This document shows, piece by piece, positions 1-44,955 of a stretch of 44,955 bases of DNA (positions are counted from its first letter, which is position 1; each line of letters begins with the position of its first letter). The notes beneath the pieces were generated by a model. The model saw only the letters and a program-made list of their open reading frames with translations, searched no databases and was not told the origin of the DNA. The translations under genes were made by a program, and so were the position numbers. This DNA is from a virus (taxonomy: Duplodnaviria > Caudoviricetes), in the IMG/VR virus record IMGVR_UViG_3300017766_003782, positions 1 through 44,955 of that record. One strand, written 5' to 3'.

Positions 1-13
1 CGGTGGCTGGGTC
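1..13. repeat. Left copy of 13-nt terminal repeat CGGTGGCTGGGTC (probable cos cohesive end)
   Basis: Identical to 44943-44955; lies between the HNH gene and terS, the usual cos location in HK97-like phages. Confidence 0.8.
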
Positions 14-57
14 CTAACTTTTTTGTTTCCTATATTTTGTCGAGATGAGAAGGAAGA

Positions 58-504
58 ATGGGCAAGCGAGGACCAAAGAGCGCAACAGAGTTGATGATGA
101 TCGAGGCAGGGATTGCCAACGGTACCATCAAACTCGGGCAGCGCCCGGAACCGCCAGCCATATTGAACGATAGGGCTGCTGACGAGTGGCGTAAGATCAC
201 AAACGCCATGCCAAGCGACTGGTTTACCGACGAGACGCTGGCAATCCTCCAGATCCACTGTGAACACGTCGCAGAGAGCGACGCGCTCCAGCTGATGATC
301 GAGCGGGTCCGTCGCAAGGCCATGACCAACGAAGAATGCTTTGACCGTTACAAGACGCTGATGAAGATGAAAGAAGCTCAAACTCGTGCCATTGTGCAGA
401 CCGGCACCAAGCTTCGCATCACGCACCAGTCGACCTACACGGACAAGTCCGCCCGGACCAGCAAGAAGCACAGAGACTCGTCGAGCAGACCATGGGAAGA
501 GTGA
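58..504 (+). CDS. terS: Terminase small subunit (P27-like)
   Basis: MGKRGPK start, PEPPAIL..A..EW motif, first gene after the cos-like end, directly upstream of TerL. Confidence 0.85.
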   Translation: MGKRGPKSATELMMIEAGIANGTIKLGQRPEPPAILNDRAADEWRKITNAMPSDWFTDETLAILQIHCEHVAESDALQLMIERVRRKAMTNEECFDRYKTLMKMKEAQTRAIVQTGTKLRITHQSTYTDKSARTSKKHRDSSSRPWEE

Positions 505-2066
505 GACGCAATCCTGACCCTGCTCCTGTGCAGATGACTCGTGCTGAGCGAAACATCGCCTGGTGCGAGAAATACCTGCGTATCCCGGAAGGGAAGTTCG
601 TTGGGCAGCCGTTAAAGATGGCAGAGTTTATGCGGGAAGACTTCCGCGCCATCTACGACAACCCGCACACGACCCGGCGCGCAATCCTCAGTCGAGGCCG
701 GAAAAACGCGAAGACCACTGAGAGCGCCATGATCGTGGCACTTCACCTGTGCGGACCGGAAGCCAAGCCCAACTCGCAGCTCTATTCCGCTGCTCAGTCT
801 CGAGAACAGGCCGCAATCCTGTTTTCGTTGGCAGCAAAGATGATCCGGATGTCTCCCGAGCTGGCGAACGTCATCACGGTCCGAGACAGCGCCAAGCAAC
901 TCTTCTGTGCAGAGCTCGGCTCTCTGTACCGCGCTCTATCCGCCGAGGCGACGACGGCCTATGGTTTGTCGCCTGTCCTCGTTATCCACGACGAACTTGG
1001 GCAGGTAAAGGGCCCAAGATCCATGCTTTACGAAGCACTGGAGACTGCGACGGCTGCTCAAGACGAGCCGCTGTCTATCATCATCTCGACGCAGGCGCCG
1101 ACCGATGGCGACCTGCTTTCTGTGCTGATTGACGACGCGGCAACCGGCGCTGACCCGCGCACCGTGCTTCGGCTCAACACAGCAGACACTCAGCTGGATC
1201 CGTTCTCGGAGAAGGCAATCCGGCAGGCCAATCCTGCATTCGACGTGTTTATGAACCAGAAAGAAGTCCTCGCGATGGCAGAGGACGCTCGAAGGATGCC
1301 TGCTCGCCAGGCAGAGTACGAGAACCTGGTACTCAATCGTCGGGTGGATCGGAACTCGCCGTTCGTGAGTCGACTCGCCTGGCAGGCCTGCGCCAAGCCT
1401 GTGCGTGACGACTTCGTTGGGCTGCCTGTGTTTGGTGGGCTCGACCTGTCTGAAGTAAACGATTTGACGTCTTTGGTGCTGATTGCCCCAGTAAATCGGG
1501 TCTGGCAGGTACGTCCGACCTTCTGGTTGCCGGGTAACAGCTTGCACGAGAAGTCGATGCAGGACCGCGTCCCATACGACGTGTGGGAAAGCCAGGGTCA
1601 CCTGATCAAGACGCCGGGCCCGACTGTGGAGTACGAGTTCATCGCCGAGCACCTGTACGAGCTGCACATGCATCTCGACATACGCAAGATAGCATTTGAC
1701 CGGTGGAACTACCGTCATTTGCTGCCCTGGTTGTATCGGGTGGGCTTCGAAGAGGCTCAGCTCGAGGGTGACAACGCAATCTTCGTGCCTTTCGGCCAAG
1801 GCTTCCAGAGCATGAGCCCAGCGCTCAGGACTTTGGAGTCTGCCATCTTGAACGAGCAGATCGCACACGACGGGCACCCAGTCCTGGAGATGTGCGCAAT
1901 CAATTCGACGGTACACAAGGATCCAGCTGGAAACCGGAAACTGTCGAAGGTAAAGAGCCATGGCAGGATCGATGGAATGGTTGCACTCACCATGGCAATG
2001 GGTGTAGCCGGTTCTTTTGCTGAAGAAGACAAACGCGAACCTGAGTACCAGGTTCTGGTATTCTAG
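501..2066 (+). CDS. terL: Terminase large subunit
   Basis: Walker A-like GRKNAKT, Walker B VIHDELG, IISTQ coupling motif, nuclease GGLDLS and RIDGMVAL; GTG at 501 overlaps the terS stop (GTGA), start uncertain (492/501/534). Confidence 0.95.
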   Translation: MRRNPDPAPVQMTRAERNIAWCEKYLRIPEGKFVGQPLKMAEFMREDFRAIYDNPHTTRRAILSRGRKNAKTTESAMIVALHLCGPEAKPNSQLYSAAQSREQAAILFSLAAKMIRMSPELANVITVRDSAKQLFCAELGSLYRALSAEATTAYGLSPVLVIHDELGQVKGPRSMLYEALETATAAQDEPLSIIISTQAPTDGDLLSVLIDDAATGADPRTVLRLNTADTQLDPFSEKAIRQANPAFDVFMNQKEVLAMAEDARRMPARQAEYENLVLNRRVDRNSPFVSRLAWQACAKPVRDDFVGLPVFGGLDLSEVNDLTSLVLIAPVNRVWQVRPTFWLPGNSLHEKSMQDRVPYDVWESQGHLIKTPGPTVEYEFIAEHLYELHMHLDIRKIAFDRWNYRHLLPWLYRVGFEEAQLEGDNAIFVPFGQGFQSMSPALRTLESAILNEQIAHDGHPVLEMCAINSTVHKDPAGNRKLSKVKSHGRIDGMVALTMAMGVAGSFAEEDKREPEYQVLVF

Positions 2067-2076
2067 GAGACACCAG

Positions 2077-4026
2077 ATGAAGAGAGCCTACAGCATCTTG
2101 ACCGTGAAGGCCTCCGCCGACGGAGACGAGCGCGTCATCGAGGGTATCGCCTCGACCCCCACACCTGACCGCATGGGCGACATCGTCGAGCCCTCCGGTG
2201 CCAAGTTTACCCTGCCCATGCCCCTGCTCTGGCAGCATGACCACTCCAAGCCTGTGGGTTTTGTGGAGTTTGCTGAGCCGACGGAGGAAGGCATTCCCTT
2301 CCGTGCCCGTCTGGCACAGGTGGTTGAGGCGGGTCCGCTGAAGGACCGCATCGAGGAGGCCTGGCAGTCAGTCAAGGCTGGCCTCGTTCGCGGCGTCAGC
2401 ATCGGGTTCAGCCCGCTCGAATACTCCTTCCTCGACACTGGCGGGATCCGCTTCAGTGCCTGGGAATGGCTCGAACTGTCGCTGGTCACCATCCCTGCCA
2501 ACGCAGAGGCGACCATCTCGACAATCAAATCCATCGACACCAAGCTTCTGGCCGCGTCAGGCCGCAAGAAGGTGGAGTCGAAGGTGCAACCCGCCGCGCC
2601 AGGCGTCAAAACCAGTCAACCCAAGAAAGGGGTTACCACCATGAAGAAGAAAACGCTGGCGGAGCAGATTGCCGCCTTCCGCGATACGCGGGCAGAGAAA
2701 TCCGCTCGCATGCTTGAGCTGATGGAAGAGTCGGAAGGCTCGACCCTCGATGCCGCTGCTGCCGAGGAATATGACACCCTCGAGCAGGAAGTTGCTCAGA
2801 TCGACGAGCACGTGAAGCGTCTGAAGAACCTTCAGAAGTCGCAGGCCGAGAGCGCAACCCCTGTGGGCGCTGTCACCACGACCGAGGAAGGCTCGGCTGC
2901 TCGCGGCGCTCCGGTCCACGCCGTCGCCAAGATGGCCAAGCCGGCGCCGGGTATCCGCCTCGCTCGCTTCGCCAAGGCGCTGGGTCTGGCGCACAAGACG
3001 CACCGCGACGTGATGTCGGTTGCCCAGGAGCTGTATTCGCAGCGTGACCCGGACATGATCGGCATCATCAAGGCGGCTGTGGTCGGTACGTCGACCGGCA
3101 ACACCGATGCGCTGATCGGCAACGAGGGCGGCTGGGCTGACTTCGTCGAGTTCCTGCGCCCCATGACCATCCTCGGCCGCTTTGGCCAGGGCGGTATCCC
3201 GGCCCTGCGTCAGATCCCGTTCCGCGTGCCGCTGATCACGCAGACCGGTGGCGGCACGGGTTACTGGGTTGGTGAAGGCAAGGCGAAGCCGCTGACCCGC
3301 ATGACCGCTGGTCGCACCGAGCTCGCCCCGCTCAAGGTTGCCAACATCGCGGTTGCGACGATGGAAGCTCTGCGCGACAGCTCGCCCTCGGCCGAGATCC
3401 TGATCCGTGACGACCTGGCTCGTGCCCTGGTTGTGCGGATGGATACCTCGTTCATCGACCCGACCAACGCCGGCTCCGCTGGTGTCCGCCCTGCCTCGAT
3501 CACCGACGGCCTGACGGCCATCACGGCTTCGGGCAACGACGGCGCCGCGGTCCGTGAAGATGTCCGTGCGGCCATGACCACGTTCATCGCTGCCAACAAC
3601 CCGCTCTCCTCGGGTGTCTGGCTGATGTCCATGGGCACCGCCCTGGCGCTGTCGCTGATGCGCAACACGCTCGGCCAGCGCGAGTTCCCGGATATCACGA
3701 TGAACGGCGGCATCTTCGAAGGCCTGCCGGTCATCACCTCCGAGCACATCACCGACTATGTGGCCCTGGTCAACGCCCAGGACATCTGGTTCGCTGATGA
3801 TGGTGACATCGCGGTCGACCTGTCCACCGAGGCCTCGCTGGAAATGATGGACAACCCCACGGGTGACTCCATCGCTTCGACCCCTGTGGCTGCCTCGCTG
3901 GTCTCGATGTTCCAGACCAACTCGGTCGCCTTCCGGGCGGAACGGACCATCAACTGGGCTCGCCGCCGTGCTTCGGCCGTCGCGCTCATCGAGACGGTCA
4001 CCTGGGGTCTCCCCGAAGCGCCCTGA
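2077..4026 (+). CDS. Fused HK97-type prohead protease and major capsid protein
   Basis: RBS AGGAGA before ATG 2077; protease motifs LLWQHDH, GVSIGF, ELSLVTIPAN; coiled-coil delta region; capsid motifs WVGEGKAKP and FQTNSVAFRAE. Confidence 0.93.
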   Translation: MKRAYSILTVKASADGDERVIEGIASTPTPDRMGDIVEPSGAKFTLPMPLLWQHDHSKPVGFVEFAEPTEEGIPFRARLAQVVEAGPLKDRIEEAWQSVKAGLVRGVSIGFSPLEYSFLDTGGIRFSAWEWLELSLVTIPANAEATISTIKSIDTKLLAASGRKKVESKVQPAAPGVKTSQPKKGVTTMKKKTLAEQIAAFRDTRAEKSARMLELMEESEGSTLDAAAAEEYDTLEQEVAQIDEHVKRLKNLQKSQAESATPVGAVTTTEEGSAARGAPVHAVAKMAKPAPGIRLARFAKALGLAHKTHRDVMSVAQELYSQRDPDMIGIIKAAVVGTSTGNTDALIGNEGGWADFVEFLRPMTILGRFGQGGIPALRQIPFRVPLITQTGGGTGYWVGEGKAKPLTRMTAGRTELAPLKVANIAVATMEALRDSSPSAEILIRDDLARALVVRMDTSFIDPTNAGSAGVRPASITDGLTAITASGNDGAAVREDVRAAMTTFIAANNPLSSGVWLMSMGTALALSLMRNTLGQREFPDITMNGGIFEGLPVITSEHITDYVALVNAQDIWFADDGDIAVDLSTEASLEMMDNPTGDSIASTPVAASLVSMFQTNSVAFRAERTINWARRRASAVALIETVTWGLPEAP

Positions 4027-4050
4027 TCCTAGATCACGGCTAAACCAAAC

Positions 4051-4078
4051 AGGCGGGGCTTACGGGCCCCGTCTTCTC
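4051..4078 (+). terminator. Hairpin / weak intrinsic terminator after capsid gene
   Basis: AGGCGGGGCT-TACG-GGCCCCGTCT stem with UNCG loop, followed by a weak pyrimidine tract. Confidence 0.55.
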
Positions 4079-4093
4079 ATAGAGGGATGAGCC

Positions 4094-4453
4094 ATGAAGA
4101 AGCAGATGATCGCCAACCGGCGCTTTACCTACGGCACCCGTCGTCTGACGGCTGACGACCTATTCCAGGCAACCGTGAACGACGCAAAGGTGCTCGTAGC
4201 ACTGGGCCACGCTCGTATTGTGGAGGGTACCCCGGAAAAACCGGCAACCCCGGCCAAACAGGCGTCCCAGCCCGTGCAGCAACCGGTTCAATCGGGCGCC
4301 GACGACGACAGCGACGACGCCAACGACGACGACTCGACCAAGGACCCGAAGGCGGCCCTTGTGGCAGAGGCTCAGTCCTTGGGCATCGAAGCCGACGAGA
4401 CCTGGGGGATGAAGCGCCTCCGGAAGGAAATCAAAGCAGCGAAGGCGAAGTAA
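4094..4453 (+). CDS. Hypothetical head-module protein with small C-terminal helical (HeH/Rho-N-like) motif
   Basis: RBS GAGGG; ORF abuts the portal; C-terminal LVAEAQSLGIEADETWGMKRLRKEI. Confidence 0.7.
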   Translation: MKKQMIANRRFTYGTRRLTADDLFQATVNDAKVLVALGHARIVEGTPEKPATPAKQASQPVQQPVQSGADDDSDDANDDDSTKDPKAALVAEAQSLGIEADETWGMKRLRKEIKAAKAK

Positions 4454-5830
4454 ATGAGGATCTTCGGGCTCACCATCAGTCGACGGAGCGAGAAGGCCCT
4501 GTCCCCGCCAGATCGCCGGGACCGGTGGTACTCTGTGCTCGAGTCTTTCTCTGGCGCCTGGCAGCAGAATGTGGAAGTGAAGCTTGACTCCGTCTTGGCT
4601 TACAGCACCGTCCACTCCTGCATGACTCTGATCGCCAACGACATTTCCAAGCTCCGCGTCAATGTGGTCAAGGAAAGCCCTGACGGGGTGACCAATGTGC
4701 AGCGCAAACACCCGCTGCTGCCTCTGCTCCGTCGGCCCAACCCGTTCCAGAACAGCATCCAGTTCTTCCAACACTGGGTTATCTCGAAGCTGGCGCACGG
4801 GAACGTCTACATCCTCAAGCATCGGGATGGTCGCGGCAACGTGATTGGCCTGTACCTGCTCGACCCGATGCGGGTCCGAGTGTTGGTGTCGGATGAGGGT
4901 GAAGTCTTCTACGAGCTGAAGCAGGACTTCTTGAGCGGGCTCACCATGGCTAGCGTCACGGTTCCCGCCTCGGAAATCATCCACGACCGGATGAATACCC
5001 TGCATCACCCCCTTGTGGGCCTGTCTCCCATCTACGCTTGCGGCCTGGCAGCAACGCAGGGCCTCAACATGCAGACCAACTCCACAGCCTTCTTCGGCAA
5101 CGGAGCTCGCCCGTCTGGTGTCATCACGGCACCGGGTGAAATCAAGAAGGACACAGCAGAGCGCATCAAGGAGACTTGGAACACGAGCTACACCGGGGCC
5201 AACTCCGGCAAGGTCGCTGTCCTGGGTGACGGGCTCAAGTACGAGCCCATGGTCATGACAATGGTCGACGCTCAGATGATCGAGCAGCTGAAGTGGACTG
5301 CCGAGACCGTGGCAAACTGCTTCCATGTGCCCTACTACAAGGTCGGCGGCCCCCCGCCTGCCTACAACAACATCGAAGCTCTGCAGACGCAGTACTACAC
5401 CGACTGCCTACAGATCCAGATCGAGAGCATCGAGTGGATGCTGACCGAAGGGTTGGCTTTCTCCGACGAGACTGGTGTGGAGTTCGACCTTGATGGTTTG
5501 CTCCGCATGGACACCTCGACCCTGGTCAAGGCTGAGGCAGACGCGGTCAAGGCGGGTATCAAGGCTCCCAACGAAAGCCGCCGGCGCTTGAACCTGCCTC
5601 CTGTGAAGGGCGGGGAGACTCCCTACCTGCAACAGCAGAACTTCAGCTTGGCAGCCCTGGCAGAGCGGGACAGCAATGACCCATTTGCCAAGCCGCCACC
5701 GCCTCCTGTCCAGCCGCCGGTCGAAGAGCCGGAGGATGAGGAGGAACCCGAGGACGATGAAGAAGACACGGAAACGGAACGGGCACTGGCCGCCATCCGG
5801 TTCAAATTCGCGGAGGCCCTCCATGCTTGA
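4454..5830 (+). CDS. HK97-family portal protein
   Basis: LLRRPNP, GNVYI, EIIH, GLSPI, FFGNGARPSGVI, ANCFHVP, NESRRRLNLPPV motifs; Pro/acidic C-terminal tail. Confidence 0.95.
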   Translation: MRIFGLTISRRSEKALSPPDRRDRWYSVLESFSGAWQQNVEVKLDSVLAYSTVHSCMTLIANDISKLRVNVVKESPDGVTNVQRKHPLLPLLRRPNPFQNSIQFFQHWVISKLAHGNVYILKHRDGRGNVIGLYLLDPMRVRVLVSDEGEVFYELKQDFLSGLTMASVTVPASEIIHDRMNTLHHPLVGLSPIYACGLAATQGLNMQTNSTAFFGNGARPSGVITAPGEIKKDTAERIKETWNTSYTGANSGKVAVLGDGLKYEPMVMTMVDAQMIEQLKWTAETVANCFHVPYYKVGGPPPAYNNIEALQTQYYTDCLQIQIESIEWMLTEGLAFSDETGVEFDLDGLLRMDTSTLVKAEADAVKAGIKAPNESRRRLNLPPVKGGETPYLQQQNFSLAALAERDSNDPFAKPPPPPVQPPVEEPEDEEEPEDDEEDTETERALAAIRFKFAEALHA

Positions 5831-6599
5831 CATCGAAAAGCTCACAGATGCGCTGTTGGCCGGGGTTCAGGCCCTGGTCAACAAGCAGACTGACGCTTTG
5901 AACCGGCAAATTGAGTCGCTGGCTACCCTCGGCGCTTCGCTTGAGGAACGACTCAAGCAGCTGGAGCAACGCGAGCCTGCGCCCGTCTTTGACCCGTCTC
6001 CCATCTATGAGCAGATTGAGACGCTCAAGGGTGGGCTTCAAGTTGTCCTGCCAGAGATGCCCGACTTCGAAAGCATCCTGAGAGATGCCCTGGCAGGCGT
6101 CGACCCGGGTGACTCGATTGTCAATCTGGAGAAACAGGTTGCCGTGCTCCAGGCCCGGGTCGACTCTATCAAGATGCCCGACGTTGTCCACGGCAAGGAT
6201 GGTGTGGGGATCGAGAGCGCGAAGATCAACCACGACGGCGAGCTCCTGCTCAAGCTGACCAATGGCGAGACCCTACAGCTCGGCAAGGTCCAGGGAAGCG
6301 ATGGCAGGGACGCTCTGCCCATCGGTAACGTGAACTTGGCCTATGATGGTGAGCGCTCGATCATGCTGTACCTGGGCGACGGCGAGAAGACCATCAAGCA
6401 GGAGCTGATCTTGCCCATCCCGATTGACCGGGGAGTCTATCGCGAGGACACGCCCTACCGCAAGGGGGACGTCGTCACCTGGGCAGGGTCCATGTGGATC
6501 TGCCAGTTGGATGACCCGACAGGCAAGCCAGAGAGCTCGAAGGACTGGCGACTGTCCGTCAAGCGGGGCCGTGATGCCAAACCGATGGTGAAGTCATGA
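5823..6599 (+). CDS. Portal-adjacent coiled-coil protein with GKDG repeats and C-terminal small beta domain
   Basis: ATG overlaps the portal end; DRGVY...YRKGDVVTWAGSMWIC...DWRLSVKRGRD motif typical of this head-gene arrangement. Confidence 0.75.
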   Translation: MLDIEKLTDALLAGVQALVNKQTDALNRQIESLATLGASLEERLKQLEQREPAPVFDPSPIYEQIETLKGGLQVVLPEMPDFESILRDALAGVDPGDSIVNLEKQVAVLQARVDSIKMPDVVHGKDGVGIESAKINHDGELLLKLTNGETLQLGKVQGSDGRDALPIGNVNLAYDGERSIMLYLGDGEKTIKQELILPIPIDRGVYREDTPYRKGDVVTWAGSMWICQLDDPTGKPESSKDWRLSVKRGRDAKPMVKS

Positions 6600-6871
6600 G
6601 CATGGTGACACTCGAAGAGACCCTTCGCCAGCTTCGGCTGGTATCGGGCGACGACGACACTCGGGTCGAGGAGCTGATTGTCGAAGCTGAGGACTGGGCA
6701 GTCCAGGTGATGGGCGCCAACTACGACGAGGACTGGACCGAGGAGACCACCCCTGGCTCAGTCAAGACTGCCATCAAGATGCGTGTGCACGGGTTGTATG
6801 ACTCCAATGACGACATGCTGAAGGTGGCTGACCGATTGATTGACCGCTGGCGGGATCACGTTGCATCATGA
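6596..6871 (+). CDS. Head-tail connector (gp6-like)
   Basis: VTLEE...LR, P..VKTAI...V..LY pattern, size and synteny. Confidence 0.8.
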   Translation: MSMVTLEETLRQLRLVSGDDDTRVEELIVEAEDWAVQVMGANYDEDWTEETTPGSVKTAIKMRVHGLYDSNDDMLKVADRLIDRWRDHVAS

Positions 6872-7206
6872 CCTACGTCCTCGACAGATCTGTGCAGTTC
6901 TTGCGCGCCACCGCGACCGATACCGGGGTCAGCGAAGACGAGGAGTTTGCAGACCATGGTGGTCTCCGCTTCGCCTCGAAGAAGGATGTCAGTGACTCTG
7001 AGCGGTGGCGGGCGGGGGAAGTAAGCTCCCTGCTCAGCTGCCGCTTCGTCGTTCGCTACACACCCTTCACCGCTGACCTCACGCCTCGGGATCGGATCGT
7101 GTGCGAGGGCAAGACTTACGACATCACGGGGATCAAAGAGGTGGGTGACCGTCGGTCATTCTTGGAAATCTCCGCTGCTGTGCGCAACGACCTGATAGCG
7201 CCATGA
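6868..7206 (+). CDS. Head-tail adaptor / head closure protein
   Basis: RFVVRY...DRIVCEGKTYDITGI; ATGA overlap; synteny. Confidence 0.85.
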   Translation: MTYVLDRSVQFLRATATDTGVSEDEEFADHGGLRFASKKDVSDSERWRAGEVSSLLSCRFVVRYTPFTADLTPRDRIVCEGKTYDITGIKEVGDRRSFLEISAAVRNDLIAP

Positions 7207-7658
7207 GAGAGACAGTCAAGCTCGAGGGTTTTGCTGAGCTTGATAGGGAGCTCGAGGAACTGGGCCCGAAGATGGGCAAGCCAGTCCTGCGTCGGGCACT
7301 CAAGAAAGCAGCAGAGCCGATGGCAGCGATAGCCAACAGCAATGCTCCTGTGGGTCCGACAGGCGAGCTCTCGAAGTCGTTTATCTACAGCACCAAGCTG
7401 AACCAGCGTCAGAAGGGGCTGCACCGCAAGATGTTCCGAGACGACAAGGCTGCCGTCGAGGGGTTTGTGGGAACCAACAATGCGGCCGGTGTCCAGCAGG
7501 AGTTCGGCAACATACTGCACGGTCCACAGCCATCGCTTCGGCCCGCTTGGGACCAAGACAAGATGGCCCTGCTTGATCGGTTGAAGGTCGAGCTTCGGGC
7601 GGAGATTGACAAGGCCGTGGCCCGGGCTGCTCGCAAAGCTGCCAAGGGTCGAGGATAA
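7203..7658 (+). CDS. HK97 gp10-like tail completion protein
   Basis: LEGFAEL, AP..TGELS.S, QEFG....PQPSLRPAWD motifs. Confidence 0.88.
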   Translation: MRETVKLEGFAELDRELEELGPKMGKPVLRRALKKAAEPMAAIANSNAPVGPTGELSKSFIYSTKLNQRQKGLHRKMFRDDKAAVEGFVGTNNAAGVQQEFGNILHGPQPSLRPAWDQDKMALLDRLKVELRAEIDKAVARAARKAAKGRG

Positions 7659-7668
7659 AGAGGGTAGC

Positions 7669-8058
7669 ATGGAAGTAGAACTCAGAAACTTGCTTCTCGC
7701 TGATACCGATGTCAGTCGACTGACTGTGGGCAGAGTGAACTGGGGTTCTCGCCCACAAGGCGGGTCCCTGCCCGCTATCGTGATGTACCTGGTTGATGAC
7801 ATCTCGAGTCACAGCCAGTCGGGGCCCGACAACCTGTCTGTTGCTCGGGTTCAAGTGAATTGCCACGGTGCAAACTACCTACAGGCCTTGGATTTGTCGA
7901 AGGCCGTGCGGGAAGCACTGGATGGCTACCGGGGTGGCGTGTTCCAGGGTATCTTTCATGCCCTGACTCGCGACAGCCGCGAAGGCGGCAGCAACGAGGC
8001 TGACAGGCCTTTCTTGAGACAGATGGACTTCATCGTAAACTGGAGTAAGAACCCATGA
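7669..8058 (+). CDS. Tail terminator (DUF3168-like)
   Basis: LPAIV, RVQVNC, VREALDG; RBS GAGGG; synteny. Confidence 0.8.
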   Translation: MEVELRNLLLADTDVSRLTVGRVNWGSRPQGGSLPAIVMYLVDDISSHSQSGPDNLSVARVQVNCHGANYLQALDLSKAVREALDGYRGGVFQGIFHALTRDSREGGSNEADRPFLRQMDFIVNWSKNP

Positions 8059-8468
8059 CTGAAGCAACAATTGGCTACGGCACTCAGATCCGGATCGGCG
8101 TGGGTGTCACTCCGACCTGGACCACTCTTGCCGAAATCAAAGACGTCACCTGGCCTGTGGCCGAGGCTGATGACATCGAGGCGACCCACATGGCGAGCCC
8201 CAACCGGACCAAGGAGTTCATCTCCGGTCTGACCGACAACGGCGAAGTCGTCGTGCCCATGAACTGGGTGCCCGGGTCCGCCACCGACGTGCTGCTGGCT
8301 GGGCTCAAGGCCTCGGGCGAGCTTGTGCAGGTCGAGTTCACTGACAACACGGATGGCGCTACGCCTGAAGTCTATGTCGGGTACGTCCGTCGCTACTCGC
8401 GCACCTCGCCCGTCAATGACGTGCAGATGGCAGAAGCAGCCTTCCGGATCAGCGGGCTGGTTGACTGA
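8055..8468 (+). CDS. Major tail (tube) protein
   Basis: IGYGT, IEATHMASPNRTKEFISGLTDNGE, C-terminal RISG. Confidence 0.88.
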   Translation: MTEATIGYGTQIRIGVGVTPTWTTLAEIKDVTWPVAEADDIEATHMASPNRTKEFISGLTDNGEVVVPMNWVPGSATDVLLAGLKASGELVQVEFTDNTDGATPEVYVGYVRRYSRTSPVNDVQMAEAAFRISGLVD

Positions 8469-8470
8469 TC

Positions 8471-8809
8471 ATGAACGGAGCACTGACAGGGAAGACGTCA
8501 GTCGTGATCGAGGGCCGCACCTGGGTCCTCGCTCTCGACTTCAACGCCATGTGCGCGTTCGAAGAGAAGACAGGGAAGAACGCTTTCGGCGTCATTTCCG
8601 CTTTCGAGCAGGGCGCCATCAACGCTCTGGATCTTCGGGCACTCATGTGGTCCATGCTCGTGGTCAACCAGCCCGAGGTCACGCTTGAAGAAGCAGGCGT
8701 TATCTTGACGGTTGCGCCTGAAGCGCTGAAGAAAGCCATGGACATGGCCTCGCCCAAGAGCAAGCCGGGCGACAAACCGGGAAAGCCCAAGGCTCTGGCC
8801 AGGGGCTGA
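8471..8809 (+). CDS. Tail assembly chaperone (G-like)
   Basis: LDFNAMCAFEE motif; lies between tube and tape measure; GGGAAAG slippery site near the 3' end. Confidence 0.85.
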   Translation: MNGALTGKTSVVIEGRTWVLALDFNAMCAFEEKTGKNAFGVISAFEQGAINALDLRALMWSMLVVNQPEVTLEEAGVILTVAPEALKKAMDMASPKSKPGDKPGKPKALARG

Positions 8810-9135
8810 TCCAGATACTCGACCTGCTCGAGGCCTATGTGGGCGCTGGGTTTGACCCTACCCACTTCGGCAGCTTGACGCCTCGCCTCTTCTTTGTTCA
8901 CATGTCTGGGGCAAGGAAGAGGCTTGAGCGCGAGCAACAAGACAGAGTCGAGGCTGCCTGGCTAGGGTCCCTGCTTCAACGGCAAAAGAAGCTGCCTTCG
9001 ATCAAGTCACTTCTTGCGAAACCGAAGCCACTCAAAGGCAACGAGGTCCTGGCGATGCTGAGGGCCCGAACCAAGAACCTTCCTAAGAGGACATGGGAAC
9101 AATGGTGCAGAGCGTCATCGGGGCACTCCGAGTAA
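8779..9135 (+). CDS. Tail assembly chaperone extension (T-like), reached by -1 frameshift
   Basis: G-GGA-AAG at 8779-8785; the -1 frame is open from 8779 to the stop at 9135; DPTHFGSLTPR motif. Confidence 0.8.
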   Translation, partial: GKAQGSGQGLIQILDLLEAYVGAGFDPTHFGSLTPRLFFVHMSGARKRLEREQQDRVEAAWLGSLLQRQKKLPSIKSLLAKPKPLKGNEVLAMLRARTKNLPKRTWEQWCRASSGHSE

Positions 9136-11126
9136 CTCTTGGTCTTGACAGCGCCCAGTTTGAGCAGGGTGCCAAGAAGGCCAAGAGCTCTCTTGCTGAT
9201 ATGAAGGGCGACTTCCTCGCGGCTGCTGGTGCCATGGCCGCCGCCGCTGGGGCAATCGGGGCTCTCGCGCTCAAGGGCGCCAACGACATCGACAAGCTCG
9301 CCAAGTCTGCTCGTCGACTGGGCTCGAGCGCCACCTCCTACCGCGCCCTGGAACTTGCTGCCGACGACGCTGGTGTCAGCGTTGAGTCGTTGGTGAACAA
9401 CTTCCAGGTGATGGATCGCGAGGTTGCCAAGGGTAGCAAGGGTGCGCTCGAGGGTCTGGCCAAGCTCGGCCTGACTGTGGAAGAGTTCACGCAGATGGAG
9501 GTCGACGAAAAGATCGCCACCATCGCCGACAGGATCCAGGAACTCGGCTTGTCCTCGGGCGAGACCTCCGCCCTGCTCCAACAGTTCGGCATCCGCAACC
9601 GGGAGATGCTGCTCCTTGTGGAGAGCGGAGGCGGTGCCATCCGTCAAGCTCGCAAGGACATCGAGGAGTATGGCCTGGGCTTGACCCAGATCCAGACAGA
9701 CAAGATCGAGCTTGCCAACGATCAGATCAGCCGCCTCGCCGTTATCGGCACGTATCTGGGTGACCAGCTGGCGCTGCGTGTGGTCCCCGCTCTCGGTGCC
9801 ATGGCTCAGGCCCTGACTGACAGCCTGCGCGAAGGCGGGGTTCTCCGCATGGTGATCGACGGGCTGCTTGTCGTGATGGAACGCTTTGCTGCTTACGCCC
9901 TGACCTTCGTGGGTATCCTCGGGGTTCGGTATGTGGCGGCCGCTGGTCTGGCTGCGGCGGCAAGCTTTACCTTCGCTGGGGCACTGACATTCTTGAGGGG
10001 CGCACTGATCCGAACCGGGATCGGCGCCCTGATCGTGCTTGCGGGCGAGATGGTCTATCAGTTCATGAAGCTGGTCGAGGCCACAGGCGGTTGGGGTAAT
10101 GCTCTGGCTCTGCTCGGTGAGCTTGCTGCCGCTGTGTGGGGCTACATCGTATCCGAAGCCATGGCCATCCCGGTCAAGCTGGAGGCTGTGTGGCAAGAGC
10201 TCAGCGCTGGCTTCTACGATGCATTGACCTACATGGCAGCTGGCTGGCGTGACTTCCTGCTGAGCATGGGCACTGCGGCATCCAGCATCCCCGGGTTCGA
10301 GTCCGTGGCTGGCGCTTTGAATGGCGCTGCGGATCAAGCTGATGCTGCCGTGGCCAACCTGATGGAGAAAGCCAACAACGCTCTGATCCGAGCCGGGGAC
10401 CTGCGCACTCAAGCGGGTGAGATGGTCGCTGCCGGGTACGCTCCTGTGCAGTCTGCCCTTGAGAAGCTTAACGTCGTCTTGTCCGACAACGCCGCCAAGT
10501 CGAACGAAGCTGCCGCTGGCATGAGCAACCTGGATCAGACGCTCGAGGACGTTGGTGGCGAGGGTGCCGGAGGCGGAGGGGGTGGCGGAGGCGGTAGCGC
10601 TGGCAAAGCAGCCGACGCTCTGGAGAAGGATGTGGGCAAGGCCCTGGACGACGCTCAGCAGAAAGGCGAGCAGTTCCAGGATGTCTTCGTCAACGCCTTC
10701 AGCGCCATCGTCACGGGCACCATGACCGCCAAGGAAGCGTTCTCGCAGATGTTCATGCAGTTGGCTCAGATGCTGGCGCAGAATGCCTTCAAGGGTTTGT
10801 TTGGCAGCTTGTTCGGGTCGGGCGTAGGCGCCGGCATCCAGAGCTTCTTTACCAGCGTACCGAAGTTCGCTTCGGGTACAAACTCGGCTCCGGGTGGCAT
10901 CGCCCTTGTGGGCGAAGAGGGTCCTGAGCTTGTGAACCTGCCGCGGGGCTCCCAGGTTGTGCCCAACGCCCAGACCATGGATATGATGGGCGGGTCGACC
11001 ACCAACGTCGAGAACAAGATTGTCAACGTGATGGATCCATCGGTAATTGGTCAGTACCTGGGCACTCGTGATGGAGAACGCATGGTGCTCAACATCATGA
11101 AGCGCAACGGAGTGAACCCCGCATGA
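9102..11126 (+). CDS. Tape measure protein
   Basis: N-terminal SVIGALRVTLGLDSAQF, Ala/Gly/Leu-rich helical body, C-terminal FASG...LVGEEGPEL. Confidence 0.92.
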   Translation: MVQSVIGALRVTLGLDSAQFEQGAKKAKSSLADMKGDFLAAAGAMAAAAGAIGALALKGANDIDKLAKSARRLGSSATSYRALELAADDAGVSVESLVNNFQVMDREVAKGSKGALEGLAKLGLTVEEFTQMEVDEKIATIADRIQELGLSSGETSALLQQFGIRNREMLLLVESGGGAIRQARKDIEEYGLGLTQIQTDKIELANDQISRLAVIGTYLGDQLALRVVPALGAMAQALTDSLREGGVLRMVIDGLLVVMERFAAYALTFVGILGVRYVAAAGLAAAASFTFAGALTFLRGALIRTGIGALIVLAGEMVYQFMKLVEATGGWGNALALLGELAAAVWGYIVSEAMAIPVKLEAVWQELSAGFYDALTYMAAGWRDFLLSMGTAASSIPGFESVAGALNGAADQADAAVANLMEKANNALIRAGDLRTQAGEMVAAGYAPVQSALEKLNVVLSDNAAKSNEAAAGMSNLDQTLEDVGGEGAGGGGGGGGGSAGKAADALEKDVGKALDDAQQKGEQFQDVFVNAFSAIVTGTMTAKEAFSQMFMQLAQMLAQNAFKGLFGSLFGSGVGAGIQSFFTSVPKFASGTNSAPGGIALVGEEGPELVNLPRGSQVVPNAQTMDMMGGSTTNVENKIVNVMDPSVIGQYLGTRDGERMVLNIMKRNGVNPA

Positions 11127-12232
11127 TCTGGCCCTTCATCCCTCTGGTCCCTACCATAGAGAAGCTTACCTTTCGGACCGATGTCATGCAGACCCCTGAG
11201 CAGGAGCGTCGGGTATCCCTTCGCTCTGCTCGCCTCGTGATGGTTCACTCTTACCTGCTCAACGAAGCAGACGACGCGCAAGCCAGGAGCCTGTTTCTGG
11301 CTAACCCGCTCGGTGACTGGGAGGTACCCCAGTGGACTGAGTGGACCGAGTTCCTGGCCCCGCTTATTGCCGGTTCTACGACGATCCCAGCTGACACTTC
11401 TGCCGACTATCGGGTGGGCGGTCAGGTGTATCTGACTGGCGCCGCTGGCGAGGGGCAGGCTCGGACCATCGCAACCATCGGCACCAACACCATGACGGTG
11501 ACCGAAGCCACGACCATAGTGGCCTTCGGATGCGCCCCGCTGCGGACCGCCTACATCACCGAGGGGATGAACGGCAACATTCGGTTCAAGGGATTGACCG
11601 AGCGCTCTGCCACATTCGTCTGCCGCGACACGATTGACCTGGCGCTGAGCCCCTTCGCTCAGCTCGATGGCTTCGACATCGTGACCGACCCGCCTCTGGT
11701 GACCACCCCGCTGATGAACACGCTGTACCAGGCGTCCGAGTACATCGACAACGGGCAGGGCCCTGTGGCAGTCGAGAGCCTGCGGGACTTCATCGAGGGG
11801 CGCATCCAGCTTGCGTTCATGGATACCTCACCCGCTGCTCGCTGGCGCCGTAAGCGTTGGCTCCACAGTCTGCGTGGTCGCGAGCGCTCGTTCTGGCTGC
11901 CGAGCTTCACGGATGACTTCGAGCTGGCGCTGACGGTTACCCCGGCCTCGCTCGTGATCGACGTCGAGCCACTGGATGGTGACCCAGACTCCTATGTGGG
12001 TATGGCTCTGATGATCGACGACGGTAGCAAGCTCTACCGCGTCATCACTGGGGCAACCGCAGTCGACGATGTCTGGAGGTTCTCAATCTCCAGCTCGCTC
12101 GGCAGGACAGTCAGCAACGCCCGGATCAGCTTGATGCGCAAGTATCGGGCAGACACAGACGAGTTTGAGATGGTCCAGAACCACCACGTGTTCGCAGAGA
12201 CCAGCTTCACCTGCTTGGAGGTACCAGCATGA
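11123..12232 (+). CDS. Distal tail / tail tip structural protein
   Basis: Follows the TMP with ATGA overlap; E.L.FRTDV...EQER.SLR and LRGR..SFWLP motifs. Confidence 0.75.
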   Translation: MIWPFIPLVPTIEKLTFRTDVMQTPEQERRVSLRSARLVMVHSYLLNEADDAQARSLFLANPLGDWEVPQWTEWTEFLAPLIAGSTTIPADTSADYRVGGQVYLTGAAGEGQARTIATIGTNTMTVTEATTIVAFGCAPLRTAYITEGMNGNIRFKGLTERSATFVCRDTIDLALSPFAQLDGFDIVTDPPLVTTPLMNTLYQASEYIDNGQGPVAVESLRDFIEGRIQLAFMDTSPAARWRRKRWLHSLRGRERSFWLPSFTDDFELALTVTPASLVIDVEPLDGDPDSYVGMALMIDDGSKLYRVITGATAVDDVWRFSISSSLGRTVSNARISLMRKYRADTDEFEMVQNHHVFAETSFTCLEVPA

Positions 12233-13062
12233 GCCTGGCAGACATCGCCGCCCTGATCACGGGCGCACGACCCTACTACCTTTACCTCTTTCGCCGTGGT
12301 GTTGCCGAGTATCGCTTCACGAGCGTCAAGACTGACCTGACCCGAACTGTGCCCGGGGTTGCCCTGACAAGCTGGACATCCATGGTCATATCCCACAGCA
12401 AGATTGCCGACAGCGACCAAGCCTTCCGCAGCGAGCTCAACATCACAGTCCCGCTGAGCAGCGACTTCGCCGACGACCTGGTCGGCACCTTCGACTTTGA
12501 TCCTGTGCTCGTGACGGTTTACAAGGGCGACCTCAACTCGGCAGAGATTGTGCCCATCTTCAAAGGCCGGGTGCTGACTGCCCAGCCAGACGAAGGCGGG
12601 ACCTGCCAGTTGGTCTGCATGACCGAGATTGCAGCGCTCCAGCGCAAGGGCCTGGCCGCTGTCATCCAGCGCCCATGCCGCCATGTTCACTATGGTCCCA
12701 AGTGCGGGCTTGACTTTGACTCGCTCAAGGTTGCCACAGAGGTGGTGGCTATCTCCGCTTCGGGCACGGTGCTCGAGCTGCTTGACTCTGACACGCAGCC
12801 CGACAGCTACTACCGACTGGGGATCCTGCAGTATGGCACCCGCTTGGAGATGATGCTGGCGCACACGGGCAACACTGTGTCGCTCGTATCCCCGATCCCG
12901 GGGCTGCTCGAAGCTGTCGCTCTCGGTACTGTGCCCGTGTTCATCGCTCCCGGTTGCTCTCTGTCCAGGGCCTCGTGCAATGACAAGTTCAACAACATCC
13001 TGAACTTCGGCGGGTTCCCATTCATCGCTGACAACCCATTCGACGGAAGGCAGGTCTTCTAA
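12229..13062 (+). CDS. Baseplate hub protein (DUF2163/BR0599-like)
   Basis: QRPCRHVHYGPKCGL and PGC.....SC..KFNNILNFGGFPFI Cys-containing motifs. Confidence 0.88.
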   Translation: MSLADIAALITGARPYYLYLFRRGVAEYRFTSVKTDLTRTVPGVALTSWTSMVISHSKIADSDQAFRSELNITVPLSSDFADDLVGTFDFDPVLVTVYKGDLNSAEIVPIFKGRVLTAQPDEGGTCQLVCMTEIAALQRKGLAAVIQRPCRHVHYGPKCGLDFDSLKVATEVVAISASGTVLELLDSDTQPDSYYRLGILQYGTRLEMMLAHTGNTVSLVSPIPGLLEAVALGTVPVFIAPGCSLSRASCNDKFNNILNFGGFPFIADNPFDGRQVF

Positions 13063-16000
13063 TGTTTCTCGGGTTCTTTCTTCGCATCGCGGTATCGGTC
13101 GTTCTCTCGATCATCTCCGCTGCTCTGGCTTATCGTAAGCCCGAGGTCCCGGAAGCCGGCAGCCTGGATGACCTGGGCAACCCGAGAGCAGACGAAGGCT
13201 CGGAGGTCAAGAAGATCTTCGGCACCGTGACCATCGCTGACCCTCAGGTTGTGTGGTTTGGTGACTTCAGGACCAGCCCCATCATCGAGGTGGGCCCTCG
13301 TCGGTATGGTATCGCTGGCCCGAAGTCGAGAACCGTGGTTGGATACAACTACTATCTGGGTCTCCACTTCGTCCCCTGCTTGGGCCCTGTGGACTTCCTC
13401 AGCCGCATCCGGATCGACAAGCGGGTCGCCTACACGGGCGCCAACTCGGGCGGGAGCTTGAGCATCTGTAAGCCCACGCTGTTTGGTGCTGCCAAGCGCG
13501 AGGGTGGTGTGGTTGGTGACGTCGACGTGATGATGGGCCTGCCCGACCAGACTGCCAACGCTTATCTGTCCTCGGTGACTGAAGGCCCGCACTCCGCTTA
13601 CCGCGGGGTGGTTTCGATCGTGCTCAACAGCGCCTACATTGGCAACGCTCCGAACCTGCGTCCTTGGGAGTTCCGCCTCGGCCGCCTGCTGAGTGTGGAT
13701 CCTGAGTACAATGGTGGCGAGCAGTGGCTGCCCGACTTGGCTCAGATCTTCCAGCGCTTCGGGCTGAGCCAAGACGAGCCTCAGTGGTTGCACATCGCTA
13801 TCGACAACTCCGGCTCGATGGCGGGGACCCGCTTCGACAACGCCAAGGCCGCGGTGGTTGGCCTGCTCGAGACCTTGCGCGGTAACCCCTCGCCCGAGTC
13901 TGGGCTTGACGCCGCCTCCATTGCCATCCTTCAGTCTCGAGCAGCCAATGGCCTGAACAACATTCGGATCGTGTTCTGGTCCAGCGAAGTCAACGAAGTC
14001 ATCCAGCGTGTGGGCGCCCTGGATGCAGACTACGCCGCCATGATCGCGTTCGTGAACAGCCAGAGCACAAGCGGCGGTACCAACTTCGAAGCCCCGTACG
14101 CGGATGCCGCGGTTTACTTCGCTCTGTCGGATCGGTGCGAAGATCGGAAGATGTTGTTCGTCACCGACGGCGAGTCCGTGGACAACCTGGCAGAAGCTCA
14201 GCTGCTCTACAACTCGTTCGACAACGTCTCGGTCCTGGGCGTTGCCATCGACGTGCCCGTGTCGCTCGCCCTGCGCTCGGTTACTGACCGGGCCATCCGG
14301 GTAGATGCAGGCGACCCGATTGAACTGGAGGTCGCATTCAGCAGCCTCTTCGCTGAGTACGATATGAACCCCGCTCACATCCTGCGTGAGGTGCTGCTCA
14401 GCCCCGACACTGGCGGCAGTGGCATCGACGCTGAGGCTGGTGACTCTTGGGAGGATGCAGCCCAGACGCTGTACGACGAAGGCTTCGGTCTGTCGATGGT
14501 GTGGGCAAGCACGTCGAACCGCGAGGAGTTCAAGAAGAAGGTCGAGGCCCATGTGGATGCCCGCTCGTTCATCGACCGGCGCACGGGTCTCTGGGAGATT
14601 AAGCTGATCCGTGATGACTATGTCGAGGAGGACCTGTACGTCTTCGACAGAAGCAATGTCATCAGCTGGAAGAGCATCAACTTCCCGGAGCCGCACACGC
14701 TCATCAACCAGCTGGTCATCACCTGGACCGACCCCGAGAAGGATGAGAAGGCAAGCTTGACCATCAGCAACCCCGCTCGGATCCGAATGAACAACAGCCT
14801 GGTGGTTGCAGACAAGATTGAGTACCCGGGTATCACCAAGGCATCGCTTGCTTCCCGCGCTGCATCACGTGACCTGGCTGCCCGGTCTGCCCCGCTTATC
14901 ACTGGCGAGTTCATCACGACCTACCTGCCCTACGAGCTGAACCTTGGCTCCGTCATTAAGATCCACAACCCGAAGCTGAAGATCTTTAACCGGATTGTCC
15001 GCATCACCGAGATTGAGGACGGTGACATCCTCGAGAACGCGGTGCTGGTTCGGTTTGTGGAGGACCGCTTCTCGATTGCTGACGACGCGGTGCTTGAGAT
15101 TGACAGCCCCATCACTTCGCTGCCATTCCCTGCCCCGGTTGCCAACAGGATCGTCGAGGAGCTGCCGCGGTACCTGGCCATCCAGCAGCTGGGCCCAGTC
15201 ACGTACGAAGAGGCAGAGACAGCTGATGCCAATGTGGGGTTCATCCACCACGCTGGCGCTTCGCCCAACTCGATTGCCCTCGAGATAAACTACCAGAAGG
15301 ATCCTGGGGCAGGTTACATCGAGGACGGGCCGTTTCCGTTTGTCTTGGGCGGCCAGCTGGTCAGCTACCTGCCTGTCCGTGCAGACCAGGGTATCATGGT
15401 TGTGCAGAGCAGCTGGGACTTGACTGAGGTCGACCCTGGTACGCTTGCCCGCATCAGCACTGGGGAGCACGTCGTGGTTCTCTCGACCGAAGCGGGCAGC
15501 ACTGCTGTGGACGGCGACTATTGGTTCGTTGATCCCCTGCCAGGTTTCGGCGTCTACACGGTGACTGTCCAGCGCGGATGCCTGGATACCTCGCCTGTGG
15601 ATGCAGAGCCTGGCAGCTACATCAACTTCTACGGGGAGAACATCCAGTTCGACGACCAGCCCTACACGGATGGCAACTCGCTTGGCGTCAAGCTTCAGAC
15701 CATCACATCTCGAGGCACACTGAGCCTGGCGGCCACACCGGAGGACATCATCACGATGAACCGCCGGGCGCTTCGGCCTTACCCGCCAGGTAGAGTCCAG
15801 GTGGATGGCTCCTACGCCATGCCGCTCTTCGACAACGTCTCCACCTACACGGTAACGTGGGTGCATCGTGACCGACTGGAGAACACCCTCCTGGGTCACA
15901 CCGAAGCGGGCCCTGTGTCTGCTGAGGCGGGTGTCAGCTACCGTGTGCTGGTGCAGGCGCTGGGGTTCGACGGGGAACCGACGGGCTCGCCTCTGGTCGA

Positions 16001-16298
16001 CACTAACGTGGGTTCTCTGCTCACTTACTCGCTCGACACTACGCTCTATCCTGTGGATCCCTCTTGGGCAGGCGTACGCATCAACGTGATATCCGTTCGC
16101 TCGGGTATCGAGTCGCTCTTCAACACCAACCTCGAGCTAGCAGTGATCTTGGATGTGCCTGGCCTCGCGGGTGTTGCCTGGATCGACGCCAATGACTCGG
16201 GCTCTGTGTTCGAAGATCTTCTGGCCTCTGTGCCTGCATCCACTGACAGCGACCCTGTCGCCCTGATCGAAAACCAATCCACTGGAGGTTTCATATGA
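13062..16298 (+). CDS. Tail tip / central fibre protein with inserted von Willebrand A domain
   Basis: FGTV.I.DP.VVWFGD, SAYRGVVS, MNPAHILRE, GFGLS, RRALRPYPPGRV motifs; vWA MIDAS DNSGS..TNF..VTDG at about 13780-14360. Confidence 0.88.
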   Translation: MFLGFFLRIAVSVVLSIISAALAYRKPEVPEAGSLDDLGNPRADEGSEVKKIFGTVTIADPQVVWFGDFRTSPIIEVGPRRYGIAGPKSRTVVGYNYYLGLHFVPCLGPVDFLSRIRIDKRVAYTGANSGGSLSICKPTLFGAAKREGGVVGDVDVMMGLPDQTANAYLSSVTEGPHSAYRGVVSIVLNSAYIGNAPNLRPWEFRLGRLLSVDPEYNGGEQWLPDLAQIFQRFGLSQDEPQWLHIAIDNSGSMAGTRFDNAKAAVVGLLETLRGNPSPESGLDAASIAILQSRAANGLNNIRIVFWSSEVNEVIQRVGALDADYAAMIAFVNSQSTSGGTNFEAPYADAAVYFALSDRCEDRKMLFVTDGESVDNLAEAQLLYNSFDNVSVLGVAIDVPVSLALRSVTDRAIRVDAGDPIELEVAFSSLFAEYDMNPAHILREVLLSPDTGGSGIDAEAGDSWEDAAQTLYDEGFGLSMVWASTSNREEFKKKVEAHVDARSFIDRRTGLWEIKLIRDDYVEEDLYVFDRSNVISWKSINFPEPHTLINQLVITWTDPEKDEKASLTISNPARIRMNNSLVVADKIEYPGITKASLASRAASRDLAARSAPLITGEFITTYLPYELNLGSVIKIHNPKLKIFNRIVRITEIEDGDILENAVLVRFVEDRFSIADDAVLEIDSPITSLPFPAPVANRIVEELPRYLAIQQLGPVTYEEAETADANVGFIHHAGASPNSIALEINYQKDPGAGYIEDGPFPFVLGGQLVSYLPVRADQGIMVVQSSWDLTEVDPGTLARISTGEHVVVLSTEAGSTAVDGDYWFVDPLPGFGVYTVTVQRGCLDTSPVDAEPGSYINFYGENIQFDDQPYTDGNSLGVKLQTITSRGTLSLAATPEDIITMNRRALRPYPPGRVQVDGSYAMPLFDNVSTYTVTWVHRDRLENTLLGHTEAGPVSAEAGVSYRVLVQALGFDGEPTGSPLVDTNVGSLLTYSLDTTLYPVDPSWAGVRINVISVRSGIESLFNTNLELAVILDVPGLAGVAWIDANDSGSVFEDLLASVPASTDSDPVALIENQSTGGFI

Positions 16299-17323
16299 CC
16301 ATCTATCTCGCGTTCAATGAGAACGAAGCCCTGAGCAATATCTCTGCTGATGTCACCAACATCACAGCCTCCTCGGCTACCATCATTTCCGGGGTCAACC
16401 GGGCAGCTGTGCAGCTAGTCGGCGGGGTTATCTGCGAGGCCGAGCTTTCCACTCCGATTGACGAGGGCTGGCTGCATGCCCGTGTTGTCCCGCGTTACGG
16501 CAGCTCGGTGGCTGGCTCGGCGGCCAACTACTTCCTGTCTCTGCTCGACGAAGACGACAACCAGATTGCTGGCTTCTACCAGAACAAGACCAACAACGGC
16601 GGCGTTCTTGACTGGTGGGCCACGTACTTCGGTGATCCCAACTTTGGCGTAGCCTCCGCTACCGACACGGGCACTTTGATCGGTGTGAACAGCTCCTCGG
16701 GCTACGATGTGGACATCAACTTCAAGATTGCCAACACGGGTGGGTTTATCCGCTGGTATGTGGGTGGTACCCTGATCCGCGAGTTCTTGGGCGATACCCA
16801 GACGGGCTCCTCTTCGCTGATTGCCAAGATCCGTCTGCGCGCGCTTGGTGGCGGCATCACTGCATCTCACTGGCTGCAGATCTCTCAGGTGATCGTGTCC
16901 GACGAGCCCACCATCGGCGCTCGCCTGCACACGCTCGCTCTGGGCACAGCTTCGACCAATGACTGGGATGGCACTCTGTCTGATGTCACGGGTACGACGT
17001 ACGCGAGCACCACCACACTGTCGACCGACGTGGCCGGTGACGAGGTGATCTGTGCAACCGGGGACATCGGTTCCATCAACTCGGGGAACGAGATTAAGGC
17101 AGTGATTGTTTCGACTGCTGCACTCTCAATCCCGGGATCCCCGGTTACTCAGCTGCGCGGTACCGCCGTGGTCTCAGGGACTCCCTACAACACAGCCGAT
17201 GTGGCCCTGCCCGCTGCCTTTGCTCCGGTGCGCCACATCTTCGAGACCAACCCCGCGACTGCTGCCAAGTGGACGCTGGCCCAGGTCAACGCCGCCGAGT
17301 TCGGGTTCGAAGCCCGCGCATAA
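16295..17323 (+). CDS. Virion beta-sandwich protein, paralogue 1 (candidate receptor-binding protein)
   Basis: RBS GGAGG; Thr/Ser/Gly-rich beta composition; shares many motifs with 17336-18352. Confidence 0.7.
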   Translation: MTIYLAFNENEALSNISADVTNITASSATIISGVNRAAVQLVGGVICEAELSTPIDEGWLHARVVPRYGSSVAGSAANYFLSLLDEDDNQIAGFYQNKTNNGGVLDWWATYFGDPNFGVASATDTGTLIGVNSSSGYDVDINFKIANTGGFIRWYVGGTLIREFLGDTQTGSSSLIAKIRLRALGGGITASHWLQISQVIVSDEPTIGARLHTLALGTASTNDWDGTLSDVTGTTYASTTTLSTDVAGDEVICATGDIGSINSGNEIKAVIVSTAALSIPGSPVTQLRGTAVVSGTPYNTADVALPAAFAPVRHIFETNPATAAKWTLAQVNAAEFGFEARA

Positions 17324-17335
17324 GGAGCTACTCAG

Positions 17336-18352
17336 ATGGGCGTTATCATGGCCTTCACCGAGCCCCAGGACGCACCCGAGTTGGGTGTGTTCACGGGCAT
17401 GGCTATCAACTCAACAGCGGGCAGAGTGAGAGCTGCCAACTCTCGGGTTGGCTTCACGCTCACCAACACAACCACTGTATCCGACATCACTCCGGTTTCC
17501 GGGCTGAGCGAAGGATGGTTCAGTGTGGTGATCGGTTTCCCCACTACCCTGTCCACGGATCAGGTGCTGAACACCGACATCCTGACGCTTCGGCTCAACA
17601 CCGCCGTGAACCTGCTTTCTCTTCGGGTCACGGCTCAAGCAGGAAGCACGCACACCTACGCCTGGCGGAACCACGTCAACTCGACCGACAATGTGTTCGC
17701 CAACGCTGTGTCGGTGCCGCTCGGTGCAGTCAAGGTTGACATCTGGTTCAAGATTGACGCGACTACGGGCTTCATCAAGATCTACCATGATCGTGTGCTG
17801 ATCTACTCGTTCAGCGGCAACACAGTTATCTCTGGCGGGTCGACAGTCAATGGCATGAAGATCGGTCGGAACAGTACCTCTGCCACAGCGACACGGCAGA
17901 TGGTGTTCTCTGAGTTGCTGTTCTCCGACGAGTCGACCGTCGGTTCCCGTGTGGTTACCCGCCCGCTGACAGCTTACGGCGCTACCAACAACTGGACCGG
18001 GGTCATCACTAACATCAACGCGGCGACGGATGCCGACAGCACGTTCATCACCGAGGACACAGTGGGCGGGCTGTTTACCGCCACGAGTGCCGCGGTGTCT
18101 GCTCTGGTTGCCGGTGACTCCATCAAGACGTTGATCCTCAACTATCGGGCCAACTACGAGGCGAGCTCCCCAGTCACCAGGATAGAGCCGACTGTCAGGT
18201 CAGGAGGTACTGACTATCCCGCCACTGCTGTGCTGCTGACGACGACAGTGGCGCCTTACCGGCATCAGTGGGATACCAACCCCAACACGTCGGCTGCCTG
18301 GACGCTTGCCAATATCAACGCAGCAGAAGTTGGGTTCAGGGCAGCAGCATGA
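17336..18352 (+). CDS. Virion beta-sandwich protein, paralogue 2 (candidate receptor-binding protein)
   Basis: RBS AAGGAG; VDIWFKI..TTGFI, SDESTVG, TNP.T...WTLA..NAAE.GF shared with paralogue 1. Confidence 0.7.
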   Translation: MGVIMAFTEPQDAPELGVFTGMAINSTAGRVRAANSRVGFTLTNTTTVSDITPVSGLSEGWFSVVIGFPTTLSTDQVLNTDILTLRLNTAVNLLSLRVTAQAGSTHTYAWRNHVNSTDNVFANAVSVPLGAVKVDIWFKIDATTGFIKIYHDRVLIYSFSGNTVISGGSTVNGMKIGRNSTSATATRQMVFSELLFSDESTVGSRVVTRPLTAYGATNNWTGVITNINAATDADSTFITEDTVGGLFTATSAAVSALVAGDSIKTLILNYRANYEASSPVTRIEPTVRSGGTDYPATAVLLTTTVAPYRHQWDTNPNTSAAWTLANINAAEVGFRAAA

Positions 18353-18915
18353 CACAGCAGAGACTCAACAAGGCTACATCGGTTGTCGTCATCCAGCAGG
18401 CGGAGACAGCCAACACTGCCAAGGCTGTGGTCTACGCAGTCGAGATGTCTGCAGAACGGGTCAAGGTTGGCAAGGCCATCGTCTACGCGGTGGAGGCCGA
18501 GATAACCGGGACGCCCGACCCAGCAGAGGTTGCCAAGACGGTTGCCTACGCAGTCGAGGCCTTCGCTCCTGTGGTTGCTGTCGGGAAGGCCATCGGCTAC
18601 GCAGTCGAGGGGCCCGACACTTCGGGTAACGTGTTCCAGGATGTCGACCTGGAGAGGCCGCTGTATCGGACGGGCACACCGCCGTACATCGAGTTCCTGA
18701 CTGACACGTCTTTGAAGATCCTGTCTGTGTTCGCCGGCGTCCACACGCTGGTGATCTACAAACCCGACGGTGAGTTCGAAGTGCAGGAAGTAACATTTGT
18801 GTCCGGAGCCAACGAGCTGCCGGTCATTAACTTTAACCAGATCGCCATAGTCAAGGGGGTGGCTCCCCGCATCTTGATCGAAAGCATCAAGGTGACAATG
18901 CTCGACCGAGTTTAA
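18349..18915 (+). CDS. Tail-associated protein with repeated KA-x-x-YAVE motifs
   Basis: ATGA overlap at 18349; four clear repeats KAVVYAVE/KAIVYAVE/KTVAYAVE/KAIGYAVE. Confidence 0.7.
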   Translation: MTQQRLNKATSVVVIQQAETANTAKAVVYAVEMSAERVKVGKAIVYAVEAEITGTPDPAEVAKTVAYAVEAFAPVVAVGKAIGYAVEGPDTSGNVFQDVDLERPLYRTGTPPYIEFLTDTSLKILSVFAGVHTLVIYKPDGEFEVQEVTFVSGANELPVINFNQIAIVKGVAPRILIESIKVTMLDRV

Positions 18916-18923
18916 GGGAGGCA

Positions 18924-19190
18924 ATGATGGCGGTTAAGAAACAGACAGAGGGCAGTGGAATGACTGACGAGGAATGGCGGGCTTCTATGCTACGTTGGAG
19001 AGAAAGTGTGGATCTTCGGCTAGCTCGCCTCGAGCAGCAAGGTGCTGTGGACGCGGTCCACCGGACCAATGTGGAGACACGGCTTGGGTCCATCGAGGAC
19101 ACGCTTAAGTGGTTGGTGCGTTTGATCATCGGGGCCCTGCTCCTGGGCTTCGTAGCTTTCATCCTGAGAGGGGGGGTGAACCTACCATGA
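18924..19190 (+). CDS. Holin-like single-TM protein (coiled coil plus C-terminal TM, XhlA-like architecture)
   Basis: RBS GGAGG; coiled coil then WLVRLIIGALLLGFVAFIL; start of the lysis cassette. Confidence 0.6.
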   Translation: MMAVKKQTEGSGMTDEEWRASMLRWRESVDLRLARLEQQGAVDAVHRTNVETRLGSIEDTLKWLVRLIIGALLLGFVAFILRGGVNLP

Positions 19191-19651
19191 ATAACATCGG
19201 AAAGCAGCTCAGCTTTGCCTGGATGGTCTTGACTCTAATGGCTGGGGTGTTCATCGGGTCGATCATCCGCGAACTGTTGCCCAGGCAGACCGCTTACTAC
19301 AACGTGGTGGTCATGGAGAGCCAGGTCGTCGATGGGTACTGGCATCTGCAAGCAGGGTTCATCAAGAAGCCCAACTGTGAGAAGGTGAAAGTCGAGTTTG
19401 TCCTTGGGTCTGGCGACGTCACAGCGCTCGGCCTGTGGGAAGACGGCGATGGCCTGCCGCCCGACGATGATCGGATAGCGGGCTGGAGCGTGCTGCGAGG
19501 AAAGGTATTTCTTCGAGGCCAGGACTGGGACTGGGCAGAGGTCAGGACTCGACACCTTTGCGACGGTCACCGGGTTGAGGGTGTGCTTGTGCATACCAAC
19601 TTCCTTCCTGAGCCCGAGGGTTGGCTATCACAACTGAGGAACCACAAATGA
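19187..19651 (+). CDS. Membrane-anchored hypothetical protein in lysis cassette
   Basis: ATGA overlaps on both sides; N-terminal TM segment; beta-rich domain with two Cys. Confidence 0.6.
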   Translation: MNNIGKQLSFAWMVLTLMAGVFIGSIIRELLPRQTAYYNVVVMESQVVDGYWHLQAGFIKKPNCEKVKVEFVLGSGDVTALGLWEDGDGLPPDDDRIAGWSVLRGKVFLRGQDWDWAEVRTRHLCDGHRVEGVLVHTNFLPEPEGWLSQLRNHK

Positions 19652-20628
19652 CACGATACAACAAGCAGATACTCGAAGCCGCTGGTCAGTATCTGGCCAT
19701 GGCTGAATGGCCCGGCGCCAAGCAGAACCCCGAGATTGTCGAGCTGTTCGAGAATGTCGGGCATGGCTGGGTCAAGGACGACGAGACGCCCTGGTGCGCG
19801 GCGTTCGTGGGCTCGGTGCTCGCATCGCTCGGCCTGCCCCACACGGGTAAACTCAACGCCCGGTCCTACACCAGCTACGGCTCTGCTGTGAAGCTTCAGG
19901 AGGCCAAGCCCGGCGACATCATGGTCTTCTGGCGTGGCACCCCGAGCAGCGCTCAAGGACACGTTGCCTTCCTCGTGGAGATTGATGGCAACCGGGTCAA
20001 GGTGCGCGGCGGCAACCAGGGCAACAAGGTGAGCGACTCTTACTATCCGATGGAGCGCATCATTGCCATCCGCCGGGCAGACAACGTGCAGACCGATGGG
20101 AAGCGGCCCGTTGTTCGTGAAGGCGACCAGGGCGTGTGGGTCCTCGACCTGCAAGTGCAGCTCAAGCAGCTGGGCTATCACGTGGGCGAGCTGGACGACG
20201 TGTTTGGCTCGCGTACCCGTGGCGCCCTGGTTCGCTTCCAGAGCGACAACGGCCTTGAGCCTGACGGCGTTGCAGGGCCCAAGGTGTGGAAGGCGCTTGA
20301 GTCTGCACCCCGCTCCCCGTTGCGCACGGTCTCCGAAGCGAAGATCCGCGAGGAAAGCCGCACGATCCAGACCGCTGACAGTGGCAAGCGCGCCACGGCT
20401 GCCCTCGGTACCCTGGCCATCGGCGGCAGCGCCATCGGGGCAATCGAGGAGGCGGTGGCAGTAGGCCAGCGAGCAGGGGGCATCATCGAGCAGCTGAAGT
20501 CGGCAGGCCCGTCGTTGCTCGTGATCCTTGTGGTGATCGTCGGCGGTGTGTGGATCTACCAGCGCTTCAACCGTGTGACTGAGCTTCGGATCGAGGACGC
20601 CCGCACGGGTGCCAACGATAAGATATGA
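19648..20628 (+). CDS. Endolysin: NlpC/P60-CHAP-like peptidase (TIGR02594-like), peptidoglycan-binding domain and C-terminal TM
   Basis: DDETPWCAAFV, GHVAF, GGNQG; PG-binding LQ.QLKQLGY...DDVFG..T...LVRFQSDNGLEPDGVAGP; RBS GAGGA. Confidence 0.9.
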   Translation: MTRYNKQILEAAGQYLAMAEWPGAKQNPEIVELFENVGHGWVKDDETPWCAAFVGSVLASLGLPHTGKLNARSYTSYGSAVKLQEAKPGDIMVFWRGTPSSAQGHVAFLVEIDGNRVKVRGGNQGNKVSDSYYPMERIIAIRRADNVQTDGKRPVVREGDQGVWVLDLQVQLKQLGYHVGELDDVFGSRTRGALVRFQSDNGLEPDGVAGPKVWKALESAPRSPLRTVSEAKIREESRTIQTADSGKRATAALGTLAIGGSAIGAIEEAVAVGQRAGGIIEQLKSAGPSLLVILVVIVGGVWIYQRFNRVTELRIEDARTGANDKI

Positions 20629-20861
20629 TCTGGGCGCTCAACAACTGGAAGCTGGTGCTGATCCTCACACTGGCGTTCATCATCGGGCTGGTGGGGCTTA
20701 GGTCCCGCTGGCTCAACAACAAGCTCGAGGCTGAGCGCGTGAAGTCCCGCCAGCTCGAGGAGTACCAACAGCAAAGGAGATATGGTGATGAAGTGGACAA
20801 GCGCATTGGCACTGATGCTGCTGCTGCCCGCCGGTACCTGCATGAACGCAACCGAAGGTAG
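20625..20861 (+). CDS. Putative inner-membrane spanin (Rz-like)
   Basis: N-terminal TM plus coiled coil, directly after the endolysin. Confidence 0.6.
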   Translation: MIWALNNWKLVLILTLAFIIGLVGLRSRWLNNKLEAERVKSRQLEEYQQQRRYGDEVDKRIGTDAAAARRYLHERNRR

Positions 20862-20994
20862 CCTGGTCGGGTACTGCGACGCCACGGCCTCGGACCGCGA
20901 CCAGGTGTCGAGGATCGCTGAGCAGGAGGCTTCGGATGCGCTTGTCGTCCCGCTCGGCAGGTGGATGTACAAGACCGACCTCGCCTGCCAGTAA
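20788..20994 (+). CDS. Putative outer-membrane spanin (Rz1-like lipoprotein)
   Basis: Overlaps the Rz-like gene in another frame; RBS AAGGAG; hydrophobic leader ending in Cys (atypical lipobox LLPAGTC); C-terminal Cys. Confidence 0.55.
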   Translation: MKWTSALALMLLLPAGTCMNATEGSLVGYCDATASDRDQVSRIAEQEASDALVVPLGRWMYKTDLACQ

Positions 20995-21077
20995 AGAGCC
21001 GGTAAAAACGGGCGCTGGCTGGGGTCTACGCCCCTGACCTGAGGGGTACCTTAGGCAGACAGTCGACACACAGCCCA
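20993..21077. repeat. Imperfect hairpin element, copy A (homologous to 34799-34881)
   Basis: Collinear blocks AAAGAGCCGG..CTGGC..GTCTA..AGGGGTAC..AGGCAGAC..ACACAC.GCCC shared by both copies. Confidence 0.75.
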
Positions 21078-21083
21078 CACACG

Positions 21084-21115
21084 AAAAAGCCGGGGTGGTT
21101 TGCCCCGGCTTCTTT
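21084..21115. terminator. Bidirectional intrinsic terminator between convergent late and replication operons
   Basis: AAAAAGCCGGGG-TGGTTTG-CCCCGGCTTCTTT. Confidence 0.85.
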
Positions 21116-21136
21116 GTTCGTAGTCGACCCAGCGGG

Positions 21137-21472
21137 TCAGGCGGCTTTCTTGCCCGACTTCGGCTTGTCAGCGGTCTTGCCCTTGGCGTCAGCCTTCGGG
21201 GCAGCGGCCTTGGCGGCTTTCGCGGCGGCAGCCTGCTTCGGCAGCTTCTCGGAGCGGGCCTTCAGGTACTTGACCACTTCGTCGAACTCGGCCTTCACGT
21301 TCCAGCCCCAGACCCGGTCCGACTTCTTGAAGGTCGACTCGCGCAGGGCAACCCGGATGGAGGCGGGCTTCAGGCCAGTCGCAGCTTCGATGTCGGTGAT
21401 GCCATACTTGAACTCGGTCGGCTTGGGCGGGACCGGCTTCTTCTTCTCTTTGGTCGCTTCTTTGGTAGCCAT
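21137..21472 (-). CDS. Basic Lys/Ala-rich putative DNA-binding protein
   Basis: RBS AAGGA; HTH-like ITDIEAATGLKPASIRVALR...WGW and a histone-H1-like tail. Confidence 0.7.
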   Translation of the reverse strand: MATKEATKEKKKPVPPKPTEFKYGITDIEAATGLKPASIRVALRESTFKKSDRVWGWNVKAEFDEVVKYLKARSEKLPKQAAAAKAAKAAAPKADAKGKTADKPKSGKKAA

Positions 21473-21473
21473 G

Positions 21474-22871
21474 TTATCGTTCCTTCTTCAGTTGGTTGAG
21501 GACTCTTGCCCCGGTTAGGTGCTTCATCAATACCAACTCATAGAGCTCTTCGTCAACAGTGCCCTTCCCACATAGGACATAGATGGCGGTAGGTTTATTC
21601 TTAAGCACCGAGTCCATCCGGGCCTTTGCTTGGTCCCAGTCGATGAAGCTATGACCCATGGAATGGATGATGGCATTGTTCGCTTTCCACAGGTCGACCC
21701 CGACTCCTCCTGTGCGGATCTGGCAGACGATGAAGTCGTACTCTGCTCTCTGGAACGCGCGCCAGATGTCGGGCCTCAGCTTCTTCTTGGTGCCACCGTA
21801 CACCTTGACCACATCGTAGCCCCGGTCCTCGAGTGCCTGGTGGATCTGGTCAGTGTCGGGCTTGAATGCCGTGAAGATCACGACTGGCTTGCTGAGGCCT
21901 GGTAGCATGGCGAGCAGCTTGCGGAGCTTGGCGCCGCCGATGTACTCCAGCTCTCCGTCCTCGTCGTACACGAAGCCCGATGCCAGCTGCCGGCGCTTCA
22001 TGATTGTCGTGACCTCCATGCCCGATGCTAGGATCTTGCCGCTGGGCAGGGTAGTGACCGCGTCCTCGTCCATCTCCTGGTAACACCGGCGCTGGTGACC
22101 GAGCAGGGGAACCAGGATCTTGTGGATGGTGGGCGCCACGATGCCGACATCCTGCTTCTCGAGCCGGAAGCAATAGGGCTTGATGAGCTTGACAAACTGG
22201 GGCAGCTTCTTGTCGTTGAACTTGGCCTTGCCCTTGAGAATGCGCTGCTGAAGGATGAGCCTCTGCCACATGTGCGACCCGGGTCTGTGCTTGTCCAGGT
22301 TGATGCGCTTAAACTCCATGTACTCTTTCTCGAAGTCTGCCCAGTTGGTGCCGAAGACATCGGGATCCAGGAACCTGAACTGTGCGAACAGGTCCTTCGG
22401 CTGCTTCTCCATCGGGGTGCCAGTCAGGATCAGCTTGCGACGTACCCAGCTCAACCGAGCTGCCGCCTTCGATTGCTTAGACCCGCGGTTCGCTATCCTG
22501 TGGGCTTCGTCGATGGTCGCTGAGTTGAGCTTCTTGTACTTGCAGAGCTGGGCGATGATGCGGGGTAGCTGCTCAAAGTGCACGAGGAGGATCCTGTGGC
22601 CCTTGTGCTTCTTGAACTCTGCCAGGTCAGTGAACACCGCGACCTCGGGCAGGAACTTCGCCAGACCATCAGCCCAGGTCGACTCCTTGTTGTTGAGCAG
22701 CCCGACTAGCACGGCGCAGAGCTCGTCTGGTTCGTTGTCGACCCAGTGCCGGAAGAGCGCCAGGGTCACGTAGGTCTTGCCGGTCCGCTGCTCGCACAGG
22801 AGCGCCACGCAGTCTCTGCTTAACGCGAACTCGAGAGCCTCTTGCTGCTTGGGCCAGAGCTGTATTGACGA
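21474..22871 (-). CDS. SNF2-like superfamily 2 helicase
   Basis: QRTGKT, DEAH, LTGTP, GGVGVDL, Q..AR motifs; RBS GGAGG. Confidence 0.92.
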   Translation of the reverse strand, partial: SSIQLWPKQQEALEFALSRDCVALLCEQRTGKTYVTLALFRHWVDNEPDELCAVLVGLLNNKESTWADGLAKFLPEVAVFTDLAEFKKHKGHRILLVHFEQLPRIIAQLCKYKKLNSATIDEAHRIANRGSKQSKAAARLSWVRRKLILTGTPMEKQPKDLFAQFRFLDPDVFGTNWADFEKEYMEFKRINLDKHRPGSHMWQRLILQQRILKGKAKFNDKKLPQFVKLIKPYCFRLEKQDVGIVAPTIHKILVPLLGHQRRCYQEMDEDAVTTLPSGKILASGMEVTTIMKRRQLASGFVYDEDGELEYIGGAKLRKLLAMLPGLSKPVVIFTAFKPDTDQIHQALEDRGYDVVKVYGGTKKKLRPDIWRAFQRAEYDFIVCQIRTGGVGVDLWKANNAIIHSMGHSFIDWDQAKARMDSVLKNKPTAIYVLCGKGTVDEELYELVLMKHLTGARVLNQLKKER

Positions 22872-23151
22872 CATCAACCGCCTCCTGTGGGGATCGTACT
22901 ATGGTGGCCACTCCTCCGCCCGTCATGACAATGCGACGGATGGTGTCGAGCTGGATCTTGCTTGGCCTCGAGCTGCTCCTGGGCAGCTTTATCTCGAGCG
23001 CGAAGAACATGCCGTCCACACACCCGATGAGGTCGGGCACACCCGCTGGGGTGAAAGGCCCGCCATGCATTTTGAACCACCAGCCGCCCACCTGGGCTTT
23101 GAGGAGGGCCTGGACCCGGCGTTGAAGCCGGGACTCAGGTTGCTTTGCCAT
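22669..23151 (-). CDS. VRR-NUC domain nuclease
   Basis: ESRLQ, GVPDLIG, ALEIK, S..Q motifs; the 3' end overlaps the helicase by about 200 nt. Confidence 0.85.
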   Translation of the reverse strand: MAKQPESRLQRRVQALLKAQVGGWWFKMHGGPFTPAGVPDLIGCVDGMFFALEIKLPRSSSRPSKIQLDTIRRIVMTGGGVATIVRSPQEAVDVVNTALAQAARGSRVRVKQRLRGAPVRAADRQDLRDPGALPALGRQRTRRALRRASRAAQQQGVDLG

Positions 23152-23152
23152 G

Positions 23153-23383
23153 TCAGCTCTCGACGTTGCCGAGGTACTCAAGCGCCTCGTCGATGGAGGA
23201 CTGTGCGGACTCGAGCGCGTCGGCTGCCTGGCCGATGGCCTCGCCGCGTTCACCCGACTGGAGGCTCTCGCTCAGGTTGTCGTACTTGTCGCGCTCGGCG
23301 GGCGCCAGCTCGTCGACGATAGCCTTGGCCTCCTCGAGGAAACCGATGGCCTTGGCGAGCTGCTTGCGGTCGTTCTTGTTCAT
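23153..23383 (-). CDS. Conserved phage helical hypothetical protein
   Basis: RBS GGAG; MNKNDRKQL...E.DKYDNLSESLQSGERGE. Confidence 0.75.
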   Translation of the reverse strand: MNKNDRKQLAKAIGFLEEAKAIVDELAPAERDKYDNLSESLQSGERGEAIGQAADALESAQSSIDEALEYLGNVES

Positions 23384-23402
23384 TGTACTTCTCCAGGTTG
23401 GT

Positions 23403-23418
23403 GGGGGCCGAAGCCCCC
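23403..23418 (-). other. C(UUCG)G tetraloop hairpin between two small genes
   Basis: GGGGGC-TTCG-GCCCCC on the - strand with no U tract; probably a stabilising or processing hairpin. Confidence 0.55.
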
Positions 23419-23424
23419 GGTTGA

Positions 23425-23646
23425 TCAGACGGACATGAAACCGTGTTGGGATGCGAACCCCACGTACCCGCCGTGCTGGCGGACGTATTCCCCGGCGAGG
23501 AAGATGGCGGTCCACTGCCCGTCGGTCTTGCGGCAGATGACGTAGCGGGCGCCGTAGGTGTCGAGCCCTGTGCGGGTCAGTGCGCGCTTCAGGTTTGCTT
23601 CGGAGGCGTAACCCTTGCAGTCGTCGAGGGTGATGAGGGTCTGCAT
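23425..23646 (-). CDS. Hypothetical protein
   Basis: Preceded by the repeated promoter/leader and RBS GAAGGA. Confidence 0.75.
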   Translation of the reverse strand: MQTLITLDDCKGYASEANLKRALTRTGLDTYGARYVICRKTDGQWTAIFLAGEYVRQHGGYVGFASQHGFMSV

Positions 23647-23691
23647 GTCGTGTGTCCTTCTTCAGGTTGGTAGTGGTTGGTCGATGAAGAT

Positions 23692-23720
23692 ACATTACCG
23701 GCAATCCGATGCCATGTAAA
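23692..23720 (-). promoter_or_regulatory. Sigma70-type promoter, repeated family
   Basis: TTTACA-N17-TAATGT followed by ATCTTCATCGACCAACC leader. Confidence 0.8.
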
Positions 23721-23727
23721 CAGCAAA

Positions 23728-23758
23728 CACAAAGAAGCCCCGGTAAACCGGAGCCTCC
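23728..23758 (-). terminator. Intrinsic terminator after SSB gene
   Basis: - strand GCTCCGG-TTTA-CCGGGGC followed by TTCTTTGTG. Confidence 0.75.
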
Positions 23759-23813
23759 ATTGTCAGAATGGAATAGGATACCCGTACCGGTCATGCCAGT
23801 CGGGGCAGTCCCC

Positions 23814-24665
23814 CTAATCCAGCAGCCCTGCTTCTTCGAGCGCGTCCAGCACCGCGTTGCGCTTCTTGCGGAGCGTCTTGTGGTCGGCCAGGTCGACGTC
23901 CAGGTCATGCTGCTCGATCAGATCTTCCAGCTCGTCCTCGTTCATCTCGTTCAGCTCGTCTTCGGAGACGCCGGCCTTCTTCTTGGCCTTGCCCTTCGCT
24001 TTCGACTTGGGCTGCTCCTCTTCCTCGTCGTCGTCTTCGACAGGAGCCTTGCGGGACTTGCGGCCCTTCGGTGCGGGCTCGTCCTCTTCCTCGTCGTCAT
24101 CAACCGGCTTGGTCTTCGAGCGACGCGACTTGCGGGCAGGCTTCTCGTCTTCCTCGGGCTCGTCCTCGTCGTCGTCCTCGACCACGGCCTTGCCTTTGGC
24201 CTTCGACTTCTTGACGGGCTTTTCATCCTCGTCCTCGTCGTCGTCAGCAGCGCCGCCACCTTCGCTCGGCCAGAACTCATCGGGGCGAACGCTCGAGCCG
24301 CCATCCCAGCGCTCCAGATAGGTCGAGCACATGGCAGTCAGGCCCACGAAGTCGTCGGGCGAGATGTCCATGGGGCCGTCAGGGATGTCCATGCCGAATG
24401 CTTCCATGAGCGGGCGCAGGCGCCAGAGCGAGCTTTCGGCTGTGGAAGCTTTGTGGTACATGAAGGACTTCTCATAGTCCTCGTCGACGCCTGCCAGCTT
24501 GAGGTTGAAGTACGGGGCCTTCGTGCCGTCCTCGAGTGTGCACTCGATGATCTTGACTTCATATTCCTTGCCCGGTTCGAAGGCTTTGCCGACGGCGCTC
24601 AGGTCGAGGCGAACGCCGGTCTTCTTGCTGGCTGCGCGACGAGCGGTACGTGCAGATCTTGCCAT
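23814..24665 (-). CDS. Single-stranded DNA-binding protein-like (DUF669-type OB fold) with long acidic/basic tail
   Basis: YEVKIIEC, SLWRLRPLMEAFG, DDFVGL; D/E- and K-rich repeats; next to the Sak4-like ATPase. Confidence 0.7.
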   Translation of the reverse strand: MARSARTARRAASKKTGVRLDLSAVGKAFEPGKEYEVKIIECTLEDGTKAPYFNLKLAGVDEDYEKSFMYHKASTAESSLWRLRPLMEAFGMDIPDGPMDISPDDFVGLTAMCSTYLERWDGGSSVRPDEFWPSEGGGAADDDEDEDEKPVKKSKAKGKAVVEDDDEDEPEEDEKPARKSRRSKTKPVDDDEEEDEPAPKGRKSRKAPVEDDDEEEEQPKSKAKGKAKKKAGVSEDELNEMNEDELEDLIEQHDLDVDLADHKTLRKKRNAVLDALEEAGLLD

Positions 24666-24667
24666 GG

Positions 24668-25510
24668 TTATTCTCCAGAGATTATGTCGAGGATGTCCTC
24701 GTACGTGGGGTTCTTCAGAAAGTCCGGTAGCTCAACTGACTTCGGCTTTCTGAGCTTGGTTATATAGTAACTGTTGGGACCCAGTCGAATGCAATATTCT
24801 TTGCGGGTCTTCTCCACACTCCTTCCCTTCTCGTCCTTCTTCTTGTAGGTGTGCTCACGGATAAACGTGTTGCCGATCATCGACACGGCAGCGCACAGGT
24901 GAGACATGACGCTGGGCGACAGACGTGGGCCGACCTCTGGGTCGATAGCGCCATCCGATGCCTCCTCGTCCTCGACGTTGAACACGCGGTCCTGTGCAAG
25001 GAATACGACTTCCATCGGCAGGTCGCGCATGTCGGTGATCCAGGTCTTCAGGCGTGAGGATACCTCGCCCCAGTCCTGCTTGGTCATGGTGCCCCATTCG
25101 CCTGGCGCCTTGTTGCCCTTGATGCCCTTCGAGTTGGCGATGTCCTCGATGACCAGCTGCTGGACCTGCGTGATAGTGTCGATCACGACTGTCTTGTACT
25201 TCTTCGGGTTCTGCTTCAAGTGCCAATACAGGTCGTCGATGTCTTCCCAGTCTGTGGCCTCAAACACCTTCAGGCCTTTGACGTCAGACACGCTGTCGGT
25301 TCCCTCGTCCTTGACGTCCACAAGCAGGATGGGTCCTGGGAACGAACAGGCGAGCGTGGTCTTGCCGCTGCCTGCTCGGCCGTAGATACACCAGGACCTG
25401 GGCTTGCGTATCTCTGACACGTCCTTCACTTCGATGTCCCTATTCCTCGATGTCTTCGTAGGCGACGAAGTGGGCGTCGCTCTCCTGCTCCGGCCGGTCG
25501 CTGGTTTCAT
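24668..25510 (-). CDS. AAA_24 / Sak4-like ATPase (ssDNA annealing recombinase)
   Basis: IYGRAGSGKTT, YKTVVIDTIT, DWG motifs; RBS AAGGAG before ATG 25510. Confidence 0.85.
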   Translation of the reverse strand: MKPATGRSRRATPTSSPTKTSRNRDIEVKDVSEIRKPRSWCIYGRAGSGKTTLACSFPGPILLVDVKDEGTDSVSDVKGLKVFEATDWEDIDDLYWHLKQNPKKYKTVVIDTITQVQQLVIEDIANSKGIKGNKAPGEWGTMTKQDWGEVSSRLKTWITDMRDLPMEVVFLAQDRVFNVEDEEASDGAIDPEVGPRLSPSVMSHLCAAVSMIGNTFIREHTYKKKDEKGRSVEKTRKEYCIRLGPNSYYITKLRKPKSVELPDFLKNPTYEDILDIISGE

Positions 25511-26447
25511 ACTCTCTCTCCTTGATGTAGTCGAAGTCGTTGCCCTGCATCTGTGCGCGGCAGAGCGGTTCGAAGTCACACCATGTGCAGTGTCGCTCGA
25601 TGTTCTTCTCCTTGACCTTTCCGTGCAGCTCGCGCATCTCAACAGCGGATGCGATAAAGTCGGAGAAGACGGCCTTGGATACTTCGGGCTTCACGGGTGT
25701 GTAGATCCTCTGGAACCACTGCTTACGGTTAGCGGCGACTGAGCGCTTATATTCCCTGTACTCACGTGGGTCAAGCGCATACTCCTTAATCGCGGCAGCC
25801 ACAGCAACCGGCAGAGTGTCGATGCTTTTCTTGCTCAGTGTGCCATCCTTGAGCAGAGCAGGTCGGCGCGGAGCCTTCGACCAGATGTAGTCCCACAGCG
25901 TGCCGTCGACTGGCTTCCAGCCCAGGATGTCCATGGCCCGGAAGTACGATACCGACTGGAGGTTGCGCCACCGGTCGTCGTCCGTCGGCTTGCGGTTGAA
26001 CGTCTTGTGCTCGACTAGCCAGCGAAGGCCATTGCCACTCTTGGCAATCGCGTCGATCTTACCGTTCCAGAGGATCCCGGGCACTATCTCAATCTCGAAG
26101 CTGTGCTCAGCTGCCTTGCCCGCCTTGCGGATGTAACGCAGGTCAGAGTCCTCCCAGTGGTTGAAGTATTCTTCCATGATGTCGGACACGTCCTGGAGCA
26201 GCTCGCCATACTGGGCCTTCTCGGCCGCAAAGAGTTTCATCTGCTTCGGGTCCAGGCTGCGCAGGACGTCGAACGGGTCGTGTCCGTTGGCGTCAGCCTC
26301 GATCATCATGTGGACGAGCGTACCGAACACCAGCGGCCGGGATTTGCGCTTCTTACGCAGCTTCTCCACATACTTGTAGTGGTACGCCTGCCGGCAGCGT
26401 CTCCAGAGCTTGACCTTGCTTTGCGATACCTTGAACAGATTGCTCAT
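25440..26447 (-). CDS. PD-(D/E)xK (RecB/Cas4-like) exonuclease
   Basis: S.SK...W.RC...Y, FGTLVH, GKID, VEHKT, Q..SY, C-terminal C..C.....C; ATGA overlap with pol. Confidence 0.88.
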   Translation of the reverse strand: MSNLFKVSQSKVKLWRRCRQAYHYKYVEKLRKKRKSRPLVFGTLVHMMIEADANGHDPFDVLRSLDPKQMKLFAAEKAQYGELLQDVSDIMEEYFNHWEDSDLRYIRKAGKAAEHSFEIEIVPGILWNGKIDAIAKSGNGLRWLVEHKTFNRKPTDDDRWRNLQSVSYFRAMDILGWKPVDGTLWDYIWSKAPRRPALLKDGTLSKKSIDTLPVAVAAAIKEYALDPREYREYKRSVAANRKQWFQRIYTPVKPEVSKAVFSDFIASAVEMRELHGKVKEKNIERHCTWCDFEPLCRAQMQGNDFDYIKEREYETSDRPEQESDAHFVAYEDIEE

Positions 26448-28909
26448 TTCTTTGCCTTCCTTGCTGCAAGCCATTTGTCGAGAGGCACACCCGCACCCCA
26501 CGGACCGATTGCCCCGTCGGCTTCGATGGGAACCTTCATGTGGATGTCGAGGGTATCCATCAGCGCGGGCCTCCGCATAATCTCCATCATCCGGTTGTAG
26601 ACGCGCTCGACCCACTCATCCTTGACCCGGAAGAGCACAGCGTCATGCACAGTCCCACAGATGCGAACCACCTTGCGCCCGAACTCTGCCCGGAGCTGGA
26701 GCGCGGCCATCAGGTTGATGTCGTTGGCGAACGACTGCACAGGCGAGTTGATAGCCTGGCGCTCAGCTGCCTTGCGGTCCATCGGGTTGTCGTCCTGGCG
26801 AGCCTCTGGCAGCCGGCGCTTGCGGCCAGACAGTGACTTGACGTAACCGTGCCGACGCACGTACCGCTTCTGCCTGTTGTGCCACTCGGGCAGGTCGGGG
26901 TAGTTGTCGAAGAAGGCATTGCGGGAACCTTCTGCTTCCTCGTCAGTGATGATGACGCCATAGCTGTCGCGGGCGTAGTCCTTGAACTTCTTCCACCACA
27001 TCCCGTAGAGGTAACCGAAGTTCACGGCCTTGGCCTTCTTGCGGTACTCCTTCCAGCGGCCGTCAATCTCGACAGCAGCATCTGGCCCCATCTTGAGCAG
27101 GGCCTCGATTGCCTCCGAGTAGCTGGGCGCCTTGCCAGTGTTGAGCCAGGTCTTGGCTGTGGCGATCACGAGCTCCTTGAGTCCGCCGCCTCGTGCAATC
27201 TCCTGGATGGCGGTCAGCCAGTGCACGTCGATGTCGTTCACGAAGGCGTGGATCATGTTGCGCTCACCCGCTAGCTCAGCAGCAACGCGAAGCTCGATCT
27301 GTGAGAGGTCGCATTCGATCAGCGTCCAGCCATCGGGCGCGGAGATAAGCGTGCGGATCCGTTTGTCGCGTGGCACCTGCTGAAGGTTCGGGTTCTCGCA
27401 TGACAGTCGGCCGGTCACCGTGCCGTGCAGCTTGAACGACGGGTGCAGGTAATAGCCGTCAGGTCTCTTGTGCAGGTAGGGCTTCCACCCGTCGATGAAG
27501 AAGCTCAGTTGCTGCTTGGCCTCGCGGAACTTGAGCAGGGCAGCTGTGCATGGATGATTGAGCCGCTTGATCACCGACTCGTTGCAGGATGGGTTGCCGG
27601 TCGCCGTGCGCTCGATCACTGGCAGCTTCAGCCGACGATAGAGAAGGTCTGCCAGCTGCTGGGTCGACCCCCAGTTGAACGCGATGGGTCGGCCGCGATT
27701 GTCGACCAGGTCCTTGGGCTCCCACTGCTTGAGGTCTGCCAGCGCGGTATCATACTGCTCGCGCAGCGCCAGCTCAGCATCCCCGAACTGATCCATGTTG
27801 ATGTACACCCCGTCGTACTCAATCTCGACGAAGAGGTTGGCCACGGGCATCAGGATGTGGTCGAAGACAGCCTTGACCTCGGGGTCAGCCTTGAGCATCT
27901 TGCCGAAGACGTAGCGGAGCTCTCGGGTATAGAACAGATCGTGTGCATGGTAACGCACGAGCTTGTCGAGCGGCTGGTGGCCCTGCTTGGTGCTCAGATC
28001 CACTTCCCAGTCGGGTGCGCCCAGGTAGACTTGCGCCAGGTACTTCAGACCGTGCCGCATGTTCTCATCCAAGAGGAAGTGTGCAAGCATGGTGTCGAAG
28101 GCCATAGGCCAGCGAACGCCGAAGTGCACCCACATCCAAAGCATGTCGAACTTGCCATTGTGCGTGATGACATTGACCTCGTGCTCAGTGATGCAGTCGG
28201 TGACCTCGTCGACCATCTCCTGGACTTGGTCGAACGACCAGGGCGACTGGTAGTGGTTGACCGGAATGATCCACTGGTTGTTGCGGGTACCGAAGCCGAT
28301 GGCCACGATGCTCGCGGGCTCGGGCACCTGGACGTCGTTGCCTGCCACACGCTTGGTGACGTGAGTCTGGAACGGGTTGAGTGAGTTGGTCTCGATGTCG
28401 AAGGATACACTGCCCCGAAGGTCGCGCAGCATCTCGCGGAAGTCCTTGCGTGTCAGGACCACACGGATCGACAATGCCTTCTCCTCGGGCACACCACCGA
28501 ACTCGACTATCTCGCCAAACAACCGGAGGTCGCCCTTGAGCACATCCTCCTGAAGCGGGTCATGCAGGATCACCGATGGGTTGTTCATCGGCAGGTAGAT
28601 CGTGTCACCCTGCTTGATGGGCTTGCCGCGCATCTTGGTGATGCCAGCAGATCCTGTGACCAGCTGCAAGGGTGAGTTCCCTACCAGCACCACGAAGTCG
28701 TAGCCTGCGAGCGTCTCAAGCAGCGGGGCAGCCTCTTTCAGCTCTGACTTGGTGATGCCTTTGCTGCTCCGGGACTCGCCGAGCAGAACTGGCAGGTGAT
28801 CCAGCTCATACTCGGCTTCCAGGACCTGGATGATGTGTCGAAGTGCAGGCTTGGTGTGAGCCTGCTTCGCGGGCTGCTCAGTGACTACCGCGATCTTAGG
28901 TTTCGACAT
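26444..28909 (-). CDS. polA: Family A DNA polymerase with 3'-5' exonuclease and N-terminal UDG-like domain
   Basis: Exo FDIET, HNGKFD; TGRLSC.NPNLQQ; motif A DLSQIELR, motif B KAVNFGYLYG, motif C VHDA; N-terminal VLVGN..L...GITKMRG..P..NPS. Confidence 0.95.
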   Translation of the reverse strand: MSKPKIAVVTEQPAKQAHTKPALRHIIQVLEAEYELDHLPVLLGESRSSKGITKSELKEAAPLLETLAGYDFVVLVGNSPLQLVTGSAGITKMRGKPIKQGDTIYLPMNNPSVILHDPLQEDVLKGDLRLFGEIVEFGGVPEEKALSIRVVLTRKDFREMLRDLRGSVSFDIETNSLNPFQTHVTKRVAGNDVQVPEPASIVAIGFGTRNNQWIIPVNHYQSPWSFDQVQEMVDEVTDCITEHEVNVITHNGKFDMLWMWVHFGVRWPMAFDTMLAHFLLDENMRHGLKYLAQVYLGAPDWEVDLSTKQGHQPLDKLVRYHAHDLFYTRELRYVFGKMLKADPEVKAVFDHILMPVANLFVEIEYDGVYINMDQFGDAELALREQYDTALADLKQWEPKDLVDNRGRPIAFNWGSTQQLADLLYRRLKLPVIERTATGNPSCNESVIKRLNHPCTAALLKFREAKQQLSFFIDGWKPYLHKRPDGYYLHPSFKLHGTVTGRLSCENPNLQQVPRDKRIRTLISAPDGWTLIECDLSQIELRVAAELAGERNMIHAFVNDIDVHWLTAIQEIARGGGLKELVIATAKTWLNTGKAPSYSEAIEALLKMGPDAAVEIDGRWKEYRKKAKAVNFGYLYGMWWKKFKDYARDSYGVIITDEEAEGSRNAFFDNYPDLPEWHNRQKRYVRRHGYVKSLSGRKRRLPEARQDDNPMDRKAAERQAINSPVQSFANDINLMAALQLRAEFGRKVVRICGTVHDAVLFRVKDEWVERVYNRMMEIMRRPALMDTLDIHMKVPIEADGAIGPWGAGVPLDKWLAARKAKK

Positions 28910-29381
28910 CGACCAACCTTCCTGTGCTCCAGTCCATCACGTAGCCAGCGGGCAGTACCCGATACACCTCGATGTGTTGACCGAAGAGGCTATCCTCCAG
29001 ATGCTCAGTGATCCGGTAGGGCGTACCGAAGAACACCCGCTTGACCCGCCCGTCTTGGAGCAGCCGGTCATAGCAGTGTGCACACGGGCTGTCGGTCACG
29101 TACATGTCAAGACCCCCGCCGATGTCTGCCGGCAGGTGTGCCAGAGCGTTCATCTCTGCGTGGATGGTCTCGCGGCAACCAGCGGCGCCCGGGCAGAGAT
29201 TGCCCGAGCAGTGAGGCAGCCCTGAGGCCACCCCGTTGTATCCGATGCTGACGATGGTCCGCTTCTGGACAATGACCGCCCCGACGTTCAGGCGCATGCA
29301 GGTGGCTCGCTTGGCAACCACCCCCGCAATCTCCATGAACATCTGCGGCCGAGTAATTCGAGCACCGAGGTTCTCAGTCAT
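28896..29381 (-). CDS. dCMP deaminase family protein
   Basis: RATC.RLNVGAVI, GYNG, HAEMNAL, PCAHC zinc motifs. Confidence 0.92.
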   Translation of the reverse strand: MTENLGARITRPQMFMEIAGVVAKRATCMRLNVGAVIVQKRTIVSIGYNGVASGLPHCSGNLCPGAAGCRETIHAEMNALAHLPADIGGGLDMYVTDSPCAHCYDRLLQDGRVKRVFFGTPYRITEHLEDSLFGQHIEVYRVLPAGYVMDWSTGRLVDVET

Positions 29382-29925
29382 GCTTCAGCTCCTTCATCAG
29401 CCGCTGGGCCCACACTGCCTGGCGGTAGGCGTCGTCGATGGCAGAGTGCTTCACGCCGATGCTGGCACCGTCGTCCTTGACGGGCATCAGTGTGTCAGCA
29501 TCCGGTACCATCGACACCAGGGTGCGAAGATCCCTGACCTGCTTGTAGGTCCAGGGCGGAGACTGATGGAAGTCGGCGTACAGCGTATCCATGATGCTGA
29601 CATCAAAGTTGCTGCCGTTGCCCCAGACCTCGATGGTCTCGTGATCCCGGTACAGGCGGCTCAGCTGGTCAAGCGCACGCTCCACGGGCACACGGTACTG
29701 ATCCTTCGTAGCAACCTCCCGACGTGCCTCCTCGTCCTGCTCAAGCCACCAGACGATGGTGTCCCAGCGGACTGTGCGACCCAACCGGATTTGCGGCTGA
29801 ACCTCGGGCAAGAGCAGCTCGCCATAGTGAACCTGCTCCAGGTCGAAGAACACCGCCCCGATGGCAGTCACGGTCGCCCGGTCACCCAGTGACAGGGTCT
29901 CCAGATCAAGCATCAACCTTTTCAC
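29374..29925 (-). CDS. DEDD 3'-5' exonuclease (Rv2179c/DUF5051-like)
   Basis: MLDLETL, IGAVFFD, TIVWW, WGNGSNFD, RDLRT, HSAIDDA; GTG start with GGAGA RBS. Confidence 0.88.
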   Translation of the reverse strand: MKRLMLDLETLSLGDRATVTAIGAVFFDLEQVHYGELLLPEVQPQIRLGRTVRWDTIVWWLEQDEEARREVATKDQYRVPVERALDQLSRLYRDHETIEVWGNGSNFDVSIMDTLYADFHQSPPWTYKQVRDLRTLVSMVPDADTLMPVKDDGASIGVKHSAIDDAYRQAVWAQRLMKELKHD

Positions 29926-30778
29926 TTCCGTCTCCCTTCTGCATGCTGATGAAGTCGTTCTTGAACATGTGCAGACTGGTGCAATGCATCGAGAGGCTGC
30001 CCAGTCGCACGTTGCGGAAGAACCCATTGATCTTGGATGCCTCCTCGATAACCCAGATGCCCAACCGGATGGTCATGTAGACGTCGTCCGCCCAGTGGCG
30101 GTAGAAGTCGCACGAGCGCATCGGATAGTAGATGTGCAGCTGGTTGTTGCGCACGATGAACTGGTAACCCAGCGTGCAGGGCTTGCGTCCGCCATCGCCA
30201 GCGCCCGTGTCCTCAGGAAAGAAGATGGGCAGATAGGCCTGGCGGGTCAGCGGTTGCTCAGCGAGCAGCTGGACCACGTCACGCAAGTCGCCGTACATCC
30301 AGCGGATCCCGTAGTTGTGGTCAGGCAGGTCCTCCAGCGCGTCGGTGTACTGCTTCACGTTCTCGTGCGGCCCGTCGACCTTGCCTGCATGACGCGGCCA
30401 GTACCGCTCCATGTAGTTGTGGTTGAACATACCCGAGTCGTCCAGGCTTTCCTGTGCCTTGTTCGACCAGGGCCAGTGCTTCCACTGAGTGCCCGGGTTA
30501 ATCGGGTAGCCGCACACTCGCTCCTCGAAGTGCTCATCCGCCCACGGGAAGTTGGGCCTGATGTCACGGCGCCAGCTCTCGAGCGTGTGGATGCCACGAA
30601 GCGGAACGATCAGGTCGACGTTGAGCAGCTCGCGCATCTCTGCCTCAGGCCTGGTCTTGATGTCCATCGCCTGCCACTTCTCGGTGTGCACCCAGTGCCC
30701 CTCGTTGATGAAGCGCTGCACGAGCTGCGTCCTGATGGCCGCAAAGCTCATGGCGTGTATCTGGTGGGCTATCTTCAT
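29906..30778 (-). CDS. Thymidylate synthase-fold enzyme, dCMP-modifying type
   Basis: TRQAY, catalytic PCT, MRSCD followed 8 residues later by Asp (RSCDFYRHWADD), SLH. Confidence 0.88.
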   Translation of the reverse strand: MKIAHQIHAMSFAAIRTQLVQRFINEGHWVHTEKWQAMDIKTRPEAEMRELLNVDLIVPLRGIHTLESWRRDIRPNFPWADEHFEERVCGYPINPGTQWKHWPWSNKAQESLDDSGMFNHNYMERYWPRHAGKVDGPHENVKQYTDALEDLPDHNYGIRWMYGDLRDVVQLLAEQPLTRQAYLPIFFPEDTGAGDGGRKPCTLGYQFIVRNNQLHIYYPMRSCDFYRHWADDVYMTIRLGIWVIEEASKINGFFRNVRLGSLSMHCTSLHMFKNDFISMQKGDGSEKVDA

Positions 30779-31578
30779 TCTTCGTCCTCCGTTTCTTCCT
30801 CGGTGATGGGATCCAGTTTATGCGAGCGCACGTAGGAAATAAGCTGCTGTCTTCTTTCTTCGGACATCAGTCTTCTCATGGCCTCGCCTGTGCGTCGCGC
30901 CTGCTTGAACTTGTAGGTGTTGTCGAACAGGAAGCGGTTGAGCCAAGCAAGCGTCGAGCGGTGGAACTGCGGGTCAGCCTGTGCGAGCTCCTCGAGGTAC
31001 TCAATCGGGTCGTCCTCCATGATGGTCAGGATCACCGACGTGTAGTTGCTGCTCACCGTAATGTTGGCGAAGTGGCAGGTCATTTCCACAGGCTTGATCA
31101 GGCTCCAGTCAAACCGCGGCAGGAGGAACCTGTCGATGTAGACCAGGTCAGCAGGAAACTTCTTGAGTATCTCAGTTGTCCGATAGAACACGTCGATCGC
31201 TGCCCCGTCGTTCGGGATGATCGTAACAGTCATGGCTTGCAGGCACGGGCCCATCGTACTCGAGCGCTTGTTCGACGTCTCGCCAGAGTGAGGCTTCAGG
31301 ATGTGGTTATAGCAACTGAACCCGACACTGCCGTAGCGCCCGCCAGCCACTCGGTCCTGCCACTGCTCGACTGCTGAGCTGAGGCTTTCCTCGTGGGTGT
31401 AGAGCTTGTTCAGCAGCGTGAGCTTGGTGTTCTTGTAACCAATCTCGAAGATGTCGATGGGGTCGTTGAACCGGCGGATCCTGAGCCGCTTGTTCCTGAT
31501 AATCTTCTTGCTGCCGCTCTTGAAGTCAGCGGGAGCCATGGTCAGTTGGCGGGCAAACTTGAGCCACTCAGTCCTCAT
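30775..31578 (-). CDS. Divergent second thymidylate synthase-fold protein
   Basis: GPCLQ...DVFYRTTEILKKFPADL keeps the PC..RSxD-x7-D spacing; ATGA-coupled to the TS gene. Confidence 0.6.
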   Translation of the reverse strand: MRTEWLKFARQLTMAPADFKSGSKKIIRNKRLRIRRFNDPIDIFEIGYKNTKLTLLNKLYTHEESLSSAVEQWQDRVAGGRYGSVGFSCYNHILKPHSGETSNKRSSTMGPCLQAMTVTIIPNDGAAIDVFYRTTEILKKFPADLVYIDRFLLPRFDWSLIKPVEMTCHFANITVSSNYTSVILTIMEDDPIEYLEELAQADPQFHRSTLAWLNRFLFDNTYKFKQARRTGEAMRRLMSEERRQQLISYVRSHKLDPITEEETEDEE

Positions 31579-32221
31579 GTTTGCGCACCGACATCCAGTT
31601 CACTTCGACCAGGTCCTTGTGGTCGGGCGGTTCCCATCCTGCTGGCTTGACCACGTCCTGGGCGTACCCGCGCTTCGAGTCGGCGGCAGACTGTGCGAGG
31701 ACCTTCGCCATGTTCGCACGATGCACGCGGTGCCAGGCCTCGACAAACACGTGATCCAGGCCGTGGAGGTGCACAGTGCCGAACAGCACATAGGCCAGGT
31801 CGACCATCGCATCCAGCTGCTCAGCGAGGTGGTGAGTCAGCTCAGCCCGGTCGGGCGCGAAGTCCTCGGTCAGTATGTGGATCATTTGCTGATGGTGCAG
31901 CGCCCACTCTGCCAGCTCCTCGCCGAGGAACTTCAAGCGGAACTTGAAGATGTCCTCCGGCAGCATCCGAGGCGGGCCCTTGTAGTCGATCCCGAACTTG
32001 CTGTGAAACAGCTGGATGTCCTTGATGGGGTCGAACGGTTTCTGGTAGTACTCGTCGCCCACCTTCTCGAAGCGGCCATCAAAGAACTCCTCCTTGGGCC
32101 GCACCCAGACCTGGCCACCCTGGCCTCGGTAGATGACGACGGGTTTCAGGTCTGCCTCATTGCAGCCCTCAGCGAGCAGCTCGTATAGCCCGCCCTTGCG
32201 ATGCCGATAGATGTCACCCAC
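31568..32221 (-). CDS. DUF1653-like domain fused to MazG-like (PRA-PH/DR2231-type) dNTP pyrophosphatase
   Basis: N-terminal YRHRKGGLY...VVIYR....VWVRP..EF; C-terminal EELAE, DAMVDLAYV, VHRANMAK, KPAGW.PPD. Confidence 0.85.
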   Translation of the reverse strand: MGDIYRHRKGGLYELLAEGCNEADLKPVVIYRGQGGQVWVRPKEEFFDGRFEKVGDEYYQKPFDPIKDIQLFHSKFGIDYKGPPRMLPEDIFKFRLKFLGEELAEWALHHQQMIHILTEDFAPDRAELTHHLAEQLDAMVDLAYVLFGTVHLHGLDHVFVEAWHRVHRANMAKVLAQSAADSKRGYAQDVVKPAGWEPPDHKDLVEVNWMSVRKHED

Positions 32222-32714
32222 GGTTGAGAACTCCTCTCGCTATTTTGATGATGTGGTCGATGTCGTCGGTCGTGTGGTTGCGCCAGTCATAGAAGACGTG
32301 CGCGCGCTGGTATGCCCAGTCGTCGTACGCCTCGCAGATCTTGGTGTGGTTCTCAGCGAGCAGGCGCAGGTGCTGCGGAGTGTCGTGCTCGTTGGTTTCA
32401 TGGTTGTCGAGCGGTCCGCCCTTGCAGTAGATGAACAGGCTCGGCAGTTGGTAGAAGGTCCACAGCTGCACAGCAGGCAGGGGCGGGGCCTTAGAGAACC
32501 GGCTGTATATCGGATGGCTGACTGCCGGGTGCCGGTCGAGGATGGTGTTCTCGTGATTGTGCCTTTGGATATACGAAGCGACCCGCTCCTGTATTTCGCC
32601 CGGGTACTTCTCTGGTCCCCTGCCCCGTTCGACGCTCAACCCGAGCGCTTCAGCGATTGTGCGGGCTAGGGTCGATTTGCCGGATCCATCCGGTCCTTCG
32701 AGGATAATTCTCAT
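32214..32714 (-). CDS. dNMP kinase (thymidylate-kinase-like P-loop)
   Basis: IILEGPDGSGKSTLA P-loop; LDR....S..IY. Confidence 0.85.
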   Translation of the reverse strand: MRIILEGPDGSGKSTLARTIAEALGLSVERGRGPEKYPGEIQERVASYIQRHNHENTILDRHPAVSHPIYSRFSKAPPLPAVQLWTFYQLPSLFIYCKGGPLDNHETNEHDTPQHLRLLAENHTKICEAYDDWAYQRAHVFYDWRNHTTDDIDHIIKIARGVLNRG

Positions 32715-32730
32715 GCGTGTCTGCCCCGTG

Positions 32731-32779
32731 TTGACTGTCGTGCAGTACTTTGAATAAATTACAACTCGCGTCTTGTAAA
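32731..32779. promoter_or_regulatory. Overlapping divergent sigma70-like promoters
   Basis: + strand TTGACT-N18-TAAATT; - strand TTTACA-N17-TATTCA. Confidence 0.55.
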
Positions 32780-32794
32780 CCAGGGTTGACCTAC

Positions 32795-33073
32795 GTGTCA
32801 GAATACTACACCGCCAAGGAAGCTGCCGAAGTGCTTGGTCTCAAGTACACCACTCTGCTGGCGAGAGTCAAGAGTGGCAAGGTGCCATGTATCGGAACAA
32901 AACACGCCAGGCTGTTTCCCAAGAAGGAGATTGATGAATATGCTAATGCTCGACCTATGGGAGAGACAAGAGGGAAACTACTTCTGCATCTCGACCAAGA
33001 GCATGACAGGGAAGTGGCGGGATCACTTCATAAAACGGGGCCGTTGGCAGGACGCGAAGGATCTGATCAATGA
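32795..33073 (+). CDS. Excisionase-like / MerR-type HTH DNA-binding protein
   Basis: YTAKEAAEVLGLKYTTLLARVKSGKVP....ARLFPKKEID; start uncertain. Confidence 0.75.
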   Translation: MSEYYTAKEAAEVLGLKYTTLLARVKSGKVPCIGTKHARLFPKKEIDEYANARPMGETRGKLLLHLDQEHDREVAGSLHKTGPLAGREGSDQ

Positions 33074-34799
33074 GAACCGTGACAAAGACCTGTACATGTG
33101 TCCACACGGGTTCACGACTACCAAGCGACTAAAGGACTGCTCAGTCGACCCCTGCTTGCTATACGCCGACCTGGACGAGTGCGACCCGCGTACCCTGGCG
33201 CTCAAGCCGACCATCGCTATTGAGTCTTCTCCTGGTCGCTTCGTCGGGTACTGGTACACTGACCTGCCTGCCAACGAAGAGCTCAACCGACGCCTTGCCT
33301 ACATGATCAGCGCCGACACCAGCGGGTGGGACCGCACACAGGTGCTGAGGATCCCGAACACCCGCAACTACAAGTATGCATCCAAGCCTCGGGTCAAGAT
33401 CTTGTGGATCGACGGGCCAGAGTACGAGCTCGCCAGCTTAGAGAAGATGATCCCCGAGATGCGCTCGGTCAAGGGCGAGAACCTCGAGGAGGAAGCAGCC
33501 AAGATCTACAAGCTTTACGAGCAGAGGCTGAGCCGCTTCGCTCGTCGGGAACTGTTCAATAAGAACGTCGTGGCTGGCAGCCGATCAGAAGTCCTGTGGA
33601 AGTTGCACAACGCCTGCCTGGAAGCGGGCATGACCAGGGACGAGGCGTTCAAGGTCCTGTGGGTCTGCCCGTGGAACAAGTTCAAGGAACGACGCAATGG
33701 CGCTGACCAGCTTTGGAAGGAACTCGACAAAGCGCTTGACCAGCACTTCGAGGGTTTCAAAGCAGACATCCAGGCAGAGGACAAAAAGTGGAACCCACTC
33801 CCTGTGCCAATCTCCGAGGTGCAGACCGAGAACATCAACTGGCTGATCCCAGGTATCATCGCCCGCAAGGAGCTGACCATCGTCGAGGGTGACCCAGGCT
33901 TGGGCAAGTCCTACCTGGTCCAGATGATAGCTGGGCTTGTGTGCGATGGGAAGCACATTCCTCCTCTGCCCAAGTACGCAGCGCCGAAGGGTCGGGTCTG
34001 CTACTTCGACACCGAGAACACAGCCTCCACAGTTACGAAGGCTCGACTCGAGGAGAACGGTGTGGAGAACCTCCAGCACTACTTCCAGGGCGAGGACCCG
34101 TTCAGCATCGACGAGGAGGAGCGCTGGGCGATTGTGATAGACCGCATCGAGCAGCTCAAGCCCGAGCTTGTCGTCTTCGACACAGTGAACACCTACATCG
34201 GTGGCACAGATACCTACCGCTCGTCGGAGACCCAGCAGGCCATGTCCTACTTCAAGGAGATTGCCATCAGGTTCAACTGCGGGGTCGTGATCCTCCGGCA
34301 CTTGACCAAGGGCGGCAAGGACAAAGCGCTGTATCGCGGGCAGGGCTCTATCGCCTTCACGGGTGCTGCTCGTATCGTTGCGACAGTCGGGCGCTCGCCG
34401 GATGATGACGACGTGCGTGTGGTCGCCTGCACCAAGAACAACATCTCTGCTCCCTTCAAGTCGTTCACCTACACCATCGAGGGCTTGCCCGATACACTCA
34501 AGCGCACCAACCGCTCGAAGCTGGTGTGGGGCGAGATAGTCGACTTCGACTCAGATGACATCCTGGCGGCACCGACCAAGGAGAAGAACCAGGACAAGGA
34601 GAACGCGGTCAAGTGGCTGCGCGAGACACTCGAGAACCTGGGTCGGGTCGAGTTCACCAAGCTGCTCAAAATGGCAGAAGCTCGGTCGCTCACCAAGTCC
34701 GTTGTCAATCGGGCAGCTGACACACTCGGGGTGGTGAAGGACACTGAAGGCTTCGGGAAGACGAAGACCAGCTGGTGGTCGCTCCCTTCGACTGAGTGA
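32934..34799 (+). CDS. Primase-helicase (RepB-like AEP primase plus AAA_25 helicase)
   Basis: ADLDEC, IESSPGR, LRIPNTRNYKY; Walker A GDPGLGKS, Walker B VVFDT, RHLTK, GSIAF; RBS AAGGAG. Confidence 0.9.
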   Translation: MNMLMLDLWERQEGNYFCISTKSMTGKWRDHFIKRGRWQDAKDLINENRDKDLYMCPHGFTTTKRLKDCSVDPCLLYADLDECDPRTLALKPTIAIESSPGRFVGYWYTDLPANEELNRRLAYMISADTSGWDRTQVLRIPNTRNYKYASKPRVKILWIDGPEYELASLEKMIPEMRSVKGENLEEEAAKIYKLYEQRLSRFARRELFNKNVVAGSRSEVLWKLHNACLEAGMTRDEAFKVLWVCPWNKFKERRNGADQLWKELDKALDQHFEGFKADIQAEDKKWNPLPVPISEVQTENINWLIPGIIARKELTIVEGDPGLGKSYLVQMIAGLVCDGKHIPPLPKYAAPKGRVCYFDTENTASTVTKARLEENGVENLQHYFQGEDPFSIDEEERWAIVIDRIEQLKPELVVFDTVNTYIGGTDTYRSSETQQAMSYFKEIAIRFNCGVVILRHLTKGGKDKALYRGQGSIAFTGAARIVATVGRSPDDDDVRVVACTKNNISAPFKSFTYTIEGLPDTLKRTNRSKLVWGEIVDFDSDDILAAPTKEKNQDKENAVKWLRETLENLGRVEFTKLLKMAEARSLTKSVVNRAADTLGVVKDTEGFGKTKTSWWSLPSTE

Positions 34800-34881
34800 A
34801 AGAGCCGGAAAATACGCTCACTGGCCCGTGTCTAACCGGTTCGACTAGGGGTACATCAGGCAGACCAGCTACACACGGCCC
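34799..34881. repeat. Imperfect hairpin element, copy B (homologous to 20993-21077)
   Basis: Same ordered blocks as copy A, immediately after the primase stop. Confidence 0.75.
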
Positions 34882-34897
34882 TGCACGCCTCCAGCTC

Positions 34898-34932
34898 ACA
34901 CACCAAAGAACCCGGGTGTTACCCCGGGCTCC
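34898..34932 (-). terminator. Intrinsic terminator ending the early leftward transcripts
   Basis: - strand GAGCCCGGG-GTAACA-CCCGGGTTC followed by TTTGGTGTGTG. Confidence 0.75.
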
Positions 34933-34949
34933 GGTCGTTGTCGGGTCGC

Positions 34950-35330
34950 TCACTTGGTCGTGGGCGAGATGATCTTGGTGACTTCGGCAATCTTCGCTTT
35001 GGTGTTCTCGAAGATGTACTTGGTGCGGAGGCCGTCGTTGTCGAACTTGCGGTACCGAGCGCGGGCGATCTTCGGGTGGATGCCCATTGCTTTGGCGAGG
35101 GCTGCCAGGGTGAAGACGTCCTTGGCGCCGATGGCGTCGTCGTCGGTCGAGCGAGGCTTGGGCTGCTTAGCCGGTTTGGCGGCGGGTGCAGGAGCGGCGG
35201 CGGCGGCAGCTTCGTTGGCCCGTTCGATGTCGCGGATCATACCGGCGAGGCGGGCGAGCGGGTAGGAGCCCGGCTTGATGGATTTGCCGGAGAGCTCGTT
35301 GTAGCGGGCGGTCAGTTGTGCGTTGGTCAT
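34950..35330 (-). CDS. Hypothetical protein with C-terminal HTH-like domain
   Basis: Own promoter and RBS; TLAALAKAMGIHPKIARARYR. Confidence 0.8.
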   Translation of the reverse strand: MTNAQLTARYNELSGKSIKPGSYPLARLAGMIRDIERANEAAAAAAPAPAAKPAKQPKPRSTDDDAIGAKDVFTLAALAKAMGIHPKIARARYRKFDNDGLRTKYIFENTKAKIAEVTKIISPTTK

Positions 35331-35377
35331 GATGTGGTCCTTCCTCAGGGTGTGGTAGTTGGTTGGTCGATGAAGAT

Positions 35378-35406
35378 ACCATACCGTGATCCACAGGGCA
35401 TGTAAA
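35378..35406 (-). promoter_or_regulatory. Sigma70-type promoter, repeated family
   Basis: TTTACA-N17-TATGGT followed by ATCTTCATCGACCAACC. Confidence 0.8.
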
Positions 35407-35414
35407 TGGAAACC

Positions 35415-35630
35415 CTATCGCTCCGAAAGATTTTTCTTGGGGCCCAAGTTGAAGCGCTCGAGGATGGTTCCCTTGCTGCGACTGAACTTGATGTTCTCGC
35501 GCTCGATGCGGAGGACCAGGTAGTCGGAGGCCATGGCCACAATCTCCCAATCCTTCTTGGCATAGTGCGGCTTGATGCGGGTGTGGGCGGCCTCGGGGAG
35601 AAGCCGCTTGAGTTCCATTGCGCTGCCCAT
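35415..35630 (-). CDS. Hypothetical protein
   Basis: TAATG coupling with the upstream gene. Confidence 0.6.
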   Translation of the reverse strand: MGSAMELKRLLPEAAHTRIKPHYAKKDWEIVAMASDYLVLRIERENIKFSRSKGTILERFNLGPKKNLSER

Positions 35631-36304
35631 TAGCGGACCACCTTGTGCAGGTCGACCTGGTCGCCAGCGACACGCCCGGCGATGACCGCTTCGTGGGACT
35701 TGAGCTTGGGGCCATTGTAGGCTTTGCCCGCTTTGACCTTGCCATCCAGGTACTCAGCAATCTCATTCTGGAGCTGCTCGCGGTGGTTGAAGATCACCAG
35801 GTCGGTGCCAGTGCTGGTGGGCGCCGAGTCGACCAGGTCGTGGCAGCGCTCCCAGACCCGATTGGCAGCGATGTACTTGAACTCCTTGCGCCAGCGGGCG
35901 CGCTCCTTCTGCGTCAGCCCCTTGGGCAGGGCTGCACGGTACAGCTGGTCGATCTGCAGCATCAGGTAGGCGGTGGTGTCCTGGGCCGCTTGCAGATTGT
36001 CGCTCCGGCCGACGAAGAGGAAGAAGGTCTGCTTGGTGTGGTCGGTCCGCATGAGCGGCTTGACCGCGTAGAGATGCGCCGCGGCCTGTGCACAGACGAG
36101 CTGCCAGCGATGGTCAAAGGCGTGGTCGTTGCCCGTGATGACTTCGGGCCGCTCAGACTTGGGCCGCAGCGCGTCCTGGTCGATGCCGTGCTTCATCATC
36201 AATTTGTGAGCGAGCTTGAGCGCCTGCTCGGACTCGTTGTCGTTGGCCTGTCCTTCGGCCATAGCGAGCAGGTTGCGGATCTTGTCGTGGATGGAGTCGG
36301 TCAT
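35630..36304 (-). CDS. DUF2786 family protein
   Basis: KIRNLLAMAE.....ESEQALKLAHKLMMKHGID N-terminus; RBS GAGGAAGGA. Confidence 0.8.
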   Translation of the reverse strand: MTDSIHDKIRNLLAMAEGQANDNESEQALKLAHKLMMKHGIDQDALRPKSERPEVITGNDHAFDHRWQLVCAQAAAHLYAVKPLMRTDHTKQTFFLFVGRSDNLQAAQDTTAYLMLQIDQLYRAALPKGLTQKERARWRKEFKYIAANRVWERCHDLVDSAPTSTGTDLVIFNHREQLQNEIAEYLDGKVKAGKAYNGPKLKSHEAVIAGRVAGDQVDLHKVVR

Positions 36305-36329
36305 GTCAGGTCCTTCCTCAGGTATGGGA

Positions 36330-36518
36330 TTAGTGGGCGATGCGAACGGTGAGCTGGTAGGCAGCGGAGAAGGTTTTTGCGACTGCTTCGGCCTGCTCCT
36401 TGGTGTCGAAGCGGCGAGCGTCTGCCCGAGCGGTGGTGAGCTCGTGGTCAGCGTTGACGAATTTCATCGAGACTGCCAGAGCGATGTCGGAGCGGGTCGT
36501 GATGATGAACTTGGTCAT
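36330..36518 (-). CDS. Hypothetical protein
   Basis: Own promoter and leader; ARRFDTKEQAE. Confidence 0.7.
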   Translation of the reverse strand: MTKFIITTRSDIALAVSMKFVNADHELTTARADARRFDTKEQAEAVAKTFSAAYQLTVRIAH

Positions 36519-36559
36519 GTCGTGTTTCCTTCTTCAGGTATTGGTCAGTTGGTATAGAT

Positions 36560-36588
36560 ACATTACCCGCTGACCGGCAGGATGTAAA
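36560..36588 (-). promoter_or_regulatory. Sigma70-type promoter, repeated family
   Basis: TTTACA-N17-TAATGT-ATCT. Confidence 0.8.
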
Positions 36589-36763
36589 TGATCTTTACGA
36601 GGATAGAGATGGCAATCAGGAGACCGCCGCTGGTCAGCATGACGAACACGCCCCGCTTGTACTTGATGTAGTTCCAGTCGAGCAGGTAGTAGATCGAGTA
36701 GGTGCCCGAAGTGACACCAATGATCATGAGCAGCACAGTCAGGGTTTCAATGAGGTCAAGCAT
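36563..36763 (-). CDS. Small two-TM membrane protein
   Basis: RBS AAGGAG; two hydrophobic segments. Confidence 0.6.
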   Translation of the reverse strand: MLDLIETLTVLLMIIGVTSGTYSIYYLLDWNYIKYKRGVFVMLTSGGLLIAISILVKIIYILPVSG

Positions 36764-36959
36764 GGTTATCTCCTTGGTCAATCGGGGGCGGGCTGCCCAG
36801 GGGTTGGTTGTTGGCGATGTACTGCTGGAAGGCAGTGGCGGGGGTACCGTTGTTGGCGAGGATAGCCTCTGCCACACGGTCGACGTCGCGAGCGCTGAGA
36901 CGGGCCTCGAGGCAGATGCGGGCGAACTGTCGTTGGATGTCGCGGCTGATGTAACGCAT
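36756..36959 (-). CDS. Hypothetical protein
   Basis: MRYISRDIQRQF...; tightly packed between neighbours. Confidence 0.6.
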   Translation of the reverse strand: MRYISRDIQRQFARICLEARLSARDVDRVAEAILANNGTPATAFQQYIANNQPLGSPPPIDQGDNHA

Positions 36960-36960
36960 G

Positions 36961-37119
36961 TCAGGTGCTCCGGTACGCGTTGATCCACAGGTAGAGTGTG
37001 GAGACTGCAATGTTGAAGTGTTGGGCGACCTGGCGCTTGGGCAGGTGCTCGGCGAGGGAGATGGCTGCCAGCCGAAGCTCGACCGGCAGACCATAGTCGG
37101 GGTGGAACGGGTTGCGCAT
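36961..37119 (-). CDS. Small HTH protein
   Basis: PKRQVAQHFNIAVSTLYLWI classic HTH; TAATG coupling. Confidence 0.7.
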   Translation of the reverse strand: MRNPFHPDYGLPVELRLAAISLAEHLPKRQVAQHFNIAVSTLYLWINAYRST

Positions 37120-37361
37120 TATGCGGGTTCCCGAGTGATGACGATGGTTTCGAAGTCGTCCTCGAGCTCGAAGCCTTCGTCGGTGAACTGCTTGAGCAGG
37201 GCCATCGCATCGTCGCAGCGGACGGTGAATGTCGAGAAGGCGTGGGTCTGGTAGAACTTGAGGGTCTTCAGCTGGTCCATGGTCAGGACCCGGCCGTTGA
37301 TGTGCCCGATGATGCGGCTGGTGCCGATGTCGGTGCGGAGGGTGAATGAGACGTAGGCCAT
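37119..37361 (-). CDS. Hypothetical protein
   Basis: RBS within CCTGAGGAAGGA. Confidence 0.7.
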   Translation of the reverse strand: MAYVSFTLRTDIGTSRIIGHINGRVLTMDQLKTLKFYQTHAFSTFTVRCDDAMALLKQFTDEGFELEDDFETIVITREPA

Positions 37362-37375
37362 GGTAGGTTCCTTCC

Positions 37376-37573
37376 TCAGGATTTGGCGTTGATGATGTAG
37401 GCGGTTTTGTCGGTGTGCTCAATCGTGCAGCGATTGTAGAACTTCCGCAGGTCGCGGGTCTCGTGGGCGTGCAGGACGTCGTAGGCGATAGCAACCCCGT
37501 CGGCAGTGATTTCGATGTGGGCTGCCGGGATCCCGAGGGAGACGAGCTTTGCTTTGATTTCCAGGTGGGTCAT
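37376..37573 (-). CDS. Hypothetical protein
   Basis: Own promoter and CCTGAGGAAGGA leader; MTHLEIKAKL. Confidence 0.7.
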   Translation of the reverse strand: MTHLEIKAKLVSLGIPAAHIEITADGVAIAYDVLHAHETRDLRKFYNRCTIEHTDKTAYIINAKS

Positions 37574-37613
37574 GTCGTGTTCCTTCCTCAGGTATTGGTC
37601 AGTCAGTAAAGAT

Positions 37614-37642
37614 ACCATAGACCCAATCTTGGTGGATGTAAA
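37614..37642 (-). promoter_or_regulatory. Sigma70-type promoter, repeated family
   Basis: TTTACA-N17-TATGGT-ATCT. Confidence 0.8.
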
Positions 37643-37644
37643 TG

Positions 37645-37845
37645 CTAATCCTGTCGGGTGTTGAGCTGCTCGCGGAGGAGTAGGGCGAGGCGCTGGATGT
37701 GGGCAGCTGTGGCCTTTGCCTCCTCGGTGGCACTGGTCGAGGCGATGATGCCATTGCACTGCGAGACCATCATGGCAGCGTGGCCCATCATGGCATTGTG
37801 GCGGTAGATCCTCAGCTTCTTGACTTGGCCTTCGGTGGTCGTCAT
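37645..37845 (-). CDS. Hypothetical protein
   Basis: RBS AGGAG; overlap-coupled to the upstream gene. Confidence 0.65.
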   Translation of the reverse strand: MTTTEGQVKKLRIYRHNAMMGHAAMMVSQCNGIIASTSATEEAKATAAHIQRLALLLREQLNTRQD

Positions 37846-38213
37846 AGGTCGTCTCCTAGTTTGTCAGCTGCTCGTCTGGCAGCGTTCTCTTGTTGGGCTA
37901 TGCGTTTCATGACTGCGAGGACGATGCGCTCCTGGGCTAGCGCCCCGCGCTTCAGGCTCGTGCGTACTTCTCTGGGCGGCCGGTCGATGTACCTGGCGAG
38001 AGCGGCGAGCGATGGGAACTTCTGACCTGCCACTGTGATGGGCTTGGGCGGCAGTCCTCCTTTCGGGTTGCGCTTGACCTTACCCCGGCCGAGACCGATG
38101 CTGTCGGGATCGCGGCGGATGATGGCATCGTAGACCGTGGCGATTGTCACATTGTGGGCAGCGGCTGCTGCGTGCACATCGGGGTACTCCACACCACGGA
38201 TCAACACCCTCAT
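37842..38213 (-). CDS. Protein with two NUMOD1-like DNA-binding repeats
   Basis: IRGVEYPDVHAAAAAHNV and ITVAGQKFPSLAALARYI; ATGA overlap. Confidence 0.65.
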   Translation of the reverse strand: MRVLIRGVEYPDVHAAAAAHNVTIATVYDAIIRRDPDSIGLGRGKVKRNPKGGLPPKPITVAGQKFPSLAALARYIDRPPREVRTSLKRGALAQERIVLAVMKRIAQQENAARRAADKLGDDL

Positions 38214-38449
38214 GGCAGGCGAGTGTCCTCGGTCGCGTAGTGGGCGGAGAAAGCGCGCAGACCCTCTTCGGTCTTGAAGCGCCACTCGGTGTAGTCGGGC
38301 AAGGGTGCACAGATGAATGCAACCTCGAACAGATGGAACTGGACCACCTTCGGGTTGACTGATCCCCGCTTGAGCTGGATGGAATACGGGTAGTCGACCT
38401 GGTGCTGGTCGAGGAAGCGCTGGTTGTGTTCGGCGACAGATGGTTGCAT
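38210..38449 (-). CDS. Hypothetical protein
   Basis: RBS AAGGAG. Confidence 0.65.
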   Translation of the reverse strand: MQPSVAEHNQRFLDQHQVDYPYSIQLKRGSVNPKVVQFHLFEVAFICAPLPDYTEWRFKTEEGLRAFSAHYATEDTRLP

Positions 38450-38521
38450 GGTAGACTCCTTGTGGGTGGCAGGTCCTCAGTCGGATGGGAAGGATACCGG
38501 TTCGCCCTGCCTCTGGTGTTA

Positions 38522-38749
38522 TTAAGCGACCCCCAGCTGCGCTGTGATCAGATAGTGGATGAGCTTGAAGATCAGCATGTAGGTGATGAAGCCGAAGGCG
38601 AAGATGGCGGGCCATGGGTTCTTGTCGATCTTGGTGATGATGAACATGAGCAGCACAACCAGCATGCCTTCGTAAGCGGGTGCCCCCGCCAGGTAAGCGA
38701 GCAGAGCACCGCCTATCCAGGTAGTGAGCGGAAGCACCCAGAGGATCAT
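38522..38749 (-). CDS. Small multi-TM membrane protein
   Basis: Almost entirely hydrophobic; ATGA overlap. Confidence 0.65.
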   Translation of the reverse strand: MILWVLPLTTWIGGALLAYLAGAPAYEGMLVVLLMFIITKIDKNPWPAIFAFGFITYMLIFKLIHYLITAQLGVA

Positions 38750-39123
38750 TTTTCCCCGCGCTTGATGGCTTCGACCACGGCGTAGTCAAGGTGTGCGTTG
38801 ACCGGCAGCTGGCCGAGAGCGATCAGGTACCAGTCATAGTGCTGGTTGACCTTGGCCAGTTGGTACCCAGCGCGGAAGTGCCGGATGATGGGCAGGCGAA
38901 GCAGCCAGTGGGCTTTTGGTACAGCGGCCAGGTAGTCCGCGATCTGCTTGTTCTTGAGCCCCTCAGCTGCTGCTGCTTCGAGCTCTTCGAGGCGCTTGTC
39001 ATGGCGCTCGTGTGTTGCCGCCTCGCGGTCGAGGATTGACTTGACCATGTCCTCGTGGTCGGTGTTCAGGACATAGAGCCCCTCAAGGTCAGGCTCGCCC
39101 TGCTCGTTGTATCTCTGTATCAT
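38746..39123 (-). CDS. Hypothetical protein
   Basis: RBS GGAGAGGG; coiled-coil middle. Confidence 0.65.
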   Translation of the reverse strand: MIQRYNEQGEPDLEGLYVLNTDHEDMVKSILDREAATHERHDKRLEELEAAAAEGLKNKQIADYLAAVPKAHWLLRLPIIRHFRAGYQLAKVNQHYDWYLIALGQLPVNAHLDYAVVEAIKRGEK

Positions 39124-39137
39124 ATCCCTCTCCTGTG

Positions 39138-39284
39138 TTAGTCGTGGATCTGTACCCACTGAACGAAGTACCGGTTGCTGGTCGTGTCCTCGCAGTCCAT
39201 GTGCTGGAAGGTCCCGTCCTGCTGACGTATCTTATAGTAGATGCGCCCGTTGGCGATGCGCAACTTGCTGAGGTCGTATGTCAT
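39138..39284 (-). CDS. Small hypothetical protein (48 aa, absent from the ORF track)
   Basis: MTYDLSKLRIANGRIYYKIRQQDGTFQHMDCEDTTSNRYFVQWVQIHD; ATGA overlap with the upstream gene; fills the gap. Confidence 0.55.
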   Translation of the reverse strand: MTYDLSKLRIANGRIYYKIRQQDGTFQHMDCEDTTSNRYFVQWVQIHD

Positions 39285-39577
39285 GGAGGGTTCATCCTTG
39301 CCCAGCAGGTGCCATAGGCGTAGCCGTAGATGTCTTCGGGGCTGAGCATGGCATTCTGGAAAGCGCCAGCCACAAGATGCCGAAGAGCGCGCAGGTCAGC
39401 GGGTGTCGCGTTGCTGGGCACATGGGTGAGCAGCTCGAGCATGACCTCAGAGGCCGTCATACCACGGTCTCGCAGCTGAGCCGCGTACTCGGCGATGATG
39501 GCGAAGTCCTCGCAGGGATCAGCAGCCGCAGGTGTGGCAACCAGGAGCAGGATTGGGATGAGGATTGAACGGATCAT
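39281..39577 (-). CDS. Exported protein with signal peptide
   Basis: MIRSILIPILLLVATPAAA|DPC; Cys near each end. Confidence 0.7.
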   Translation of the reverse strand: MIRSILIPILLLVATPAAADPCEDFAIIAEYAAQLRDRGMTASEVMLELLTHVPSNATPADLRALRHLVAGAFQNAMLSPEDIYGYAYGTCWARMNPP

Positions 39578-39753
39578 CTCAGCAGCGCCCACACGAGCCA
39601 GGCAACCAGCGTGATGATGATGCAGACCAGCAACCTGAATGCATCTGCGATGCTGCCCAGCGGATGGTATGGGTCGCTGTTCCAGAAGGCATAGCATATG
39701 GTTGCCAGGGTGAGGATTGCTGGCAGAAGCCACCAGCCGAGGGTAATGGTCAT
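39574..39753 (-). CDS. Small two-TM membrane protein
   Basis: RBS GGAGG; MTITLGWWLLP...; ATGA overlaps. Confidence 0.65.
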   Translation of the reverse strand: MTITLGWWLLPAILTLATICYAFWNSDPYHPLGSIADAFRLLVCIIITLVAWLVWALLR

Positions 39754-40325
39754 TGCGCGTCCTCCGCGTGTTGCGGGCAGTACTGGCCCGTCGTGCAGGT
39801 GCATGGAACCGGTGCTGGCTGCGTGAGACGCCGTATGGCCCCGATCACGTGCTCTGCTGTGCTGTACTCCTCGCAGGCGGACTCAGCGACGGCCAGAACA
39901 TCCTCCAGCACAGCCCGGCGGATCTCCTTGGTGGCTATCTCCTGTGTAACCGATGTCAGGACCTGGCCCATGACGCCCTCGAGGATCCTGTTGATAGCCT
40001 CGGGGCTGAGCTGCTTGTCGGTTGTGATGGCGGGCTGCTTGACCAGGCGCTTGGCCTCGGAGTATCGCTCGGCGAGCTTACCAGTCGACTGAGAGAAGCC
40101 CTCGCAGCCTTCGTGGCTTTCAAGGTCGTCGATGTAGGCGTCAGCGGCCTGAAGCAGGAGGCCCCAGTTGGTGGTCGGCAGCTCGAGGATGTGCAGCCAG
40201 GCGCCATGCGGGTCGATGCGCATGCCGTTGTCAGTCGAGCAGTAGCGGTTCACTCCGCCCAGGTAGTCGAGCGGGTTGAACATGGTGAGCGAGTTGTCTT
40301 TAGTGCCTTCCCTTACGATAGTCAT
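39750..40325 (-). CDS. Hypothetical protein
   Basis: Coupled ORF; C-terminal CxC..CxxH. Confidence 0.6.
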   Translation of the reverse strand: MTIVREGTKDNSLTMFNPLDYLGGVNRYCSTDNGMRIDPHGAWLHILELPTTNWGLLLQAADAYIDDLESHEGCEGFSQSTGKLAERYSEAKRLVKQPAITTDKQLSPEAINRILEGVMGQVLTSVTQEIATKEIRRAVLEDVLAVAESACEEYSTAEHVIGAIRRLTQPAPVPCTCTTGQYCPQHAEDAQ

Positions 40326-40501
40326 GATGGGGCTCCCACAGGTGAACAGTGATAGGTTGCTTGCAGGTCGAGGTTGGCGTAGATGACTTCGATCTTCGGT
40401 ATCGCCGCCGAGCAGGCCTCGAGTGATGGGAAGGGAAGCGCGAACTGGAGCTCGTCCAGGTCACCGCCGTCGAACCAGATGATGAGGACGAACCAGCTCA
40501 T
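40322..40501 (-). CDS. Small hypothetical protein (59 aa, absent from the ORF track)
   Basis: MSWFVLIIWFDGGDLDELQFALPFPSLEACSAA...HCSP; ATGA overlap at 40322. Confidence 0.6.
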   Translation of the reverse strand: MSWFVLIIWFDGGDLDELQFALPFPSLEACSAAIPKIEVIYANLDLQATYHCSPVGAPS

Positions 40502-40514
40502 GCTTCCCTACCCC

Positions 40515-41003
40515 TCAGTTACCGCCGAGGACGAAAGACATGCCCAGCGCCCAGGCAGTGTCGCCAGAGCTGCTGTGGGCAACCACGGCGTAGATGTCTG
40601 CACGGTCGCTGATGCCGTAGCGCAGCCCCATGGCAACCGAGTCGACCGAGGACTGACCTGCCAGAGCAATCGCGCCGGTCAGCTGCTTGGCTTCAGGTGT
40701 GCGGGTCTGGAGGAAGGCCCAAGTAGCGCCATCGGTACCATCGCGGCCGTCGCGGCCATCAGCGCCGTTGAGACCGTCGATACCGGGTGCGCCGTCGAGG
40801 CCAGGAGCGCCATCAGCGCCAGGGGCACCATCTTGACCGGCAGGGCCTTGAGGGCCAGCAGGACCAGCGGGGCCGGTCGGACCAGGCGGGCCTTGCAGGT
40901 CGCAGAACACAGCGTTCCCACGGGAGCAGGGCTTTTCAGTGGCGAAGGAGGAGTGCGCCATCAGAGCGGAGACGATGACGACGGAAGTGAAAAGAAGTTT
41001 CAT
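40515..41003 (-). CDS. Signal peptide, collagen-like repeat and YadA-like anchor protein
   Basis: Sec signal; 19 uninterrupted Gly-X-Y triplets; C-terminal four amphipathic strands ending ALGMSFVL. Confidence 0.75.
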
Positions 41004-41260
41004 TAGTAGGTCCTCGGTTGCTCGGCAGGGGAAGGTCCGCCCTGCTCGAAGGTTGCGTCGATGGTGACATAGGGCTTATCGCCCACGATCTGGATGCGAT
41101 TGGTGTCGAACCAGCGCCCGTCCTGCACAGAGTTGTCTTCCTTGGCAGGTGGGGTGAGGCAGACCTGGTCGCAGCCCGTCATGTAGGCAGCAGCCCCGGT
41201 GATGATGCCCTGGAACCCAGTGATGAGGTCCTTGGCCCAGTATCCGAAGTGTCGTTTCAT
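41003..41260 (-). CDS. Conserved phage hypothetical protein
   Basis: [13 protein letters not shown]...YMTGCDQ..L.P...WFD..R; TAATG coupling. Confidence 0.7.
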
Positions 41261-41336
41261 GTTGTGTTCCCATGGGATGTTAAGTGGAGGCAGGTTAATC
41301 GAAGACGAGCGGGTTTGTCAGTAGGAAACTTCTGGG

Positions 41337-41789
41337 CTATATGCGGACGCCGAATTGGTCGAAGCCCATCTTGATGCGCAGTGCGCGGTCGGGCTCGGGA
41401 TCGTGTGCCCAGTGGAGGAGCGCCTGGCGCTGGCCACGACGACGTTGTGGGTCACCGAGGCCATAGCGGATGATTTGCTGGGAGTGGCGCCGGAAGTTGT
41501 TCCAGCGGGTGATCTGCCAGTGGTCGAGGTCGGGGATGCGTCGACCCTGGTGATAGCGGCAGTACCACTGGAACCACCCGAGCGGGTCCTCAGGCGTGAT
41601 CCAGCCGCGGTCCAGCCAGTACTGTCGGGGCTTGCTGATACCCGGCTTGTAGTAGTTATGTTTGGTGACCTGGTCGAGGGGTATCGGGCAGGACGCTGGG
41701 TCGTTGGCGAAGTAGGTGCCGTCAAATATGCCCATGCGCAAGAGGGTGGCTGGGTCTGCCCAAGGCTTGAACTCTGGTGTGGGTCTCAT
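41337..41789 (-). CDS. Conserved Trp/Arg-rich protein of unknown function
   Basis: GIFDGTYF, W...GWI...DPLGWFQWYCRY..GRR..D...QI.RW, RQALLHWA. Confidence 0.75.
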   Translation of the reverse strand: MRPTPEFKPWADPATLLRMGIFDGTYFANDPASCPIPLDQVTKHNYYKPGISKPRQYWLDRGWITPEDPLGWFQWYCRYHQGRRIPDLDHWQITRWNNFRRHSQQIIRYGLGDPQRRRGQRQALLHWAHDPEPDRALRIKMGFDQFGVRI

Positions 41790-41983
41790 GCGATGGGGCT
41801 TTCGTCGAAGATCCAGCGCTCGAGCTCGTCGACCTTGTCGGCCCAGATGGCGAAGTCCTCAGCGCAGCGTCCTTGTGCGCGTTCGGGTTCGTCGAGGCCG
41901 AAGAGCTCACTTGCAGACTTGAGCTTGGCGAGTGCCTCATGTGCGAGCTGGCGCTGCATGGCGATGCGGGTGCGTTGGTTCAT
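41786..41983 (-). CDS. Hypothetical protein
   Basis: RBS GGAG; ATGA overlaps. Confidence 0.65.
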   Translation of the reverse strand: MNQRTRIAMQRQLAHEALAKLKSASELFGLDEPERAQGRCAEDFAIWADKVDELERWIFDESPIA

Positions 41984-42240
41984 GCGAGTGACTCCAGGTA
42001 GTCAGCAAGCGCGGTCAGGTACTCCTCGTGGGTCGACGAGTGAGACTTGCGCTTGCGCTGCTTGTCTGCCAGCTTGCGGATTGCTTCGCGCAGCTTGGCC
42101 TCAGTGGTAGGGCGCACAGGCTGGTGACCCCGCACGATCTGGCGGAGGTAGGCTTTACCGATGCCCATCTGTCGAGCAACGGAGTCGAGGGTAATGCCCA
42201 CAGCCTGTAGGCGCTGAAGTGTCAAAGTAAAGTCTCCCAT
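41980..42240 (-). CDS. Cro/XRE-like HTH protein
   Basis: GITLDSVARQMGIGKAYLRQIVRG...P; RBS AGGAGG; own promoter. Confidence 0.75.
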   Translation of the reverse strand: MGDFTLTLQRLQAVGITLDSVARQMGIGKAYLRQIVRGHQPVRPTTEAKLREAIRKLADKQRKRKSHSSTHEEYLTALADYLESLA

Positions 42241-42267
42241 GGTTTCCTCCTAGTGGGTGATTTTCCG

Positions 42268-42296
42268 TTATTACCAGTAAATGAGCAGAGAGTCAA
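42268..42296 (-). promoter_or_regulatory. Sigma70-type promoter
   Basis: TTGACT-N17-TAATAA. Confidence 0.65.
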
Positions 42297-42311
42297 CAGA
42301 AGCGCTTCCCT

Positions 42312-42570
42312 CGCGTGCGCTCGCGCGTACGTAAACCCCGTTTTCTGACATTTATGGTCGCCATTTATAACATACCGTGTCTTATACCGGATCTATATCA
42401 GTATTATAAATGCCAGCCATAAATGTCAGACATGGCCATGTATAATTTTAGTATATGCCGGGCTTTATAATTTCTATTAACCCCTTGTAATAGCCCATTC
42501 TTTCCCATTAATATATAAATAAAATAATAATACTACTACAATTGACGTGTACGTGTACGCGCGTACGTGA
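42312..42570. other. Putative replication origin
   Basis: Only markedly AT-rich non-coding tract; 27-bp inverted repeat 42344-42370/42404-42430; CGCGCGTACGT at both flanks. Confidence 0.6.
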
Positions 42571-42586
42571 GTGGGTGAGTGAGGCG

Positions 42587-43135
42587 CTAGAGCGCCCCAC
42601 GTATCTGCTTGATGATGGCCGATGGGTCAGCCCAGGACCAGCCATGGTCAGGCTTGGGGGTGTTGAGCTTGCGGAGGATCTGACGGGCAGTGCGTGGGTC
42701 GATGTTCAGCTGCTCGGCGATGTCTGCAATGGATGTCATCCCATCTGTGGACGGACGAGGGGTACGCTCTGCCTTGGGCTTGCGCTCCTTGGGTGTGGGC
42801 TGCTCAGTCGTGGGTGGGTCGTAGTGTGTGGGTGTAGCGCGGATCTGGCGAGCAAGGGATGGGTAAGGCTCGGGTAGGGTCATGGACTGCGTGCACTCAG
42901 CAATCTCCTCGAGCTTCGAGCAGCTGATGGTCAGTTCGAGTGTGGGCACGTAGATGTGGTAGTCGGACTTCCAGGTGTAGTCGTCGTCACGGATGACCTG
43001 GTCGAGGAACATCTTGGATGCGACTGCTGTGCAGAAGCCGTGGATGGCAAGGCCGCGTGGTGAGTCGAAGCGGAGGACGTAGACAGGAGGACGGGCAGGA
43101 GAGCTGGAGAAGTGCTCGGTGATTTGGCTTTTCAT
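42587..43135 (-). CDS. Hypothetical protein with C-terminal HTH-like domain
   Basis: RBS AAGGA; SIADIAEQLNIDPRTARQILRK...WSW. Confidence 0.7.
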   Translation of the reverse strand: MKSQITEHFSSSPARPPVYVLRFDSPRGLAIHGFCTAVASKMFLDQVIRDDDYTWKSDYHIYVPTLELTISCSKLEEIAECTQSMTLPEPYPSLARQIRATPTHYDPPTTEQPTPKERKPKAERTPRPSTDGMTSIADIAEQLNIDPRTARQILRKLNTPKPDHGWSWADPSAIIKQIRGAL

Positions 43136-43194
43136 GATCGTGATCCTTTGCTGCAGGATGGAATAGCGGAACAGTCCGCGCTCGTAGGTCTCTG

Positions 43195-43491
43195 CTATTT
43201 CTTCCGGCTCGGTGATGCGCCAGAGGCCAGGGCTGATGAACTTTCGAGGAGCGAACGTGTGCGGGTCTTTCGAGAAGCGGCCGCCTGAGAGGCTTTGACA
43301 GAGTTCGACGTAGGAGGCGTAGAGGCTTTCGATGCAGCCACCTGTCGGCACTTCTGGTAGTGTGGGTCTTGGTCGGTTTCCCATCTCCATCTCCTGTTGG
43401 ATGGTGGTGCCAGGTCGGCATTGCGGAGCGCCATGCGCAGGGTGTACGGGTCGAGGTTGAAATCCCTCGCCAGGTGTTTGAGGGTTATCAT
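43195..43491 (-). CDS. HTH-like hypothetical protein
   Basis: TLKHLARDFNLDPYTLRMALR...WRW; ATGA overlap. Confidence 0.65.
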   Translation of the reverse strand: MITLKHLARDFNLDPYTLRMALRNADLAPPSNRRWRWETDQDPHYQKCRQVAASKASTPPTSNSVKASQAAASRKTRTRSLLESSSALASGASPSRKK

Positions 43492-43853
43492 GCGAACCGT
43501 GCCTTCAGGTCTGCTTCGAGTTTGACGAAGAGTTCACCATAGCTGCCAACCCCTTTGTCCATGTACTCGAACATCTCAGTGGCGAGTGCTTTCATGGTCG
43601 GGGTGAAGTCAGCGTATACGCCCCGGCGAGTAACTTTCACCTTGGCAAATTCTTTGCCCTGCTCGACTTTGATCCAGATGGAGTCGTGGTTGGTCTTGGA
43701 GGTGACGATGTGCTTCTCGCTCGTGAAGAGCTCCTTAGCGAGACGGGCAGCGACTTTCTTGGCAGCTTCTGCTTTGGGATTTGCAGCTTGGGCCTTGGCA
43801 GCACGGCGGGCTTTGGCACGGGCAGCTTTTGCGGCTTTTTGGTCAGTGGTCAT
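43488..43853 (-). CDS. Basic Ala/Lys-rich early protein
   Basis: RBS GAGGAGGG; first gene after the repeated promoter. Confidence 0.75.
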   Translation of the reverse strand: MTTDQKAAKAARAKARRAAKAQAANPKAEAAKKVAARLAKELFTSEKHIVTSKTNHDSIWIKVEQGKEFAKVKVTRRGVYADFTPTMKALATEMFEYMDKGVGSYGELFVKLEADLKARFA

Positions 43854-43893
43854 GTGGTGTTCCCTCCTCGGGTCTTGGTTGGTCGATATAGAT

Positions 43894-43922
43894 ACCATAC
43901 CGGTCTCGATGAAGATAGTAAA
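43894..43922 (-). promoter_or_regulatory. Sigma70-type promoter, repeated family
   Basis: TTTACT-N17-TATGGT-ATCTATATCGACCAACC. Confidence 0.8.
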
Positions 43923-43984
43923 TGAAAATTCTTGTCGAGCAGCGTGTATTTCTTCGGTATAAGCGCACAAAGCGTGGAGGCACG

Positions 43985-44467
43985 ATGCAGCAATGGTTCA
44001 TTCTCAGGGTTGAGGGTAAGAGGCTTAAGCAGGTGGCAGACATCCTAGGAGGATATGTGCCCACCATGGAGCGACTTACCAAGCCCGCCCGTAAGAAGCA
44101 GCCTGTCGTTTCCCAGGTACCCATATTCCCTGGATGGGTCTTTATCCCATACCGCACCGAGCTATACCTGGCAGCAGGGTTTGCACCTGGCGCCCGAGGC
44201 ATAATGAAGTATGGGCGAAAGGGGGTTCTGCTGCTCGACGAGGAGGATATGCAGAGGCTCAAGGCCATAGAGGGTGGGCAGCTACCCGCGGTAACTACAT
44301 CGGGTGTACCGGTATTGGCCATTGGAGATAGGGTGGAAATAAGGGGTTTGCTGATGGGGATGCAGGGTACCATCATTGACCTGCGTGGGTCTGACGCTGT
44401 TGTAGATGTGGGTGGGAATATGCCCATTACCGTGGACTGTTGCCTTTTGCTGCCTCTTGGTATATAA
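43985..44467 (+). CDS. NusG/RfaH-like transcription elongation/antitermination factor
   Basis: NGN motifs WFILRV and PIFPGWVFI; KOW motif IGDRVEIRGLLMGMQGTI; RBS GGAGG. Confidence 0.85.
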   Translation: MQQWFILRVEGKRLKQVADILGGYVPTMERLTKPARKKQPVVSQVPIFPGWVFIPYRTELYLAAGFAPGARGIMKYGRKGVLLLDEEDMQRLKAIEGGQLPAVTTSGVPVLAIGDRVEIRGLLMGMQGTIIDLRGSDAVVDVGGNMPITVDCCLLLPLGI

Positions 44468-44468
44468 C
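44440..44468 (+). promoter_or_regulatory. Putative late promoter overlapping the end of the NusG-like gene
   Basis: TTGCCT-N17-TATAAC. Confidence 0.55.
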
Positions 44469-44558
44469 CCGGTTTAATCGGGTGATCCTGAGACGCTACC
44501 CACTACTGCGAGTCTCGGCCTGGCGCTACCCCCCTCAACCAAGGGAACTGCTTCTGCC

Positions 44559-44891
44559 ATGAAAGCCTGGCAACATGATCGTAGAAGCAAACACGAGAGA
44601 GGGTATGGCTACAGGTGGAAGAAGACCAGGGCACTCATACTGAAGCGAGATAAGGGGCTGTGCCAGCCCTGCCTGCGTACCGATGGGGTACTGACCCTGG
44701 CCACCGAGGTCGACCACATCAAGCCGAAGTATCTAGGTGGAACAGAGGACTGGGCCAACCTGCAAGCGATATGCACTGACTGTCATCGCGAGAAAACGTT
44801 GAGAGAAGCAGCAGATGCAAGAAAAAACGAGGGACAGGAAGCTCTAAGCTTCGATCCAGAGGGTCGCCCCATATGGCCGTCTGGGAGGTAA
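44559..44891 (+). CDS. HNH endonuclease (terminase-associated, HK97 gp74-like)
   Basis: RGYG..W, RD..LCQPC, VDHIKP..GG....NLQAICTDCH..KT; immediately before the cos-like end. Confidence 0.92.
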   Translation: MKAWQHDRRSKHERGYGYRWKKTRALILKRDKGLCQPCLRTDGVLTLATEVDHIKPKYLGGTEDWANLQAICTDCHREKTLREAADARKNEGQEALSFDPEGRPIWPSGR

Positions 44892-44942
44892 TCCAAGCCC
44901 CTGGGGGGGTAGTAGGAAGATCCAGAGAAGTGGTATGGGAAC

Positions 44943-44955
44943 CGGTGGCTGGGTC
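44943..44955. repeat. Right copy of 13-nt terminal repeat
   Basis: Identical to 1-13. Confidence 0.8.

Follow-up and report, generated by a model that had tools for sequence, protein, structure and literature searches.

Gene organization of the locus

The window, that is, the whole stretch of DNA that was analysed, is a phage record of 44,955 bp with a GC content of 59.7%. In a Pfam scan, the genes for terminase, capsid, portal, and tail proteins map to its plus strand. The minus strand carries a run of overlapping genes coding for a kinase, a pyrophosphatase, the proteins B and A, an exonuclease, a deaminase, and PolA. The features of this cassette are as follows:

32214..32714, minus strand: dNMP (thymidylate-kinase-like) kinase; PHROG 761, E 2e-16
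31568..32221, minus strand: DUF1653 and PRA-PH/MazG-type NTP pyrophosphohydrolase, likely a dCTPase; 11-nt overlap with the start of B
30775..31578, minus strand: gene B, 267 aa, minimal thymidylate-synthase-fold protein, basic, without the small domain
30775..30778, minus strand: overlap of the B stop and the A start, ATGA; the plus strand reads tcat
29906..30778, minus strand: gene A, 290 aa, dCMP-type thymidylate synthase homologue; PHROG 160, E 5e-25, and PDB profile matches
29374..29916, minus strand: Rv2179c-like 3'-5' exonuclease; PF16473, E 3e-37
28896..29381, minus strand: dCMP/dCTP-type deaminase; PF00383, E 1e-19
26444..28909, minus strand: family A DNA polymerase, the last gene of the cassette; PF00476 and PF01612

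Both reading frames that had been proposed for B and A in the original prediction are real and lie on the minus strand at the coordinates listed here. The ATGA coupling of the two genes was also read correctly—the stop codon of B overlaps the start codon of A—and a GGAGG is found 7 nt 5' of the ATG of A. Among the 38 larger ORFs of the window, the Pfam scan detected no glycosyltransferase, carbamoyltransferase, DHFR, or second thymidylate synthase (TS). The usage of 4-mer palindromes in the window gave no informative signal.

Structure and active site of A

The sites of A and B were mapped by means of the roles of R126/R127, R166, E58, W83, H207, and Y209 (E. coli numbering) in TS. Residue equivalents are given in E. 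coli numbering—W80, Y94, L143, C146, H147, D169, G173, and N177—following PMC13326640.

The AF2 model of A (pLDDT 94) features the full TS fold. Structural comparison by VIA yields Z scores of 18.9 to 19.6 and does not separate AfhB (19.6), MilA (19.4), T4 gp42 (1b49, 18.9), and TS from each other. The motifs of A are R179-Q180, R198-x-P200-C201, R221-S-C-D224, H228, D232, and H270, and in 100 non-redundant rows the residues Q36, E50, R87, Y122, R125, R179, Q180, R198, C201, R221, D224, H228, D232, and H270 are invariant. The standard dNMP clamp is kept with R179, R221, S222, and H270. The small domain (W99, W102, and Y122) is retained as well, together with one trans arginine, R179, so that A is plausibly able to homodimerise.

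A does not carry the Asn177 and Gly173 of ThyA, the corresponding positions being D232 and H228 in 100/100 rows. The Asp at the N177 position is shared with the dCMP hydroxymethylases of the T4 gp42/MilA type and predicts a cytosine substrate (PMC8670742). The acidic residue that these hydroxymethylases have at the L143 position (PMC13326640) is absent, however, and is R198 in 100/100 rows. D224, present in 100/100 rows, excludes the D169N signature of the AfhB-type 5-hydroxylases for A. With R198 in place of L143 and H228 in place of G173, A is unmatched among the characterised homologues compared: position 173 is Gly in MilA, Xp12 TS, and L. casei TS and Val in AfhB. In ThyA, both positions lie within 6 Å of C5 (PMC13326640). 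Since folate-using homologues have Gly where A has His228, the cofactor of A is uncertain. The working guess for the product is 5-hydroxymethyl-dCMP, which is put forward because of the Thr/Ser after the Cys and the absence of DHFR.

Structure and active site of B

B is invisible to sequence annotation, since neither the window protein nor any of its 76 aligned members has a Pfam match and PDB sequence and profile searches returned no TS match. A pairwise BLAST of A against B gave no significant match (best E 0.36), and profile–profile comparison with hhalign gave no signal for alignments of close homologues. With deeper alignments, hhalign joins the two proteins at E 5e-4, with the PC and the RTTE/RSCD motifs aligned. 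The TS fold that had been proposed for B is borne out by its AF2 model (pLDDT 91.4): Foldseek finds 275 matches in the PDB at E ≤ 0.001, and all those listed belong to the TS superfamily, the best being AfhB (9iqu, E 5.9e-6). VIA yields Z scores of 13.4 to AfhB 9iqu (rmsd 4.0, 181 aligned), 12.5 to MilA, and ~11 to canonical TS. The Atlas model of B agrees with the TS fold (TM 0.54–0.65 to PF00303 clusters), and BFVD ranks an uncharacterised protein of PMBT14 first and TS-family proteins next.

The small domain is absent from B: helices 50–60 and 63–79 are adjacent in the AF2 model, whereas A has an insert of ~75 residues. In addition, B features a C-terminal helical extension, ~189–252. Its motifs are P111-C112, R133-T-T-E136, and D144. 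Cys and specificity Asp are found in both proteins, as expected from the original prediction (C112/D144 in B and C201/D232 in A), and both residues are conserved among the homologues. The R-x10-D spacing is equal (R133/D144 and R221/D232), and the R221-S-C-D224 of A has its counterpart in R133-T-T-E136, which confirms the change from RSxD to RTTE. As to the proposed loss of the final His, T174 of B aligns with H270 of A, and column 174 is Thr in 52, Tyr in 17, and His in 2 of the 76 homologues; the alignment register at this position is not fully certain, though, because a His follows two residues later in 50/76 homologues, where B of the window has Ser176.

In the alignment of B (76 rows with 18–41% identity to B of the window), K52, Y60, C112, R133, E136, and D144 are invariant, and position 140—the G173 site—is Lys or Arg in every row. 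The distant proteins of Muddy (gp47), KimJongPhill (gp77), Azira (gp44), Triscuit (gp64), and Clostridium CP3 keep Cys, Arg, Asp, and Tyr60. C112, R133, and D144 are kept in 10/10 distant rows down to an identity of 11%; E136 and K140 are not retained in the distant members from actinophages and Clostridium. This persistence of Cys, Arg, Asp, and Tyr60 makes B a likely catalyst, and conservation supports strong selection on its presumed catalytic Cys and cytosine-reading Asp.

The Asn177 and Gly173 folate motif of ThyA is missing from B, which has D144 and K/R140 at these positions in 76/76 rows, and so is the D169N signature of the AfhB type, with E136 in 76/76. The trans-Arg pair is not present either: positions 83 and 84 are Arg in 2 and 0 of the 76 rows and are mostly G/T/S and S, respectively. 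R76, which is close to these positions and occurs in 71/76 rows, might substitute for the trans Arg. Besides the trans-Arg pair, B lacks the His with which TS holds the 3'-OH, having mostly Thr or Tyr at this position (174). B is furthermore basic, with a median pI of 9.2 and a pI above 8 in 66/76 rows; the median pI of A is 6.3, with values above 8 in 3/76, and the pI of B exceeds that of its partner A in 71/76 pairs. As judged by alignment and secondary structure, B appears to be an active-type enzyme that has departed from the normal folate and 5'-monophosphate/3'-OH clamps.

Distribution and linkage of A and B

Clustered homologues amount to 272–373 for B and 3,301 for A. Kinase, pyrophosphatase, B, A, (deaminase), and PolA follow one another in this order in Brevundimonas Strzyga, a Desulfofustis phage, Yersinia P744, Muddy, Streptomyces KimJongPhill, Gordonia Azira, Microbacterium Triscuit, and Clostridium CP3. 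The conserved cassette extends from phages of proteobacteria to Muddy and to Gordonia CT and Clostridium phages. The genes in the B slot of the named phages match the profile of B, either with E values of 1e-7 to 2.5e-31 when ten sequences were searched or at E 1e-21 and better. In Triscuit, B, A, and a canonical ThyA stand in a row; as this phage carries its own ThyA, the A/B pair is not its source of dTMP. The recurrent neighbours in B-bearing loci are replication and nucleotide genes alone; genes that would supply a nucleophile or transfer a sugar or carbamoyl group are not among them. The deaminase is present in 81/85 B-bearing loci; the Rv2179c-like exonuclease is a variable member of the cassette, found in 14/100 loci.

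The co-occurrence of the two genes, proposed as a check on their partnership, is one-sided. A is present on 56/56 contigs fetched with B, in 55 cases within the locus and in one over the joined ends of a circular contig, so B was not once found without A. Conversely, 302 loci were fetched with A, and of the best 80, 62 carry B, 2 are cut by the contig end, and 16 (15 non-redundant) are without B. Five of these 16 B-less genomes are 92–100% complete. In a tree of 100 A rows (quick IQ-TREE, SH-aLRT support, midpoint-rooted), the B-less A proteins are nested among the B-bearing ones, with at least three changes on well-supported branches. The invariant catalytic positions of A are identical with B (85 rows) and without B (15 rows).

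A methyltransferase-like gene in loci without B

A PF00145 C5-cytosine-methyltransferase (C5-MTase)-like gene is found in 13 of the 15 non-redundant B-less loci (E 1e-15 to 1e-19). Of these 13 loci, 11 also carry an asparagine-synthetase-like gene and many an N4/N6-MTase-like gene. The flanks of B-bearing loci contain no PF00145 C5-MTase-like gene. In one B-less locus (L031), the MTase-like gene stands alone between the pyrophosphatase and A—exactly the slot of B. In 38 loci fetched with the MTase-like protein (13 contigs seen earlier and 25 new), an A-type gene is present in 34, including 21 of the 25 new ones, and B in none. In the opposite direction, 44 B-bearing genomes, picked from the fetched loci by length, contain one distant MTase-like match, and the 36 near-complete ones among them contain none. 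The exception is genome G045, in which a B of divergent sequence occurs together with a distant MTase-like gene ~35 kb away. Apart from G045, B and the C5-MTase-like gene exclude each other in these loci and genomes. It follows that both fill the same slot of the pathway, although identical chemistry does not follow. The MTase-like proteins are as basic as B (pI above 8 in 6/7), carry a Lys in motif X in 6/7, and contain the catalytic Cys motif.

Comparison with known systems

The T4 gp42 pathway, consisting of dCTPase, gp42, dNMP kinase, and deaminase, and MilA resemble A in the TS fold, the Asp at the N177 position, and the Thr/Ser that follows the Cys, and the accessory genes are the same. 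In contrast to T4 gp42 and MilA, A has Arg instead of Asp/Glu at L143 and His instead of Gly at G173. The cassette of the window also differs from T4 by having no glucosyltransferase and by a second enzyme that itself adopts the TS fold.

AfhB of phage HY126 (PDB 9iqu/9iqc), RB69 gp48, and DLP3 gp80 are described in PMC13326640 as flavin-dependent 5-hydroxy-dCMP synthases. AfhB is the best structural match of both B and A—tied in the latter case—and both share with it a non-Gly residue at G173. However, the D169N signature is replaced by Glu136 in B and Asp224 in A, and the cassette has no arabinosyl- or other glycosyltransferase.

The dCMP methylase and the 5mC-selective deaminase of Xp12 (10.1101/2024.12.05.627091) are similar to the cassette in that a dCMP-type TS homologue adjoins a deaminase, which makes a modified C together with a T supply possible. 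The Xp12 enzyme shares ~24% identity with A along part of its length, keeps the folate-motif Gly, works in an E. coli assay without a second TS-fold gene, and is adjoined by a DHFR. In the A/B loci, a search with the Xp12 DHFR as the only query found no homologue, and the Gly173 motif is absent from A and B. Xp12-type 5mC is therefore a weak fit as the whole story.

The C5-MTase-fold enzymes eM.SssI, acting on 5hmC (PMC7176277), and CmoX/CmoY (PMC12783734) activate C5 of cytosine by a Cys at C6, as B would do. B differs from them in having a TS fold and not a Rossmann fold; in related phages, a member of their fold replaces it. No CmoA was noticed in the cassettes.

Some relatives carry a UDG-fused PolA, which prompted a comparison with SP-15 (PMC13697223). 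T hypermodification of the SP-15 type was rejected as a model, since the synthases of SP-15 are ThyX-type according to PMC5977210; SP-15 is not among the A matches listed, which comprise 60 of 122 records in one search and 60 of 283 in another.

Neither A nor B has the full set of features that define ThyA or the gp42-type, AfhB-type, or Xp12-type enzymes. By analogy, the A/B system would nevertheless work like the nucleotide-level cytosine replacement of T4, Xp12, and AfhB.

Proposed two-step pathway

The original prediction had left the choice between a 1:1 heterodimer with asymmetric sites and a second enzyme that converts the product of the first. The second branch fits best. We hold with moderate confidence that A makes a C5-modified dCMP and that B is a separate enzyme of a second step, possibly on DNA, and the cassette as a whole likely replaces the cytosine of the phage DNA. 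A would act as a homodimer and attach a C5 group to dCMP, yielding a 5-substituted dCMP. The kinase would then phosphorylate the modified dCMP, the pyrophosphatase would clear dCTP, PolA would incorporate the analogue, and the deaminase would feed the dT pool. B is envisaged to exchange or extend the C5 group of an already modified cytosine, possibly once this base has been built into DNA.

TS-fold and C5-MTase-fold enzymes both activate C5 by addition of a Cys at C6. B would read the cytosine ring via Asp144 and add Cys112 at C6, expel the C5 hydroxyl through an exocyclic methylene, and then capture a host-supplied nucleophile. There is precedent for such chemistry in the C5-MTase fold: the engineered eM.SssI couples thiols to 5hmC in DNA (PMC7176277), and dehydroxymethylation is noted in PMC11347137. 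Relatives without B would rely on the MTase-fold protein for the same task; on the simplest account, the pathway combines a constant first enzyme, A, with an exchangeable second module. The missing mononucleotide clamps and the basic surface of B suggest DNA as its substrate. More tentatively, B may work on cytosine in DNA, out of the nucleotide pool, converging on the job of a C5-MTase-fold protein and building with A an undescribed hypermodified cytosine. A base other than simple 5mC or 5hmC would be a reasonable expectation.

The A/B cassette is a real, widespread, and uncharacterised two-enzyme set, apparently for cytosine modification, and the prospects that its chemistry is new are fair. 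In the published annotation, the Gordonia cassette stands for 'thymine synthesis', next to a hypothetical protein, and B is unmentioned (PMC10353413). The MetaGPA preprint ties neighbourhoods of TS, PRA-PH, deaminase, and PolA to C-modified contigs and reports that two of seven tested TS homologues were without 5mdC output (10.1101/2024.12.05.627091). The literature searched, mostly outside subscription journals, yielded no published account of the A/B pair or of a measured base in these phages. The TS-superfamily enzymes of the cited papers all act on mononucleotides, from which B would differ if it acted on DNA. A conserved, remodelled second TS-fold enzyme that is swapped for an MTase fold points to undescribed cytosine chemistry. 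On the more tentative reading of B given above, hundreds of phages would contain an undescribed hypermodified cytosine, among them mycobacteriophage Muddy, which is used in therapy, and the Gordonia CT cluster. A new base would bear on restriction and CRISPR evasion, phage engineering, and enzymes for the labelling of modified C. The intact cassette is available in the cultured phages Muddy, Gordonia Azira, Microbacterium Triscuit, and Brevundimonas Strzyga, all of which grow on harmless hosts.

Alternative readings

A dimeric state with trans arginines is an established feature of TS enzymes. A and B could form a TS-type heterodimer with asymmetric sites, in which A lends its Arg179 to the site of B, B completes or tunes the site of A, and B-bearing phages need both for one nucleotide-level product; we regard this as unlikely. 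B, without a trans-Arg pair of its own and basic, would suit a mildly acidic A that keeps Arg179, and the constant presence of A on contigs with B points the same way, as does the exact ATGA that couples 34/84 pairs, with a B–A gap of at most 30 nt in 54/84 (first-start ORF calls). Overlaps of this kind are also typical of the rest of the window cassette, however, and in 7/84 pairs B and A are more than 600 nt apart, with separations of 1–2 kb possible. The identities of A and B between pairs of loci are only weakly correlated (Spearman 0.25, uncorrected for phylogeny), and no A–B fusion occurs among the fetched loci. An obligate heterodimer is weakened by the A genes in 16 of 80 loci that do without B, since every catalytic position of A stays unchanged at three or more independent places of the tree, which answers in part to the refutation named in the original prediction; in addition, the replacement of B has an unrelated fold that is unable to complete a TS dimer. 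The close coupling of B and A, their complementary charge, and the nucleophile gene missing from the cassettes count against the two-step reading, as do the B-less loci L034 and L078 with no MTase-like gene in the flank, the presence of both genes in G045, and the loss of E136 and K140 in the actinophage branch.

The order of the steps could also be reversed or parallel at the nucleotide level, which we consider improbable to a similar degree: B or the MTase-like protein would act first on dCMP/dCTP, and A would convert the product by gripping an anionic C5 group with Arg198 and His228. Some of the product could also be converted to an analogue of thymine by the deaminase. The invariant Arg and His of A near C5 and the Lys/Arg140 of B are compatible with this order. 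The MTase-like proteins, mostly with a Lys in motif X and often accompanied by an amidotransferase, recall carboxymethyl-C chemistry; basic residues next to C5 in all three proteins hint at an anionic C5 group of this kind (PMC12783734). Moreover, 5mdCTP-selective deaminases provide dTTP in Xp12-like phages (10.1101/2024.12.05.627091). The deaminase of the window is only distantly related to that of Xp12, though (E 8e-8). A also holds the dNMP clamp and the small domain, as befits an enzyme taking dCMP, and B has lost both, while in two B-less loci (L034 and L078) A has neither B nor an MTase-like gene in the flank.

Least probable is that B, though derived from TS, has no catalytic activity or only an accessory role—binding nucleotides or DNA, acting as a regulator, or protecting modified DNA—as the lost folate apparatus and trans arginines and the basic charge might suggest, given that its Cys, Arg, and Asp persist into the most distant homologues and that its place is taken by another enzyme fold with a catalytic Cys motif.

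Partner genes of A

C5-cytosine-methyltransferase (MTase)-like genes occur in cassettes that encode A, the dCMP-type thymidylate synthase (TS) homologue, but lack the minimal TS-fold protein B; the loci of related phages (L-numbers, each with its own coordinates) are as follows.

L031:4875-5996; also L025, L065, L057, L033, and L143-L180: C5-cytosine-MTase-like, amidotransferase, and N4/N6-MTase-like genes of A cassettes without B

The C5-cytosine-MTase-like proteins feature a PEC motif and, in six of seven, a Lys in motif X. Their gene is accompanied by two others, one for an asparagine-synthetase-like amidotransferase and one that is N4/N6-MTase-like. In L033, L167, and L173, the N4/N6-MTase-like gene forms a single gene with the C5-like one, of which L154 and L160 carry two copies. 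In L034 (136-2764) and L078, B and the MTase-like gene are both absent from the flank of A; the two loci represent natural "A-only" controls. Upstream in L034 lies a gene for a DHH-family protein, and downstream one for a DNA ligase.

Thymidylate sources beside A

Microbacterium phage Triscuit (L184:3000-6077) features three consecutive TS-fold genes: B (gp64), A (gp66), and a canonical ThyA (gp67). In L014 (4380-5096), ThyX adjoins an A cassette without B and is another thymidylate source separate from that cassette.

Variants of the cassette enzymes

The family A DNA polymerase (PolA) of one relative (L039:2904-5447) bears an N-terminal UDG domain (PF03167, E 6e-20). The equivalent ~150 residues of the window PolA (26444-28909, minus strand) have no Pfam match and are possibly a decayed UDG. 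In the window (31568-32221, minus strand), the pyrophosphatase carries a fused DUF1653; in L041 (4138-5094) its fusion partner is the dNMP kinase, and in some loci a dUTPase_2-type enzyme takes its place.

Further features of the window

Prohead protease (Peptidase_S78) and major capsid protein are joined in a single ORF (2017-4026, plus strand) upstream of the portal gene. The minus strand encodes a DUF2786/DUF7168 protein (35630-36304), seen again in nine related loci. A small collagen-repeat protein with a weak match to the YadA anchor is also encoded on this strand (40515-41003). Over the whole window, CTAG is rarer than expected (observed/expected 0.38), the remaining 4-mer palindromes ranging from 0.78 to 1.33.
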